Of a stretch of 64,000 nt of DNA, positions 1 to 64,000 are shown piece by piece. The notes under the pieces are model-generated. The model was given only the letters and a program-made list of their open reading frames with translations. It was not told the DNA's origin and ran no database searches. A program made the position numbers and the translations under genes. This DNA comes from Thermoplasmatota archaeon. GTDB lineage: Archaea; Thermoplasmatota; E2; JACPAO01; JAHFTW01. Position 1 is the stretch's first letter; each line of letters starts with the position of its first letter. The stretch covers positions 160,001 to 224,000 of the forward strand of contig JBFIHX010000003.1 of assembly GCA_041601615.1 (NCBI GenBank), in the 5' to 3' direction.

Positions 1-556
1 GTGCGAGTTTGCCGGCTTGAATCGCCACGGGTCCGCCCGAATCGCCAGGGGTCACGGGGAATTGGCAGTAGTGCTGGGCACCGTCGTTGTAGGTGAGGGC
101 TCCAAAGCGGCCTTCACGAGTAGCGGCGGCGTAGCGGTAGCCGGTTCCGTAGCCACTGAATTGGCACACGTCGTCTAGGATCGTGGTGTCGGCTGTGGTG
201 GCAACACCCTGGGGGTAGCCGGGGTTGCCCTTCATTTCGCCGTCCACGTCGCCCGTGCGGTTGGCGTAGACTTCGATGAGTACGAAATCCAGGCTTGCCG
301 ATTGCCATGCGACGGTTCCGAAGTTGGCGCTGGGGTCCTTGACGGTGTCTCCGACGCCGCTGACGCAGTGGGCCGCCGTGGTTCCGTACACTTTGCCGGT
401 GGATTCGTCATCGAAGATCCAGGCGAGGGTACACTGACCCGTGTTGGTCTGGATTTCGATTCCTGGTTGGATGGTGGCTCCCGCGGCACCAGCTACGGGG
501 CTACCCGTGCCGGCCACGAAGAGAACAAGCGTCACTGCGATGAGCATCGTGCGCAT
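1..556 (-). CDS. Secreted trypsin-like (S1/PA clan) serine protease, 3' end runs off the window
   Basis: Not in the ORF track. Manual translation from ATG 556: MRTMLIAVTLVLFVAG...QCTLAWIF...GTTAAHC...SLDFVLIE...PVTPGDSGGPV. Has a signal peptide plus TAAHC, D and GDSGGP catalytic-triad motifs; CTTAT motif ~26 bp upstream. Confidence 0.85.
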   Translation of the reverse strand, partial: MRTMLIAVTLVLFVAGTGSPVAGAAGATIQPGIEIQTNTGQCTLAWIFDDESTGKVYGTTAAHCVSGVGDTVKDPSANFGTVAWQSASLDFVLIEVYANRTGDVDGEMKGNPGYPQGVATTADTTILDDVCQFSGYGTGYRYAAATREGRFGALTYNDGAQHYCQFPVTPGDSGGPVAIQAGKLA

Positions 557-679
557 GTGGGGCCGATGCAACTCGCTCGAAATAAGCAGTGTAGCGGCGG
601 ACCCAATCTGATGAGGAAGGAAAGGGAGAGAACCGGCCGGGAAAGTATGGCCGGGGACGAGGTTTGCTTCAGGCCGGGA

Positions 680-2098
680 TCAAGCGATGCCGAAACCGTG
701 CTTCAACTCGTGCCAGAGCATGTTCCATCCGGCGTCATCGGCCCAGAATTCGAGGTTGCCCTCGGCGTCCTGGCCCCATAGGCCTCCGAAGAAGAACACT
801 ACGAGAATCGCCACGGGCGTGATGGTGCGCATCAACCAAACGAAGTAGATCCCGACGCGACTCTTGAGGCCCGAGTCCAGTTCCTTGCCGACGCCCTTGG
901 CCATCCACCCTGCAAAGAAGGTGGTGAACGCCACACCGACGACGATGAAGACGTTGATGGCGATCTCGTCGTACAAGGTGAGCCAGGTTTCGTTGACGGC
1001 GGCAAGCACACCAAAGGTGTAGGTGACAAGGCCGACGGTGACGGCGCTCTTCCAGCGTGGCAAGCCCATGTTGTCGATGAGGACCGCCACCGGGACCTCT
1101 AGGAGGCTGATGGCGCTGCTGAGCGCTGCAAAGAACAGGCCCAAGAAGAACACGGTGCCGACGACGCGGCCCAGCACGTCGCCCATTTGCACGAATGCGT
1201 TGGGCAGGGCGATGAAGGCGGTGCCGAAGCTGCCGCCAAGAGCGCCTTGAATCGCGGGGTCGGTGCTGGTGAGCAAGCCGGTGAAGGCGAGGACCGGGAA
1301 GATCATCATGCCAGCTAGGACCGCGACGCCGGTGTCGGCGAAGGCGATGATGGTGCCGTTCTTGGCAACACTTTGCTTCTTGTCCATGTAGCTGGCGTAG
1401 GTGAGCATCGCTCCTTGACCAAGGCTCAGCGAGAAGAACACCTGGCCCGTCGCGGCGGCGATGTTGTTGGGGCTGAGTTCGCCAAAGTCCGGCTTGAAGA
1501 TCTCGCGGTAGCCATCAATGGCGCCGGGTTGGAACGCGGCGTAGATGGCGATGCCGGCGACGATGGCAAACAACGCGGGCATGATGATCATGTTGACGCG
1601 TTCGATGCCGCCGCTGACGCCACGACTGACCACGTAGACGGTGATCACGGTGACGACGAGGTGCCAGAAGATGGACCAGGGGCCGTAGGCGATTTGGTTG
1701 TAGTACCCGGAGGGGTCGTCGAACCAGGCGCCGGTGAAGCCGGTGAAGAAGTAGCGCAGGGTCCAGCCGGCGATGACCGTGTAAAAGAACAACACGAACA
1801 TGGCCGCGAGGACGCCGAAGACGCCGAGGACGGCCCATTTGCGTCCGTTTGCGCCGCCCAGTTTGCGGAAGGCGTTGACGGGACTCATTTGGGTCATCTT
1901 GCCGAGGCTCATCTCACCAAGGATGGCGGGAAGGCCGACGAGCAAGAGGAGAATCAGGTAGACGAAGAGGAAAGCTGCGCCGCCGTTGCCCGCAAGTTCA
2001 CGGGGGAAGCGCACAAGGTTGCCAAGGCCGACGGCGGAACCGACGGCGGCCATGATGAAGCCAAAGCTGCTGTTCCAGCTGCCGCGTGCTCCGGCCAT
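680..2098 (-). CDS. Sodium-dependent transporter, NSS/SNF family
   Basis: GSAVGLGNLVRFP, GGAAFL and GQVFFSLSLGQG signature motifs; many TM helices. Confidence 0.95.
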   Translation of the reverse strand: MAGARGSWNSSFGFIMAAVGSAVGLGNLVRFPRELAGNGGAAFLFVYLILLLLVGLPAILGEMSLGKMTQMSPVNAFRKLGGANGRKWAVLGVFGVLAAMFVLFFYTVIAGWTLRYFFTGFTGAWFDDPSGYYNQIAYGPWSIFWHLVVTVITVYVVSRGVSGGIERVNMIIMPALFAIVAGIAIYAAFQPGAIDGYREIFKPDFGELSPNNIAAATGQVFFSLSLGQGAMLTYASYMDKKQSVAKNGTIIAFADTGVAVLAGMMIFPVLAFTGLLTSTDPAIQGALGGSFGTAFIALPNAFVQMGDVLGRVVGTVFFLGLFFAALSSAISLLEVPVAVLIDNMGLPRWKSAVTVGLVTYTFGVLAAVNETWLTLYDEIAINVFIVVGVAFTTFFAGWMAKGVGKELDSGLKSRVGIYFVWLMRTITPVAILVVFFFGGLWGQDAEGNLEFWADDAGWNMLWHELKHGFGIA

Positions 2099-2099
2099 G

Positions 2100-2693
2100 C
2101 TAGAGGTTCTCCAGCTCGGGGGTCGCGGCGGAGGCTGCGTACACGCTGAACGTTGGGGTCACGGTGGAAGTGAAACTGTAGCTGACCACACCCGGAATCG
2201 CTTGCAGCGGGTCGTTGGGCGTGCTCGCTGTGACGGTCACGGTGAGGGGGGTGGTCCATTCCATGGTCTCGTCGACGTTGTCGAGGTTGGCGACGCGGGC
2301 GGCCGGGGCGCTGGCCCAGGAGAACATGTCTACGGGCACGCTCATGGTGCCGCTGTTGGCGTTGGGCCCGATGCTCATGGTGCCGGTGTGGCGCATGCTC
2401 GTGCCGTTGGGGCCCGTGATGTCGATTTGAATCTGCGACGTGCCACCTTGGCCACTTTGGCCGGTGAAGTCTACGACTACGGCGAGCGAGGCGCCGGTTG
2501 CGTTGTTGGGGACGGCAAAGGAGAACGAGGCTCCATTGGCGCCGGTCTGGGACGCTGCGGTCATGTTGCTGGCCAAGAACACGATGTCTTGTTCCCCGGC
2601 CAAGTCTTCATAGAACACGACGCCCACCACCGTGGCAATCAGCGCTACCGCACCGACCACGGCGATGACTGCGTCCACCTTCTGCATTGCCAT
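2100..2693 (-). CDS. Hypothetical membrane-anchored/secreted beta-rich protein
   Basis: ORF 2100..3209 trimmed to ATG 2693 (MAMQKVDAVIAVVGAVALIATVVGVV, N-terminal TM). CCCTTATA motif ~27 bp upstream; ends 2 bp before the NSS gene. Confidence 0.7.
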   Translation of the reverse strand: MAMQKVDAVIAVVGAVALIATVVGVVFYEDLAGEQDIVFLASNMTAASQTGANGASFSFAVPNNATGASLAVVVDFTGQSGQGGTSQIQIDITGPNGTSMRHTGTMSIGPNANSGTMSVPVDMFSWASAPAARVANLDNVDETMEWTTPLTVTVTASTPNDPLQAIPGVVSYSFTSTVTPTFSVYAASAATPELENL

Positions 2694-2716
2694 CAGGCCA
2701 CGACCATGCTGAAGAA

Positions 2717-2726
2717 GGTATAAGGG
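2717..2726. promoter_or_regulatory. TATA-like box in the divergent region (CCCTTATA on minus, TATAAG on plus)
   Basis: GGTATAAGGG lies ~27 bp upstream of ATG 2693, the spacing seen at other genes in the window. Confidence 0.55.
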
Positions 2727-2741
2727 CAGCGGCGCCCGCGC

Positions 2742-4856
2742 TTGAGCGATGCGACGCGCAACGACCATACCCTCCGGCGGCTCTGGGGCTGTGTGTCGGT
2801 GTCGGTTCCGTACATCAAGGCTGAGCGAAGCTTGAAGGAGTTGACCCTCAAAGGTGTCCTTCTCGGTGTCTTTCTTTCGGTAATTCTGGGCGCTGCGAAC
2901 ACCTATCTTGGACTCAAGGTGGGCTTGACGGTGTCGGCCAGCATTCCGGCTGCCGTCGTGAGCATGGCGGTGCTGCGCGCCTTCCGCAACAGCAACATCC
3001 TCGAAAACAACGCCGTGCAGACTGCCGCAAGCGCTGGCGAGTCCCTGGCCGCGGGTGTCCTCTTCACCATTCCCGCCCTGCTGTTGCTTGGCTACTGGAC
3101 CGAAGTCCACTACATGGAAACCACCATCGTCGCCTTGCTTGGAGGTATCCTTGGTGTCCTGTTCACGGTCCCCTTGCGCCGTGCGCTCATCGTCGAGGCC
3201 GAGCTGCATTTTCCAGAAGGCGTCGCCACCTCTGAGGTGCTGAAATCCGGCGCCCCGGACGCCACGGCCGAAGCGGAACTTGCCCTAGGCCAAGACGAGG
3301 ATCATCCGCGCCTCAACCCCGGCGTCATCGCGCTCATTTTGGGTGCCGTGACGGGCCTCGTCTACAAATTCATGCAATCGGGCATGAAGATGTGGACCGA
3401 TACCGCTCAGTTTGCCGGCAAATTCCGAGGCCAAGGCATCTACGCCTTCGGCAGTGACCTGAGCCCAGCACTCCTGGGTGTCGGCTACATCGTCGGCCTG
3501 CGGATCGCCAGCCTTGTCTTTTTGGGCGGTGTCATTGGCTGGGCCATCGCGATTCCGATCTTCAGCGCCACCGCCGGTTCGACGCTGCTGAACCACCCCG
3601 ACCTTGGAACACTCGACTGGACAACACTTTCCGCCGGAGACGCCGCCGGCCTCATCTGGAGCACCCAAATCCGCTACCTGGGCGTCGGCGCCATGCTCGT
3701 GGGCGGCCTCTGGTCGCTCGTGAAACTTCGCAAGCCCTTGGGCCAAGCGCTCATGCAGGGCTTTTCGGCGGCTCGCAGCAACGATTTTGGCGAGGGCGAC
3801 GGGACTCCCGTGGAGGTGCCACGAACCGAGCGCGAATTCGGCATCGGACCCACCTTCCTTGGGGTACTGGGCATGGTGTTTCCTATCTTCGGCCTTTACT
3901 GGTACGTTACCGAGAGCATCGCCATCGCGGCCGTCATGGCGCTCCTGATGGTCGTGACGGGCTTCCTGTTCTCGGCCGTGGGCGCCTACATGGCCGGCAT
4001 CGTAGGCAGCAGCAACAACCCCATCAGCGGAGTCACGATTCTCACAGTGCTCGCCTCGGCCTTCACGCTCCGGTTCCTCGGCATCGACTCCACCATCGGC
4101 CCCGCCGCCACCATCCTCGTGGCCGCCGTCATCGCCTGTGCCGGCGCCATCGCCAGCGACAACATGCAGGACCTGAAGGCGGGCCACTTGTTGGGCTCCA
4201 CACCCCGCAAGCAGCAATTCATGCAAATCGTCGGTGTCAGCGCCGCCGCCCTCGTCGTGGCTCCCGTACTGCAAATTCTGCACAACGCCTACACCATCGG
4301 CAGCGCAGACCTAGCCGCTCCGCAAGCAAGCCTCATGCGGTTCGTTGCGGAGGCGATCTTCGGCACCGGCCCCGCCTTGCCGCAAGTGCTGATTCTGCTT
4401 GGCGCCCTTCTGGCGCTCGTGCTCATCATCACGGACGAGTTGTTGCAAAAGTTCGACGCGCCGTTCGGCACCCCGGTCATGCCGGTCGCAGTGGGCATCT
4501 ACCTGCCCGTGGGCCTCTCGGCGCCCATCTTCCTTGGCGGCCTGCTTGCATGGGCCTCTGCCTCCGCCTACAACCGCCGCGCGGGAAAGGAATCGCACGG
4601 ACGAGGAGCGACCTGGTGGGATACGGTCAGCACGCACGGCAACCGCATGGGCATCCTGTTTTCCAGCGGCCTCATCGCCGGTGAAGCACTCGTGGGCATC
4701 GCACTCGCAGCCATCATCGTCAGCGGCGGCGACGAGGCGATTGCCATCAGCGACCAAAGCCTCGTCTGGCCCGGCCTACTGATGTTCGGCTTTGTCCTGC
4801 TGCTGCTCGGCTACCTCTCGCGTCGCAGCGAATTCGAAGCCAAGAGCCAAATCTAG
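2742..4856 (+). CDS. OPT family oligopeptide transporter
   Basis: ELTLKG..., YLGLKVGLTVSASIPAAV, ENNAVQTAASAGES, FPEGVA, GSSNNPISG, DNMQDLKAGHLLG, APQA motifs. True start may be GTG 2793/2799. Confidence 0.95.
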   Translation: MSDATRNDHTLRRLWGCVSVSVPYIKAERSLKELTLKGVLLGVFLSVILGAANTYLGLKVGLTVSASIPAAVVSMAVLRAFRNSNILENNAVQTAASAGESLAAGVLFTIPALLLLGYWTEVHYMETTIVALLGGILGVLFTVPLRRALIVEAELHFPEGVATSEVLKSGAPDATAEAELALGQDEDHPRLNPGVIALILGAVTGLVYKFMQSGMKMWTDTAQFAGKFRGQGIYAFGSDLSPALLGVGYIVGLRIASLVFLGGVIGWAIAIPIFSATAGSTLLNHPDLGTLDWTTLSAGDAAGLIWSTQIRYLGVGAMLVGGLWSLVKLRKPLGQALMQGFSAARSNDFGEGDGTPVEVPRTEREFGIGPTFLGVLGMVFPIFGLYWYVTESIAIAAVMALLMVVTGFLFSAVGAYMAGIVGSSNNPISGVTILTVLASAFTLRFLGIDSTIGPAATILVAAVIACAGAIASDNMQDLKAGHLLGSTPRKQQFMQIVGVSAAALVVAPVLQILHNAYTIGSADLAAPQASLMRFVAEAIFGTGPALPQVLILLGALLALVLIITDELLQKFDAPFGTPVMPVAVGIYLPVGLSAPIFLGGLLAWASASAYNRRAGKESHGRGATWWDTVSTHGNRMGILFSSGLIAGEALVGIALAAIIVSGGDEAIAISDQSLVWPGLLMFGFVLLLLGYLSRRSEFEAKSQI

Positions 4857-4918
4857 ACAGAGCCAAGCGCTGGTCTGCTTCCCTTACCCTCTTCACCCAC
4901 CCCGGCCTCGCCGACTCC

Positions 4919-5251
4919 GTGTCCGAGCGGATTCCTGACGTGAGCGCCCGCATCGCCGAGCGTGCCGACGTGCCATGGAGCACCGCCGAGGACGGCCGCG
5001 TGCAGGTTCAGAAATCCAAATTCGGCCCCGCCGGCTCCAGGCTGTTGAAGGCGTTTCGAGTGCCGCCCGTGTTGACGGTGAAACTCGACGCCCTGGGCAG
5101 CGAACTCTGGACCCTGATGGACGGAAAACGCACCGTGGCAGACCTTCTCGCCGCATTGCACGAAACGCATCCGGATGAGGCGGACCTGCCGGCACGACTG
5201 GGCAAGTTCCTCTCGACCATGGTCAGCAACGACCTGGTGCAGTTGCGTTAG
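4919..5251 (+). CDS. Stand-alone PqqD-family (RRE-fold) protein
   Basis: VKLDALGSELWTLMDGKRTVADL...RLGKFLSTM..NDLV matches the PqqD pattern L(N/D)xxGxxIWxxxDGxxTVxxI. Confidence 0.8.
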   Translation: MSERIPDVSARIAERADVPWSTAEDGRVQVQKSKFGPAGSRLLKAFRVPPVLTVKLDALGSELWTLMDGKRTVADLLAALHETHPDEADLPARLGKFLSTMVSNDLVQLR

Positions 5252-5255
5252 GCGC

Positions 5256-5915
5256 TTATTCCTGTGCCGAGCCGCAGGTGCGGAACCAGGCGTGGATCTC
5301 AAACACGGCAAACGAGAAGCTGTTCGTGCGCGTATCCTTGTCCTTGTTGGGCTCGTGGTGCCAGATCAGCTGGATGCCTTCCGGCGCCGGCTCCGCTTCC
5401 GGTTGCGAAAGCACCACGCGGTACGAGGGGAAATCGCCGGCTTCGGAGGTCTTGTTCGTGCCGTCCTTGAAGTCCAGGATAGACGCGTACCGGCCCGTGG
5501 ACATATCCAAAAACAGCAGCGGTCGGCCACTCTCGCTTTGCACCGACAACCTGCTGTCCACATCCTGGGTGTAGATCAGATCAAAGGTGAACTCGTAGAA
5601 ATCCACGGGGTACTCGCCACGAAGCATGACGCCGCCCGGGCTGCCCGGAGTGATGGGGCGCGACACCGTGTCTTCCTTCGGCCAAGAGCCACTCCCTTCG
5701 GGGCCGCTTGTGTTGTTCCACATGTGGAAGGAGCGCGTGGAAAGAGCCGCCGGCTGCACGGATCGACCACTATCGTCCAGCGAAGTAAACAGCGTCCACG
5801 AAGGACACGAACCCACGAAGGGGTCCGGTGTGCCCGTGTCGTTGCCGCCGATACAACCGGCAAGCGCTAGACTCATCAAGAGCACGGAAAGAAACGACAC
5901 GAGGCGCGAGCGCAT
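5256..5915 (-). CDS. Hypothetical lipoprotein (paralog of 5992..6498)
   Basis: Lipobox LALAGC; CPSW near the N-terminus and WFRTCG near the C-terminus. Confidence 0.75.
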   Translation of the reverse strand: MRSRLVSFLSVLLMSLALAGCIGGNDTGTPDPFVGSCPSWTLFTSLDDSGRSVQPAALSTRSFHMWNNTSGPEGSGSWPKEDTVSRPITPGSPGGVMLRGEYPVDFYEFTFDLIYTQDVDSRLSVQSESGRPLLFLDMSTGRYASILDFKDGTNKTSEAGDFPSYRVVLSQPEAEPAPEGIQLIWHHEPNKDKDTRTNSFSFAVFEIHAWFRTCGSAQE

Positions 5916-5991
5916 ATGCGTTGATTCGGCGTCTCTGCTTTTGGGGGTTTTGGTCGTATCGGCGACGAGCTAGCTCCCGCACATCGAGGGA

Positions 5992-6498
5992 CTAGTCGGC
6001 CTTTTCGAGCACCGCACCACAGACCCGGTACCACGCGGACCCAGTCACTTGGACCTCGCCGGAACCTTCCATCATGAGCACAATGGCGCTCGGGTCCGGC
6101 GCCGTACCGTGCTGGATTGCCGTCAGATACACCGAGACCGTCGCCTGGCCGTCCACCACGAGGCTCGGGCGGCTGTCGGGTTCCTTCGCCAAGGCATCGC
6201 GCACCAGCAGCGACCGCCCCAGCTCCGTTTGCACGCGAATCGTCACCGGGTTCGCCGTTTCTACATCCAGGACGTACAAGTCCAACGGGAATCCATGGTG
6301 CGAGGCGACCAGCGAACCATTTTCGGCGCGCGGCGCCAGCAATAGTGAGCCATGCTGCTCCAGTGTGGCGTTGCCCGACACGGCGGGGCCCTCCATCCAC
6401 TGTGGGCACACATCAAACAACGGGTTGTCGGGCTTCTCCTCCTCGGCCACACATCCGGCAAACAGAACCATGACCAACAGGGAAACAAGCAGGCGCAC
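5992..6498 (-). CDS. Hypothetical lipoprotein (paralog of 5256..5915)
   Basis: Start GTG 6498 (VRLLVSLLVMVLFAGC lipobox); CTTTATG ~24 bp upstream; CPQW and WYRVCG motifs. Confidence 0.75.
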   Translation of the reverse strand: MRLLVSLLVMVLFAGCVAEEEKPDNPLFDVCPQWMEGPAVSGNATLEQHGSLLLAPRAENGSLVASHHGFPLDLYVLDVETANPVTIRVQTELGRSLLVRDALAKEPDSRPSLVVDGQATVSVYLTAIQHGTAPDPSAIVLMMEGSGEVQVTGSAWYRVCGAVLEKAD

Positions 6499-6619
6499 GA
6501 CCGTGGCACTCCAAGGGTCGTCATAAAGACCCGACAAGGGAGGCAGGCCACCCACCACGACCGCGCGGATTCGAAGGTCGTCCCACGCTCCCTTTTATTC
6601 CGTGCAAACACCTCGCCCC

Positions 6620-8377
6620 ATGGACCTTCCCGTTGCACCCCACACCTTCCTCCTCGCAGCACTCCTGCTCATCGTTCCCGTCGCCGTCGCCGAGAGCTAC
6701 ACCGACCCCACAGGCGACGTCCGGGCCCGCGCCTTGAACCAATGGGTGGACGAATCGCCCGGCTGGGACGGCGTCGATCTAACAACGCTCACGCTCACCG
6801 AAAACCCCAGCACCTTCCGATTCCAAGTGGACATGGTCGACCTCTCCACGAACGAAGGAGGCATCAAACACGACGCCTCCACCTACCTCATCACGTTCCA
6901 ACACGGTGGCAAACCCCACGCCGTCAGCATCGTGCGCAACATCCTCGAAGACGCATGGTACGGCAACCTCTACGAAGTCGACCCCGCCACCTCCAACGCA
7001 CGCTGGATTGGCCCCCTCGAAGGCGGTGGCTCCGACCAAGCCGCCATGGGCTGGGTGGAAGCACCACGCCACGCCTTCCTCGACGCCCAAGGAGCCCCAC
7101 CCGTCGCCGGCCACCTCCTCGAAGACCTACTCGTCACGGCCACCGCCCACACAGGAGGCATGGTCTGCTGCTTCAACCTCAACGACCTGAACCAAGGCAG
7201 CCTCATCCAAGCCCAAGACGAACTCACCGCCGGAGCATACACCATCCAATTTGGCGGTCAAGAAGGCAGCGGCGGCGCAAACCTGCGCTCCGTGCATCCA
7301 TTCCGCGCAAGCAACGGCGGCGCTACCACCCTCCAATTCGCCGTCGAAGCCTCGTTTGAAGGCGACCGCGACGGCCAAAACCGGTCCTTCGAGCTTCGCG
7401 CCGAAAACCTGCCCCCCGGCTGGAGCGTCACACTCCCCAAACACCTCACCCTCGCCCCCGGCGGCGTCGCGGACCTCGAAGTGCTCATCGAAGTGCCCTT
7501 CGTGCACCAACACGGCGGCTCCGACACAGTCGACATCGTCATGCAAGCCAACGACGACGGCCCCGAAGCAAGCGCCCGCCTCAGCCTCGGCCTTCACTAC
7601 CTCGACGTGCCCCAACCCAGCGGCCACCACCCGCGCCTCTGGCTGCACAGCATCGAACTAGGCGAATTCTCCGGCTCCGTCAACAGCGCCCTCGGAGGCG
7701 CCGGCGGCCGAATCTACATGAACGCACTCGAAAAAGACACAGGCGACGAAGCCGCAGACGTCCGCATGGCCCAATGGGGTATCGGCGGCACCCAATACCG
7801 CCTCTACGCCTGCCTAGAACCAAGCCTTCTGATGGGCATCGACATGGACATGGACAGCACCGGCCACATCGAACTCCCCGTCCGCAGCGAATTTCCCACC
7901 CAAGGCAGCCTCACCGGGCGCCTCATCCACCTCGCACCCGGACCCGAACTACGCTCCTGCTACCCCGGCAACTGGGGCGACCGCACCGCCACGGACCTCG
8001 CAACATTCGCCAGCAGCGCGGCAAGCATCGGAAGCACGGCCACCCTCCTAGAAGCACCCATCAAACCCCTGCCCGGCGGCGACCGAGTCCCCTACGCCGA
8101 CGGCGCCCAATTGGTGCTCGAACTCATCATCGACGCCGACGACGCCGGCCGCCTCCCCGGCAGCCTCACCGTCACCCCCGGAGGACGCCTCGACCTGCCC
8201 CTCATCGAATACCGCGACAGCCGACCCGCTGGACTCGTCGGCGAACCCGTACAGGCCATCGGCCCCAACGGCACAACTTTGCCCACCGAACCCACCGCAC
8301 GCGAAAGCCCCGGCGCCGGACCCGTCCTGCTCGTGGCCACCATCGCCACCGCCGCAGTGCTTCGTCGCCGCAAGTAG
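6620..8377 (+). CDS. Cell-surface protein, His-motif family member 1, ESPG/PGF-CTERM-like tail
   Basis: Signal peptide; YTDPTGDV DOMON-like start; PFVHQHG; QPSGHHPRLWLH; C-terminus ESPGAG-hydrophobic-RRRK; CCTTTTAT ~22 bp upstream. Confidence 0.85.
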   Translation: MDLPVAPHTFLLAALLLIVPVAVAESYTDPTGDVRARALNQWVDESPGWDGVDLTTLTLTENPSTFRFQVDMVDLSTNEGGIKHDASTYLITFQHGGKPHAVSIVRNILEDAWYGNLYEVDPATSNARWIGPLEGGGSDQAAMGWVEAPRHAFLDAQGAPPVAGHLLEDLLVTATAHTGGMVCCFNLNDLNQGSLIQAQDELTAGAYTIQFGGQEGSGGANLRSVHPFRASNGGATTLQFAVEASFEGDRDGQNRSFELRAENLPPGWSVTLPKHLTLAPGGVADLEVLIEVPFVHQHGGSDTVDIVMQANDDGPEASARLSLGLHYLDVPQPSGHHPRLWLHSIELGEFSGSVNSALGGAGGRIYMNALEKDTGDEAADVRMAQWGIGGTQYRLYACLEPSLLMGIDMDMDSTGHIELPVRSEFPTQGSLTGRLIHLAPGPELRSCYPGNWGDRTATDLATFASSAASIGSTATLLEAPIKPLPGGDRVPYADGAQLVLELIIDADDAGRLPGSLTVTPGGRLDLPLIEYRDSRPAGLVGEPVQAIGPNGTTLPTEPTARESPGAGPVLLVATIATAAVLRRRK

Positions 8378-8451
8378 CCACGCACGGCGCCCCAGCGGGA
8401 GCACCGCGCAGCCACCGCAACCCCTATCCCCCCTCATCCCCGCTTCCAGGC

Positions 8452-10179
8452 GTGCTTCGTGCCCCGGCCCTCCTCCTCGCCCTGCTGCTGTTGCCCGCCG
8501 CCGGAGCCGCCCTCCTCGACGACGCGACCGGAGACGTCACCGCCCGCCACTTCGAGCAAGCCTACACCCCCGTGCCCGGCTGGGACGCGATGGACCTCGT
8601 ATCCCTCGACATCGAAGAACTGCCCGACGTGCTGCGCTTCACCGTCCGCGCCGCCGGACTCGAAAGCACCGCCAGCTACGACGCAGGCAACTACTTCGTC
8701 TACGTCGCACGCGGCCAAGCCTACTACACCGTCCGCATGATCCAAGACAACCAAGGCACCGCCGTCGTCTCCGAACTCCTCGTCACCGAAGGCCGCGACG
8801 TATTCGGCACCGTGATCGCCAACCTGGAAACCAGCGTAGACACCGCCACAGGCGCCATCACCACCGACGTGCCCCGCGCCCTACTCATCGACCAAGACGG
8901 CGCCGTCCCCGCACGCGGCGGCACCCTCGACGGCATCGTCGTCAGCGCCGAAGCCCACGCAACCGGCGTCTACACCGGCGGCTTCAGCGGCCTCGAAGGC
9001 GGGCCCCTCATCATCGGAGACCGGATGCCCGACGACTGGAGCAACACCGGCCCAGCACCCGCCAACATCACCTTCCAATACGGCGGCGGCACACAAAACG
9101 GCCCCGTGGACCTCGCCGTCGAACGCCCCTACCGCGCCAGCAACGGCGAAGCGACCATCCTCGTCTACCGCGTCACCGCCACCAACCTCGGCGACACGCC
9201 CCAGACCTTCCTGCTCTCTGCCAACATCCTCCCCGAAGGCTGGGAACTGCGCTTCCCCGGCCAACGCATCCTGCTCGAAGCCGGCCAAGGCACCACCTTC
9301 GACGCCTACCTCCGCGTCCCCTTCCAACACATCCACGGTGCCACCTTTGGCGCCGAAATCAAACTCACCTCCGAAGCCGACCCCGACACATGGGCCCGCA
9401 CCGAAGTCGGCATCCACTACCTCGCCCTTGGACAACCCAGCGGCCACCACTCCGAGGTCTTCCTCCACAGCGCCGCCCGAGCCGGCTTCACCGCCCTCGA
9501 CAGCCTCCTTGGCGGCGGCGACGCAGCCCTCTACTGGAACACCGACGCCAGCGACGACCAAGACCAAGGCCTGCCCATGAGCGGCATCGGCGAAGGCGAC
9601 GCGTACACCTGGAGCGGCTGCCTCACCCCCGGCCTCGCCCTCGGCATCACCCCCAGCACAACACCCGGCCACGCCACCCTCACCCTCGAAAGCCCCGCAC
9701 CCCTCGCCGGAACCTTCACCGGCCGCCTAAGCATCGCGCAAGTCGAACGCGGCGCCTACTGCCATGAAGCCCGCACCTGGACCGGACCCCAAATCGACAT
9801 CGCACGCTTCGAACCCGTCGCCTTCACAATCGACGGCCAAACCCGCCTCCAAGCCATCATCACACCAGTCCTCAACGGCTCCATCGCCTACGAACCCGGC
9901 ATGGACCTCCTCTTGGAACTCGTATTCCAACCCGACCAACCGCTCGCGTACAGCAAAGGACTCACCCTCCTGCCCGGAGGACGCCTCACGCTGCCCCTGC
10001 TCGACCACCACGACCCGGCCCCCATCGTCCTACCCGGCGACAACGGCACCATCGTGGCGGCACCCGAAGTGTTCGTACCCGAACCCACGGCCGAAGTGGA
10101 AAGCCCCGGCATCGGCGCCTCAAGCATCTTCGCCGTACTCGCAGCTGGCTTGATGGCTGTGCACCAACGACGCGCCTAG
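8452..10179 (+). CDS. Cell-surface protein, His-motif family member 2, ESPG tail
   Basis: ORF 7774..10179 trimmed to GTG 8452 (VLRAPALLLALLLL signal peptide); DATGDV; PFQHIHG; QPSGHHSEVFLH; ESPGIG-hydrophobic-QRRA. Confidence 0.85.
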   Translation: MLRAPALLLALLLLPAAGAALLDDATGDVTARHFEQAYTPVPGWDAMDLVSLDIEELPDVLRFTVRAAGLESTASYDAGNYFVYVARGQAYYTVRMIQDNQGTAVVSELLVTEGRDVFGTVIANLETSVDTATGAITTDVPRALLIDQDGAVPARGGTLDGIVVSAEAHATGVYTGGFSGLEGGPLIIGDRMPDDWSNTGPAPANITFQYGGGTQNGPVDLAVERPYRASNGEATILVYRVTATNLGDTPQTFLLSANILPEGWELRFPGQRILLEAGQGTTFDAYLRVPFQHIHGATFGAEIKLTSEADPDTWARTEVGIHYLALGQPSGHHSEVFLHSAARAGFTALDSLLGGGDAALYWNTDASDDQDQGLPMSGIGEGDAYTWSGCLTPGLALGITPSTTPGHATLTLESPAPLAGTFTGRLSIAQVERGAYCHEARTWTGPQIDIARFEPVAFTIDGQTRLQAIITPVLNGSIAYEPGMDLLLELVFQPDQPLAYSKGLTLLPGGRLTLPLLDHHDPAPIVLPGDNGTIVAAPEVFVPEPTAEVESPGIGASSIFAVLAAGLMAVHQRRA

Positions 10180-11513
10180 GCTCGAAGGGTCACCACGCGA
10201 AGCTCCCAATCCACCGCATGCGCCTCGGCGCCCTCGCCCGAAATGCGTGTAGCGATGTCCCAGTAACTCGTCACGTGCTCCGGGTCCAGCCACGCGAGCA
10301 CCTGGTCCGGCTCCTCCCACCACTCCGGCTGCACCAGCGCCTCGAACACCGCCGAACCGGGAGCGGATGAAACCAAGGTCGCATCGAAGAAGTACGTCGT
10401 ATGCGCCGGACTGAACCGAACACCCATCCCCGGCACATCCACCGCCGGCGACCACGACACCTCAAACCGCATGAGCGCGGTCCCAGGCCAAACCGGGTCT
10501 CCCATGGACCCAAACGCCGGATAACTGCTGCCAATCCCCGGGTCGTTGTGTCCCTCCTCATCCAAGTACACGCCCCGGAACGAGCCGCTACGCTCCAAAA
10601 CCACTCGCTCCGTCTGCCCGGCCCAAAGCGCGTCGATTGCAGTGGCATTCCAGGCCCGCACAAGCGGCTCCGGCCCAGGCGCCGCCTCGAATCGCGTCAC
10701 AAACGGACTCACATCAAACGCATCCCAATCCGTATGCTCGTAGGGCGCATGGTCATGATGCGGACGGACCCGCAACCACACTGATGGCGGCGCGCCGGAA
10801 GCATTGCCCTCAAACGTCCACGAAGGAGCCGCCGACCGCGTCAACACCTCCGGCACCACATCGCCGCCAAGTGCTTCCCACAACACCCAACCAACTCCAA
10901 CCGGGCTGTCGCCAGAAACGAGCGTCGCCTCCACTGTCCACGAGCCCGCTTGCGCCGGTACTATCAACACCTTCAAGTCCGACTGCGGCCCCGGCGCCTC
11001 GATGCGCGAGCCATCAGGAGCAACCAGCACAAGCTGGGTCACAGCATCGTTCGGGCGCGACCCAAGGAGATTGGTCGCAGCGACAAAATTCGCGTCGTCG
11101 GGCCCGGTTCCATGCAACCGCACAAACACCGAAGTCGCCCCCTCCGGCACCAAAAACGAAGACCTACGCGTCTCGCCCACGCGCCAATCAAACGAATCCC
11201 AATCGCCCCCCGCAAGCAGCAAATCCTCCTCGGCCGAGGCCACTTGCACTGCCAACAATGGAGCCTCCGTGTATGCAGGTTCCACCGTCAACGTCCAATT
11301 GCGATCCGACTGCATCCATGCAGCGTTCCACATTTCCGTCAGGCCGTAGTGGCAATCGCCACAAAATCGCTCAGACACCGACGTACTCGACGCCACATGC
11401 CAAACCTCCGCGGCTTCGGCAGAAACAGGCGGCTCCGGCGCTTCCAGCGACAACAAAGCGGTCACCGCCACGGCGACGAACAGGACGGCCACGCCAATCC
11501 AAAGGGGACGCAC
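10176..11513 (-). CDS. Hypothetical membrane-anchored extracellular protein with a single CxxCH motif
   Basis: N-terminal TM; FCGDCHY at 11349-11363; PHHDH. Start GTG 11513 or 11570. Confidence 0.7.
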   Translation of the reverse strand: MRPLWIGVAVLFVAVAVTALLSLEAPEPPVSAEAAEVWHVASSTSVSERFCGDCHYGLTEMWNAAWMQSDRNWTLTVEPAYTEAPLLAVQVASAEEDLLLAGGDWDSFDWRVGETRRSSFLVPEGATSVFVRLHGTGPDDANFVAATNLLGSRPNDAVTQLVLVAPDGSRIEAPGPQSDLKVLIVPAQAGSWTVEATLVSGDSPVGVGWVLWEALGGDVVPEVLTRSAAPSWTFEGNASGAPPSVWLRVRPHHDHAPYEHTDWDAFDVSPFVTRFEAAPGPEPLVRAWNATAIDALWAGQTERVVLERSGSFRGVYLDEEGHNDPGIGSSYPAFGSMGDPVWPGTALMRFEVSWSPAVDVPGMGVRFSPAHTTYFFDATLVSSAPGSAVFEALVQPEWWEEPDQVLAWLDPEHVTSYWDIATRISGEGAEAHAVDWELRVVTLRA

Positions 11514-11604
11514 AAAGCGCCAGAGCGGCAAGGGCAGAAGGGGGTTTGGGCCCGCCCGCTCCCAGCGCACGGCACTTTGCGCCTAAGCAAAGAAGCAATT
11601 TCAG

Positions 11605-12039
11605 CTACGCTGAAGTTGCTTCCAGCATCCACGCCATCTGATCATGTGCACGGATGCGCTCCGTGGCAAGATCGGCCGTCGCCGGATCATCCTGGTCCTG
11701 CGCTGTCTTCTCGAGGGTGGCAAAGTGTGTAGAGAGTGCCCGGTGTTCCGCAGCCAACGTCCGCACCGTCACCAACGCATCCGATGGCAAGTCTGCGGGG
11801 CCAGCGCTCAATGCATCCGCCGGCACATCCGTGCCGTAGGAGCGAACCCGTTCTGCAAGCACATCCAAGGCAGCCCAGAGTTCGTTGTACTGCCCCTCAA
11901 ACAGGACATGCAACTGCGGAAAATACGGGCCCTTGACGTTCCAATGTGCCAAGTGCGTACGCTGGTACAAAGTGAACGTCTGGCGCAGCGACTGGGCGAG
12001 GCTGCGGGCTAGGTCGGTGGTCTGGACAGTTTGGCTCAT
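11605..12039 (-). CDS. dps: Dps-family DNA-protection ferritin-like protein
   Basis: HWNVKGPYFPQLHVLFEGQY, D.LAER, DPATADL and H...WML motifs; ATG 12039. Confidence 0.93.
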   Translation of the reverse strand: MSQTVQTTDLARSLAQSLRQTFTLYQRTHLAHWNVKGPYFPQLHVLFEGQYNELWAALDVLAERVRSYGTDVPADALSAGPADLPSDALVTVRTLAAEHRALSTHFATLEKTAQDQDDPATADLATERIRAHDQMAWMLEATSA

Positions 12040-12183
12040 GGATGCTGCTCCTGCCCAAGTTGTTGCAGGCCTTCCTTCATCAAATTGCCCCCCGGCAGAA
12101 GTGGATTGCCCCCGCCACAACACGCTGATTGCCGATGCACCAGGCGACCCAATTACTGCAACAATCGACTATACTTCGCGTGT

Positions 12184-12193
12184 TTCTATAAAT
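12184..12193 (+). promoter_or_regulatory. TATA box of the FN3 surface protein gene
   Basis: TTCTATAAAT ends ~22 bp before ATG 12215, consistent with a leaderless transcript. Confidence 0.6.
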
Positions 12194-12214
12194 GACAAAC
12201 CCACTGGTGGTACA

Positions 12215-13651
12215 ATGCGTCCTTGGCTCCTATTGATTGGAATTCTTCTCGCCACACTCCCCGCTGGCTCCGCCGGGCACGCAGGCGGCGACGTTTCGGA
12301 CGTGTACGTCAACGTACTCTCGGTAACCAGGGTGGGTTGCGGCGATGATGGGGGATTCTTCGAAGGCGACCCGGACTACCGCGTGCAAGTGTTCCACAAT
12401 GGCGCCAAAATCTTGGACACGGGAAAGGCACAAGATCGCAAAAGCCCCCTCTTTGCCAACATGGTGCGGATCGCGCACCCAGCTCGGCCCGTGGAATTGA
12501 CCTTCCGTGTCGAAGAAGCCGAACCCAGCGGCATCTTTGGCGGCACCACATGGCGCGACTGCGACGCATCTCCTGAACCTGGAAAAGACCTCAAAATCTC
12601 CTGGAACAACGGCCTCCTTTCCGGGACCTATATTGGCAACGATGCAGACGCCGTCGAGCTGCACATCGCCGTCGGCGAGAACCCGCCCGCCACGCCGGTA
12701 CTTTCCGTCATCGAAAGCTCCTCCACCCCCACAAGCGCCACGCTGGCCTGGGACGCAGACTCCAACGGCCTAGCACTTCAGCACCACCTGCGCTGGGCGC
12801 CCTTTGGCACCGCGTTCCATTCGGCCGGGCCAGGCGCAGGAAGCCACCAACGCACAGGCCTCTGCGACAACGCCCAATACACCGCGCAAGTGGTCCGTGC
12901 AAACGACGATTGGGCCATTGCATCCCCCGATTTGACCTTCACAACTCAAAACCAGCCCCCCGGGGCACCGCTTCCACGCTGGGCCGAACCCCATGAAACC
13001 AACCTCTCCGTGGCTTGGTACAGCCCCACTTGGCATGATGTGCAACTGTACGAACTTCACACGGGCCCGTATGGATTTACGCCGAGTCCGAACACCCTCC
13101 ATGCAAGTGTAGTCGGCGAGGCCCAGACACCATTTGCCAAACACACCTGGGCCGGCGCCGCTCCCGACGCCAGCGACACCCACGTCCTCGTGCGCGCCAT
13201 CGACACGCTTGGTGCCAGCACCGACTCGGCGTACCTAGCCGTGGGAGACACCGTATCCCACGCCAAACCAGCCTCGTACACCTGCCCCGGATCCACCGTT
13301 CCGGGACGATACAACCCTTCCGCCGATCCAAGTGAGCCCACGACGCCCTCGTCGAGTCCGCCGTCCTCGCCGCCGTCGAGTCCGCCGTCCTCGCCGCCGT
13401 CGAGTCCGCCGTCCTCGCCGCCGTCCAGTCCTCCGTCCTCGCCTCCGACATCGCCGCCCGAGACTCCAACTGAGACTCCGCCCAACGAACCGGAGCCCCC
13501 CGCAGTCCCCACTCCTGAACCACCCACCGCCAACCCCCAACAAACCGGCAGCCAAGCAAACGCACCCACCGCCATCATCGCCCTATCCGCCCTCGCAGTC
13601 GGTCTCGTCATTGTGGTCCTCGTCCTCGTAGTCCTCCTAGCAAGACGATAG
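12215..13651 (+). CDS. Surface protein with fibronectin-III-like domains, Ser/Pro stalk and C-terminal TM
   Basis: Signal peptide MRPWLLLIG; SATLAW...GLCDNAQYTAQV and PPGAP...LSVAW...YEL FN3-like motifs; (SSPP)n linker; TM followed by RR. Confidence 0.8.
   Translation: MRPWLLLIGILLATLPAGSAGHAGGDVSDVYVNVLSVTRVGCGDDGGFFEGDPDYRVQVFHNGAKILDTGKAQDRKSPLFANMVRIAHPARPVELTFRVEEAEPSGIFGGTTWRDCDASPEPGKDLKISWNNGLLSGTYIGNDADAVELHIAVGENPPATPVLSVIESSSTPTSATLAWDADSNGLALQHHLRWAPFGTAFHSAGPGAGSHQRTGLCDNAQYTAQVVRANDDWAIASPDLTFTTQNQPPGAPLPRWAEPHETNLSVAWYSPTWHDVQLYELHTGPYGFTPSPNTLHASVVGEAQTPFAKHTWAGAAPDASDTHVLVRAIDTLGASTDSAYLAVGDTVSHAKPASYTCPGSTVPGRYNPSADPSEPTTPSSSPPSSPPSSPPSSPPSSPPSSPPSSPPSSPPTSPPETPTETPPNEPEPPAVPTPEPPTANPQQTGSQANAPTAIIALSALAVGLVIVVLVLVVLLARR
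13352..13459 (+). repeat. Coding tandem repeat, 24-bp unit TCGAGTCCGCCGTCCTCGCCGCCG, encoding (SSPP)n
   Basis: Three exact units followed by degenerate copies. Confidence 0.9.
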
Positions 13652-13713
13652 GGCCCGCCTCGCCCCCGGCGAAGCCTTGATACCGCCAGCCGCCTCGGCG
13701 AAGCCGAATCCCC

Positions 13714-15981
13714 ATGACCGTCCGAATCGAATCCAGCCCCGAGTTCGTGCGCGAGACCTACCGCAAGATGGGCGAACGCCTCGCCGTCGTGCGCCAACGC
13801 CTCGGCCGCCCCATGACCCTCGCCGAGAAAGTGCTCTACGGACACCTAGACAATCCCGCCGACGCTGACCTCACACGCGGCACCGCGTACCTCCAACTGC
13901 GCCCCGACCGCATCACCATGCAGGACGCCACCGCCCAAATGGCGATGCTCCAGTTCCTCACCACCGGCAAACCGACCACCGCCGTCCCCACCACCGTCCA
14001 CGCGGACCACCTCATCGCCGCGAAGGAAGGCGCCGTGGCCGACATGGTCGCAGCCAACACCACCAACGCCGAAGTCTACGAATTCCTACGCACCGCCTGC
14101 GCCAAGACTGGCAGCGGCTTCTGGAAACCGGGTGCTGGGATCATCCACCAAGTTGCACTTGAGCAGTACGCCTTCCCCGGCCAGATGCTCATCGGCACCG
14201 ACAGCCACACCCCCAACGGCGGCGGCCTTTGTCAATGGGCCAGCGGCGTCGGCGGCGCAGACGCAGTCGATGTCATGGCAGGCTTCCCCTGGGAAGTCTT
14301 GCACCCCAAAATCATCGGCGTCAAGCTCACCGGCAAGATGTCCGGCTGGACCGCGCCCAAGGACGTCATCCTCAAGCTGTGCGGCATCCTGACGGTCAAG
14401 GGTGGCACCAACGCGGTCATCGAATTCTTCGGCGAAGGCTGCGAATCAATCTCGGCCACCGGAAAGTGCACCATCACCAACATGGGCGCCGAGCATGGAG
14501 CCACCACCTCAGTGTTCCCGCACGATGAACGCATGAACATCTACCTGCGCAGCACCGCCCGCGCCGAATTGGCCGACCTCGCGGACGAACACCACGACAT
14601 GCTCGTGGCCGACCCCGAGGTGCTCGCCAACCCCGAGCAATTCTACGACCAAGTCATCCACATCGACCTCACGACCCTGGAGCCCCACCTCGTTGGGCCC
14701 CACACGCCGGACCTGGCCCGCCCCGTCAGCGCCATGCGCGAAGCAGTGGAGAAGGAAGGCTACCCCGACCACGTCAGCGCCTCGCTCATCGGCTCCTGCA
14801 CCAACAGCAGCTACGAAGACATGGTGCGCACCGTCTCTGTTGCCGAACAAGCAATGGCCCACGGCGTCAAGGCCCAAACGCCCCTCCTGATTACGCCCGG
14901 CTCCGAACAAGTCCACTTGACGATCCAACGCGACGGCATCATGGACCGCCTTAACGCCGCCGGCGCCACGGTGCTTGCCAACGCCTGCGGCCCCTGCATC
15001 GGCCAATGGAACCGCCCCGCCGCAGACAACGCTGAGACCAACACCATCGTCACCAGCTACAACCGAAACTTCCCGAAGCGCAACGACGGCTCCGCCAAGA
15101 CCATGGCCTTCATCGGCAGCCCCGAAATCGTCATGGCCTACGCCCTCTCCGGCAGCCTCAGCTTCAACCCCCTGACCGACGACATCACCGTCGACGGCAA
15201 GACCTTCCGCCTCGAAGCCCCCGCGCCCGCCCCCGAAGTGCCCGAAGGCGGCTTCGTGCCCGACCCCAACGGCTACCTCGCCCCGCCCGCGAGTGCCGCC
15301 GGCGTCGAAGTGGTCGTCGCCCCCACCAGCGACCGCCTGCAACTCTTGGAACCGTTCCCGGCCCGCGAAGCCTCGCAACTTCAGGGCATGCCTCTCCTGC
15401 TCAAGGCCAAGGGCAAGTGCACAACGGACCACATCAGCCAAGCCGGCCCGTGGCTCAAATTCCGCGGCCACCTGGACAACATCAGCGACAACTGCTACAT
15501 CGGCGCAAACTCGGCGTTCCACGACACCGTAGGCGGCCGCGTCGACGAGAGCGACAACGAAGTCAAAATGTACCCCGCCATCGGCCGCCGCTACAAAGCC
15601 GAGGGCATCACCTGGGCCGTCGTCGGCGACGAAAACTTCGGCGAAGGCAGCAGCCGCGAACACGCCGCCATGGAACCCCGGCACCTGGGCTGCGGCATGA
15701 TCCTGGTGCGCAGCTTTGCCCGCATCCACGAAACCAACCTCAAGAAACAAGGCATCCTGCCGTTGACCTTCGTGGACCCCGCCGACTACGAAAAGATCCG
15801 CGAATGGGACCAACTCAGCGTCGTGGACGTGGCCGACCTCGCCCCCGGCAAGAACGTCACCGTCCGCCTCACGCACGAAGACGGCACGACCGAAGAGTTC
15901 GCAGCCAAGCACACCATGAACGCGGAACAAGTCAAGTGGTTCTGGGCCGGAAGCGCGCTCAATTTGCTGCGCGGCAGTTGA
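13714..15981 (+). CDS. acnA: Aconitate hydratase (mitochondrial-type AcnA)
   Basis: QDATAQMA, DHLI, GIIHQ, GTDSHT, GSCTNSS, ACGPCIG, SYNRNF, KCTTDHIS, GEGSSREHAA motifs. Confidence 0.96.
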   Translation: MTVRIESSPEFVRETYRKMGERLAVVRQRLGRPMTLAEKVLYGHLDNPADADLTRGTAYLQLRPDRITMQDATAQMAMLQFLTTGKPTTAVPTTVHADHLIAAKEGAVADMVAANTTNAEVYEFLRTACAKTGSGFWKPGAGIIHQVALEQYAFPGQMLIGTDSHTPNGGGLCQWASGVGGADAVDVMAGFPWEVLHPKIIGVKLTGKMSGWTAPKDVILKLCGILTVKGGTNAVIEFFGEGCESISATGKCTITNMGAEHGATTSVFPHDERMNIYLRSTARAELADLADEHHDMLVADPEVLANPEQFYDQVIHIDLTTLEPHLVGPHTPDLARPVSAMREAVEKEGYPDHVSASLIGSCTNSSYEDMVRTVSVAEQAMAHGVKAQTPLLITPGSEQVHLTIQRDGIMDRLNAAGATVLANACGPCIGQWNRPAADNAETNTIVTSYNRNFPKRNDGSAKTMAFIGSPEIVMAYALSGSLSFNPLTDDITVDGKTFRLEAPAPAPEVPEGGFVPDPNGYLAPPASAAGVEVVVAPTSDRLQLLEPFPAREASQLQGMPLLLKAKGKCTTDHISQAGPWLKFRGHLDNISDNCYIGANSAFHDTVGGRVDESDNEVKMYPAIGRRYKAEGITWAVVGDENFGEGSSREHAAMEPRHLGCGMILVRSFARIHETNLKKQGILPLTFVDPADYEKIREWDQLSVVDVADLAPGKNVTVRLTHEDGTTEEFAAKHTMNAEQVKWFWAGSALNLLRGS

Positions 15982-16133
15982 TTCGACGGGCCCATTGCTG
16001 GATCGCCCCCAATGCAGCCTGAAGCGCATGGATCCTCCATCGCAGCGGCGGTAGCAAGCGGAAGAAAACCGCCTCCGCCAGTTTTCCACTCGCCCCGAAT
16101 CAACGTAAACTAGTGACCGGGATTCTCCCCGTC

Positions 16134-16346
16134 ATGGTCTCACGTACGTTTGCCATAGCCCTTCTCCTAACCGCCCTCATGGCCGCCCCCGCCGCAAGCG
16201 CCGCAGCAACAGACACGGTGGAAGTCGACGAACGATGGTGCGGCGGACGCATCGATTGGGGCTGCGCACACTGGTCGGCGCCGGGCACCTGCATCCTGTA
16301 CTTGGACCTCCAAGGCACCGGAAACGGCAGCTGCGTCATCTACTGA
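16134..16346 (+). CDS. Small secreted four-Cys peptide
   Basis: Clear signal peptide (AIALLLTALMAAPAASA); mature part contains 4 Cys and 3 Trp. Confidence 0.65.
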   Translation: MVSRTFAIALLLTALMAAPAASAAATDTVEVDERWCGGRIDWGCAHWSAPGTCILYLDLQGTGNGSCVIY

Positions 16347-16446
16347 CCCTAGATCTGCACAGATGGGCCCTCCCGCCGAACCATCCATCGGCGGTCGCTT
16401 CCTCGACCAACGCACCCTCTTTACCCCCTGCTTTCTTGCACTCAGA

Positions 16447-16848
16447 ATGACCGACGTCTTCGTCAACCTCTCCACCAAAGACCTACCCGCAGCCACTGCG
16501 TTCTACGAAGGCCTCGGGCTGAAATTCAACCCCGCATTCAGCAACGACGACGCGGCGAGCTTCATCATCGACCAAGGACGCTACCTGCACCTCCTGACCC
16601 ACTCCTTCTTCTCGCAATTCACCCGCCGCCCCATTGCCGACGGATCCTCGGTCGAATGCACCCTCGCGCTCGGTGCCGCTGACCGCGCCGCCGTGGACGC
16701 CATGGCCGAAAAAGTGCTGAAGCTCGGCGGTGGCGAAGAAAACCCACCCCAGGATCACGGCTTCATGTACGGGCGGACCATGCGCGACCTGGACGGACAC
16801 ATCATCGAGTTCTTCTGGATGGATCCAAGCCAAATGCCCGGTGCCTGA
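16447..16848 (+). CDS. VOC/glyoxalase-family protein
   Basis: VFVNL..KDL.A..AFY..LG..FNP.FS and DHGFMYGR...DLDGH..E motifs. Confidence 0.9.
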   Translation: MTDVFVNLSTKDLPAATAFYEGLGLKFNPAFSNDDAASFIIDQGRYLHLLTHSFFSQFTRRPIADGSSVECTLALGAADRAAVDAMAEKVLKLGGGEENPPQDHGFMYGRTMRDLDGHIIEFFWMDPSQMPGA

Positions 16849-16913
16849 GTCAACCTGGAAACCATTGCGTTCGTCCCCAACAAACTCCAAATGCCCCAGG
16901 CAGATGCTCACCC

Positions 16914-17126
16914 ATGCGCATTCTGCTGCTACTGATGCTCGCACTTCTTCTGCTCGCTCCGTCCGCCCCCGCCATACACAACTGCGTCCAAGCCGGAACC
17001 GATAGCTACTCCGGAGTCTACGCAGGCTGCGACGGCGACTGGTGCGCAGTCAAAGCGGGCACCGACTTCTACGGCGTATACGTTCAAACCACCGACTACC
17101 GCCAGGAATGCCCGGCGAACCCGTAA
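16914..17126 (+). CDS. Small secreted four-Cys peptide with an internal repeat
   Basis: Signal MRILLLLMLALLLLAPSAPA; repeat AGTDSYSGVY / AGTDFYGVY; 4 Cys. Confidence 0.65.
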   Translation: MRILLLLMLALLLLAPSAPAIHNCVQAGTDSYSGVYAGCDGDWCAVKAGTDFYGVYVQTTDYRQECPANP

Positions 17127-17132
17127 GATCCG

Positions 17133-18332
17133 TCAAGCATTGGCCGCGATGCGCACCACATCGCCCGCCTTCAACTCATAATCGGCGCCGATGGTGCGGC
17201 GCGTGCGGCAGTCCACGCCACGAATGAAGTGGTCGCCAAGGTCCGTGTGGACTCGGTACGCCAGTTGCTTCGCCGTGGTGCCTTTGCGAACAAGATGGCA
17301 GTCGGGCAACACCCGGCCGTCCTTGTCCGTAAAATGATGGTCGTCCTCCACGGGATACACTGGGATAAGGCCCAGGTGCCCCAGGACGGCGGCTTCGAGC
17401 GCTGCGTGCACACCCGTCGTGCCAAAGCGGTCCAGCACATGGCTTTGGATGTACTCCATGCCCTTCTTCTGGGCCGGGTTCAGGTCGATTTTGGTCACGA
17501 ACCCATCGCTGCCAGGAACATACTCGAACGCGCCCGCCTGCGCGCCTTTTTGCAACGCAAGTTCGCTCTGCGCACTGACTCGAACACTTGGGATGCTGCG
17601 CTCGGCAAGATGGGCTTCGATGCGCTTGAGTTGCTCCTCCGTGGCAAGATCCGCCTTGTTCAATGCAACCACAATCGGCTTGCTGACACGACGCACCGCC
17701 TTGGCCAACTCCCTGCGCGACTCGACCGTGATGAGTGTAGGAAGCACACCAATCAGGTTTGTATGGCGAAGCGCCGCGTGCGCCATGGGTGCAGTGATCC
17801 CGATGCCAGCAAGCCGCTCTTCGAGGGCAATCTCCATCTTGCGCCCCTCCTGTTGGACCCGGCGCGTCAGTTTCTCCCAGCCATCGGCAAGAATGCCATC
17901 AATCCAGTGATCGATCTCAGCCTCTAGAAACGCAATGTCACCAATCGGGTCGTGGCTGGAAGCCTGGAGCGGATTGCCCTCCTCGTCGGTGCGGCCAGAA
18001 GCATCCACCACATGCACCAAAGCATCCGCCTCGGCAAGATTGCTCAGGAATCGGTTGCCAAGCCCCCGGCCCTCGTGCGCGCCCGGCACAAGCCCCGCCA
18101 CATCCACCAACTCGACGGGGACATACCGCGTTGCGCCGACCACCTTCCCAGACCTCGGCGTAGACGCAACACCCAGCTCCGGCCCAGGGTCCGCCACGCG
18201 AACATAACCGACCCCACGATTGGCATCAATGGTCGTGAACGGATAGTCGCCGATCTCCGCGTCCGCCAGACTCGACGCCGCATAGAACGTAGACTTGCCC
18301 ACATTCGGCTTTCCCACCAGACCGACCTTCAC
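17133..18332 (-). CDS. ychF: Redox-regulated ATPase YchF (archaeal Obg-family, TGS domain)
   Basis: GKPNVGKST, YPFTTID, DVAGLVPGAHEGRGLGN, NKAD and a C-terminal TGS domain. Confidence 0.93.
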   Translation of the reverse strand: MKVGLVGKPNVGKSTFYAASSLADAEIGDYPFTTIDANRGVGYVRVADPGPELGVASTPRSGKVVGATRYVPVELVDVAGLVPGAHEGRGLGNRFLSNLAEADALVHVVDASGRTDEEGNPLQASSHDPIGDIAFLEAEIDHWIDGILADGWEKLTRRVQQEGRKMEIALEERLAGIGITAPMAHAALRHTNLIGVLPTLITVESRRELAKAVRRVSKPIVVALNKADLATEEQLKRIEAHLAERSIPSVRVSAQSELALQKGAQAGAFEYVPGSDGFVTKIDLNPAQKKGMEYIQSHVLDRFGTTGVHAALEAAVLGHLGLIPVYPVEDDHHFTDKDGRVLPDCHLVRKGTTAKQLAYRVHTDLGDHFIRGVDCRTRRTIGADYELKAGDVVRIAANA

Positions 18333-18415
18333 GCACCGCGCACAGAGCCCGAGTTGAAAGCGGCGCCGGGCAAGCGCCCACAACCCTTATCGGCCATCAG
18401 GAGTCGAGAGACACA

Positions 18416-20608
18416 ATGACACGGTCGGCGCTCGTCGTACTCGTAATCTTGCTGCTCCCCTCCACCCTCGTGGTCCCCGCAGGCGCAGCCGAAGTCCGAG
18501 CCAGCCTATTCACGGACGCCACCGGAGACGTGCAAATCCAAAGCGCCGACGGCGGCGTCTCCCAAGCCGACCCCATGTCCAGCGACAACCTCGACCTCGT
18601 AGGCGGAGGAATCTGGGCCGAAACCGACACCACCGTGACCTTCTTCGTGCACCTTGCAGGCCTCTCCGAAAACAGCCAAGGCGCCCCCTTCACCGACCCC
18701 GACTACACCCTCGACTTCCGCTACCACGGCCAAGGCTACCGCATCAGCATCGTAACCGCCCTCGGCAACCCCATCAACGACGCCTTCGGACGCGACACCA
18801 CCCAAGGCTGGCTGCAAAAAGAAGTCGGCCCCGGCCGCTACCAGAGCGTCGTCGACGCCGAAACCGAACTGGACTTCTCCGAAAACGTCGCCCGCGCCAC
18901 CGTGCCCCGCGACGCCATCGTAGACGAAAACCAAGCCCCCCTTGCCCGCAACGCCACCCTCACCGACGTGCGCGCCACCGCAAGCGCCCTCGGCTTCTTC
19001 GGATTCCCCGTATCCCTCGACGGCAGCGGCTCCGGCCCACGCGTCGGCGCCCCACGGTTCTTTGATCAAGCCCCCGACACAGGCCTCGGCGGCACCTACA
19101 CCATGACCACCGGACAAGTGCGCCAACGCGGCGCCCTGTTTGCCGTTAGCGACGACCCCGTACGCTGGACCAACGGAGAAGCCACCACCCTCACCTTCAC
19201 CGCCCGCCTCACCAACACCGCCAGCAAAGACATGCCCGTCCACGTCACCACCAGCAACGTCGACCCTTCCTGGCAAATCGCCTTCAGCGACGCCCTCACC
19301 GTCGGCGCAGGCCGCAGCATCAACGCAACTCTTCTCGTCACCATCCCCTTTGTGCACCAACACGGAATCCTGCGCCAATTCAACGCCGAATTCACCTCCA
19401 CCGACGGGCAAAGCCTCGCCGCCGTCCCCCTCGGCATCTACTGGGCCGAAGTACCCCAACCCGCCGGCCACCACGACACCGTCTGGTTCCACGGCCTCAC
19501 CCAAGAAGTCACCCCGCCCTTCAACGCCGTCTTCGGCGGCACCCACGGATGGTTCAGCGCCAAAGAAGAAGTAGACGGAGACGAACGCAAACCGATCCCC
19601 GCCAACTTCGCCATGGTGCCCAGCCCCGCCACCAACAACCGCGGCATCGCCTTCTGGAGCTTCAGCCTCGAACCATCCCTACGCATGGGCCTCGACTTCC
19701 TCCTCGACGAACAAGGAGCCGCCGACATCACTCTCGACCTCGCGACCCCCGCCCTCGACCCCAGCATCAAAGTCCAAGTCTACTACCTCGAGCAACGCGC
19801 CCTCGACACCGGCGACAACCGGCCCGGACAACGCAACACCATCACTGAACGCACCCTCCTAGCCGAAGGCGTCAGCGAAGTCAAAAGCGGCACCATCAGC
19901 GGCCCCCAACTCTTCGAAGTGCCCATCCAAGCACTCGCCGAAGCCGAAATCATCCCCTACGGCGGCGACGGCAACCTGTACATCCAAGTGCTCCTCGACA
20001 GCACCTTCCTTCTCGGCACCGGCTTCGTCGCCAACGACGCCACCGCACCCAGCCTCGATCCACTCGCCTCCCGCGTGCGCCTCCCCCTCGAAGAATACCA
20101 CGACCCCGTCGACCTAAGCTTCCAAACCGACGGCAGCCTCAGCATCAAAGCCGGCCCCGACGGCCAAGACCGCCTCATCAACCCCGGCCGAACCATCGTC
20201 TACACCTTCGACCTCACCTACGCAGGCGCCTCCCCCGCCACCTTCCAAGCCCAACTCAGCGGCGCCAACGTCCAATGGGCCACCATCCTCGGCGACAAAC
20301 AGTTTGACCTAGCCCCCGGCGCCCAACGCAGCCTCGCCGTCTCCGTCCACGCCCCAGACGACGCCCGCGAAGGAGACGCAAGCGACCTAACCCTACGCGT
20401 CACCAACACCGCAAACGCAGCCATCCAAGCCGGCATCAACCTACGCACCCTCGTCACCACCAGCCAAGACATCCCAGACGAAGCCGGACGCGGCAGCGAA
20501 CTCGACGGCGAACTCAGCCAAAGCAAAGAAAGCCCCGGCCCCGGCCTTGTCCTGCTCCTCGCCGCCGTTGCTGCCCTGGCCATCGCCCAGCGCCGACGCC
20601 GCAACTAA
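18416..20608 (+). CDS. Cell-surface protein, His-motif family member 3, with an extra Ig-like domain and ESPG tail
   Basis: Signal peptide; FTDATGDV; PFVHQHG; QPAGHHDTVWFH; LEPSLRMG; LPLEEYHD; ESPGPG-hydrophobic-RRRR; CCCTTAT ~26 bp upstream. Confidence 0.88.
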   Translation: MTRSALVVLVILLLPSTLVVPAGAAEVRASLFTDATGDVQIQSADGGVSQADPMSSDNLDLVGGGIWAETDTTVTFFVHLAGLSENSQGAPFTDPDYTLDFRYHGQGYRISIVTALGNPINDAFGRDTTQGWLQKEVGPGRYQSVVDAETELDFSENVARATVPRDAIVDENQAPLARNATLTDVRATASALGFFGFPVSLDGSGSGPRVGAPRFFDQAPDTGLGGTYTMTTGQVRQRGALFAVSDDPVRWTNGEATTLTFTARLTNTASKDMPVHVTTSNVDPSWQIAFSDALTVGAGRSINATLLVTIPFVHQHGILRQFNAEFTSTDGQSLAAVPLGIYWAEVPQPAGHHDTVWFHGLTQEVTPPFNAVFGGTHGWFSAKEEVDGDERKPIPANFAMVPSPATNNRGIAFWSFSLEPSLRMGLDFLLDEQGAADITLDLATPALDPSIKVQVYYLEQRALDTGDNRPGQRNTITERTLLAEGVSEVKSGTISGPQLFEVPIQALAEAEIIPYGGDGNLYIQVLLDSTFLLGTGFVANDATAPSLDPLASRVRLPLEEYHDPVDLSFQTDGSLSIKAGPDGQDRLINPGRTIVYTFDLTYAGASPATFQAQLSGANVQWATILGDKQFDLAPGAQRSLAVSVHAPDDAREGDASDLTLRVTNTANAAIQAGINLRTLVTTSQDIPDEAGRGSELDGELSQSKESPGPGLVLLLAAVAALAIAQRRRRN

Positions 20609-20684
20609 ACAAGCCAACAGCGGACACGGCCGCGGCACAAAAACGGCAAGAAACGCCGACCGTTCCTCGATTCGGAGACCCTAA

Positions 20685-21215
20685 TCAAGCCACGTCGATG
20701 CCTTCCGGCATCGCCGGGCTCGGATCCAACAACTCCGTCAGACCCTCGTCCGCAAAGTAGCGATTCGTTTGCAAGCCCTTCTGCTCCGCAACCAACCCCG
20801 CATCCACAAGGGGCGCAATGCTGGCACGGAACGTCTTACGAGAAACACTCACCGCAGTACAGACATCCACCTGACGACTGCCCGGGTGATCTTGGATGAA
20901 GCGAGCAATCTCCTGGCGGCGACCCTGATTCAAGACACCCATAATCTGGGCCCGCTCAGGATCAATGCCGCCCACGAAAAAGCGGCGCTCGCGGCCCGCA
21001 GAAACCGCCGTCACAAGGTCGCCCTTGTCAAGTAGCGCAAGGTGGTACTGCACCGTACCCCAAGCTTCCCCGGACTCCCTGCACAAAGCACTGGCATGGA
21101 TTCCAGGCCGAAGCTGGATCAAATCTAGGATACGACGGCGCACCGGCTGGGCAAGCAGTGCATCAGGGTCCGCGTCATGAACCCGAGCAAACAGCATCAA
21201 CAGTGCCTCGAACAT
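20685..21215 (-). CDS. Double winged-HTH transcriptional regulator (stand-alone)
   Basis: LLAQPVRRRILDLIQLRPGIH...GTVQYHL..L followed by a second HTH (RQEIARFIQDHPG). Confidence 0.85.
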   Translation of the reverse strand: MFEALLMLFARVHDADPDALLAQPVRRRILDLIQLRPGIHASALCRESGEAWGTVQYHLALLDKGDLVTAVSAGRERRFFVGGIDPERAQIMGVLNQGRRQEIARFIQDHPGSRQVDVCTAVSVSRKTFRASIAPLVDAGLVAEQKGLQTNRYFADEGLTELLDPSPAMPEGIDVA

Positions 21216-21236
21216 CCGGGGCTCCCATCCACCTTC

Positions 21237-22754
21237 TCAGGTATAACCGTGTGCGTCGCTCTCTAGAGCTTGCGCCATGGAAGGGGCCGGAGCGACGTAT
21301 CCAGGAACCTGGTCTGCCAACGCGGGCGTGCGCTTCACGGCCTCCGCAAGGGCCGACTGGGCCCGGTTGTTCTTGCCCATGTCGCGGTACGCAAGGCCCA
21401 GGACATAGTGCAGGGTGCCATCGGAAGGGTCGTTGCCGTTGAGGTACGACTCAAGATTGCGAACGACACGCTCAGGCTGCCCCGTGCGAGAGAGGGCAAT
21501 GGCGCGACCCAGATGTGCGCTCTCGCGCTTCGGGTCCTCGCGTAGAATTCGAGTAGCAAGCCGAGCAGCACGCGTGAACGCACCTGCCTCCAGCGCCTGC
21601 TCCATGTACTCCAAGGGAGGAGCCACGTCGCGGCGTGAACGGATGATGAATGCGATGGCCGCCCCAAGAACGAGGAGAGTCACGATCGGCCAAGCCACGA
21701 ATCCCGCGGGCTTGTACCAGGAAGAAGATTGTCCGAATCCCTCGTTGGAGCTGCTGGAGAAATCCATGCCCAAGCGGTGGGAATCGTCCGGAACGAGCGT
21801 GCCCGAGTACCCCTCAGTAAAGAGGAGTTCAGACTCGTGCGAGCCATCCACTCCATCGTACGAAATTCGACCGTTGTCGCCGTTCACTTCGACGTCCTCG
21901 GATACCCATTGAACGATGTGGTTGATGCCGCTGAGTCGAATGCGGAGATCGCCGTCCGTGACAATCAGTCGAAGGTGCGATTCGCGGCCCTGCGTGACTC
22001 CACCAACGAGTTCTGTGTGGGTCAAGCCCGTATCGTAGGAGTTGGGCGCCGTGTCATCGGAGTCCAAGTTCACCGTGGGGCCCAAAATCTCGAGAATGAA
22101 ATCGCCGAGAATGCGAGCATCCACGACGCCGCCGATGGTCTCCGTGAGCACCGTGGGCTCCGTAATGGAGCGGCGCAAGAAGGTTCGCGTATCTCCGGTG
22201 GACGCCGAGTCTTGATCAACAGAGTTCGGGTCGCGCTCCACGAGTCCTTCCGAGGTGGAAAGGAACTGCGCTTGCGGAAGGGAAGAGTAGTTGCTGACGC
22301 CGCGCACCATGCTGTGGATGGTGCCGCCTTCGCCATTGCGGCTGATGCGCACATCAAAGGATGGCGACGAGCCCTTGGATTGGAGTGTGATGCTGTTCAG
22401 TGGATTTGCTTCGCTAGCGATGGACTCTGAAGGGTCAAGTGGCGTTTGTTCCGGGAGATTTGCCTCCACGGGACCAAGCGTTCCGTTTGCAGATCGCAAG
22501 TAGGTCCGCTCGAGGTAGTGACCCCAACCGCTTGCGGCGGAGAGCTCCAAAAGAGGCGCGCCGTAGCCGTCCTCCGCTGCGATACGGAACAAGCCAAGAT
22601 CTCCTTTCTGCTTCATGACTCCGTGATGCTGCATGGCAGTGGCATCCTCCGAGAGAATGTCAATTGCCTTGGCTGCGTCTACGGAAGGTGCTGCCATAAG
22701 AAGCACCGTGAGAAGAACGGTGGTGCGGATGACAGGGTTTCCTTGACGTAGCAT
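21237..22754 (-). CDS. Single-pass membrane protein with an N-terminal ectodomain and a C-terminal TPR domain
   Basis: Signal peptide, ~350-aa beta-rich region, TM (WPIVTLLVLGAAIAFII), then TPR-like helices (AHLGRAIALSRTG; LHYVLGLAYRDMG..A..AL..AV...P). Confidence 0.8.
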   Translation of the reverse strand: MLRQGNPVIRTTVLLTVLLMAAPSVDAAKAIDILSEDATAMQHHGVMKQKGDLGLFRIAAEDGYGAPLLELSAASGWGHYLERTYLRSANGTLGPVEANLPEQTPLDPSESIASEANPLNSITLQSKGSSPSFDVRISRNGEGGTIHSMVRGVSNYSSLPQAQFLSTSEGLVERDPNSVDQDSASTGDTRTFLRRSITEPTVLTETIGGVVDARILGDFILEILGPTVNLDSDDTAPNSYDTGLTHTELVGGVTQGRESHLRLIVTDGDLRIRLSGINHIVQWVSEDVEVNGDNGRISYDGVDGSHESELLFTEGYSGTLVPDDSHRLGMDFSSSSNEGFGQSSSWYKPAGFVAWPIVTLLVLGAAIAFIIRSRRDVAPPLEYMEQALEAGAFTRAARLATRILREDPKRESAHLGRAIALSRTGQPERVVRNLESYLNGNDPSDGTLHYVLGLAYRDMGKNNRAQSALAEAVKRTPALADQVPGYVAPAPSMAQALESDAHGYT

Positions 22755-22759
22755 ACGAA

Positions 22760-23248
22760 TCAGTAGGTTTGGATGTAGATCCGGCTGGGTTTGTTCTGCT
22801 TGAATACTTGGGCGAAACCATCGAGGTCGGTCTCCGGTACAAGGGACCAAATCGTTTCAAGGTTCACGCAAGCGTCCAGATTGTAGACGACAAGGTCCGC
22901 GATGATGCTCGGGACCAACGCTACAGGACTGTAGTAGGTCACGGCCGAGAGGACCGAGTAGATGTTTGCGAGATTCAAGGTGATGCAGGTCGGTTCCTTG
23001 TTGCTGGAATCGTCGTATGCTTCGGGGTTGTTCGTGAGAATCTGAACGTCCCCGACTTGGACCATGGTTGCACCAGACATGCATGGTCCAAACTCGGTAC
23101 AATCGTCCGTGAAGAGGTCCACATCAATGAAGATGGGTTGGAGGTCCACTCGGAGCTCTGTTAGCTCCATGGGCTCCGCCTGGACGGGGGCCGCCACAGC
23201 CAAGAGCATGAGTGGTATGAGCGCGTTTCTGACACCGATTCGGGACAT
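22760..23248 (-). CDS. Hypothetical secreted protein with 4 Cys
   Basis: Signal MSRIGVRNALIPLMLLAVAAPVQA; ends 5 bp before the TPR gene. Confidence 0.65.
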   Translation of the reverse strand: MSRIGVRNALIPLMLLAVAAPVQAEPMELTELRVDLQPIFIDVDLFTDDCTEFGPCMSGATMVQVGDVQILTNNPEAYDDSSNKEPTCITLNLANIYSVLSAVTYYSPVALVPSIIADLVVYNLDACVNLETIWSLVPETDLDGFAQVFKQNKPSRIYIQTY

Positions 23249-23789
23249 GGAATCCACCTGAACAAACCGTCGATGGATGCGGCCGGGTAAAAGTGTTCGC
23301 GACGTATCCGCGGTATCTAGTGATATTTGGCTCATCTATCGGCCCAAAAGCACCATATCGGCCCTAAAGAACTGGATAATGCAGAACCTCCCCGTCTGCT
23401 TTATGCCATTGACAGTCATGGAGGCGCTGTAAGGCCGTGTGCTTGGCGCCGTTCTGGTGCTAGGCAGTACACGACAACCACCCACCACCACCAATCGCTT
23501 TGAACTTTCAAAGCGCACCATCGCGGCCTTACGTTCCGGGGCGGGGGCTTGCCTCCGTCCCGGGGCCCAAACTTTGTGATTGCCTTCGTGCAAATGTTGG
23601 CGTTTTGACCTCATGCGCGCTTAGACGCGAGCTGGGTGGATGCTCCGCTGGTTGCTCGTGGTGCGGCGCGACTTGTGGCGCGGGCAGGGTCCCGTCGAGG
23701 ACGGAATGAGAAAACAAAGGTAGAGGGAAGGGAAAGGACGGCGCAGCGCGCCGGATACGAAATCGGAAAGCGAAATCCGAGCAGTGCGC

Positions 23790-24428
23790 CTATTGGCGTC
23801 GCTTCTCGGCTTGCTTTTCCTTCTTCCAGATCAGCTTGTCCTTCTGGCGGCGACCGGACTTGGCAACCGAAGGACGCAGGTGCTCGGCACCCTTACCCTT
23901 GTTGCCAACAAGGCCACGGTGCTTCTTACCGGCGCTGGTCTTGCCGCGCAGCACACGGTTGGTGGCCGGGCGGGTGCAGATCCAGGACAGGTCCTTGTCG
24001 GCACGGATGCTGGGGTGGAAGGGGTCGACGAGGATGACCTCGTAGTAGTGGTGCTTACCGTCGGCACCGACCCAGTAGGAGTTGAGAACTTCCAGGTTCG
24101 GGAAGTGCTTGCTGGTGCGCACTTCGGCGATCGCCTGGGTGTTCTGCTTCATAGTGATCTTCTTGACACCCATCTTGCTGGGCACACGACCACCGTCGAA
24201 GCGCTTCTTGCGCAGACCACCGCGGCGAACGCGGGCGCGCACGACGATGACGCCCTGCTTGGCCTTGTAGCCGAGGTTGCGGGCGCGGTCGAGGCGCAGG
24301 GGCTTGTCGACGCGAACGAAGGATTCACCCTCACGCCACTCAATCAGACGGTGCCACTGGGGGCTGTCGTGACTGGTGTCAGGTTGTTTCCAAGCTTCTC
24401 CGATGTAAGAATATGCACTCTTGCTCAT
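23790..24428 (-). CDS. rpl15e: 50S ribosomal protein eL15 (L15e)
   Basis: AYSYI..AWK, RLDRAR.LGYKAKQG, NLEVLNSYWVG.DG, YEVILVDP, RG.TSAGKK.RGL motifs; SD GAGGTGA at 24436-24442. Confidence 0.97.
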   Translation of the reverse strand: MSKSAYSYIGEAWKQPDTSHDSPQWHRLIEWREGESFVRVDKPLRLDRARNLGYKAKQGVIVVRARVRRGGLRKKRFDGGRVPSKMGVKKITMKQNTQAIAEVRTSKHFPNLEVLNSYWVGADGKHHYYEVILVDPFHPSIRADKDLSWICTRPATNRVLRGKTSAGKKHRGLVGNKGKGAEHLRPSVAKSGRRQKDKLIWKKEKQAEKRRQ

Positions 24429-24435
24429 ACGCGAT

Positions 24436-24505
24436 TCACCTCGCGGATTTCCCGGTTCACCCTATGCTCTATGGCGGCGGGCACATTCCAGGACAGCCTA
24501 AGCTG
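24436..24505 (-). ncRNA. Probable eL15 ribosomal leader (5' UTR cis-regulatory RNA)
   Basis: ~75-nt UTR between a CTTATAG box (~24529-24535) and the SD contains GGAAUGUG...GUGAACC, which resembles my recollection of the euryarchaeal eL15 leader; needs a covariance-model check. Confidence 0.55.
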
Positions 24506-24636
24506 CAAGTCTCGCCGACAAAGGTATGCTATAAGAAGATGTTCCGGGCGCAGCGGAGGATTGGGGGAGGCGGGGGCAAAGGGGGTGGGTGAAGGGAAAG
24601 GGTGAGGGGGGGGGCGGACGGCGGATGAGCGTTCTG

Positions 24637-24864
24637 CTAGGCTCGGACGATTTTCGAAGCGAAACTGGCCGCCTTGCTGCCGGCTGCAAGATCCACGGTG
24701 TGTTCCTTGTATGTGAGGCTGAGCAGGGTGCCGCGCGCTTCGGCGCCGAGCTGCGAGAACGGCACGGTGGCTTTGATGGCGCCTCGAAACACCACGGCGT
24801 CGGCCTGGATGTCGGCTTTCATTTTGGCGCCCGTGCCGCGTAGGATGCCGGTGAGTTCGACCAT
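24637..24864 (-). CDS. Small hypothetical protein
   Basis: 75-aa ORF co-oriented with its neighbours, with plausible codon usage. Confidence 0.55.
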   Translation of the reverse strand: MVELTGILRGTGAKMKADIQADAVVFRGAIKATVPFSQLGAEARGTLLSLTYKEHTVDLAAGSKAASFASKIVRA

Positions 24865-24916
24865 GCAGCGGCGAGGCTGCGGCCGTTATGAGAGGTTTCT
24901 GTGGATTGGCCGGGGT

Positions 24917-25318
24917 TCAGCCGTTGGCGAGCAGTGCTGCGAGTTTGTCGAAGCCGGCGCCCCATGCGCCGCGCATGTGGTCGTGCGAGTCGGCGGGGAC
25001 TCCGTCCATGCCGAGCACCATGCGGGTGCCGGTTTCGGTGGGTTCGAGCAGCGTTTCGATGAGAAATTGCTTGTCGGGGGTACCCTGAACCAATCGGCGG
25101 GGCGCGTCGATGGCGTGGAAGATGCCTTCGTCGATGTGGTCGCCGTTGGGGCCGACCATGACGCGGCGGTAGGCTCCACCTTGGCGTAAGTCTAAGGATT
25201 CCACGCGGCAGTCGTTGGGGCCGGGACTGTACCACTTGGAAAGGAGGGCTGGTTCGGTCCATGCGGCCCAAACGCGGTCGATGGGGGCTGCAAATTCGCG
25301 TTCCATGCTGAAATCCAT
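24917..25318 (-). CDS. SRPBCC/AHSA1-like protein
   Basis: EREFAAPIDRVWAAWTEP..L..W, DLRQGG, GW...FDKL motifs. Confidence 0.88.
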   Translation of the reverse strand: MDFSMEREFAAPIDRVWAAWTEPALLSKWYSPGPNDCRVESLDLRQGGAYRRVMVGPNGDHIDEGIFHAIDAPRRLVQGTPDKQFLIETLLEPTETGTRMVLGMDGVPADSHDHMRGAWGAGFDKLAALLANG

Positions 25319-25654
25319 GCTGCGGCGACGTCGGGAGTTGGCTATGGTCCTGTTGTACGAGGTCGGCGAAAGCACGTGTCTTGATTCCCGGGTCATTGAC
25401 TCATGGATGCCTGCCAAATCAAAGAAAGATTGGGGTGGAGTAATTCAATTTCCCTTGTGAAAAAGTGTCACATTGTCCCGCGATTTGCTTCTATTTGGCG
25501 CCGACATGAGGAGGGGGCTACGGGCAAAATCGATTTAGAAAATATACACGGCCCCAACCAGGGGGGTGTAAAATGACAGCACTTAGAGTCAAAATGAGTG
25601 CAAACCCTGAACCAGCGGGATAGATACTATTTATGAGATAATTCTGGGCCGTTT

Positions 25655-27049
25655 ATGAAGTGGCAAACTGCCGCGTTGATGCTCAGCCTCCTGGTGCCCC
25701 TGGCGGGTGCCGGATCCGCAACCGATCCTGAACTCTCGGACCCCGCAGGTGACGCACATCAGTTCATCGAGTGTGTCCCCCCAAGTTGTCTCTCCGGCGT
25801 CTACGAACCCAGTTCGGAGGCAAGCGAGCAAGTGGACATCCTCGCGTCTTGGTTTGCCCTTGAAAACGGTACCCTGAGCGTCTCCATGCAGACTGTCGCC
25901 GAAACAGACGACGAAGTGTACACGACTTTCGCCTTCGATGTGGAAGCAACGCCGTTTAGCGCCTCGGACAACGACACGCGGTCCCCCGTCGTCCTGGAAG
26001 CCAAGGGCACCACCACGATCACCGGCACCAACGTCACTTGGGTTCGCAACGGCACCGTACTCACTGCCTCCTTGCCCATGCAAGACGCCGGCATGGTCGC
26101 TGGAGACCGCCTCGTTCGCCTCCAAGTGTCCACGGAGCGCTCAGAAAGCAGCAGTGAATCGCTTGGACAAGGCTCCCAGAAAGACACAGACGCCACCGAC
26201 GGCACCTCCAGACCCTTCTACGCCCCGGTGGCCGCAGGCGAGCCGGATTTCCAAGTCACAGCCCGCAACGGCACCTACAGCCAAAGTGGTACGGAACAGA
26301 ATTTCACTGGGTCCAACCCCTGGTTCGATGCCGTGCCGGACAGCATCACCTTCTCGTACCAGATTCTCAGCCACCAGCCCGGGTCCAACTTCACGGTCCA
26401 AGAAAACGGCGCCGAGGCACGCAAGGTCACCACGGACGAGGCCGGCGTGGCACATGTGAATGCAACCATCGGCCCAAGCGACCTTGATGGTCGCACCTGG
26501 AGCGTCCAAGTCACCCATGCCGGGCACACCACCACGCTTGCTTGGCTCTTGGGCGGCCACGCCTTTGATCCGCTCTACGCGGACGGTTTGAGCATCGAAG
26601 GCCTCGGCGGCAACTGGACCCTTGGCAACACCACGACGGAATTCGAGGACAAAGTGCTGATCGGAAAGGTTCTGCCGGACAACATCACGGTCTCGTACCG
26701 CATCCACAACAACCTGCCTTTGGCCAATCTCACGGTCGAATACGTGGGCTACAACACCACGGTGCAAGTGGACGTTCTGCAGTACAGCAACAAGACCTTG
26801 AGCTGGACCTTCCAGCCCATGGTCAACGCCACGAGCCTAGAAATCCAAGTTCGCAACGCCGATGGCCAGAACGCAACCTACACGCTGGTGTTCGAGGAGG
26901 ACACCGGCAACAAGGGAGGCGAAGGCGGCTCCAACAAGGAGGAGTCCGTTCAAACCAGTGCCAACCTCGTTTCTCCGGTCGTGTGGGTGTTCCTCCTCGT
27001 CGGCGTCGTGATCATGGTCGTACTCGTGATCCTGGTTGCGCGCAAGTAG
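25655..27049 (+). CDS. Surface (glyco)protein with a DOMON-like N-terminus and C-terminal TM
   Basis: Signal peptide; LSDPAGDA...VDILASW; many N-x-S/T sequons; C-terminal TM followed by RK; preceded by an AT-rich promoter region. Confidence 0.8.
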   Translation: MKWQTAALMLSLLVPLAGAGSATDPELSDPAGDAHQFIECVPPSCLSGVYEPSSEASEQVDILASWFALENGTLSVSMQTVAETDDEVYTTFAFDVEATPFSASDNDTRSPVVLEAKGTTTITGTNVTWVRNGTVLTASLPMQDAGMVAGDRLVRLQVSTERSESSSESLGQGSQKDTDATDGTSRPFYAPVAAGEPDFQVTARNGTYSQSGTEQNFTGSNPWFDAVPDSITFSYQILSHQPGSNFTVQENGAEARKVTTDEAGVAHVNATIGPSDLDGRTWSVQVTHAGHTTTLAWLLGGHAFDPLYADGLSIEGLGGNWTLGNTTTEFEDKVLIGKVLPDNITVSYRIHNNLPLANLTVEYVGYNTTVQVDVLQYSNKTLSWTFQPMVNATSLEIQVRNADGQNATYTLVFEEDTGNKGGEGGSNKEESVQTSANLVSPVVWVFLLVGVVIMVVLVILVARK

Positions 27050-27050
27050 C

Positions 27051-27584
27051 CTACTCAGAAGCGTTCGCAATGCGGTAGCGCAGTTCCACGAACCCAGGCC
27101 CCACGTCCAGCGTGGCGATGCGCTCCAGCGTCGCTTGGCGCGGCAACAACGGCTTGCCGGCACCCAGCGTGATGGAGGCGACGTTGACAATCAACTCGTC
27201 CAGCAACCCCGCGTCCATGAATTGGCCGGCAAGGTCGCCGCCTCCAACCACCCAGACGTGCTTTGCGCCTGCCGCCGCGAAGATGGCCTCCATGTGGTTG
27301 GCGACGGCCCCCGAGACCACGCGGATGGATTCGTGCGCGGGGGCGAGGTACTGGCGTGAGAACACCCAGCATGGCAGGTCGTACGGCCACGGGTTTCCTG
27401 CCGCCATGTGTTTCAGGAGGAATCGATATGTGGCGGAGCCCATGACGATGGCGCCGACGCCGTCGATGAACTCGGTGTAGGTCTCTGGATTGGGTTGGGG
27501 GAGGGAATCGAGCCAGGATACGTCGTCGTCGGGGGTTGCGATGAACCCGTCTAGGCTGGACGCCACGTAGTATTGCACGGCCAC
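27051..27584 (-). CDS. Dihydrofolate reductase-like (RibD C-terminal) protein
   Basis: YYVASSLDGFIA, MGSATY, WVVGGG.LA..F...GLLDE and LG.GKPL motifs. Confidence 0.9.
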   Translation of the reverse strand: MAVQYYVASSLDGFIATPDDDVSWLDSLPQPNPETYTEFIDGVGAIVMGSATYRFLLKHMAAGNPWPYDLPCWVFSRQYLAPAHESIRVVSGAVANHMEAIFAAAGAKHVWVVGGGDLAGQFMDAGLLDELIVNVASITLGAGKPLLPRQATLERIATLDVGPGFVELRYRIANASE

Positions 27585-27636
27585 GGCGCGCCATGTGTGC
27601 TCGCGCTTACAATCCTCGCGCAAGACTTGGGTGAAA

Positions 27637-28239
27637 CTATTCGGTGGGCGGTTGGAACGTGGCCCGTGCCTGTTCCGCTTCTTCTCGAATGACGCATCCT
27701 TCCATGTGGTCGTTGACGAGCCCCATGGCCTGCATGAACGCGTACGCCGTCGTGGGGCCGACGAATTTCCAGCCGCGCCGTTTCAGTTCCTTGGCCAAGG
27801 CAATGGATTCTGCCGACGTGGAAGCGGGGTCGCCGCTCGGCGCTCGGCGGCTCGGTTCAAACGCCCAGACAAACGACGCCAGGGATTGCCCTTGCACGAG
27901 ATGCGTTGCTCGATCGGCATTGTTGAGGACGGCTTCGATTTTGCCTCGGTGTCGAACAATGCCGGCGTCTGCGAGGAGCCGTTCGATGTCGGCCTCGGAG
28001 AATTCGGCGATGACATGGAAATCGAAGCCTGCAAAGGCGGCTCGAAAATTCTCCCGCTTGGATAGGATCGTGCGCCAACTGAGCCCCGATTGGAATGCTT
28101 CCAGGCTCAGTTTCTCAAACAGTCGCCGGTCGTCGCTGACAGGGAATCCCCATTCCGTGTCGTGGTAGTGCAGGAAGTCCGGGGCAGCCAGAGCCCATGC
28201 GCAACGAGGGCGGCCGTCTGGTCCCTGCACAGTTTCCAT
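27637..28239 (-). CDS. tag: DNA-3-methyladenine glycosylase I
   Basis: RCAW, YHDTEWG, LFEKLSLEAFQSGLSW, FVGPTT.YAFMQA.G.VNDH..C motifs. Confidence 0.95.
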   Translation of the reverse strand: METVQGPDGRPRCAWALAAPDFLHYHDTEWGFPVSDDRRLFEKLSLEAFQSGLSWRTILSKRENFRAAFAGFDFHVIAEFSEADIERLLADAGIVRHRGKIEAVLNNADRATHLVQGQSLASFVWAFEPSRRAPSGDPASTSAESIALAKELKRRGWKFVGPTTAYAFMQAMGLVNDHMEGCVIREEAEQARATFQPPTE

Positions 28240-28373
28240 GGTCTGGGGTTCAGGTGGCGGCGCGTTTGATGTTCACGGTTCGTTGTTGCTGCGGGTGATG
28301 CCTCTTCTGTGCTTCCTCCGCGCATCCCTCATGTTTTCGCCGTGGTTCAGGGCCGCATCGAGGGCCACAGTCT

Positions 28374-29744
28374 TCACCAGAACCACCAGGCGGCCCCGGT
28401 TGCAAGGATGAGGCCTGCCAAGCTTGCCCAGACGCCGACTTTTGCCATTTGTGCAACGCTCACATGGCCTGTCCCGTACGCCATGGCATTGGGTGGCGTG
28501 CCGACGGGGACGAGGAAATCGAGGGACAATGCGGCGGCGGCGAGCATGGTGATGCCTTGGGGGGCGAGGTTCCATCCAGTGGCAAGTTGGAGGACGATGG
28601 GAATCATGATGACTGCGGCGGCGGTGTTGCTTGCAAACACGGTCAACAGCAAGGCTGCCGCTGCGATGGCTGCAAATGCGACGAGTCCGCCTCTGTTGCC
28701 GACGACGCCGGCAATGGCGTCTGCAAAAGTGGCGTCGAGGCCGCTCGTGGTCACCGCGTCGCCCAACGCAAGGCCGCCGCCAATCAAGAGGAGTGTGGGC
28801 CAACCAACTTTGTAGATGTCTTCCTCGCCGAGGACGCCAAGAACCGCCATCAGTACAATCGGCACGACTGCGACGAGCGAAGCCGGTACGCCATGAAGAT
28901 CGGTCGTGAGCCACAAAAGCACGGTCAGAAAAAAGACGCCCATGACCAATCGTTGCGGCGTGGTGGTGCCTCCGTTGGCGGGGGGTGTGTGCAATGGGTC
29001 GGTGCCGATGGGGTAGACGCGCAGGAGAATCCACCACAAGAGAACCATCAGGGCAACAACCAGCGGGACGGCGCGGGCCATCCAGCCAAAAAACGAGATG
29101 GGGGCGCCAGCTTCGGCAAGAAATCGAATGGCAATGGGGTTCGCAGTGGTGCCGATGGGTGTTGCGATGCCTCCAATGTTGGCAGAAAACGCAACGCCGA
29201 GCACGAGGCAGCGCGCCAAGTTGTCTTTGCTGCCCGGGTTGGCCGTGACGATGCCAAGAGCAATGGGGAGCATGATGGCCGTCGAAGCAGTGTTGGAGAT
29301 CCACATGCTGAACGTCGCCGTGGTTGCCATGATGGCCAGCAAAATGGTTGCGGGCCTGCTGCCAACTCGACGCATCACGAAGGCCGCGAGCTTCACGTCC
29401 AGTCCGTGTTTGCTCAGCGCCACCCCGAGAAAGAAGCCTCCCAGGAGCAGTACGATGATGGGGTCAAAGTATGCCGCAAATACGTCGACGGAGGGCATTC
29501 CTGCAACCACCACCAGGAGTGCCGAGGAGGCCAGCGCGGTGACTGCCAAGGGGATGGTTTCGCTGACCCAGACGACCATGGCAAACACCACGATTCCGAG
29601 CACGGCAGGGGCGGAGCCGCCAAGCGGAATCTGCGCGGCAAGCAGGCCCAAGAGCAGCGCACTGGCAAGCCACAGCAAGCGCTTCTGCCACGAGGGAAAG
29701 TGCCTGCTTGGGGACTCGGGCGCGGTGCCGAGCATGCGCATCAC
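28374..29744 (-). CDS. DASS/SLC13 family anion/dicarboxylate symporter
   Basis: SMWISNTA, ANIGGIATPIGT..N, FASNTA and PVGTPPNA motifs; overlaps the acs stop. Confidence 0.92.
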   Translation of the reverse strand: MMRMLGTAPESPSRHFPSWQKRLLWLASALLLGLLAAQIPLGGSAPAVLGIVVFAMVVWVSETIPLAVTALASSALLVVVAGMPSVDVFAAYFDPIIVLLLGGFFLGVALSKHGLDVKLAAFVMRRVGSRPATILLAIMATTATFSMWISNTASTAIMLPIALGIVTANPGSKDNLARCLVLGVAFSANIGGIATPIGTTANPIAIRFLAEAGAPISFFGWMARAVPLVVALMVLLWWILLRVYPIGTDPLHTPPANGGTTTPQRLVMGVFFLTVLLWLTTDLHGVPASLVAVVPIVLMAVLGVLGEEDIYKVGWPTLLLIGGGLALGDAVTTSGLDATFADAIAGVVGNRGGLVAFAAIAAAALLLTVFASNTAAAVIMIPIVLQLATGWNLAPQGITMLAAAALSLDFLVPVGTPPNAMAYGTGHVSVAQMAKVGVWASLAGLILATGAAWWFW

Positions 29745-31681
29745 GTCCGGGTGGGCATTGCGTGTTTGGAGTCAAGGTCCGTGGGCACGGCGGCCTGCAA
29801 CGCCTCGACGACGTGGGCGTCTTCCAGGGTCGATGTGTCTTGGCGCATGGGTTCGCCTCGGGCAATGGCTCGCAGGAGCCGGCGCATGATTTTGCCGCTG
29901 CGGGTCTTGGGCAAGGCTGCGGCGAGGACGATGAAGCGGGGCCGGGCGGTTTTGCCAATTTCTTCGGCAACGTGGCCGGCGAGTGCGGCCGGTGCCACTT
30001 CCTTGGTGCAGACGACGAAGGCAAATACGCTCTCGCCGCGAACTTCATCCGGCACACCGACCACGGCGGCTTCCACCACGTCCGGGTGCGATGCGAGGGC
30101 GGATTCGACCTCCATGGTGCCGATGCGGTGGCCGCTTACGTTGAGCACGTCGTCGCTTCGGCCCATGATCCAGTAGTCTCCGTCCGCGTCTCGGCGTGCC
30201 GTGTCGCCCGCTAGGTATCGGGGCGCGCCAAGCGACCAGTAGGTTTCGCGGAATTTCTCGTCGTCGCCCCAGATGCCGCGCAGCATGCTTGGCCAGGGCG
30301 TGTCAAGAATCAATTGGCCGCCCTCGTCTGAATCTGCGCCCGCGTCTCCTTCGGCCGCGAGGATGGAGGCGCTGATGCCGGGGAGGGGTTGGTTGCAGCT
30401 GCCCGGTTTTTGGTGGTCTGCGGCAGGAAGCGCGCTCATCATGATGCCGCCGGTTTCCGTTTGCCACCATGTGTCCACGATGGGCAAGTTGCCCTTTCCG
30501 ATGTGGGTGTGGTACCATTTCCAGGCTTCGGGATTGATGGGCTCGCCGACGGAGCCAAGGAGGCGCAGCGACGACAGGTCGTGTTTGGCCGGCCACTTGT
30601 CGCCGGCTGCCATCAGGGCTCGAATGGCCGTGGGGGCGGTGTAGAACACGTTCACTTTGTGCTTCTCGATAATGCTCCAGAACCGATCCGGCGCCGGGCA
30701 CATGGGAGCGCCTTCGTAGAGCACGAGGCGGGCTCCTACCATCAAGGGGCCGTAGGCAACGTAGGTGTGTCCCGTGATCCAGCCAATGTCCGCTGTGCAC
30801 CAATAAGTGTCCTCGGGGGTCAAATCGAAGACCCATTGGCTCGAGAGCTGGGCCCACAACAGGTATCCGCCCGTGGTGTGCAGGATGCCCTTCGGTTTGC
30901 CCGTGCTGCCTGAGGTGTATAAGATGAAGAGTGGGTGTTCTGCCGGAAAGGCGGGGGGCTGGAGCACTGGTGTTCCATATGTCCAGGCAACGTCGCGCCC
31001 TGGCTGCATGGCGACGGTCTCGCCGGTTCTCTTGTGGACAAGGACTCGTTCCACGTCGGGGCAATTGGCCAGCGCCGCGTCCACGTTTGCCTTGAGCGGG
31101 ACCACCTTCGTGTTGCGGTATGCCCCGTCGGCCGTTAGCACAACTTTGGCACCGGTGTCGTTGATGCGGTCTGCCAATGCCTTCGCGGAAAATCCGCCAA
31201 ACACCACGGAATGGACGGCGCCGATGCGCGCACAGGCAAGCATCGCAATGACGGCCTCGGGCACGAGGGGGAGGTACAAGATGACGCGGTCGCCGGCTGC
31301 TACTCCGTTCGATTGGAGCGTTCCTGCAAATCGGCACACAAGGTCGTGAAGCTCGCCGAACGTGAAATTGCGAACCTCGCCCGCCTCGGATTCCCACGTG
31401 AGCGCTACTTCGTTGGCCCGCTCGGGCAAATGCCGGTCGAGGCACTGTTGGGAAGCGTTCAGCATCCCGTCGTCAAACCAGCGGTAGTACGGCGCTTGGC
31501 TTTCGTCCAGGACGCGCGTGAATGGGCGTTGCCACGTCAGCGCGTCGTTTGCCTGAGCCCTCCAGAACGCCTTGGAATCGCTTTGCCAGGCTTGCACCAG
31601 TTCCTTGCGGGCCATGGGCGTGATTCGGCCTTGGGCCATGGGTGGGTAGGTCTGTGGCTGGGGGTGGGGCGCGGCGCTCAT
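29741..31681 (-). CDS. acs: Acetate--CoA ligase (AMP-forming)
   Basis: YTSGSTGKPKG, DTWWQTETG, GRSDDVLNVSGHR and LPKTRSGKIMRR motifs. Confidence 0.96.
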   Translation of the reverse strand: MSAAPHPQPQTYPPMAQGRITPMARKELVQAWQSDSKAFWRAQANDALTWQRPFTRVLDESQAPYYRWFDDGMLNASQQCLDRHLPERANEVALTWESEAGEVRNFTFGELHDLVCRFAGTLQSNGVAAGDRVILYLPLVPEAVIAMLACARIGAVHSVVFGGFSAKALADRINDTGAKVVLTADGAYRNTKVVPLKANVDAALANCPDVERVLVHKRTGETVAMQPGRDVAWTYGTPVLQPPAFPAEHPLFILYTSGSTGKPKGILHTTGGYLLWAQLSSQWVFDLTPEDTYWCTADIGWITGHTYVAYGPLMVGARLVLYEGAPMCPAPDRFWSIIEKHKVNVFYTAPTAIRALMAAGDKWPAKHDLSSLRLLGSVGEPINPEAWKWYHTHIGKGNLPIVDTWWQTETGGIMMSALPAADHQKPGSCNQPLPGISASILAAEGDAGADSDEGGQLILDTPWPSMLRGIWGDDEKFRETYWSLGAPRYLAGDTARRDADGDYWIMGRSDDVLNVSGHRIGTMEVESALASHPDVVEAAVVGVPDEVRGESVFAFVVCTKEVAPAALAGHVAEEIGKTARPRFIVLAAALPKTRSGKIMRRLLRAIARGEPMRQDTSTLEDAHVVEALQAAVPTDLDSKHAMPTRT

Positions 31682-31902
31682 GGACGCACCTGCTCTGGCT
31701 TCGGTCGCATCGGCACGCATGCGCCAAGTCACGGGTATGATTTGAATGTGGCACGCAAGACCTAGCCTGCGCACACGGGCGCGTCAGCCGCGGCAGGTTC
31801 GAAGGGCGTCGCGCCGAGGATGGAACTCCCAGGATTTGTGCGGTTGCTGAATTTGGGGTTCTGCGGCGGACTTGCGCTCGTTCCGAGCCGGCCCCATCAG
31901 GG

Positions 31903-32163
31903 TTAGGCTTCGACCAAAGCCAATGCTGCAGAGTCCAAGTTTTCCAGCATGCGCGCAATCGCCTTGCGGAAATTCGGGCGGATGGCGGCAACTTCTAGGA
32001 GGGTGCCGATAGGGCCAAACTTGGCCTTCAAGTCCACTGTGAAGGTGACAAAGCAGCCGGAGTCGCGGGGGTCCAAGATGTGCAACTCGTCGTGACTCGG
32101 GAATATGATCTTGCCATGGATCGGTTGCTTGGTTGGTGCGACGAGGCGATTGCAGTCTGGGAA
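31903..32163 (-). pseudogene. Possible 5'-truncated SRPBCC-like remnant
   Basis: Open frame ...HILDPRDSGCFVTFTVDLKAKFGPIG.LLE...IRP.FRKAI..MLE.L resembles an SRPBCC C-terminus; the frame is closed upstream by TGA and has no convincing start. Confidence 0.3.
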
Positions 32164-32376
32164 TCATAGCCTAGGCGCAAGCAACTTTCGAACCAAATTT
32201 GACGCTCGTATCGACGCGCAGGGACAAGCGCATGAGCGTGCGTAGGGAAATGGGCAGGGCCATGGTATCAGGAGCTGCGCCGCAGGCGGAATCCACGCGC
32301 CATCACACTTACCACGCGAGCCTGAGCAAGCCAGCCGACTGCTTGTGATTGGGTGTTGCCCTGGGAGGCTGAGGAT

Positions 32377-33081
32377 TCAAGGAGGCGTCGTCATCCACTG
32401 TTCAAAGAATGCGCCGATTCCTTGGTCGCGGTGCACAAAATGAATTTCCAAGATCCAGTCGCGCCTCACCCCGTTTTGATCCAGCGCCCGCAGCGGGTCA
32501 TGGTTGTCTGGGTGGATGTAGTTGCGGACTTCTTCGCCTTGGATGCGTTCGTGCGGGAATGCCCCTATGAGGTGGCCGCAGTGTTCTTGCCCGTAGGTCC
32601 AACCACGCTCGATAGCCAGTTGGCGCACGAATGCGTATAGCTCGGCGCCCGTGATGGTCGGATGCGCGTCAAGGTGCGTCTTGGCAAGTGTCCAGCACGC
32701 CTCCACATCGGCTGCGATTCGATGTTTGTCGGGGTCGGAGCCAAGAACGAACGTGCGGCCGTAGTCGGCCTCCCATGCGCCCAGTACGGGTCCAAAATCG
32801 AAGAACACAATGTCGTCCGCCTGGATGGTGCGATTCGGGGGATTTTCTGCGTAGGGGCAGAGCGTGTTGGGGCCGGCGCGGACGATGCGCTTGTGCCAAT
32901 GTTGTTTGATGCCAAAGCGGTCGCGCGCAAGGGCGTGGGCTGCGTCGTTTAGGGCTTGCTCGGTGGTGCCGGGGCGCACGAGGTTTTCTGCCGTGATTTC
33001 TTGAAAGAGTGCGGCTGCGATGGATTCGGCGTGGCGCAATGCTTCCGCGCGTGTGCGGGGCTCGGTGGGAGCTTGGATCAT
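32377..33081 (-). CDS. M24 family metallopeptidase (catalytic domain only)
   Basis: D.VFFDFGP...EADYGRT, CGHLIG.FPH, ILEIH and FFE motifs. Confidence 0.88.
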   Translation of the reverse strand: MIQAPTEPRTRAEALRHAESIAAALFQEITAENLVRPGTTEQALNDAAHALARDRFGIKQHWHKRIVRAGPNTLCPYAENPPNRTIQADDIVFFDFGPVLGAWEADYGRTFVLGSDPDKHRIAADVEACWTLAKTHLDAHPTITGAELYAFVRQLAIERGWTYGQEHCGHLIGAFPHERIQGEEVRNYIHPDNHDPLRALDQNGVRRDWILEIHFVHRDQGIGAFFEQWMTTPP

Positions 33082-33216
33082 AAGCGGCGACCTTGGAGGA
33101 TGGGTTCCGAGTGCATCGGGGGTATGTCACGGTCTCGGACCGGAGCAGGGCCTTGGTTTGGCGATCAATCATTGCATCGTCGAAGCATTCTTGCCGACTT
33201 TCGCTTCTTCTGTATC

Positions 33217-34140
33217 GTGGATGCCATCGATGCGCGCATACTTCGGTTGCTCTATTGGAGCCCCTTCAACCCTGTGGACGTGGAGCGGGGGCCGTACACA
33301 ATTTGGGACATTGCGCGGCACCTTGGACTTCATGGCAACACCGTCAAGAGGCGCCTAGCGGAATTGGAAGCGTCCGGGGTGTTGCTCGGGTTGAGCTTCT
33401 TCCCCGATTCGCAATTGGTTGGGCTTCGAGTGGTCTACGTCGCCTTTGGATTCGACACCGAGGACGCTTGTCGAGCGGCGGCGGATCAAGTGTTTGCCAA
33501 CGCTCCCTTCGGCGCCACCTTCCACCTATCCAACAACGAAATCCGCTACAATATCGGCGTGCCGGAAGAAGCCGACCTGGACGCAGCCATTGAAGAAGCA
33601 GCGGCGACGTTCGGAGCCACGCGGCACAGAATCCTTGCCAAACGCCACTGGGATTCCGGCGAAATCACCGAATTGGAGCGCCGGGTTCTTGGCGAATTGC
33701 ACAGGGACCTTTTTGCCTCCCCGCCCGACCTGGCTGCCCGCGTGGGGGTCACCCCAAAAACGGTGCGTCGCTGCATCCAAGCGCTTCGAGACAAGAAGAC
33801 CTTCTGCGTCGTGCCCCTAGTTGACTCGCAAGTGGCGCGGGGATTGCAGGCGTTTCACATGGATGTGGACGTGGGCGACAACACGAGCGCCGGGCCGCAA
33901 GTGCTCCGCTCATTTCCGGATCTATGCCCGAACGGCATTCAATCCACGGGCGTCTTGATTCTGACCGGATTTGCCGATACACCCGGGGACGTGGCAGACA
34001 TCATCCGCGAAATCCAAACGATTCCGGGTGTCCGCAGCGTGCAGATCTACACCGTGCTGCGGATGCATTGGGTTCCGTTGCCAATGGGGCTGCAATCGGT
34101 GTCGCAGATGGTGGGCGTCGTGGCTGAGGCGCCGAGCTAA
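33217..34140 (+). CDS. Lrp/AsnC-like regulator with tandem HTH domains
   Basis: VDAIDARIL...IARHLGLHGNTVKRRL..LE..G and a second HTH (LAARVGVTPKTVRRCI..L); divergent from the M24 peptidase. Confidence 0.82.
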   Translation: MDAIDARILRLLYWSPFNPVDVERGPYTIWDIARHLGLHGNTVKRRLAELEASGVLLGLSFFPDSQLVGLRVVYVAFGFDTEDACRAAADQVFANAPFGATFHLSNNEIRYNIGVPEEADLDAAIEEAAATFGATRHRILAKRHWDSGEITELERRVLGELHRDLFASPPDLAARVGVTPKTVRRCIQALRDKKTFCVVPLVDSQVARGLQAFHMDVDVGDNTSAGPQVLRSFPDLCPNGIQSTGVLILTGFADTPGDVADIIREIQTIPGVRSVQIYTVLRMHWVPLPMGLQSVSQMVGVVAEAPS

Positions 34141-34613
34141 ACCACCAACTGTCGCAGGCTCATGAGCAAGAAGGCGCCGGTCACGAGGTATGCCGAAAGC
34201 AATGTGTGGCGACGCATCCGGTCGGCTTTGGCAACGATGGCTCCGGTGTCGTCTGCCAGCACCGCCTCGCGCAGCGCCTTCTCGGCAGGAGCGTGTATGA
34301 AGATTCCCTGCAGCAGCGACAAGATGCCGAGTCCGGCGCCGATGCTCAGCAACATCCCGGACGTGGACGCAAGCGAAATTCCCAGACGCCAGTACAGAAC
34401 GGAGCCACTGAGGATGGTCACGATGGAAGCCGGAGCAAACCACCGCGCCCCGCCGCCGCGCCGTGTCTGCTCCTTGATCATCTCAATGCCGTGCACTCCA
34501 TGTGCCGAGCGCAGCGGTCCCATCATGAGATGGTCATACCAACCGGCTCCAAACCAGGCAGAGGCGGCCACGAGATGCACGGTCAAGATCAAGGCATCAG
34601 GGTTGAATTCCAT
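34137..34613 (-). CDS. Four-TM membrane protein (DUF2269/CopD-like)
   Basis: HLVAASAWFG followed by four hydrophobic segments. Confidence 0.65.
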   Translation of the reverse strand: MEFNPDALILTVHLVAASAWFGAGWYDHLMMGPLRSAHGVHGIEMIKEQTRRGGGARWFAPASIVTILSGSVLYWRLGISLASTSGMLLSIGAGLGILSLLQGIFIHAPAEKALREAVLADDTGAIVAKADRMRRHTLLSAYLVTGAFLLMSLRQLVV

Positions 34614-34751
34614 GCGCCAAAAGGGCCGGGTCAACCCATAGGATTGCTGTACACGCCCTGTACGAAATCGGCACGCCTGGCCCCACCCAATCCGGCCCTG
34701 CCCGGTCATGCCAGGCCCTGCCCTGCCCGGCCCTGCCTCCGTTTTCGGCAG

Positions 34752-35684
34752 CTACGGCATCGAATGGTCCGCAGAACCACGAGCCGCCCACTGTCTGCCC
34801 CATTGATCCGCGCACACAAGGAATGCCGGAACCACCGCTAGCCCAACCACGATCCAGAACCCACCAAGTTCCAAGAACATGGAGGTGCCCACGACCAAAG
34901 GACCCACGGCGTACACGGCACCGTCCTGCCAGCCATCATGACCCCGCCGACGGGCGCCAGCCAGAAAGGCATACCCCGAAATCCACAATGCCATCAATCC
35001 AAGCATCAGCAGAGAATGGGTGTTGAATAGAGGTCCAAACGCACCCGGCAACGAAGCAGTCGCGGCTAGATTTCCCACGATGGGGCCGCCGCCAAACCGC
35101 ACCATACCCACAACGGACATTGCCCCGGCCGCCACCCAAGCACCGCCGTGCAGGACTCGGCTTGCCCGCAACCAACGCACGGCATCACCCTCGCGTGGCT
35201 GCCGAACAAGGAAGGCTGGAACGCCCAGCCCAACCAAGAGAATCAAGAGTGTCTGCCACCAGCCGCCAGGCTCCGCATCGTCCGCAAGCACAGCCAGATT
35301 GTCATGCAGAAACGCCATCTCCACCCGCACAGTCACTGCACTGCTGCCAGGATTGTGCAACGCAAACGGAACCTCCGTCCACAATGCATCGCAGCACCGA
35401 ACCAAGTGATTGATGGTGAGCGCAGCATTCGGGCCGGCAACACGTTGCCCGTTGGCCATGAACTCGACGGGGCCCGAGGCATCCACATGGCCAAGGACAC
35501 GATGCCAGTGTACGGATCGATTAAAGGAGTAGGATTCTCCGGCGGGAATCGTAAGGACTGCTTCCAACGAAGAGCGGTCTCCGTGCGCACTAGCCAATGG
35601 AGCAGCCAGCAGAATCGTCAAAAGAGCCAGGGCGTGCAGGGGAAACGAATGCCGGCGCACACTCGGCAAGGATCGAAGAGACAT
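34752..35684 (-). CDS. Membrane protein with a His/Cys-containing ectodomain and ~5 TM helices
   Basis: Signal peptide ending ASA|HGD; HWH; HLVRCC; C-terminal TM bundle. Confidence 0.65.
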   Translation of the reverse strand: MSLRSLPSVRRHSFPLHALALLTILLAAPLASAHGDRSSLEAVLTIPAGESYSFNRSVHWHRVLGHVDASGPVEFMANGQRVAGPNAALTINHLVRCCDALWTEVPFALHNPGSSAVTVRVEMAFLHDNLAVLADDAEPGGWWQTLLILLVGLGVPAFLVRQPREGDAVRWLRASRVLHGGAWVAAGAMSVVGMVRFGGGPIVGNLAATASLPGAFGPLFNTHSLLMLGLMALWISGYAFLAGARRRGHDGWQDGAVYAVGPLVVGTSMFLELGGFWIVVGLAVVPAFLVCADQWGRQWAARGSADHSMP

Positions 35685-35740
35685 ATAGGGACGGTGTGCA
35701 AAGGATGGACGGAATGGGTAACGAGAGCCGAATCGGGTCA

Positions 35741-36088
35741 TCATTGCCGTAGAATCTTTTCCAGGGCCTTGCCGCGTGCCAGTTCATCCACCAACTTGTC
35801 CAAGTAGCGAATCTCCCGCATCAACGGATCTTCAATGTTCTCGACGCGAACGCCACACACGACACCTTTGATGAGCGACCTGTCCGGGTTCAGGGCAGGT
35901 GCCTGTGCAAAAAACGTCTGGAAGTCGGTTTCCTTCGCGAGTTCCTCTTGCAGCCCCGCAGCATCGTAGCCTGTCAACCACGCGATGATGTGGTCCAGTT
36001 CTTCCTTCGATCGACCCTTGCGCTCCGCCTTCTGGACGTACAACGGGTAGACCTTGGCAAATGGGGTGGTGAAGATGTTGAATGCCAT
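35741..36088 (-). CDS. DUF2200 family protein
   Basis: [24 protein letters not shown] and [27 protein letters not shown] motifs. Confidence 0.9.
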
Positions 36089-36090
36089 CT

Positions 36091-36888
36091 CTATGCAAGC
36101 TCCGAATCGAAGTCAAGGAAGGTCATAGTCCATTCATAGGCCCACGCTTGGAAGACATCCGTGCTTAGAATTGGCGTCTCACCTTCGCGCTGGAAACTCC
36201 CCAATCCAAATCCCGTATTGGGAATTCCTTCCCAAGCCACATCCACGGCTCGCAAGCGACCCTCTTGGGCTCCCGCTACCTCGTAGAAAACGCGCACCGT
36301 GCCGCCGCCAAACGGCTCGTAAGGCCCCTTTACCATGGAGTCGACGGCGAGGGCGCCGCCGCTGTCGGAGGTCATGGTTGCGCGAACGGCAGGCACGGCG
36401 GGTGTCCTGGCGAGCAGTTCGAAGGAAATGTCGTCGAGGTGATGGGGCGCGCCCCATGATGTATAGAAGGTCGAAGCCAGCGTACTCGTCGTTACCCAAT
36501 CGATCAGGAAGCCATGCGAATGAAACCCGTCCACATCGAGCGCAAGCTCGGCAGGTGGAGTCGTGACAATCATGACCTGAGCCTCCTGGACACGTTCCAA
36601 GCTGCCATCGACGCCCACTGCTTCGCAGAAATAGACCGGGACGAAAAGCAAGCCACTGTTCCCGGTCGGGCCCCCTTGGATGGCCTCAAATCCCTGCGGC
36701 AGTGCAGCTTGGACTTCCTCCAAGGGAATCGGATACCGGCCAGTCATCTCTGAGCACGAGGAAAATGCAGCAACGTTCGCCGGCTGCTCCGGCATCGACG
36801 TGGCGGCATCCAACTTGCTCTCGGGGCTGGCCAAACAGCCTGCAAGCAAAATGGCGCACGCGAATGCCAAAGCGACTCGGCAACTCAT
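36091..36888 (-). CDS. Hypothetical lipoprotein
   Basis: Lipobox LLAGC; [10 protein letters not shown] segment weakly suggests an acetoacetate-decarboxylase-like fold. Confidence 0.65.
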
Positions 36889-37113
36889 GAGGATTGAACT
36901 CCACGAGTGCGATTAATGTTCCGGGAGCGTTGTTTTCCAAGTTCGATCGAGAGACGATATCTCGGCGGTGGGCGCCCGCGCTGAGTAGCTGTACAACCCG
37001 GATTGATCAAAGCAACGCACGCGCTTCGGGGGCTCCCACGGGTGCCGCGAGAAACGCGCTCGAGAATTCGGGCTCAAGGCCCACCAGAACGGGGGCAATT
37101 TCCCCTCCCTGGC

Positions 37114-37524
37114 CTAGGCAATGGACTCTGCGTACCGGGCAAAGCTTTCCAGAATGCTCTGCCAACCCTTGCGCTGCATCTCCACATCGTTTTCGTCCTC
37201 CGCATCAAAGACCTGAGTGATGTGGGTGCCGCCGTCGGTGGGTTCCAGCAGCAATTCGACCATGCGGTCGTCCTCCAATTTGTACTCCAACCGGCGCGGC
37301 GGCTCCACGACCGTGAAAGTGGCTGCAAAGTCGAAACCCATGGAGCCGTCCTTTGCTTCCATCCGACTCGACATGCTGCCCCCGACGCGCAAGTCCACTT
37401 CGGCGCTTGGGCAATGCCAATCCGGGCTCGCAGCGTTCCACTGCATGATGGCAGCTGGCGTGGTTGCCGCAGCCCAGCATTGTTCGGGCGTGGCCTTGGT
37501 GTCCGCTTTGACGGTAATCTTCAT
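37114..37524 (-). CDS. SRPBCC/AHSA1-like protein
   Basis: WNAASPDWHCP..EVDLRVGG...SRMEAKDGSMGFDF and QR.GWQSIL motifs; ATG 37524. Confidence 0.9.
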   Translation of the reverse strand: MKITVKADTKATPEQCWAAATTPAAIMQWNAASPDWHCPSAEVDLRVGGSMSSRMEAKDGSMGFDFAATFTVVEPPRRLEYKLEDDRMVELLLEPTDGGTHITQVFDAEDENDVEMQRKGWQSILESFARYAESIA

Positions 37525-37642
37525 GCGTCGCCATTCAAGAAGCGTGTCATGAGCGTTCTGGCAAGAAATCGCAGTGTCCCACGGCGCCGCGACAGATTGG
37601 GGTGGTTGAGGTCTTGGAGGCAACGGACGCGTTGAAGTCCAT

Positions 37643-38449
37643 GTGGGTCTTGCCAAACTTGTGCCTCCGCCGGACCTAGGCCAGCACTTGCTGTGCGACG
37701 ATAGCGTCATCGCACGAGTGGTCAAGGCTGCGGGGTTGAAGCCCGGCGACCAAGTGCTCGACGCCGGGGCCGGCACAGGCGCTTTGACGCGCCCCATCGC
37801 TGCCGCAGTTGCGCCCGGCGGAGGGGTCTGGGCGGTCGACGTGGACCCGTTGATGGTGGAAGAACTCCGCAGAAATCCGCCACCAGGCGTCACCGTCGTT
37901 TCCGGAAATCTCCTGAAGTGGCCCCTGCCGGCAGCACTCACCGCCGTCGTTGCCAACCCGCCTTTCAAGATTGCAGCGCCGTTCATCGAGCGCGTGGCAG
38001 CCGCGGGCATCCGGCGCGCCGTGTTCGTTGTCCCGCGTGAACTTGCCGACCGGCTCGCGGCAGCGCCCGGATCAGCGCACTATGGCAAATTGACCGTCCG
38101 CGTCGGTTTGCGCGCCACCGTCGAAGACCTAGGCTTCGTGCCGCGCCGAGCCTTCACGCCGCCGCCGGGAGTCACCAGCGGCATCATTCGGCTCCGTGCT
38201 CGCAGCGACTTGCAAGAAGTAGATGCAGAGATGTTGGATGCCGTTTTGGATGCCGCTTGGGCCGCATGGGATCGCAAAGCGCGACACGCATTCGGGTCGC
38301 TTGCGCAAACCATTCGGGCGGACGGCGCAGCGCTCGCAGGGCTCCTGTCCGAGGCCGGTTCGGCCGACTTGAAAACCTGCACGCTACCGCCTGATGCCTT
38401 TGCAACTGTGGCACGACACCTAGCCGCCGGGCGCCGGGACGCAACGTAA
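37643..38449 (+). CDS. rsmA: 16S rRNA dimethyladenosine transferase (RsmA/KsgA family)
   Basis: LGQHLL.D, VLDAGAGTGALT, VANPPF.I, YG.L.V and F.PPP.V.S motifs. Confidence 0.85.
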   Translation: MGLAKLVPPPDLGQHLLCDDSVIARVVKAAGLKPGDQVLDAGAGTGALTRPIAAAVAPGGGVWAVDVDPLMVEELRRNPPPGVTVVSGNLLKWPLPAALTAVVANPPFKIAAPFIERVAAAGIRRAVFVVPRELADRLAAAPGSAHYGKLTVRVGLRATVEDLGFVPRRAFTPPPGVTSGIIRLRARSDLQEVDAEMLDAVLDAAWAAWDRKARHAFGSLAQTIRADGAALAGLLSEAGSADLKTCTLPPDAFATVARHLAAGRRDAT

Positions 38450-38466
38450 CCCAGTGGAGCCGGCGG

Positions 38467-38916
38467 TTATGCTTCAGCAGCGGCCTTGATGTCCGCAAGA
38501 TCCTGCTTGAGCGCCTTGCGCATGTAGCCCTTGGCCATCCAGCCCGTGAGGGCCCAAACAAGTTTTGAGCCCATGGTCTGAGGCTCGCCGTTGAACGTCA
38601 TAGACAATCGAGTACCGCCCTCGATGGCCTCCAGCGCCATGCGCGTCGTGTACACAGCACCGTGGCTCTCGGCGCGGGTGTCGTAATGGGACGGTTCCTT
38701 GGCATCCACGATCCACATGACCTCCGTTGCCGCCTTGCCAAACAGGGTGCGCGTCTCGCGCCACTTCAATCCCACGATGGACGGCCCCGTGGCAGGTTCC
38801 AGGATCTCGATCTTGTCGATGCCGCGGATGGTGGATTCCGCGTGCTCGATGTCGGTGATGGTTTTCCACACGGCGGCTGGCGAGGCCATGATGTTCACGG
38901 ATTCGCTCACTTGCAT
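38467..38916 (-). CDS. SRPBCC family protein
   Basis: ASPAAVW..ITD, G.KWRETR.LFGK and DL.DIK.AAE motifs. Confidence 0.85.
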   Translation of the reverse strand: MQVSESVNIMASPAAVWKTITDIEHAESTIRGIDKIEILEPATGPSIVGLKWRETRTLFGKAATEVMWIVDAKEPSHYDTRAESHGAVYTTRMALEAIEGGTRLSMTFNGEPQTMGSKLVWALTGWMAKGYMRKALKQDLADIKAAAEA

Positions 38917-39052
38917 ACGGCGACGACCGAGCGGGGGCTTGAAAGGGCTGTCTTTGGCCAGGCGTATGTGGGGCAAGGCACGTCACTTGGCGATTTTGTA
39001 GAGATCCTGCACTGCTGCCGCTACGTTTTTTCCCCGTGCCGGATTCGACTTT

Positions 39053-39838
39053 GTGATGCTTCGCCTTTCGGTGTTTGTTGCACTTCTCGCCCTTGTCAAC
39101 GTCGCCAGTCCTTTGGTCGCGGCCCAGAACAGCCCCGGCGACGAGTGCATCATCCAAGTTACCCTGCATGACAACCTCACCACCGCCAGTCTAGCGTTCG
39201 ACTTGCTCTTCGACGACGCCGCCTGGAAAAACCTCACCGACGCCATCGATGAAGACCAGGATGGAGTCATCACCGCCAGCGAAATCGAGCAGTATGAGCA
39301 TCGCGTCGCGAAGGACGTAGCGGGCGAGGAGGTGCCGCCGTCTCGCCGCCTCAATATGTTGGTTGATTTTGACTCGGGAGCCTATTCTGGCACCGCCACC
39401 GCTACGCCGACTGCCGCCACCAACGCCACCGAGCTGCTGAACTTTGAAGGACCGGTGGAGGAACGCGCCGGAAAAATTGTGCGCGAAACCTGGACCTACC
39501 GATTCAACGATCCGCTCACCGACTACGACAACGGCCGCCTGAAGACCCGCGCCTACGCCATCCTACTCGCGTGGGGGCCGGACGCCGAGGAAACGCCGGA
39601 GGAATCGGTGTCCGTCATCGAAACCGTGCAAGTCACCGCACCCAAAGGCTGGTGGATTCGCGTGGACGACGAGCGGCACAAAACCTACACGTTCCAGTCA
39701 GGAGATGGTTACAGCATTACGTTCGTGCCCGACACAGCGCCACGAGAGCCTCTCCTCCCGGCGCCCGGACTCGGTTGGGTCGCGGCGTTGGGGGTCTTGG
39801 TGGCGATTGGGACGGTGAGGCGGGGGCGGAGGGCGTAA
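39053..39838 (+). CDS. Surface protein with an EF-hand loop and a PG-type sorting tail
   Basis: Signal peptide; DEDQDGVITASE canonical EF-hand loop; C-terminus PAPGLG-hydrophobic-RRGRR. Confidence 0.72.
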   Translation: MMLRLSVFVALLALVNVASPLVAAQNSPGDECIIQVTLHDNLTTASLAFDLLFDDAAWKNLTDAIDEDQDGVITASEIEQYEHRVAKDVAGEEVPPSRRLNMLVDFDSGAYSGTATATPTAATNATELLNFEGPVEERAGKIVRETWTYRFNDPLTDYDNGRLKTRAYAILLAWGPDAEETPEESVSVIETVQVTAPKGWWIRVDDERHKTYTFQSGDGYSITFVPDTAPREPLLPAPGLGWVAALGVLVAIGTVRRGRRA

Positions 39839-39871
39839 CCGGCTTCTCGGGCCCCTAGGGCGTGGGCACGC

Positions 39872-41023
39872 CTAGGTCACAATATCCGCAAGCATCCCCT
39901 GTTTGGCCGCCATCTTGACCTCGCGGGCAACCCGCCTTCCCGTAGACATCTGGGTCCTCCACAACGCATTCCCGTACGGGTGGCCCATGCCCACATGCAC
40001 GTTCGTCCCGCCGCCGATCCTCGGCGCAACGTCGTAGATGTGGAAGTTCATGTCCTTGTCCACGCAGGTCTGAAGACAAAATGGCCCAATAATCCCCGGG
40101 GCGTAGTGCTCGGCGGCGGCCTTGACCCATTGTTCTCCGAGTGCGTAGACCTTTCCGAGCAGGCTCTCGCGGACGGTGGCGGTGTTGTGGCCAACGACGG
40201 TCATTTCGGGGATCATTTGGTGATCCGGGAGGGTCATTTGCTGCGGTGCGGGGATGCGCACGTGGCCGTCGAGGCTGCTTTCGAAGCGCCAGTCGACGCC
40301 CAAGAGTTCGAGGGGTTCTTCGCCCATCGCCTTCGAGACGGGGCTGTAGAAGAAGTTGAAGTTGAAGACGGGGCCGATGATGTATTCCTCGATGCGGGCG
40401 GTTTCGAGGCTCGGCTCGTCGATGACGCCGGCTTTCAGGAGCTTGCCGCTTTTTTCGTGGAATTCTTCGACGCTTGCGCAGGTGAAGAAGCCCCGTTCGA
40501 GGGGTTTCTGGCTGTGGTGGAGCTTCACGATGGCGAGGCCGTCGATGTCGTTGTAGTGGTTGATTTTGCGCGGGAACGGCATGCCGGCTTTTTCGAGGAG
40601 CCAGTAGTAGTCTTGCTGTTCCTCGCGTTCTTCGCTGCGCAGGAGGTTGCGGCTGCCGATCATGGGCACGGCGAAGTCGTCTTCGCAGGCGTCAATGTCG
40701 CAGTAGCTGGTCCAGGCGCGGTTGGGGACCCAGACGGCGTTCTCTTTCTTGAGGCGCGCTTGTTGGTCTGGGGCCATGATGCCGTTGTACTTGGGGTACG
40801 TCCAGACGTCGTCGACGCAGCCACGAGTTCCGTCGGCGGTGCGCTTGAAGAAGCGGCTGTAGACTTCGTGGCGGCCGTCTTGGGCGATGGCGATGTTGCG
40901 CATGCCTTCGTCGGTGGCGCCGTCGTAGACGTCGAGGCCGCTGTGGCTGGCGACGCACGCGAGCTTGAGTTTGCTTGCGTCGTATTCCTGGATTGCGTCC
41001 TGCATGGCACGGCGGTCGATCAT
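39872..41023 (-). CDS. purP: PurP-family formate-dependent AICAR formyltransferase (ATP-grasp)
   Basis: ASHSGLD...GA.DEG, PNR, ERGFF, EEY..G..FNFNFF, GIIGPFCLQ and DVAPRIGGGTN motifs. Confidence 0.92.
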   Translation of the reverse strand: MIDRRAMQDAIQEYDASKLKLACVASHSGLDVYDGATDEGMRNIAIAQDGRHEVYSRFFKRTADGTRGCVDDVWTYPKYNGIMAPDQQARLKKENAVWVPNRAWTSYCDIDACEDDFAVPMIGSRNLLRSEEREEQQDYYWLLEKAGMPFPRKINHYNDIDGLAIVKLHHSQKPLERGFFTCASVEEFHEKSGKLLKAGVIDEPSLETARIEEYIIGPVFNFNFFYSPVSKAMGEEPLELLGVDWRFESSLDGHVRIPAPQQMTLPDHQMIPEMTVVGHNTATVRESLLGKVYALGEQWVKAAAEHYAPGIIGPFCLQTCVDKDMNFHIYDVAPRIGGGTNVHVGMGHPYGNALWRTQMSTGRRVAREVKMAAKQGMLADIVT

Positions 41024-41097
41024 GGACGGGGCCGGCCACAGGGGGTGCGCTCAAAGGGGTACCGGCGGGTTCGATTGGTCAGCGTAGCCGAGTGTCG

Positions 41098-42177
41098 TCA
41101 TCCGTTCATGGCGAGGCTTCCGAAGTCGAGGTAGAATACGGCGTCCACTTGCGCGGGGTGGTCTTCGTAGCCTCGGGTTCGCTTGTGGATGCCGCTGTTG
41201 GATTCGTTTACGTCCTCGGAGTTTTTCAGGTGGACTTGGAGGGAGCTGTAGTCGCCGTCGGCCAGCACGTCGTAGGCGGCGTCGCCGTGGGCTTGGATGT
41301 TGATGCTGGTGTAGTCGGCGGCGATGGACCAGGTGCCGCCGGCGGGGGCGGTGCGTAGGGCGAGTTCGCCAAAGTCCATGGCGACATCGAGGTCTTCGAG
41401 GCCGATGGCGTCTGCAAAGAGAATGGCGCTGTAGTCGCCGGAGATTTCCAGTTCGGACCAGGCGAGGGGGCCGGAGGCGAAGGCGCTCATGTCGGCATTG
41501 AGGGCGAGTGTGTAGAGCAAATGGTTGGGCACTTCGATGCGCAAGTCGTAGCTGAGGTCTTCGCTGGGTTCGAGGCCGCTGCCGACGGGGAGTCCGTTGG
41601 CGGGTGCATGGCGAACATAGGTGCCCAGAGACAGGGTTTCGTCGGCGAGGGTGTCGTCGTGGATGACGGTGACACGGTCCATGCCGTTGCGGGCTTGTGC
41701 TTCGGTGCTTGCTTCCACATCGAGGTCGAAGGTGTAGGTGTAGCTGCCTACGTTGGCGCCGACGACGGTGACGTTGGCGAAGTCTACGGTGAGAAGGATC
41801 TCCGCGAGGAGGGCGTCGCCTACGCCGTTTTTGAGGACGATGCGTTTTTCGGCCACATAGCCGCCATCGTCGCCGGGGCGGGCCGTGGTTTCGCCTTCGG
41901 TGCGTTGTACGTCGCCGTGGGGGTCGCGGGGGCCGGTTTGGCGGCCCGATTTGGAGTCGGTTTCCGTGTCTGGCGATGTGGGTTCGGAGGGCGGTGTGCT
42001 GCCGGATTGGCCGGCATCAGGGGCGCTGTGGGTTTGTTCGTCTTCGTTGCTGCCGGGGTCGGTGTTTGTGCCTTCATCGGCGGTGCCGTTGTCCACGAAG
42101 GAAGGCGAGGTGCAGCCAGCCAGCAGGAGAGTGCAGGCCAGTAGGAGCGCGAGGGTGGTGGGGGTTTGGGGGTGCAT
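41098..42177 (-). CDS. Lipoprotein with a degenerate DUF4097-like beta-repeat domain
   Basis: Lipobox LLAGC; low-complexity linker; C-terminal region aligns with the neighbouring gene (GTWSI, YD..AD, H.RT.GY). Confidence 0.72.
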   Translation of the reverse strand: MHPQTPTTLALLLACTLLLAGCTSPSFVDNGTADEGTNTDPGSNEDEQTHSAPDAGQSGSTPPSEPTSPDTETDSKSGRQTGPRDPHGDVQRTEGETTARPGDDGGYVAEKRIVLKNGVGDALLAEILLTVDFANVTVVGANVGSYTYTFDLDVEASTEAQARNGMDRVTVIHDDTLADETLSLGTYVRHAPANGLPVGSGLEPSEDLSYDLRIEVPNHLLYTLALNADMSAFASGPLAWSELEISGDYSAILFADAIGLEDLDVAMDFGELALRTAPAGGTWSIAADYTSINIQAHGDAAYDVLADGDYSSLQVHLKNSEDVNESNSGIHKRTRGYEDHPAQVDAVFYLDFGSLAMNG

Positions 42178-43622
42178 CAGTTCGACCCCGCGTAGATGTC
42201 GGCGGTGCTTGTTTCGAGGGTGATTTTGGTTTTGATGGTGCGGCTGTCGTAGCCATTGGTGCGTACATGTTTGTGGTCCTCGTCTTGCTCGCCGACGGGG
42301 CTGGTGTCGTCGAAGTCGAAGGTGATGTCGCCCGTGCTGGTGTCGGCGGCGGCATCGTAGCCGCGTTGTGCGTCGGAGGGGGCGTTGATCTGGATGTCGC
42401 CGGTGCTGGTGTCGATGTTCCAGGTGCCGCTTGCGGTTGCGCGAAGGGTTGCTTCAATGTCGCCGGTGCTGCTGTCGATTTCCAGGTCGTTGGTGGTGCC
42501 TTGGAGTGTTACGTCGCCGGTGCTGGTGTCGATGCTGAGGTCGGAGACGGTGAAGCCGCTGAGGTCGATGTCTCCGGTGCTTGTGTCGATGCTCCAGGTG
42601 GTGCCGGTGAAGGTTCCGACGTTGATGTCTCCGGTGCTGGTGTCCACGGAGAGGGTGGCGAGGTTGCTTGGCGAGAGTGTGAGCGTCATGTGGGCCCACT
42701 GGTTGCTCCATTGTTGGTTGGGAGTTTGCACGGAGGCTGTGAGGTCGAAGGCGCCGTTGTTGGTGCCGGCGTCGTACCGGGTCGTCATGGCGGAGAGGTT
42801 GTTGCGGGCTTCTTGTTCGGTGTCGCCGCGGGCTCCGAGGTTGATGATGAGTTTGCTGCCGGTGCCTTCGTTGCTGATGGACACGTCGCCCACGGGGACG
42901 GCAAGGTCGATGTTGGCGGTGTCTACGGAGACGGACTCTTGGTAGGTGTCGGTGCGGCGGGCGACCCAGCGGCCGTTTTCTTGGGATACCGTGACCGAGC
43001 CCTTGTTGGATTGGCCCTCGCTGCCTGCTTGCGTGGAGGAGCCGTTTGGTGCGGGGGAGTCTGCGTCCTTGAAGTCGAGGGTGACGGTGCTGCTGCCGTC
43101 GGTCATGAAGGTGTAGCCGTATGCGACGGAGGCGGATTGCGGACAGACACAGACTTCCAGAACAATCTCGGAACCGGCGGGCCAGTTGGGCGTGTCGAGG
43201 TTCATGCGGGGGTTGTTGTCCGAGGCGCTGGCGACTTCTTTGCCGTCAATGAATAGCTTCGATGCAAACTGGGGCGCTTGGCCTATGATGGGCTCCAAGT
43301 GGACTTGCAACGAGACGAGCAGCGGGCCGTCGAAGACGAGGTCGCGTTCGGGGGCGGGGCGCAATGTGAAGCGGATGTTTTGGGGGGGATTGGCGGCCGT
43401 GCCGCTGCCGGTGAGGGCGGTGTCGGTGGCGTCTTCGTCGGCGTCCATCCACTGCCCAGCGCCGTCAGAGTGTAGGTATAGTGTTGCGTTGCCTGCTCGA
43501 AGTCCGGTGGTTGGTTCCGTGGCCTGATCGGAGACCTCCTCCGTGGGTGTTTCGGGAATGTCGTCAAAGCAGCCAGCAAGCACGGTGGCAAGCAGGAGGG
43601 AGGTCAAAAGCCAGGGGCGCAT
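42177..43622 (-). CDS. Lipoprotein with DUF4097 (adhesin-like) beta-strand repeats
   Basis: Lipobox VLAGC; about six copies of D(T/S)STGD(I/V). Confidence 0.82.
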   Translation of the reverse strand: MRPWLLTSLLLATVLAGCFDDIPETPTEEVSDQATEPTTGLRAGNATLYLHSDGAGQWMDADEDATDTALTGSGTAANPPQNIRFTLRPAPERDLVFDGPLLVSLQVHLEPIIGQAPQFASKLFIDGKEVASASDNNPRMNLDTPNWPAGSEIVLEVCVCPQSASVAYGYTFMTDGSSTVTLDFKDADSPAPNGSSTQAGSEGQSNKGSVTVSQENGRWVARRTDTYQESVSVDTANIDLAVPVGDVSISNEGTGSKLIINLGARGDTEQEARNNLSAMTTRYDAGTNNGAFDLTASVQTPNQQWSNQWAHMTLTLSPSNLATLSVDTSTGDINVGTFTGTTWSIDTSTGDIDLSGFTVSDLSIDTSTGDVTLQGTTNDLEIDSSTGDIEATLRATASGTWNIDTSTGDIQINAPSDAQRGYDAAADTSTGDITFDFDDTSPVGEQDEDHKHVRTNGYDSRTIKTKITLETSTADIYAGSN

Positions 43623-43757
43623 GAATGGAGCGATGCTTCTTGCATAAAAAGGAGTCTGGGCGGACATTCGAATTCATAATTTTTTGCGCCGCTGCCGGAC
43701 TGGATGTTCGCACGTCTCGTCCACAAACCCTTAACCCTTGGAAAACGCGGTGCCATT

Positions 43758-44798
43758 GTGGCCCAAGCGATCCGGTGCCCCCGGTGTTCGACGCGTTTCT
43801 CGTCCGTCTCTAGTCGACCGTCGTGCCCGCAGTGCGGCCTCGTTGCGCGGGTTGCTGCGAAAGCTGCTGCGCCGGGTCCAGCGAAATCGAACGCTCCCCG
43901 CGCTTCGGCGCGCCAGTCTGCTCGCGCCAAGCCCTTGAGTCGTCCCCCTTCGCGCCGTGCGCGCCGAGATCGCGTGATTGCCGCCATTGCTGTTGCTGCG
44001 TTGCTGTTGATGTCGGGCATTGTCACGACGGCGTTGTTGGGCAACAACAATGCCAAGGCGAAGGCACCGGCTCCTGGTTCCCTGGACGCTGCGCCGCCGC
44101 TCGTTGGCAACATCGGAGGCGTCATCCAAAACACCACGCCGCCGCCTGCCAACGTCAGTGCGGTGACGGACAACGCCACGGTCGGCGGTAGCGGACCGGA
44201 AGGAGCCGAGCCGGCCCCGCTTCGTTTTGAGGGCAAAGGCGACGACGTGACCTCCGCCTTCACCACGGACCAGGGGCTTCTGAAAGTCTCGATATTGTTT
44301 CTTGGCGATGGCTACTTTCGCGCTTCCTTCATCAACCTCGACAACGAAAACGCCTCCCGCCGTGCCTTGTCGGCTCCAAGCGAAGGCGACTACGAGGGCA
44401 GCCGCTACATCGGCTTAGCGCCCGGCCGCTACACCGTGGACGTGCGCTCGGGGGACGACTCCAGTGCTTGGATTGTGACCGTGGAGCAACCTCGTGCCGT
44501 GGATGCTGCCAAGACTCCCGCAAACCGGGCCGGCGACGGAGATTTGGCGGGCCTTGTGTTCCAGGCAAAGGAGGGGGCGGTGACGTTCCAGACCACGCAC
44601 ACGGCGGAGCTTGGCGAATTCGTGGTGCGTCTGTTTGATGCGCAGGGCAACCTTGTGCGACGAGGAGGCAGCGAGGCGATTGTCAGCGATTACGGCGACC
44701 ACAGCGGCACCGTGACCGTCAACGTGCCCGCAGATGGTGTGTATTTCGTGGACGTGCAGGCGGCGGGGTCGTGGAGCGTACGCGTTTCGCAGTCTTGA
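43758..44798 (+). CDS. Zinc-ribbon + TM + duplicated extracellular beta-sandwich protein
   Basis: CPRC..CPQC, basic linker, TM, then two repeats beginning (F/A)xG.GD and ending W.V.V.Q; CCCTTAA ~24 bp upstream. Confidence 0.75.
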   Translation: MAQAIRCPRCSTRFSSVSSRPSCPQCGLVARVAAKAAAPGPAKSNAPRASARQSARAKPLSRPPSRRARRDRVIAAIAVAALLLMSGIVTTALLGNNNAKAKAPAPGSLDAAPPLVGNIGGVIQNTTPPPANVSAVTDNATVGGSGPEGAEPAPLRFEGKGDDVTSAFTTDQGLLKVSILFLGDGYFRASFINLDNENASRRALSAPSEGDYEGSRYIGLAPGRYTVDVRSGDDSSAWIVTVEQPRAVDAAKTPANRAGDGDLAGLVFQAKEGAVTFQTTHTAELGEFVVRLFDAQGNLVRRGGSEAIVSDYGDHSGTVTVNVPADGVYFVDVQAAGSWSVRVSQS

Positions 44799-44851
44799 GT
44801 GGTGGATTCAGACCCGAGGCGACTGGGCGTGCTTGGGGGTGCCTGGGCGGC

Positions 44852-47305
44852 TTAGGTGGCTGCGGGCGCAAACGTCCCAAGCGCCAATCGCCCCGTCTCG
44901 GTGGTGTGTAGCGCCAGGAATCGTCCTTGGCGAACTCCATCGATGAGCCCGGCTTCTGTGAGTTTGCGCAAGTGGTAGTTGATGGTGGAGGGCGCCATGC
45001 CGAGTTGCGCCGCGAGGTCCTTGGCTACGGCTCCGGGTACGGCGGTGACGGCCTGCAGCACCATGCGCGCCCCGTCGGATTTCAGAAGAGGTGCTGCGGC
45101 CATGACGCGTCGGTCAATCTGGCCCTTGGGAAAGTAGCAGGTGAATCCTTTGTCGGATCGCTCCACCAATAAGTCGCTGCCTACGAGCTTGCGCACATGG
45201 TGCTCCATGGTGCCCCTTCCTTTGCCGAGGCGTCGCACCAGTTCTTGAAAGTGGATACCGGGGTCGCTGCTGACGGCGGCCATGATGTCGTTGCGCACGG
45301 GGTGATCCAAGAGGTCTGCCTTGGCAATGCGGCTGAACAACCCAACACCGCTTCCGGCCTTCAGAGCCGCTACGACGAAACTCAGGAGGGTAACACCCGC
45401 TGCTGCCCCGGCCAGGGCGCCTATGGTCTTGGGCTCCGGCCATTGCCACACTCCCTTGGTGGCGGCGTGGCGGTTCCACGGGTCGTTGGCGTACGGCGTC
45501 CATGTTTCGTCTTGAAATTGGGGTGCCGGGTCGCTCGCGTCGCCATGCACCGCAAACAGCGGGCGGCCGTCGGCTCCCACGAGCAGTGTTTCGGCGGAGG
45601 CTCCATTGCCGTCGGTGACCCAGAATGCGCCAGTGGAAAGATCGAAGCTGTAGCCCGCGGCGGCGTGCCCTGTGGCGACTTGGAACCGGTGGAGTTGGCT
45701 CGTAGCACTTGGCATCGTGGCAGGAAGCCGGTTGGGGCGTGGCAAATCGCCGCTGTCGGTGGCGGTTGCCTTGGTTTCAAGGGAGTGTTCGCGCCAAGTG
45801 CGGGCTTCGCCTCCGAGGATGCCGGTTTGGGTGCGGCCGTGCAGGGTACTGGTGACGACGCGAGCGCTCGTGCCGTCCGTGAGGGTGAAAGTCCACGTTT
45901 CCCAGCGTTCCGGCTCCGTGTTCGGTTGCGTCGCTGCTCTCTCGCGCACCGTGGCCGAGGCTTGGACGATTTGGGCGTCCGGGTGGGCTTTGTACCAGTC
46001 GGAGAGGGTGTCCGTGACGGCGGAGTCGAAGGCGCGGGATAGGGGCCAGTGCAATGGCACGCCGGTATCGTCGGGGCCCCACGCAGTTCGGTCGGCCACA
46101 GCAGGTGCGATTGCCGGGTGCGAGGGGTCGTGGTGTAGGGTGGGTCCGGAACCCGCCGCGTACTCGATGAGTTCGTGCATGACGTACAGCGTCGGTTGCT
46201 TGGCGTCGCCTGCAAGCGCTTGCACTTCGGCGGGCACGACGTCGGGCAAGCGGTCGAGGATGCGCACGGGGTACGCCACGTCGTTGGCAAACCACAGGCG
46301 CAGGCGGTCGCTGTCGGATTCGAGTGCGTATACGGTGGTGTCGCGCTCGCCCACGCGGTCGGTGCCGCTGACTTTCATGCGCAGCGGCCCGGACAAGAGT
46401 TCGCTGGCGCCAAAGTCGAGCGCAATGGGTGGCGGGCAGGCGCCGTGCACTTCGATGACGTTCCAAATCGGTACTCCGGTGCCTTGCAGGTCGTGGCGAA
46501 AGCCGCAGGGCCCGTCGATGGGCATGGCTTCCGTCCAGGTGGGGTCGGCTAGGCCTGCGAGCGCGGGGGCAAGTGCCGCAGGAGGTGTTGTTTCGCTCGG
46601 TCGGAAGGTGGCGGCGAATCCAGTGCTCTGGGCGTCGTGGTGGCTGACTTGCCACGGGGTTTCTTGGACGCGGTGCACGGGGGCGCCGAAGAAAATCCAC
46701 TCATCGTCGTATCCTTCCCATTCTTCGGCCCAGGCAAGCCAATCAGCGTCCCATTCGGCCCACGCCATGTCGTCGGCCCATTCTTCCCAGTCATCGCCCC
46801 AGGCATCCCAAGCGTCCCCATAGTTGTCCCAGCAGTCCTCCCATGCTGCTGAGCCTGAGGGGTACCCGGAGCAGTCGATGGTGGGCGTGCCGGGACCACT
46901 GGGGCCACCTGGAAGGCCGGGAATCACGGGGCCTTGGGGTGCCTGTGGGACTTGGAAATGGTTCTTGAGGTCCGCCTCGAACGGCTCCGTTTCCCATTCG
47001 GCAACAAAGCTGCGCGCCCAAGTGGGGTCGCCGTTGCGGTCGAGGACGAAGCGGTCCAGGGTGCGCTCGAAAGCATAGCGTGCCTCCATGTCGATCCACT
47101 CGCCTTTGCCGTGGATGTCCACGATGACGAGTGCCGTTTTGTAGAGCCCCGCGTCGCCGACTCGGCTCGGCTCGGTGCCTACTCGTTCGGGCGCGCCGCC
47201 GGGGCCGCCTTCTTCAAAAAATCCGTCTGCTGCAACCAAGCTACCGCTCAGAAGGGCCCAGACGACGAGGCCCAAGGTGATTTTCGACGCGGAAAGCGCG
47301 CCCAT
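44852..47305 (-). CDS. Membrane-tethered transcription factor: large ectodomain, TM, cytoplasmic double winged-HTH
   Basis: Signal peptide; ~600-aa ectodomain; TM (IGALAGAAAGVTLLSFVVAAL); LFSRI...LLDHPVRNDI...PGIHFQEL; second HTH LAAQLGMAPSTINYHLRKL..AGLI. Confidence 0.85.
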   Translation of the reverse strand: MGALSASKITLGLVVWALLSGSLVAADGFFEEGGPGGAPERVGTEPSRVGDAGLYKTALVIVDIHGKGEWIDMEARYAFERTLDRFVLDRNGDPTWARSFVAEWETEPFEADLKNHFQVPQAPQGPVIPGLPGGPSGPGTPTIDCSGYPSGSAAWEDCWDNYGDAWDAWGDDWEEWADDMAWAEWDADWLAWAEEWEGYDDEWIFFGAPVHRVQETPWQVSHHDAQSTGFAATFRPSETTPPAALAPALAGLADPTWTEAMPIDGPCGFRHDLQGTGVPIWNVIEVHGACPPPIALDFGASELLSGPLRMKVSGTDRVGERDTTVYALESDSDRLRLWFANDVAYPVRILDRLPDVVPAEVQALAGDAKQPTLYVMHELIEYAAGSGPTLHHDPSHPAIAPAVADRTAWGPDDTGVPLHWPLSRAFDSAVTDTLSDWYKAHPDAQIVQASATVRERAATQPNTEPERWETWTFTLTDGTSARVVTSTLHGRTQTGILGGEARTWREHSLETKATATDSGDLPRPNRLPATMPSATSQLHRFQVATGHAAAGYSFDLSTGAFWVTDGNGASAETLLVGADGRPLFAVHGDASDPAPQFQDETWTPYANDPWNRHAATKGVWQWPEPKTIGALAGAAAGVTLLSFVVAALKAGSGVGLFSRIAKADLLDHPVRNDIMAAVSSDPGIHFQELVRRLGKGRGTMEHHVRKLVGSDLLVERSDKGFTCYFPKGQIDRRVMAAAPLLKSDGARMVLQAVTAVPGAVAKDLAAQLGMAPSTINYHLRKLTEAGLIDGVRQGRFLALHTTETGRLALGTFAPAAT

Positions 47306-47416
47306 GATGCCTTGCAAAGCAATCGACAGGCAGGTTCAGGCTTCAAGATGCTTTTGGGACGACCACTGGATTGGGCCGCGACAACCCTTAAGCCCTCCAA
47401 GGCAGGCTCCCCGTCG

Positions 47417-49213
47417 ATGCGGTCCGCTCCGGTCCTCCTGTTTCTCATGCTCGCATTCGCCGGCTGCCTATCGGGCGACTCGGCAAGCGAAAAGGACCTC
47501 GTAGGCGGCGACGGCGTCACGGCCCTGACTTCGGCCCCGGTCACGTCCTACCTGCACGACCTGTCCGAGCGCCTTGACGTGCCAACCATCACCGTCAACC
47601 TGCGGACACCCATCAGCGAGCTGCTGGAACTGGACACTTGGATCATCCGGCCCGACACGGGCGCCCCAGTCCCCGTGGTCCTGGAAGTGACCCCGTACTA
47701 CGGTGGTGGCGAACCGGAGAGCCTTGGCCGGCTGGGCGCGGAACTCGTCAGTCGCGGCTACGCCGTAGGAGTCAGCAGCGTTCGTGGCACCGGCAACAGC
47801 GGCGGCTGCTTTACCCAAGGCGGCCCGCAAGAGGCCAAGGACACGGCCGCAGTCATCGAAGAGCTTGCCCAGCAAGCTTGGAGCACGGGCGACGTGGGCC
47901 TCATTGGCGTCAGCTACCCAGGCACGACGCCGCAAGATGTGTGGGTCGAGGCGCCACCGAGCCTGCGCACCATCGTACCCATCAGCGGCATTTCGGACTT
48001 GTACAAGTACAACTTCGTCAACGGCGTACCCATCAACGCCCAAGGATTCGCCTTCAATGCCTACTACTGGGCCCTTGTCGGAGCCAGTCCCGCGGGCCTC
48101 AGCGGCGGCGCCCAGCTCCTTGGCGACCCGACCCACGTGGCAACGGCCGTCGCGGGCGAAGCCTGCACAGACCAAGCGGACGTACAGCAAGGCGGCGCCA
48201 CGAGTGCCGTCGACGGCAACAAAGACGCCTACTGGCAAATGCGCGATTTTGAAGCCGAACTGCGTGCATCCTGGGACAAAAACCCAAGCCGAGCCAGCGT
48301 GTTCTACGTCCACGGTTTGCAAGACTGGAACGTCAAGCCGCACAACATGGAGGACTGGCTCCCGGCCATCCAAGAGACGGGCGTGCCGTACAAAATCTGG
48401 CTTGGGCAATGGCCCCACGCCTGGCCCGCCCCCAGCGGCGCCGACTCCACGTGCGAATACGACGAAGCCAACGACCGTGGACGCGCCTGCCGCAGCGACT
48501 GGTGGGACACCGTGCTCGTCGCCTGGTTCGACCAATTTCTGAAACACCGCGACACCGGCATTCTCGACGCGCCCGCCGTGCAGGTCCAAGACGACGACGG
48601 CGTCTGGCGCCACGAAAACGAATGGCCCCCCGCCGAAGTTGCCCGGCACCGATTTGCCCTTGGCAACGGCGTCCTTGGAACGGCCGGCACCGAGCCTAGC
48701 ACTGGGTCCATGTCCTACCACGACACCAACGGCGGACTCACGAGCACCCTCGTCAGCGCCCAAGGCCTCCCAGACCGCGCCGTATGGCGAAGCGAACCCC
48801 TGGCAAACGACTGGCACGTCAGCGGCCTGCCCGTGTTCCACGCCAACGTCACCGCCGACGGAGCCCGCGCCAGCCTTATTCTGACACTCGCCGAGGAAAC
48901 CCCCACTGGCCAACTGCGCAGCATCAATTTCGCCGCGCTCAGCCTCAACCACGCCCAGAGCCTCGAAAACGGCCGCCCAGACATCGGCGGCATCCGGCAA
49001 GAGGTTGAAGTGCAATTCTTCCCGCAAGACGACGTCATCCACGCTGGCAACCGCATCGTCCTGCTGGCCAGCGGCAACACCATCGGCGGCCCCGGCCCCG
49101 GCCTGCAACCCGTCAGCGACGGCGGCATGATCCACGTGGACCTTGCGGGCGCATGGTTGGAGTTGCCCGTAGACCATTCGATTGTGGTCGAAGAGCCGCA
49201 GCCGTACGCGTGA
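47417..49213 (+). CDS. CocE/NonD family hydrolase (Xaa-Pro dipeptidyl-peptidase-like) lipoprotein
   Basis: Lipobox FAGC; TPYY, VRGTG.SGG, G.IGVSYPG nucleophile, HG.QDWNV and GQWPH motifs. Confidence 0.9.
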   Translation: MRSAPVLLFLMLAFAGCLSGDSASEKDLVGGDGVTALTSAPVTSYLHDLSERLDVPTITVNLRTPISELLELDTWIIRPDTGAPVPVVLEVTPYYGGGEPESLGRLGAELVSRGYAVGVSSVRGTGNSGGCFTQGGPQEAKDTAAVIEELAQQAWSTGDVGLIGVSYPGTTPQDVWVEAPPSLRTIVPISGISDLYKYNFVNGVPINAQGFAFNAYYWALVGASPAGLSGGAQLLGDPTHVATAVAGEACTDQADVQQGGATSAVDGNKDAYWQMRDFEAELRASWDKNPSRASVFYVHGLQDWNVKPHNMEDWLPAIQETGVPYKIWLGQWPHAWPAPSGADSTCEYDEANDRGRACRSDWWDTVLVAWFDQFLKHRDTGILDAPAVQVQDDDGVWRHENEWPPAEVARHRFALGNGVLGTAGTEPSTGSMSYHDTNGGLTSTLVSAQGLPDRAVWRSEPLANDWHVSGLPVFHANVTADGARASLILTLAEETPTGQLRSINFAALSLNHAQSLENGRPDIGGIRQEVEVQFFPQDDVIHAGNRIVLLASGNTIGGPGPGLQPVSDGGMIHVDLAGAWLELPVDHSIVVEEPQPYA

Positions 49214-49344
49214 AACCAATAAGGGCAGTCAGAAAAAGGCCGCCGGGTGCATGCGGAACAACTGCAACCAACGACTGCATTGTTTCATTGCATTTTACGA
49301 CAGAGTCCACAAACTAGAAAACGAGCGGCGGCATGTTTCTGGAC

Positions 49345-49857
49345 ATGGGAAATCTCCACATTACAATTCTGTTTGCAATCGCTTTCATGTCGTTTTCTGG
49401 CTGCGCGGACGAACCTGAGCCAAACGACACATGGGAAGAAACGGCGGAAGTTCCCGTCACTTCGTCGGAGTCCGTTGTTTTGGCCGCCAGAAACGGAGAT
49501 GCCCAAGAATTTGATGCACTTTGTATATTCGGGGGGGCATCCGAGTTGAAACGAAATGATAACAAGATTGATACGGGGACTGAGGGGCTGGTGTTCCGCA
49601 TGGATGTGCCCGTGGCCTACACGGGCTATCGGGTCGGATACACCGTTGATGGCGGGGAAATTAATTGGCTCCCGACCCTGTCGGGTGGCGAACAGGGCCA
49701 GGCGGTCGTGGATGTGCTCCCTAGCCAAACAGAAACTGGCGAGGTTCGATGGAGGTTCTACATGGAGGCGAACGTAAAAGACGTCGAGCAGGATTGTTAT
49801 ACAGGAATCGGCAGTGGGTCGATGGCAATCGAAATATCAACAATTATGCCAAATTAA
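49345..49857 (+). CDS. Hypothetical lipoprotein in a lower-GC segment
   Basis: Lipobox FSGC; two further Cys; AT-richer codons than the flanking genes. Confidence 0.7.
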   Translation: MGNLHITILFAIAFMSFSGCADEPEPNDTWEETAEVPVTSSESVVLAARNGDAQEFDALCIFGGASELKRNDNKIDTGTEGLVFRMDVPVAYTGYRVGYTVDGGEINWLPTLSGGEQGQAVVDVLPSQTETGEVRWRFYMEANVKDVEQDCYTGIGSGSMAIEISTIMPN

Positions 49858-49859
49858 TG

Positions 49860-49976
49860 GATAATATGCCTACTACTATTTTCACAACATGTCAAATTAT
49901 ATATAAAGTAGGCGAGATTACTTTATAATTAGATTGAACTATCCTAGTCTAGCAGACCAAAGAGTCTGTAGGTGAA
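49860..49976 (+). promoter_or_regulatory. AT-rich promoter region with TATA-like boxes and an SD (AGGTGA)
   Basis: TTATATATAAA and CTTTATAA boxes; CAGAC-N6-GTCTG mini-hairpin at 49953-49968; AGGTGA just before ATG 49980. Confidence 0.55.
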
Positions 49977-50018
49977 ACTATGAATGATGTAAAATAAAAC
50001 CGAAGCGCATCAATTGGA

Positions 50019-50366
50019 GTGCTTTTGATGTTGCTAATTGCAGCCGTCGGAATATTGGCCGTTTCGACGCCTGTCAGTGCGCATGTCTGCAAATCTGAAG
50101 ATCACGCAGCGTGCGCATCACACGATTGCCCCGACGACGGATCTGTGCACACCCACCGCCACGATGTGCATTGGTGGCGCGATCATGGCTGCACCAGCAA
50201 ACCGTCGTGCGAGGCGCTCGGCGGAGTCATTGCCGGACGCGGGCCGGAAAACGTCGCGGGCAGACTCGACATTAACTCGCCGTGGGAATCTGACAACCGA
50301 GCCTGTTCGGCTGGGCTATACCAGCCAGACCCATACGATATCGTAGGGTTTGACCCACTCGACTAA
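50019..50366 (+). CDS. Secreted His/Cys-rich small protein; upstream in-frame ATG 49980 is interrupted by TAA
   Basis: Signal peptide, then HVCKSEDHAACASHDCPDDGSVHTHRHDVHWWRDHGC. Confidence 0.65.
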   Translation: MLLMLLIAAVGILAVSTPVSAHVCKSEDHAACASHDCPDDGSVHTHRHDVHWWRDHGCTSKPSCEALGGVIAGRGPENVAGRLDINSPWESDNRACSAGLYQPDPYDIVGFDPLD

Positions 50367-50475
50367 GATCTCAGCTTCGATTTTTCCCTCTTTTCCTCAT
50401 TGTTTCAAGACCTTCAGCCCAACGTCCCCATCGCCGCTTTCAAGTGCCACCAGCGCAAGATACAGGAGGTGGAGC

Positions 50476-50742
50476 GTGGACTCAATGGTCCAAAATCCAA
50501 CCCCGCCCGATGAGGGCCCCCACCGCCTGCCCGCCCTGCCCACGGAACTCAAACGTACCTACGACGGCCTCGTCCGCGTCGGTGCCACGAACCCCACGGG
50601 CGGCCGCGACCTGAAGTTCCTGTCCAAGGAGTTGCACGAGAACAAGAAGGAGCTGGACCACGAATTGCATGTCCTTGAAGGCAAGGGCGTCGTGGCACAC
50701 CAGACCAACGGCAACGAAACAGTCTGGTACGCCAGCCGGTAG
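50476..50742 (+). CDS. Small winged-helix-like protein
   Basis: SD AGGAGGT before GTG 50476; LKFLSKELHENKKELDHELHVLEGKGVV...WY resembles a wHTH. Confidence 0.6.
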   Translation: MDSMVQNPTPPDEGPHRLPALPTELKRTYDGLVRVGATNPTGGRDLKFLSKELHENKKELDHELHVLEGKGVVAHQTNGNETVWYASR

Positions 50743-50807
50743 CAACGGCTCTTCGAGTTGAGTTGCGGACTCGTGGACTCGCGGCGGCGGGAGCGCTCGT
50801 CTTGGCT

Positions 50808-52586
50808 TCAGCCGTCGCGGCAGATTGATTCGTACTGCTCGGGTGCGCCCTTGCAGAGTTCTGCCACTTCAGCCTTGGAGAGCATGAACCGGGATTGTTT
50901 GCCGGTTTCATGGTAGCAGGATTTCTGGAACTCGGCTGCCAATTGGGGGCATAGGTCCATGCCGGCTTGGGGGCTGTTTTCTTGCAGGATGACGCCGGCC
51001 GTGAACGACGAGACGCACTGTTGGTGGAAGGCGTCGGTGCTGGCGTAGGAGCAGAGTTTGCTCATCTTTGACGCTTCGCGGTTGCCGTAGGGGGCTGCGT
51101 CGCGGCCTAAGCTTGAGTAGCAGTCGATGGCGTAGTTTCCTTGTTCGTCGCAGATGCGGGAGGCGGCCTCGAAGTCGCCGCCGTTGGCGCGCAGAATCAC
51201 GGAGGTCTGCATGCGCCAGCACGCGGAGGCGAACTTGGATTTCACTACGTTGCAGGGGAACGCCGGGTCTTCGGGTTTGATCCAGAAGGATGGGATGGTG
51301 CCGTCGCCGTGGGCGTGCGGAACGTAGTCAGGGGCGAGCGAGTCGTGGTAGGCGACGACGTTTTCCATGAACACACCGCCAACGCAGGACGCTTCCTCGA
51401 ACCAGCCGGTGAGCTTGGCGCAGGTGTCGAGGCTGCCGGGGACGTCGTAGTTGGTGTACATGGTGATGCCGTGTCCAACCCCGTGGTAGCAAGTGTAAGT
51501 CTCGAACCGGGACTTGGCTGCCGAACAAAGGGAGTTGAGCGCGGAGTCGCTGATCGTGGCACCTTGGCGGGATAAGTCGTCGAAGTATGCTTGCAGGGCG
51601 CCGTGGATGCAGCCCTGGAACACTTCGTAGGAGCATTCTCCGAGCGTCAAGGAGATGTCGAGGCCGTACGCGAGGTATGCGTGGTGGCCCAGTTCGTGTG
51701 CCAGAACGTGGCTCTGGGCGTAGGCTTCCGAGTTGACCTTGGTGAGGGATACGAGCAGATCGAAGGCGGCGATGGAGCCGGACGCTTCCAGCAGGTCTTC
51801 GATGTGGTGCAGCCAACAATCTTGGGAGGGGTAGCCGGCGTCGCGACATTGGGTTTCGAGTGCGTGTCCGGTCGTGGGTCCAAAGTATGTGGTGGTGCCG
51901 ACGACGGAAACGCCGCGGGTGCCGAGCAATTCTAGGGTTCCGTGTCCGCCGTGGCCGTCGCCACCGCTGGCGCCGTGGCTGCCGCCGTGGTCATCGCCGT
52001 GGCCCACTGAGGCAGCAGAAAGCCAGTCTACGCCTTCGGCGGCGATGGCGCCTCCGTACCCGGCAGTGGCAAGGAGAATTCCAGCCCCCGCCATGGCGCG
52101 CACTTGTTGACCGGTGAACGTGGGCATTTTGTGGGCGAGCATGGTGGCGGCGGCGCCCAGTTGGGCAAGAACCGTGACGATGCCAAGGAGGTCCACTGGT
52201 TCGGGCGCGTCGGACCAAGGCGCTCGCATGATGCGCGTCAGGACGTACAACACCGTGGGCGCGACCACCAGAATCGCCAGGCCGGCGTGTTCGAGGCGGC
52301 GGGTGGGGTTGCGAAGGAACACAAACGCCCAGAGAATTTGCGTGATGCCGATGCCCAAGAAAAAGAGGCCTGCGCCGAGGGCGTGGCCCATGTGTGATTC
52401 AACGAGCAACAGGTGCAGTGCTCCTGCAACGAACACGAACCCGGCGGTGAGTGCCGGCCAAGTCGGCGAGGTGGGCGTGGCGGGATTGGAACTGCTAGGC
52501 ACCGGAGCTTCAACAGGGTTGAGCGGCGCGTTGGTGTCCTGGGCGGGCTCGGATTCGGTCGCTCCGGGGTCCATGTTCGATGCCAT
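50808..52586 (-). CDS. Five-TM protein with a His-rich linker and a Cys/His-repeat extracellular domain
   Basis: AG.LH..L...H TM motif; GHGDDHGGSHG linker; HVLAHELGH, GCIHG, CYHGVGHG and CVGGVFMEN motifs; repeated C-x(8-10)-C pairs. Confidence 0.8.
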   Translation of the reverse strand: MASNMDPGATESEPAQDTNAPLNPVEAPVPSSSNPATPTSPTWPALTAGFVFVAGALHLLLVESHMGHALGAGLFFLGIGITQILWAFVFLRNPTRRLEHAGLAILVVAPTVLYVLTRIMRAPWSDAPEPVDLLGIVTVLAQLGAAATMLAHKMPTFTGQQVRAMAGAGILLATAGYGGAIAAEGVDWLSAASVGHGDDHGGSHGASGGDGHGGHGTLELLGTRGVSVVGTTTYFGPTTGHALETQCRDAGYPSQDCWLHHIEDLLEASGSIAAFDLLVSLTKVNSEAYAQSHVLAHELGHHAYLAYGLDISLTLGECSYEVFQGCIHGALQAYFDDLSRQGATISDSALNSLCSAAKSRFETYTCYHGVGHGITMYTNYDVPGSLDTCAKLTGWFEEASCVGGVFMENVVAYHDSLAPDYVPHAHGDGTIPSFWIKPEDPAFPCNVVKSKFASACWRMQTSVILRANGGDFEAASRICDEQGNYAIDCYSSLGRDAAPYGNREASKMSKLCSYASTDAFHQQCVSSFTAGVILQENSPQAGMDLCPQLAAEFQKSCYHETGKQSRFMLSKAEVAELCKGAPEQYESICRDG

Positions 52587-52694
52587 CCGTTTGCGACGAC
52601 ACTCGTGCTTTCAGATGAAGGATTCGCCAAAGGTTGCCTGGGGCCCAACGGTGGTTTGGGGGTCAAAGCAGGGTCGCGGGGCCACCCGGCGGCG

Positions 52695-52892
<198 letters not shown>

Positions 52893-52965
52893 CGAAGGGC
52901 CCTCCGCGCCCTTCGCAACCCCGGGGGCGTGGCGCTCGCGCTCTGCGCTCGACCACGCGGTTTGG

Positions 52966-54105
<1,140 letters not shown>

Positions 54106-54356
54106 GGGGCCGGGACGAGAGGGGCGGTTTTCAGTGTTGGGAGCGGATTTTGGTTCCGTCGGGCAACAACGACGCTTGGGGAACCGACGGACGAGCTTGG
54201 CGTGCTTGAGGCGCACATGGCTTGGATGCAGGGCCGGGCCCCATTCGAATTCGACGAAAGGCGTTGGCTCCATGAAATTCTATGAACTTGGAAGTTCAAT
54301 GATTATCATGGGATGATTTAGAAAGATCAGCCCAATTGTGTGATGGTTTGATACCT

Positions 54357-55115
54357 ATGAATGAACCAATCGTCCGAAAGCAACAATCACTGGCGCTCGC
54401 ATCTATTTTGTCTCTCATCATGATTCTGTTGCCCGTGGGTGCCGTGAATACAGATTTTGATCATTGCAGCGCCCTTTGGGACGTACTTTTGGAAGGCGAC
54501 CAATGGGATGATCCTCTCGGACATCTGGATGCGGCTGGATGGATTTTCCCCAGTCCCCTGGAGGCCTACAGGGCTTGCGGGCTTGATGTCCAAGTGGGGA
54601 CGCTCGCTTCCATCGATCCGCAAGCCACCGGCACGGACGGAAAAGCCACGTGCGTCTATGCTCCGATGCCGGAGGGTACAGAGGCGCCATTAGCGGCACC
54701 CGTGGACATTGTGTTTGTTCCTCCTACGGGTGTTACCCTGCTGAAACTGCAATGTTTCGGCGTGAGTGCGAACCTTGAGGGGGCAGGGGGCGATGTCCGC
54801 CCTCTCATTTACTACGGATCGGGGACGGCGGGCGCATTTCTGCGCGAATTCCAGGCTGAAATCGCGGCACCCGGCGGCACCGACCTATGCTCGAGAATGA
54901 TTGGTGCTGGCTACCGCGAATGCAGCCTGAGGGAGCCCGGCCTGGACCTTGACAATAAGGTTCGTTGCTATGCTGTTGCCGGCACCATGTCCTCGTGGAC
55001 TGTGTTGGCCGCACAATACGCACGCAATCCCAGCCAATGCCCCCCCCCCAATGAGGTGGGTTCCATCATCAGCGAGACAATCTCACGCGCCGATCTACCA
55101 ACGGATGGTCTATGA
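54357..55115 (+). CDS. Hypothetical secreted Cys-rich protein in a lower-GC segment
   Basis: Signal peptide; 8 Cys in the mature region. Confidence 0.65.
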   Translation: MNEPIVRKQQSLALASILSLIMILLPVGAVNTDFDHCSALWDVLLEGDQWDDPLGHLDAAGWIFPSPLEAYRACGLDVQVGTLASIDPQATGTDGKATCVYAPMPEGTEAPLAAPVDIVFVPPTGVTLLKLQCFGVSANLEGAGGDVRPLIYYGSGTAGAFLREFQAEIAAPGGTDLCSRMIGAGYRECSLREPGLDLDNKVRCYAVAGTMSSWTVLAAQYARNPSQCPPPNEVGSIISETISRADLPTDGL

Positions 55116-55181
55116 AGGCCATGCAAAACCATCCTGTTGTCTATACTAGTGATGTCCCGAACAATTCGGAAAGAGATTAAC

Positions 55182-56384
55182 ATGGGCACAGCGCTGCCTG
55201 AAGCTTTGCGCATCGTCATGGTCGTTGCTCTGCTGATGCCCCTTGCAGGTTGCTTGGGCAGCGATGCCGCCGGACCGGAGCCGATGCTGGGGTTCCAGGC
55301 AGCGTTCCAAGTAGATCAAGACCAGGCGCCTCTCACGATTCATTTGGGGCCTGGTGCCTTCGTTAATGCTCTTGGCCAAGTGCAAGAAGCAGGGATGCTG
55401 CACATGCAATGGAATGGCGACCACGCGTTTGCCGCGCTTGACGACATGGGCCAACGGCGTTGGTTCTACCTTCCCTGCGAGCGAGCGTGTGATCGTTCCA
55501 TCGCGGTGTGGGGGCAGGGGGCGGCACCGTTTGGAATAGAAATTGCGCGGACGCAGGATGGCTGGATTCCTGCGACTTCCCCGTCCGGTTCGGGGGGGTC
55601 CCTGGAGGGGCTCTGGCGGGGGGAATGGACGACTCCGACTCCCATCCAAGACGGCAAGGCTGTCCCCCGCTCCGTCCAGTACGACCGGGCCCAATTGGAG
55701 CGACTGAATCTGCAAGCTTCCTCCGAGCCAGGCGCCCGCCTCGCGACCACGGTGCCCGAATGGCCGCCGACCAATCCTACGCGCTCGGCTCAGTACCTGT
55801 ACAACGGCGAGGAAGACACCTTCTGGAACGGCGAGGGATCCGTGCATGGAGCCTTGGAGTTCGTGCGCGACAACAACCCAGATGTAGATTCTTGGCTCTC
55901 GGGCGCGGGCTGCGTCGAGATGGTCTTCTACTCGCAGCTTCGTAGCGACCCCGGCGGCGGGACCTTCGACCTGATTCACGACTCTCGAAGTGAACAAGTG
56001 CAATTCCACTTCTCTGACGGCTCCGGGAAAGGTATGGTGGTCGATGTAAGCTACTACGACAACACTCTCGGAGGCGACCCACGCACCTATCAGTACATGG
56101 ATGCCGCGCCGCGACCCGCCGGGCTGTGCCCAGAGAAGCTTCCCTCTGCTCCTCTTGCGCCCATCGTTGCGTTCATGCAGGAACTCGCAGGCACAGAGCT
56201 ATCGGTGCATGCATTTGTGGTAACGCAAGATAGCGGCTTTGTTCGATACACAGTGTGGGCGCGATCCAGCGAATTTGTAAGTGGCGGCTACCAGTCTTTC
56301 CTCATCAGTTGGGATGCCACGAACCAGAAGATGCTCTCGGCGAGCCTCCCTGACGCCGTCATGCAGAGACTACTAGGGCTCTAA
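55182..56384 (+). CDS. Hypothetical lipoprotein
   Basis: Lipobox PLAGC; weak motif similarity to the ectodomain of 44852..47305. Confidence 0.72.
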   Translation: MGTALPEALRIVMVVALLMPLAGCLGSDAAGPEPMLGFQAAFQVDQDQAPLTIHLGPGAFVNALGQVQEAGMLHMQWNGDHAFAALDDMGQRRWFYLPCERACDRSIAVWGQGAAPFGIEIARTQDGWIPATSPSGSGGSLEGLWRGEWTTPTPIQDGKAVPRSVQYDRAQLERLNLQASSEPGARLATTVPEWPPTNPTRSAQYLYNGEEDTFWNGEGSVHGALEFVRDNNPDVDSWLSGAGCVEMVFYSQLRSDPGGGTFDLIHDSRSEQVQFHFSDGSGKGMVVDVSYYDNTLGGDPRTYQYMDAAPRPAGLCPEKLPSAPLAPIVAFMQELAGTELSVHAFVVTQDSGFVRYTVWARSSEFVSGGYQSFLISWDATNQKMLSASLPDAVMQRLLGL

Positions 56385-57046
56385 CGCGTCCACGCCAACA
56401 CGGGCAGCACAGCATCCATCACGCGGTTTTCGCCCGCTCGAAGGCGCTCTTCAAAGCTGCTGCGCGTAATGCCGAGTCCGGCGGCGACCTCGGCGGTGGT
56501 GGCGCCGCGTGGACTCCGGTAATACCCTGCTCCATGCGCCGCAATCAACGCTTCTGCCTGCTTTTGCGTCGGCGCCTCCAGGGCCGGTTGCAGGCTCCAA
56601 AACAGGCTTGCCTGGATGTCCTCGGGGCGAATTTCTTGGCGGCGCACCACGCGGGTCGGATGCGATCGGGCAAGTTCCACGAGGGCTCCTTGCTCGCCGC
56701 CGGCCAGGGCCAATGCGTCGTAGTGTTCCCAGCCGCGCACCACGCGAAGCGGCTGCTGCCACAGCAGTCCGTGACGTTCTAGGATGTGGCTGATGCTGCT
56801 TTTTGGGTCCACTCTGGGCGTCCAGACCCAAAGCGTGCCGTCTGGTGTGTGCACCGTGCGCTCTGGGGCCAAGTGTCGTGCTGCCGCCTCGTCCACGACT
56901 GCTTGCGGGTGCTTGGTCGCGGGCAAAAAGACCACTTCGAGTCGGTGGCCGCTCCACACGCGCAAGTCTGCATCCAGTTCCGCCGACAGCCTTGCTAGTG
57001 GGCAATCATGCTGAACTCGAAACGTCACTTGGTGCAACCCGTCCAT
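56381..57046 (-). CDS. HTH_10 (bacterio-opsin activator-type) regulator
   Basis: H.CP at the N-terminus; PT.KQ.EAL..A...GYY..PR.AT..EVA..LGI.RS.F.ERLR.GE. Confidence 0.9.
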   Translation of the reverse strand: MDGLHQVTFRVQHDCPLARLSAELDADLRVWSGHRLEVVFLPATKHPQAVVDEAAARHLAPERTVHTPDGTLWVWTPRVDPKSSISHILERHGLLWQQPLRVVRGWEHYDALALAGGEQGALVELARSHPTRVVRRQEIRPEDIQASLFWSLQPALEAPTQKQAEALIAAHGAGYYRSPRGATTAEVAAGLGITRSSFEERLRAGENRVMDAVLPVLAWTR

Positions 57047-57103
57047 GGGCGGGGTATTGGCGCGGGGGCCTTGAGCCTTAAGGCGGCGCCACGGTGGCCG
57101 GTC

Positions 57104-58057
57104 GTGGCTGGAACTGGACCCGTGCGTATCGAACTCCCGGTTCCCTTCCCGCTCAAAACCGTCAACGCCTGGCTTTTTCCGGGCGACGCTCCAGCCCTCT
57201 TAGATTGCGGCATCGGAGACCCGCGCCACTATCAATCGCTGCTTGACTCTGTACGGGCGGCTGGCGTGGATCTGTCTCGCCTGACGCTTTATCTAACGCA
57301 CGGACACGTCGACCACGCCGGCAACGCCCACCGCTTGCGCCGCGACCATGGTGTCCCGCTCGTGTGTCCTCGGGAGGAAGCGCCGTTTGTGGAGACGTTT
57401 CGCCGCGACGAAGCGACCCGCAACGACGCCTTCGCGCATGCATTGCTGGCCCACGGAGCCCCCGCCGAGGACGTTGCGCGCATCCGCGCCGACAGCGACG
57501 CCATCGATGACTACCTCGAGGACTGCCCCATCGAGCAAGGCCTCTCCGACCAAGCGCGGGTGGTATTCGGCAACGACGAAGTCACCGCAGTGCGTACGCC
57601 TGGGCACACACCTGGAAGCACCTGCTACTTGACCGACGACAACGTGCTGCTGTCGGGCGACACGCTCTTGGAACGGATCACAAGCAACGCAGTGGAACTC
57701 AAAGACGACGACCATGGCGCCTACCACCAGTACGTCGAAACCTTGGACTCGCTGCGTCGATTCGTGGGCGTCGAGTGTCTGCCGGGCCACCGCGCTCCCT
57801 TCCGGCTCACGGATGCCGTACTCGACTACCACATGCACGCGCACGAGTCCCGCCGCGAGCGGATTTTGGGATTCTTGGACGCGCCTCGAACCGCGTTTCA
57901 AGTGTTCAAGCACATTTTCCCTGGCCTGAACATGGACGCAGGGCTCTTCATGGGCATGGCGGAAGTGGTCGGGCATTTGCACGCCATGGAACTGGACGGA
58001 TTGGTTCGATGGGATGCGACAGGCGATGGTGGCCTGCGTCGGTTCGCTCAGCTCTGA
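57104..58057 (+). CDS. MBL-fold metallo-hydrolase with a C-terminal wHTH
   Basis: THGHVDHAG, TPGHTPG, SGDTLL and PGH motifs; CCTTAAG ~23 bp upstream; divergent from the HTH_10 gene. Confidence 0.92.
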   Translation: MAGTGPVRIELPVPFPLKTVNAWLFPGDAPALLDCGIGDPRHYQSLLDSVRAAGVDLSRLTLYLTHGHVDHAGNAHRLRRDHGVPLVCPREEAPFVETFRRDEATRNDAFAHALLAHGAPAEDVARIRADSDAIDDYLEDCPIEQGLSDQARVVFGNDEVTAVRTPGHTPGSTCYLTDDNVLLSGDTLLERITSNAVELKDDDHGAYHQYVETLDSLRRFVGVECLPGHRAPFRLTDAVLDYHMHAHESRRERILGFLDAPRTAFQVFKHIFPGLNMDAGLFMGMAEVVGHLHAMELDGLVRWDATGDGGLRRFAQL

Positions 58058-58965
58058 ACACGCTTGTAGATGAGAGCCGCAGCTCCAAGCACCGCCACAA
58101 GGCCAAGCAACGGAGCTCCCGGAGCCGAGTTGGCAGAATCCTCAGAATCCCTGGAAAATTCTGGCGACTGTCCGCTTTCAGCATCGGGGTCACGCTCGTA
58201 GATGAGATCCACGCTGCGTGCCACTGCGGACCCGTTCTTTCCAAATTCCAACGCCTCCGATGCCCGTCCCACGACGAACGATTCGCTCCAAAGTGTCGAC
58301 TCGATCATGTAGGCCTGCGAATCGGGCAAATCAAGGGAAATGCGGCCAATGGCGGTGCCGCCGCCCACGATGGACGGCACCTCGACCCATTGTTCATCCA
58401 CCACAAGGCGCGTGGTCACTTCACGCACCACGACTTGGGCCATGATTGCCTCCGATGCAGTCGTCCGCTCGTTGACAAGATACAGCGCGGCGTCAATATC
58501 GACGCGGCCGTTTGCGACGCCACGGGCGTTCAGATCCAAGTGGTCCACCAGGACTCCGATGTCCTCCACGTCCGGAGGCAACAGGTTCAGTTGGCGCACC
58601 TGAAGGTACCATTGGTCCACGAGGATGCCCTTGTCCAGCACATCCACCATGAGTCGAGAGGAGGCTTTGCGAGGAACCTCGACGGAGAGAGCTACAGAGA
58701 CCGCCTTTGCATCGTCCACGGCGTCCAATGGTTTCGTCGCAGACGCTGCCAGTAGGCCCGTGGCCTCATCGACTGCACGAACCCGGATGCTCCAGCCTTC
58801 GCCGGTGTAGCCTGATTCCACGGTGACATTCACGTCCAAGAGCACCGTGGATGAATGGACGGCCAGTGCTGTGACCGACACGTCTTCGATTCGTTCGCTT
58901 CCGTACCCATGGCCGGTACATCCGGCAAGCGCCAAGACCAGGAGCACAGTCCAAATCCATTTCAT
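58048..58965 (-). CDS. Surface protein with an N-terminal lipobox and a PG-type (PGF-CTERM-like) tail
   Basis: LALAGC; two beta-sandwich repeats; SAPGAP-hydrophobic-KR. Confidence 0.75.
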   Translation of the reverse strand: MKWIWTVLLVLALAGCTGHGYGSERIEDVSVTALAVHSSTVLLDVNVTVESGYTGEGWSIRVRAVDEATGLLAASATKPLDAVDDAKAVSVALSVEVPRKASSRLMVDVLDKGILVDQWYLQVRQLNLLPPDVEDIGVLVDHLDLNARGVANGRVDIDAALYLVNERTTASEAIMAQVVVREVTTRLVVDEQWVEVPSIVGGGTAIGRISLDLPDSQAYMIESTLWSESFVVGRASEALEFGKNGSAVARSVDLIYERDPDAESGQSPEFSRDSEDSANSAPGAPLLGLVAVLGAAALIYKRVQS

Positions 58966-59052
58966 GCGGTCAAGATATTGCTTGAGAATACAATGATTTC
59001 TGGAACATTGTTGAAACAAACACCTTCAATCCCTGTGCGCCTCCTAGCTCCT

Positions 59053-59679
59053 GTGACCGACCCGGTGCTGGCCCACCTGCCCGCCGCCATCGCCCACTGG
59101 CGCACCACCGACCCGGTGCTTGCGGAGCTTGCCGAATCCGATCCGCCGGGCGCTTGGCCGGACGACAACGACGACGCATTCGTGAGTCTGTGCCGCGCCA
59201 TCGTCCACCAACAAGTGAGTCTCGCGGCCGGACGCACCATCTACGGGCGCTTCGAAGCGGCTGTCGGCACCGTGGCCCCCGCCCACATCCTTGCTGCGGG
59301 CGAGGAGACATTGCGCGGCGCGGGCCTTTCTGGGCAAAAAACCAGCTATCTTCTTGACTTGTCAGGGCGAGTTCAAGATGGCTTATTGCACATTGATGCG
59401 CTTCACGCCATGGATGACGAGGCCGCTACGGCGGCCCTCGTGGCCGTGAAAGGAATTGGCGTTTGGACTGCCAAAATGTTCCTGCTTTTTCATCTTGGAC
59501 GATTGGATGTTTGTCCCTGGGAAGACCTAGGCGTCCGCTTGTCCGTGGAGCGTTTCTATGGCTTGCCCGAAAAGGAAGCCGCCGCTTGGATTCGCCATGA
59601 TGCTCAGGCTCGATGGAGTCCGTACAACAGCCTTGCTGCCCGGGTGCTGTGGAATGCCCGGCGGGTCGTGGAACCGTGA
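59053..59679 (+). CDS. alkA: DNA-3-methyladenine glycosylase II (AlkA family, HhH-GPD)
   Basis: AIVHQQVS, GLS..K..Y, VKGIG.WTA.M, DV.P.EDLGV and W.PY.S.A motifs. Confidence 0.9.
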   Translation: MTDPVLAHLPAAIAHWRTTDPVLAELAESDPPGAWPDDNDDAFVSLCRAIVHQQVSLAAGRTIYGRFEAAVGTVAPAHILAAGEETLRGAGLSGQKTSYLLDLSGRVQDGLLHIDALHAMDDEAATAALVAVKGIGVWTAKMFLLFHLGRLDVCPWEDLGVRLSVERFYGLPEKEAAAWIRHDAQARWSPYNSLAARVLWNARRVVEP

Positions 59680-60053
59680 CGCAGGCTGCGCCGATTCGCG
59701 CCGCCGGGGGCATCCTGTGGCGTGGCATTCGCGTCGCTGTGGTCCACCGCCACCGCTATGACGACTGGACCCTTCCTAAGGGCAAACTGGAACCGGGAGA
59801 GGACTGGGAAACCGGAGCTTTGCGCGAAGTGGAGGAGGAAACTGGCTGGAGCGTCCGGGTGCGTGAACCCGCCGGCATCGTGCACTACGAAGTCGAGGGA
59901 GTCCCCAAGGAAGTTCGTTGGTGGCACATGGATGCGCTCATCGAAACTGGCGCCGTGCCCGACCCAAACGAAGTGGACACAGTCGTCTGGATGACGGTGG
60001 AGGAAGCGCGGGCGCGGCTCTCCTACGACGACGAGCGCCGACTTCTCCCCTGA
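59676..60053 (+). CDS. NUDIX hydrolase
   Basis: HR.RYDDW.LPKG.LEPGE...ALREVEEETG Nudix box; GTGA overlap with the alkA stop. Confidence 0.92.
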   Translation: MTQAAPIRAAGGILWRGIRVAVVHRHRYDDWTLPKGKLEPGEDWETGALREVEEETGWSVRVREPAGIVHYEVEGVPKEVRWWHMDALIETGAVPDPNEVDTVVWMTVEEARARLSYDDERRLLP

Positions 60054-60121
60054 ATCGAAGCTGCCGGCCCCATACGGCCCAGACACGCGAAGTCAAGTGG
60101 AAGCCGAACCCAGGCTGGATT

Positions 60122-60478
60122 GTGCGCATCTGGGATGTCCCTCCCGGGGCCCTCTGCCGGCAGCATCTGCTTGGAGAACACCGGGAATTGCATGGTCTCT
60201 GGAACATCCTGACCCAAGGAAAGTCCGGCTACGCCCGCCACCCCGAAACGAGACGCTGGGAAGGGCGCTTACGGGCATTGCACCTGCGCCACCAACAATT
60301 GGTTGATGAATTGATGCAGCGTGGCTACAACCACCATTCGCCCCTAGCCGAATCGCTTGCCACCGGGAGCGCAATTCAGGACCGATTCATCGACTCCATC
60401 GAGCGCCAATGGGAAATTCTAGCAGACAAGCCTTGTGTCTGCCCTCTCGAACCCCCGCCAGTTGCACCCAAACCCTAG
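60122..60478 (+). CDS. Pyrimidine-dimer DNA glycosylase/endonuclease V-like protein
   Basis: RIWD.PP..LCRQHLLGEHRELH, HPET.RW and RH..LV.E...RGY.H.SP motifs. Confidence 0.82.
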   Translation: MRIWDVPPGALCRQHLLGEHRELHGLWNILTQGKSGYARHPETRRWEGRLRALHLRHQQLVDELMQRGYNHHSPLAESLATGSAIQDRFIDSIERQWEILADKPCVCPLEPPPVAPKP

Positions 60479-61338
60479 GTATCCCAGTGGACACTGCGTC
60501 GCCAGTCGATGCCGACCGTACGCGCTCCGATCTTGGCCACCATGGGCGCGTGGCGCTTATGCTCCGAGCGCCGAACCATGGTTTCGATGCGCTGCACATC
60601 CGCGAGCGTTTCGCCCGTGCGCCGTGCAATGTCTTCCACGCCCGTATTCAATTCGATGCCCTTCAGAATTGCATCGAGGCGGACGTAGCTCATGCCAAGG
60701 TCTTCTTCGTCCGTCTGGCCCGGATGCAGACCCGCCGACGGAGGGCGCGCCACGAGGTCCGCCGGCAGTCCCATGTGGGCTGCCAATTCGATGACCTGTG
60801 TCTTGTACAAGTCGCCGATCGGCTCTAGGTCTACGCCGCCGTCGCCGTGCTTCGTGAAGTACCCGACGAGAAGCTCCGATTTGTTGCCGGTGCCGCACAC
60901 GAGCCGGCCGCGTCCTTGGGCTTCGGCGTACAGGAACATCATGCGCGCGCGGGCCTTCGCGTTGCCATGCACGTAGGAATCAGGAACAAACCCGAGCGCC
61001 TGCTCGAGCCCCGAGACGATGGGCGTAATGTCTCGCGTGACCGATTCAATGCCAAGATGCTTGCAGAGCGCCTCGCCCGCAACAACATCGCCAGGGTCCG
61101 ATTCTTTGTGGGGCATGCGGATGCCAAGCACGTTGTCCGCGCCGACCGCCTCCACGCACAGAGCCGCCGTCAAGGACGAGTCGATGCCGCCGCTGATGCC
61201 CACCACGAACCCCGAGGCCCCGCTGCGCGCCAGGTGATCGCCGAGGAACCGAACGATGATGCGCTTCCACTCCTCGGGGGAGCCGACGGGAACGGACACA
61301 GGCGCTGCGAGCGGCGCGGCGGCTTTGGCCGTTGCCAT
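60475..61338 (-). CDS. nadE: NAD+ synthetase (single-domain)
   Basis: GISGGIDSS, N.KARARM, GTGNKSE...GYFTK.GDG, PI.DLYKT and PSA.L..GQTDEE.LG motifs. Confidence 0.95.
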   Translation of the reverse strand: MATAKAAAPLAAPVSVPVGSPEEWKRIIVRFLGDHLARSGASGFVVGISGGIDSSLTAALCVEAVGADNVLGIRMPHKESDPGDVVAGEALCKHLGIESVTRDITPIVSGLEQALGFVPDSYVHGNAKARARMMFLYAEAQGRGRLVCGTGNKSELLVGYFTKHGDGGVDLEPIGDLYKTQVIELAAHMGLPADLVARPPSAGLHPGQTDEEDLGMSYVRLDAILKGIELNTGVEDIARRTGETLADVQRIETMVRRSEHKRHAPMVAKIGARTVGIDWRRSVHWDT

Positions 61339-61385
61339 AATCGGGCCGGGGCAGGGTTCAAGCGCCGCGCCAGGGTCCAACGCTC

Positions 61386-62186
61386 GTGAAGGTCGCCCTC
61401 CATAGCGCCGCACCCGCGCTTGGCAACGTCGCCCGCAACGTCCAGACCGTGGCCAAAGCCATGGCAACCGACGACGAACTCGTGGTGTTTCCGGAGCTGT
61501 TCTTGACGGGGTACAACATCGGCGACGACGTACAACGGCTGGCACTCACGGCCGGCGACGAACGCCTGGAGCCCCTGCGCGAAGCGGCTCGCAAACACAG
61601 CACGCACCTCGTCGTGGGCGCCCCGCTTCGCATTCGGCCTGGCCTCACGTACAACGCGGCCCTCTGCATCGACGCGGACGGAACCGAGACATGGATTCCC
61701 AAGCGGGCGCTTCCCACCTTCACCACGTTCCGTGAGGGCCTCTTTTTTGCCCATGGCGACGCGCAACCGGTTTGGCACACGAGCCTCGGCACCATTGGTG
61801 TAAGCATCTGCTACGACCTGTACTTTCCCGAATTCCAAAAGCAGCAGGTGATGGAGGGTGCGGATGTGCTTCTCAATATCAGCGCCAGCCCCAGTGCCAG
61901 CCGCCGCTTTTTTGAGGCCTTGTTGCCCGCCCGCGCCATTGAAAACGCCTGCTTCAGCCTCTACAGCAACAACGTCGGCGCCCAAGACGGCATCGTATTC
62001 TGGGGTGGTAGCCGCGCCATTGGCCCACGAGGCGACATCATTGCTCAAACGGAACCATTCGAGGACCAAGTTGCCCGCGCAGAATTGAACCTAGACGACC
62101 TCGTGGCCGCCCGCGAATTCCGGCCGACGCTTCGAGACAGCCGCCACTGGACAGAAGCCATGACTCCCGCCGAGGCCGAGGCATAA
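61386..62186 (+). CDS. Carbon-nitrogen hydrolase (nitrilase superfamily)
   Basis: FPELFLTGY (Glu), K..LP (Lys) and ICYD..FPE (Cys) catalytic-triad motifs. Confidence 0.92.
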   Translation: MKVALHSAAPALGNVARNVQTVAKAMATDDELVVFPELFLTGYNIGDDVQRLALTAGDERLEPLREAARKHSTHLVVGAPLRIRPGLTYNAALCIDADGTETWIPKRALPTFTTFREGLFFAHGDAQPVWHTSLGTIGVSICYDLYFPEFQKQQVMEGADVLLNISASPSASRRFFEALLPARAIENACFSLYSNNVGAQDGIVFWGGSRAIGPRGDIIAQTEPFEDQVARAELNLDDLVAAREFRPTLRDSRHWTEAMTPAEAEA

Positions 62187-62188
62187 CC

Positions 62189-62872
62189 GTGCGCTGCATC
62201 ATTCTTCTAAGCGGCGGAAAAGACAGTGTCGCCGCCGTCGAAGTCGCCCAAATGCACGGATGGGACGTAGTCGCAGCCCTCCGAATGGTCCCCGTTGAAG
62301 ACGACGCTTGGATGTTTCATACCCCCAATCTCAACGTCGTCGAAGGCATTGCCGAAGCCCTCGGAATCCCGCTCGTCACCGCCGCCGCCCGCGCAGACCC
62401 CGTGCTGGAAGTGGAGGACCTAGAAGCAGCACTCGTGGCCGCCAAGAAGGAATTCAACCTCGACGCCGTGCTCAGCGGCGCGCTTGCCAGTGAATACCAG
62501 CGCACCCGCATCGACGCCATCGGCCACCGCATCGGCCTGCACACGTTCGCACCGCTCTGGCACAAAGACCCTGACACCTACATGGACAGCCTCCTGAAGG
62601 CTGGCTACCACATCCGATTCAGCCGGGTCGCCGCCGATGGACTGGACGCATCCTGGGCCGGAGCAAGGCTCGACCAAGAAAAACTGGAGCAGCTTCGCGG
62701 CATGCGCATGCACGTCGCCGGCGAGGGCGGAGAATACGAAACACTGGTACTGGACGCGCCGCACTACCTCCATGCGCTGGAAATCACGGAAGCTGAGGTT
62801 GTGGCGACGGCGAGTCGGGCGACGTGGAACGTACAAGCCGTTCACTCATTGCCCAAGCGCCCCAGCCCCTGA
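62189..62872 (+). CDS. Diphthine--ammonia ligase (Dph6 family)
   Basis: LSGGKDS, MFHTPN, GA.ASEYQR.R, PLW and GEGGEYETLV.DAP motifs. Confidence 0.9.
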   Translation: MRCIILLSGGKDSVAAVEVAQMHGWDVVAALRMVPVEDDAWMFHTPNLNVVEGIAEALGIPLVTAAARADPVLEVEDLEAALVAAKKEFNLDAVLSGALASEYQRTRIDAIGHRIGLHTFAPLWHKDPDTYMDSLLKAGYHIRFSRVAADGLDASWAGARLDQEKLEQLRGMRMHVAGEGGEYETLVLDAPHYLHALEITEAEVVATASRATWNVQAVHSLPKRPSP

Positions 62873-62883
62873 TGCTTCAAAGG

Positions 62884-63807
62884 TCACGAATTTCGACGGA
62901 CTGCCTTCGTTCCCAAGTACCCAGCGTGGCTGATGCCAAGAATCCCAACTATGCCCCCGGATACCAAAGGCAATTGATCGCACCCGCCAATTGAACATGG
63001 ATCGCCGACCAATAGGTTCCAAACGGTCCAGGAGAATGCCATCATGGCCAGGAACGTAAACAACACAAGTTGTGCCCTGCCCAAGTCGGCACGACCCATG
63101 TTCGCCCGGTCCTCGCTCATGAGCATGTCCATCGGCGTCGCGCCCCTCGCGGACGGTCGGCTCAGGTCCGGACTGTCGGGCAACTTATTTTGGTGGTTTC
63201 GAATGGAATTCAGAAGAAACGGAGTGGCGATAGGAAGCGAATCAGGCTGGGGCGCACGAGGATCGCCGGCCAGTGCCCCAGCGGCCCCACGCGCCCGCAG
63301 CAACGCCTTTCGAGTGCCCGCATCCAAGCCGTGCTCGCGAGTCGCCGCTTCCACATAACTGTCAAAGTTGTTCACCACGTCGGCAATGGGGTCGAGTGCT
63401 TGGGCGCGCCCTTCTCGCGATTGGATGAATGTGGCGGTCCCGAAGCTTGCGCTCGTTAGTCCCATGAGATACACCAAATTTGGATCGATTCCCACGTTCA
63501 TAGGGTCTGCTGCTCCCGCCGCAAGCCGCAGTTGCCAAAAGGTGAGAAACGTGCCCAGAATGAGCACCGACCACATCAGAGTGTACGAGTGGGACATGCT
63601 CCAGCGGTTGTTCTTGTTCAGGAAAATTCCCTTAAGCGAACCCTGTGCCACCGCTCCGAATCCTACGAAGAAGGAGAACAGGGCGATGAGATGAACAAGC
63701 CAAGCAAGGCGGGCTGCATCGATTCCTCGCAGGGCCCAAAAGCCCAATCCGATGCTTGCAATCATCAAAGCCCACCCAACGCCACGGACGAGCCGGAATT
63801 GACCCAT
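62884..63807 (-). CDS. Hypothetical multi-pass membrane protein
   Basis: Several TM helices; ID..LV.LMG..S.S, DL.R.Q...FT and LP.V....GIS..GYLG.K motifs; start uncertain (63807 or upstream). Confidence 0.7.
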   Translation of the reverse strand: MGQFRLVRGVGWALMIASIGLGFWALRGIDAARLAWLVHLIALFSFFVGFGAVAQGSLKGIFLNKNNRWSMSHSYTLMWSVLILGTFLTFWQLRLAAGAADPMNVGIDPNLVYLMGLTSASFGTATFIQSREGRAQALDPIADVVNNFDSYVEAATREHGLDAGTRKALLRARGAAGALAGDPRAPQPDSLPIATPFLLNSIRNHQNKLPDSPDLSRPSARGATPMDMLMSEDRANMGRADLGRAQLVLFTFLAMMAFSWTVWNLLVGDPCSIGGCDQLPLVSGGIVGILGISHAGYLGTKAVRRNS

Positions 63808-64000
63808 GCGGGCGTATGGATTCTGGATTATGTCCGTTTCTCCATCGGCCTGAAGCCGGACCGGTCCGCATCGAGGGTGCGGCAACAACAAAGGGGAGGA
63901 GAAAGGGGGAGAGGATTGCTCGGGTCGAAACCGAGCGAAGTCCAAGCGAGGGTGCCTGTCGGATTAACCGAACAGAGCGCCGAGGCCGGCGGCAGCTTCG

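Follow-up and report, generated by a model that had tools for sequence, protein, structure and literature searches.

A conserved three-gene cassette of uncultured Thermoplasmatota archaea with a membrane TPR receptor predicted to clamp a winged-helix regulator, and a candidate divergent small RNA

The window analysed here is a stretch of 64,000 nucleotides from a Thermoplasmatota archaeon whose genome (2.79 Mb, 93% complete) is present in marine metagenome runs. On its minus strand lie three co-directional open reading frames, gene A (22760-23248, 162 aa, ATG at 23248), gene B (21237-22754, 505 aa) and gene C (20685-21215, 176 aa), with gaps of 5 bp between A and B and 21 bp between B and C. 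The first-pass annotation of this DNA had described a tightly packed trio, and its reading frames, gaps and domains were all recovered. Contigs from four marine metagenome runs of one study, one of which may be the source, cover the three genes, and the contig differences, among those listed, all fall past position 23860. A codon style of A and B unlike that of the flanks, also claimed at first, holds only weakly. GC3 is 0.72 in A, 0.68 in B and 0.65 in C (about the 26th, 13th and 8th percentile among 1808 genes), so that C deviates most, while A equals the flanking GTPase gene (0.72); only A is low in total GC (0.55). A recent horizontal transfer is not supported by these values, and the cassette keeps its setting across relatives: nusG precedes it in 17 of the 20 fetched regions and the same GTPase gene follows it in 18 of 19 among the regions listed, both names being our own reading of the sequences and not the outcome of a family search.

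The product of B (21237-22754, minus strand) has a hydrophobic, signal-peptide-like N-terminus, an ectodomain at about residues 30-345, a single further membrane helix (residues 353-371) with RSRR right after it, a TPR domain, a flexible linker and a Gly-Tyr-Thr end. TPR repeats were located at residues 387-478 with a TPR_19 match above cut-off, and the inner domain as a whole (residues 376-483; 21306..21629, minus strand), the predicted binder of the C recognition helix, has a three-repeat TPR fold (structure match with Z 15.8, rmsd 2.0 and 109 aligned residues). Membrane helix, family match and fold match bear out the ectodomain-TM-TPR receptor proposed from the sequence. The signal peptide together with the positive-inside rule for membrane protein orientation points to an N-out, C-in topology, in which the TPR domain is likely cytoplasmic. 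The linker is of free length and has a pLDDT below 50. The outer region is all-beta; a single-sequence model of the ectodomain by itself reached a pLDDT of 29.7, and PDB, viral and Atlas structure searches for its fold gave TPR or low-TM matches only. Searches with full-length B were filled by TPR matches and bear on neither the novelty nor the kinship of the ectodomain. The B family is expanded in this lineage, with 17 unfused receptors in the source genome and 94 clusters of B orthologues at 50% identity.

C (20685-21215, minus strand) is a soluble, HVO_0163-like double winged-helix (wHTH) protein that matches PF24266 HTH_HVO_0163_N (48.3 bits against a curated cut-off of 31), HTH_24 and HTH_20, and no membrane helix was found in it. 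The helix that the HTH profiles place at about residues 50-65 is the one which we take to be its first recognition helix. A (22760-23248, minus strand) is a small, likely secreted protein with four cysteines and a hydrophobic, signal-peptide-like stretch at its N-terminus. A sequence search found it in one other genome, of the same genus (2/38), and against a profile of the other cysteine-loop genes it scored 0.5 bits, a homology that is not significant. We describe this gene by position, as a small gene that encodes a signal peptide and two or more cysteines and ends beside the start of the receptor gene. Such a gene stands at 20 of 20 testable B loci (the 21st lies at a contig edge) and at 9 of 12 testable unfused paralogues, and the same test fired at 20 of 281 unrelated secreted-protein genes used as control. 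Thus, the trio keeps its arrangement although its first gene evolves fast; A is a positional homologue of fast-evolving cysteine-loop genes and a candidate ligand or co-receptor.

B has matches in 25 of 31 family genomes, in 2 of 6 others of the order and in 0 of 23 of the wider class, and when 301 genomes of the phylum were searched with a profile, 11 gave matches, ten of them within the order. The source label of one relative of B reads 'Thermoplasmata archaeon', and the taxonomy of the wider relatives rests on that label. An orthologue of C is present in 25 of the 31 family genomes and directly follows B in 24 of the 25 that have B, the exception being a contig end. With the adjacency of B and C in 24/25 and the A-like gene before B in 20/20 testable cases, the synteny survey called for by the first-pass annotation found the three-gene order conserved. 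The pairing is repeated inside the source genome, where seven paralogous receptors (B included) directly precede a free double wHTH. Among relatives, identity is 46-91% for C and 34-83% for the B tail, and for whole B it is 23-26% in 16 of 20, a pattern that fits a variable input with a fixed output, as far as sequence comparison tells. In one genome (G008) nusG abuts the GTPase gene, and A, B, C, the promoter motif and the RNA described below were all not found at that junction. In another (G018) the contig stops just past the cassette promoter, so the absence of the cassette there is an assembly gap.

Complex prediction of C with B residues 372-505, each with a 24-row alignment, gave an ipSAE of 0.64 (0.64, 0.58 and 0.65 in the separate runs) against 0.01 for the best of three controls, a set that did not include close paralogues. 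At least 87% of the contacts were common to the runs, and the partner pLDDT was at least 79. The pass mark, reached in calibration by 116 of 157 solved pairs and by 2 of 215 mismatched ones, is a rough guide here, where our own alignments were used. The top contacts connect residues 50-58 of C, where the first recognition helix begins, with E411, L415, D445, G446, T447, T476, A478 and L479 of B, which are nearly invariant. Eight of the 14 invariant residues of the B tail fall in the 28-residue interface (Fisher p 0.002), and conservation over the 94 clusters is 0.72 for the interface versus 0.59, although these values are partly non-independent of a prediction that itself used alignments. Sequence searches found no solved structure pairing these two families. 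According to the model, the TPR of B would grip C at its first DNA-recognition helix. No histidine kinase or receiver domain was found in A, B or C, while 21 HATPase_c matches lie elsewhere in the genome. The core idea of the first annotation, a kinase-free relay with the regulator held by the TPR tail, is supported by the conserved gene order and by a complex model that passes its controls; the topology places the TPR probably on the inner side. None of the three outcomes that the annotation had named as refuting its idea was observed.

One objection is that B is a surface or adhesion protein merely co-transcribed with the regulator, and that B and C do not interact. In its favour, a double wHTH is missing immediately downstream of 21 of the 35 unfused receptors in the family, and by the account given for the prediction tool 7 of 44 blind neighbours also pass its mark. 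The distance between the score of the complex and that of its controls, the repetition of the pairing across paralogues and the existence of fusions between this ectodomain and this DNA-binding domain speak against it, and we give this reading hardly any credence.

Such fusions were part of the original argument, in a different form. A membrane-fused double-wHTH paralogue with an unrelated ectodomain lies outside the cassette at 44852..47317 (minus strand), and it had been read as the fused counterpart of the split B and C, a Rosetta-stone link. C does resemble the tail of that protein (28% identity over 149 aa, E 2e-11), and the sequence motifs quoted for this homology are present in both; however, the sharing is limited to the helix-turn-helix, which about 40 full double-wHTH paralogues in the source genome have, and several of these are nearer to C than the 44852 protein is (E down to 2e-18 against 3e-8). 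Between B and the 44852 protein there is no similarity (best E 0.21), and the ectodomain of this paralogue gave no match to the B-family profile at E<=10. The link through 44852 is thus rejected. It was right in kind, as other proteins do fuse a B-type ectodomain to a double wHTH: an iterated ectodomain profile collected 45 proteins from the reading frames of the source genome and 20 fetched loci, nine of them fused in this way. When the fused rows were left out of profile training, which makes the test non-circular, five of the nine candidates held up (one locus, L093, with E 1e-22 and four own-genome proteins with 4e-6 to 3e-4) and the other four gave no score. The five establish that the fusion link exists, through proteins other than 44852. 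As a lead only, the recognition helix begins with a Trp in 10 of 14 receptor-adjacent regulators and in 17 of the 47 others (p 0.03), a comparison made on a quick tree in which kin are non-independent and three rows are probably misclassed.

The first-pass annotation had overlooked an inverted motif pair, a divergent RNA and the invariant x-Tyr-x end of B. Upstream of A, a 17-bp bipartite motif (TTCGnCAnnnGGGnAAC) was found with one copy per strand in 21 regions. Its information content is 13.96 bits, compared with 7.6-8.4 in eight shuffles, and it reaches at least 10 bits in 18 of the 21 cassette-side and 17 of the 21 divergent regions. At the source locus the cassette copy (23304..23320, minus strand) lies 11 bp upstream of a putative TATA-like box TTTTA (23288..23292, minus strand), and the inverted copy (23372..23388, plus strand) lies 11 bp upstream of a putative divergent TATA-like box TTTAT (23400..23404, plus strand). 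Across loci, the TATA-like word follows the motif at 10-12 bp on the cassette side (16/18) and at 11-13 bp on the divergent side (15/17). One copy therefore faces the cassette and the other a divergent stretch without known gene. Where the cassette is missing the motif is missing as well, at the G008 junction and in the 1.5 kb examined of another genome (G016). Position and co-occurrence make the cassette copy a candidate C site, and archaeal activators usually bind upstream of BRE/TATA (PMC5937170). C is likely an activator.

An opposite role has to be weighed at this point: C could be a repressor, or B could act as a co-activator by bringing C to DNA at the membrane, with the motif belonging to another factor. 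The binding of C to the motif is putative, any of the many paralogues could serve instead, and no regulon emerged from the motif scan, whose six genome-wide motif-plus-TATA hits are not above column-shuffled controls (0-7). Against this stand the location of the motif, upstream of the TATA-like boxes and not over them, its absence where the cassette is absent, and a predicted interface that buries the recognition helix and so fits inhibition by B. We judge these inverted roles very unlikely.

Divergent to the cassette, downstream of the inverted motif copy, lies a candidate structured small RNA of about 150 nt (23427..23575, plus strand, ends approximate). A closing stem (23429-23439 with 23522-23532) encloses two inner hairpins and an unpaired C/A-rich loop of 29 nt (23467-23495), and is followed by a terminal hairpin (23533-23566). 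The folding z at the source locus is -5.75, and 14 of 15 loci have a closing stem that surrounds a long, C/A-rich loop without pairing, with z from -1.3 to -6.8; across loci the loop is conserved while the stem sequences differ. With a sequence-only model built from 12 loci, 16 of 32 family genomes, four of them outside the training set, each gave a single strong match, in every case at the cassette site; two weak matches fell elsewhere. Two cassette loci (L046 and L048) gave no hit to the RNA core. Rfam gave no match at E<=1 in the window segment 23200-23850 and none at gathering score in five related loci, and no RNA data set was among those listed as containing the region. As for covariation, the MAFFT alignment gave no consensus pairs; a count of 98/98 paired cells is circular because the own fold of each sequence was used, which leaves the variety of pair types as its informative part. 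When the loop was scanned for duplexes against 8054 candidate ATG regions nothing convincing emerged as a target, the start of C ranking in the top 1.7% and those of A and B lower. GGTGG stands before A and C, and the loop may be likened to an anti-Shine-Dalgarno sequence; the assembly yielded no 16S rRNA 3' end for comparison. This candidate RNA would be the likely output of the cassette.

Gene order, domains, conservation pattern, motif pair and terminal tripeptide are observed, the contact of TPR and helix is predicted, and the steps beyond them are proposed. Taken as a mechanism, these elements suggest that B would be a one-pass receptor whose likely cytoplasmic TPR clamps the first recognition helix of C and keeps it inactive at the membrane, B being in this sense an anti-activator. 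An outside cue read by the variable ectodomain of B and by the secreted cysteine-loop protein A would free C, which would then bind the 17-bp motif upstream of both TATA-like boxes and activate its own operon together with the divergent small RNA. We consider it fairly probable that B holds C off DNA, that a cue acting through ectodomain and A releases it, and that C activates cassette and RNA.

The least certain step concerns the C-terminal end of B. Its last three residues form an x-Tyr-x tripeptide (21240..21248, minus strand) that resembles the proteasome-docking HbYX motif, given as [LVIMGAPFYW][FY]x in PMC3493965. The source sequence is Gly-Tyr-Thr; a penultimate Tyr is found in 94/94 orthologue clusters and the full pattern in 90/94, while the background of penultimate Tyr is 1.9% of genes and the HbYX pattern as such is put at about 4% of archaeal proteins (PMC3493965, PMC3605417). 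Of the more remote paralogue-like hits, 20 of 23 have the penultimate Tyr as well; within the family it occurs in 17 of 35 unfused members and in none of the 9 fused ones. It is also seen in 6 of 30 generic TPR hits, four of which have one common helix-end sequence. It does not track an adjacent double wHTH (8/14 with, 9/21 without). The tails that keep the Tyr diverge, with a median identity of 19%, so the partner of the tail is likely a conserved general factor. On the side of the proteasome, all 23 complete genes for PAN-like ATPases in the family (29 loci) encode an x-Tyr-Ala end, with Leu, Ile or Gln before the Tyr, unlike B, where this residue is Gly or Ala in 88 of the 94 clusters. The 20S alpha subunit retains Pro17, Gly19 and a Lys at 66, to which PMC3493965 and PMC8907193 assign roles in the pocket. 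The pattern is frequent by chance, and Pyrococcus PbaA has HbYX but does not bind the mature proteasome (PMC3493965, PMC3605417). That the invariant tail would dock in the 20S alpha-ring pocket and couple release or reset of C to proteolysis is a possibility which we put forward tentatively.

The same tail allows B to be seen as delivering C for destruction, the tail recruiting the proteasome to the membrane and the signal stopping or starting a continuous turnover of C. The tail is not named in the predicted B-C interface and may thus be free, the alpha-subunit residues just mentioned are in place, and the tails of C orthologues are variable in length; 11 of 24 terminate with a hydrophobic residue and then Ala (background 6.8%) and 4 of 24 have a penultimate Tyr, although these 24 orthologues are kin and hence non-independent. 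However, PMC3605417 has ATP-independent activators taking peptides or unfolded proteins, not folded ones, and the small residue before the Tyr may fail at gate opening. Delivery of C to the proteasome is, in our judgement, unlikely.

Regulated intramembrane proteolysis, as of RseA and RsiW, would be another use for the tail: B would be cut, a soluble TPR-C complex freed, and the tail would be a degron or PDZ ligand. This is compatible with sequestration and differs from it in the release step. The genome encodes a PDZ-containing membrane protein with an HEGGH zinc motif, which looks like a site-2 protease, and the fused family members might require cleavage for access to DNA. No protease gene was recognised beside the cassette among the loci listed, and membrane-tethered regulators can work without release (PMC10269533). 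Release by cleavage is likewise improbable in our view.

Among known systems, the closest in layout are ECF sigma factors with their single-pass anti-sigma factors, such as RseA-sigmaE and RsiW-sigmaW. As there, a one-pass membrane protein is predicted to mask the DNA-reading surface of a co-encoded factor, no kinase takes part, there are many paralogous pairs per genome and positive autoregulation is likely. Unlike ECF sigma factors, C is a double winged-helix protein for which Pfam and NCBIfam give winged-helix families only, without sigma-70 regions 2 or 4, and unlike anti-sigma factors the holder in the cassette is a TPR receptor of likely N-out/C-in topology, with a third, likely secreted gene product and a terminal x-Tyr-x. 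ECF systems release the factor on a signal, often through proteolysis. Archaea are not known to have sigma factors. Further anti-sigma names are RsiP and DdvA.

The predicted clamp itself recalls RapF of Bacillus subtilis, which buries six of the seven DNA-binding residues of ComA: there, as is predicted for B, a helical-repeat protein sits on the DNA-binding helix of an activator, and a small secreted product belongs to it. In contrast to the cassette, RapF is soluble and senses an imported peptide, and ComA is a response regulator (PMC3246441); the TPR of B is membrane-anchored behind an ectodomain, C is without receiver domain, and A is a cysteine protein of 162 aa. More generally, B differs from RRNPP and Rap-Phr systems by its signal peptide and membrane helix, and A, at its length, is no short imported peptide. 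LytTR regulatory systems (LRS; PMC6193735) share the operon of regulator and putative membrane inhibitor, the proposed basal off state and a repeat motif directly upstream of the operon promoter, whereas the cassette has no LytTR match, a putative inhibitor with large ectodomain and TPR, the reverse gene order and a motif that is an inverted pair serving divergent promoters. The fused family members and the 44852 paralogue, with DNA-binding domain and membrane helix in one chain, are like the transmembrane transcription regulators treated in PMC10269533. VtrA/VtrC and ToxR/ToxS (PMC9214523) offer a parallel for the gene of an outer partner that evolves fast and lies tightly beside that of the receptor; unlike them the cassette has its DNA-binding domain in a separate protein. 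In VtrA/VtrC the outer partner is lipocalin-like and forms a heterodimer with the receptor. Thus, the cassette resembles anti-sigma, LRS and Rap anti-activator control, yet by these features it falls outside each of them.

No published description of the cassette was found in the literature searched, which took in few subscription journals. Within that literature the cassette, which is real and conserved, is undescribed; it would be a form of membrane sequestration control. The kinase-free passage of outside signals to archaeal genes is poorly known, and the cassette would provide anti-sigma-like control from other parts, with predictions at residue level. A bolder proposal is a new archaeal class of signalling in which a receptor family would link an external protein ligand with gene control by way of the proteasome: the TPR would mask the activator, the tail would bind the 20S particle at the membrane and serve as a signal-gated adaptor, and the activator, once freed, would induce an RNA whose exposed C/A-rich loop would control translation or sponge an RNA-binding protein; taken as a whole we regard this as doubtful. 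With the HbYX partners PAN, Cdc48, AMA and PbaB, as presented in PMC3493965, PMC3605417 and PMC8907193, B has in common a tripeptide that fits the pattern and a flexible tail, and it differs from them as a membrane receptor with no ATPase or known ring and with Gly or Ala before the Tyr. If the tail does dock the proteasome, B would be a prokaryotic case of a membrane receptor that doubles as a proteasome adaptor.

Also encoded in the source genome (G000) are paralogues of the cassette receptor. On contig C4 (12011-15504), the proteasome alpha-subunit gene and a paralogous cassette of three genes stand back to back, an arrangement that may be due to chance; the receptor of this second cassette has no Tyr tail (the HbYX-like C-terminal x-Tyr-x). 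Just left of the window (C3:158350-159867), a receptor paralogue ends in Gly-Tyr-Ala, with a cysteine gene upstream and no adjacent double wHTH gene. The genome also carries, in addition to the main alpha and beta genes, a tandem pair of divergent proteasome-family genes (C13:63-1519).

An x-Tyr-x terminus is found as well on 4 of 24 orthologues of the free double wHTH protein (loci L022, L024, L025 and L026), and Leu-Ile-Tyr-x ends the unrelated multi-TPR proteins P0113, P0118, P0128 and P0145, two of which, among those scanned, contain a trypsin-like domain.

Among relatives, locus L048 (G024:C5:145000-160000) has the secreted protein-receptor pair tandemly duplicated and followed by a single wHTH gene, each of its two secreted proteins bearing two cysteine loops; the core of the candidate small RNA was not found at this locus. 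A profile search of 301 genomes of the phylum gave a sole match outside the order, L134 (G106:C2), where an ectodomain-family receptor without the Tyr tail is followed by a double wHTH.

Strong matches to the 17-bp promoter motif plus TATA-like box occur at C8:26739 and C5:71925 of G000. One precedes a gene for a secreted protein, which is followed by a further double-wHTH gene; the other has no called gene downstream and possibly marks another small RNA.

A plus-strand gene (window 18416-20608), convergent with the cassette in this genome as in several relatives, encodes a secreted protein of 730 aa. The protein has an Ig-like FixG_C domain and, at its C-terminus, a membrane anchor weakly matching MYXO-CTERM; it has five paralogous matches in G000. 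Elsewhere in the window, two lipoprotein-like genes lie in tandem on the minus strand (41098-43667); the product of one of them matches DUF4097.
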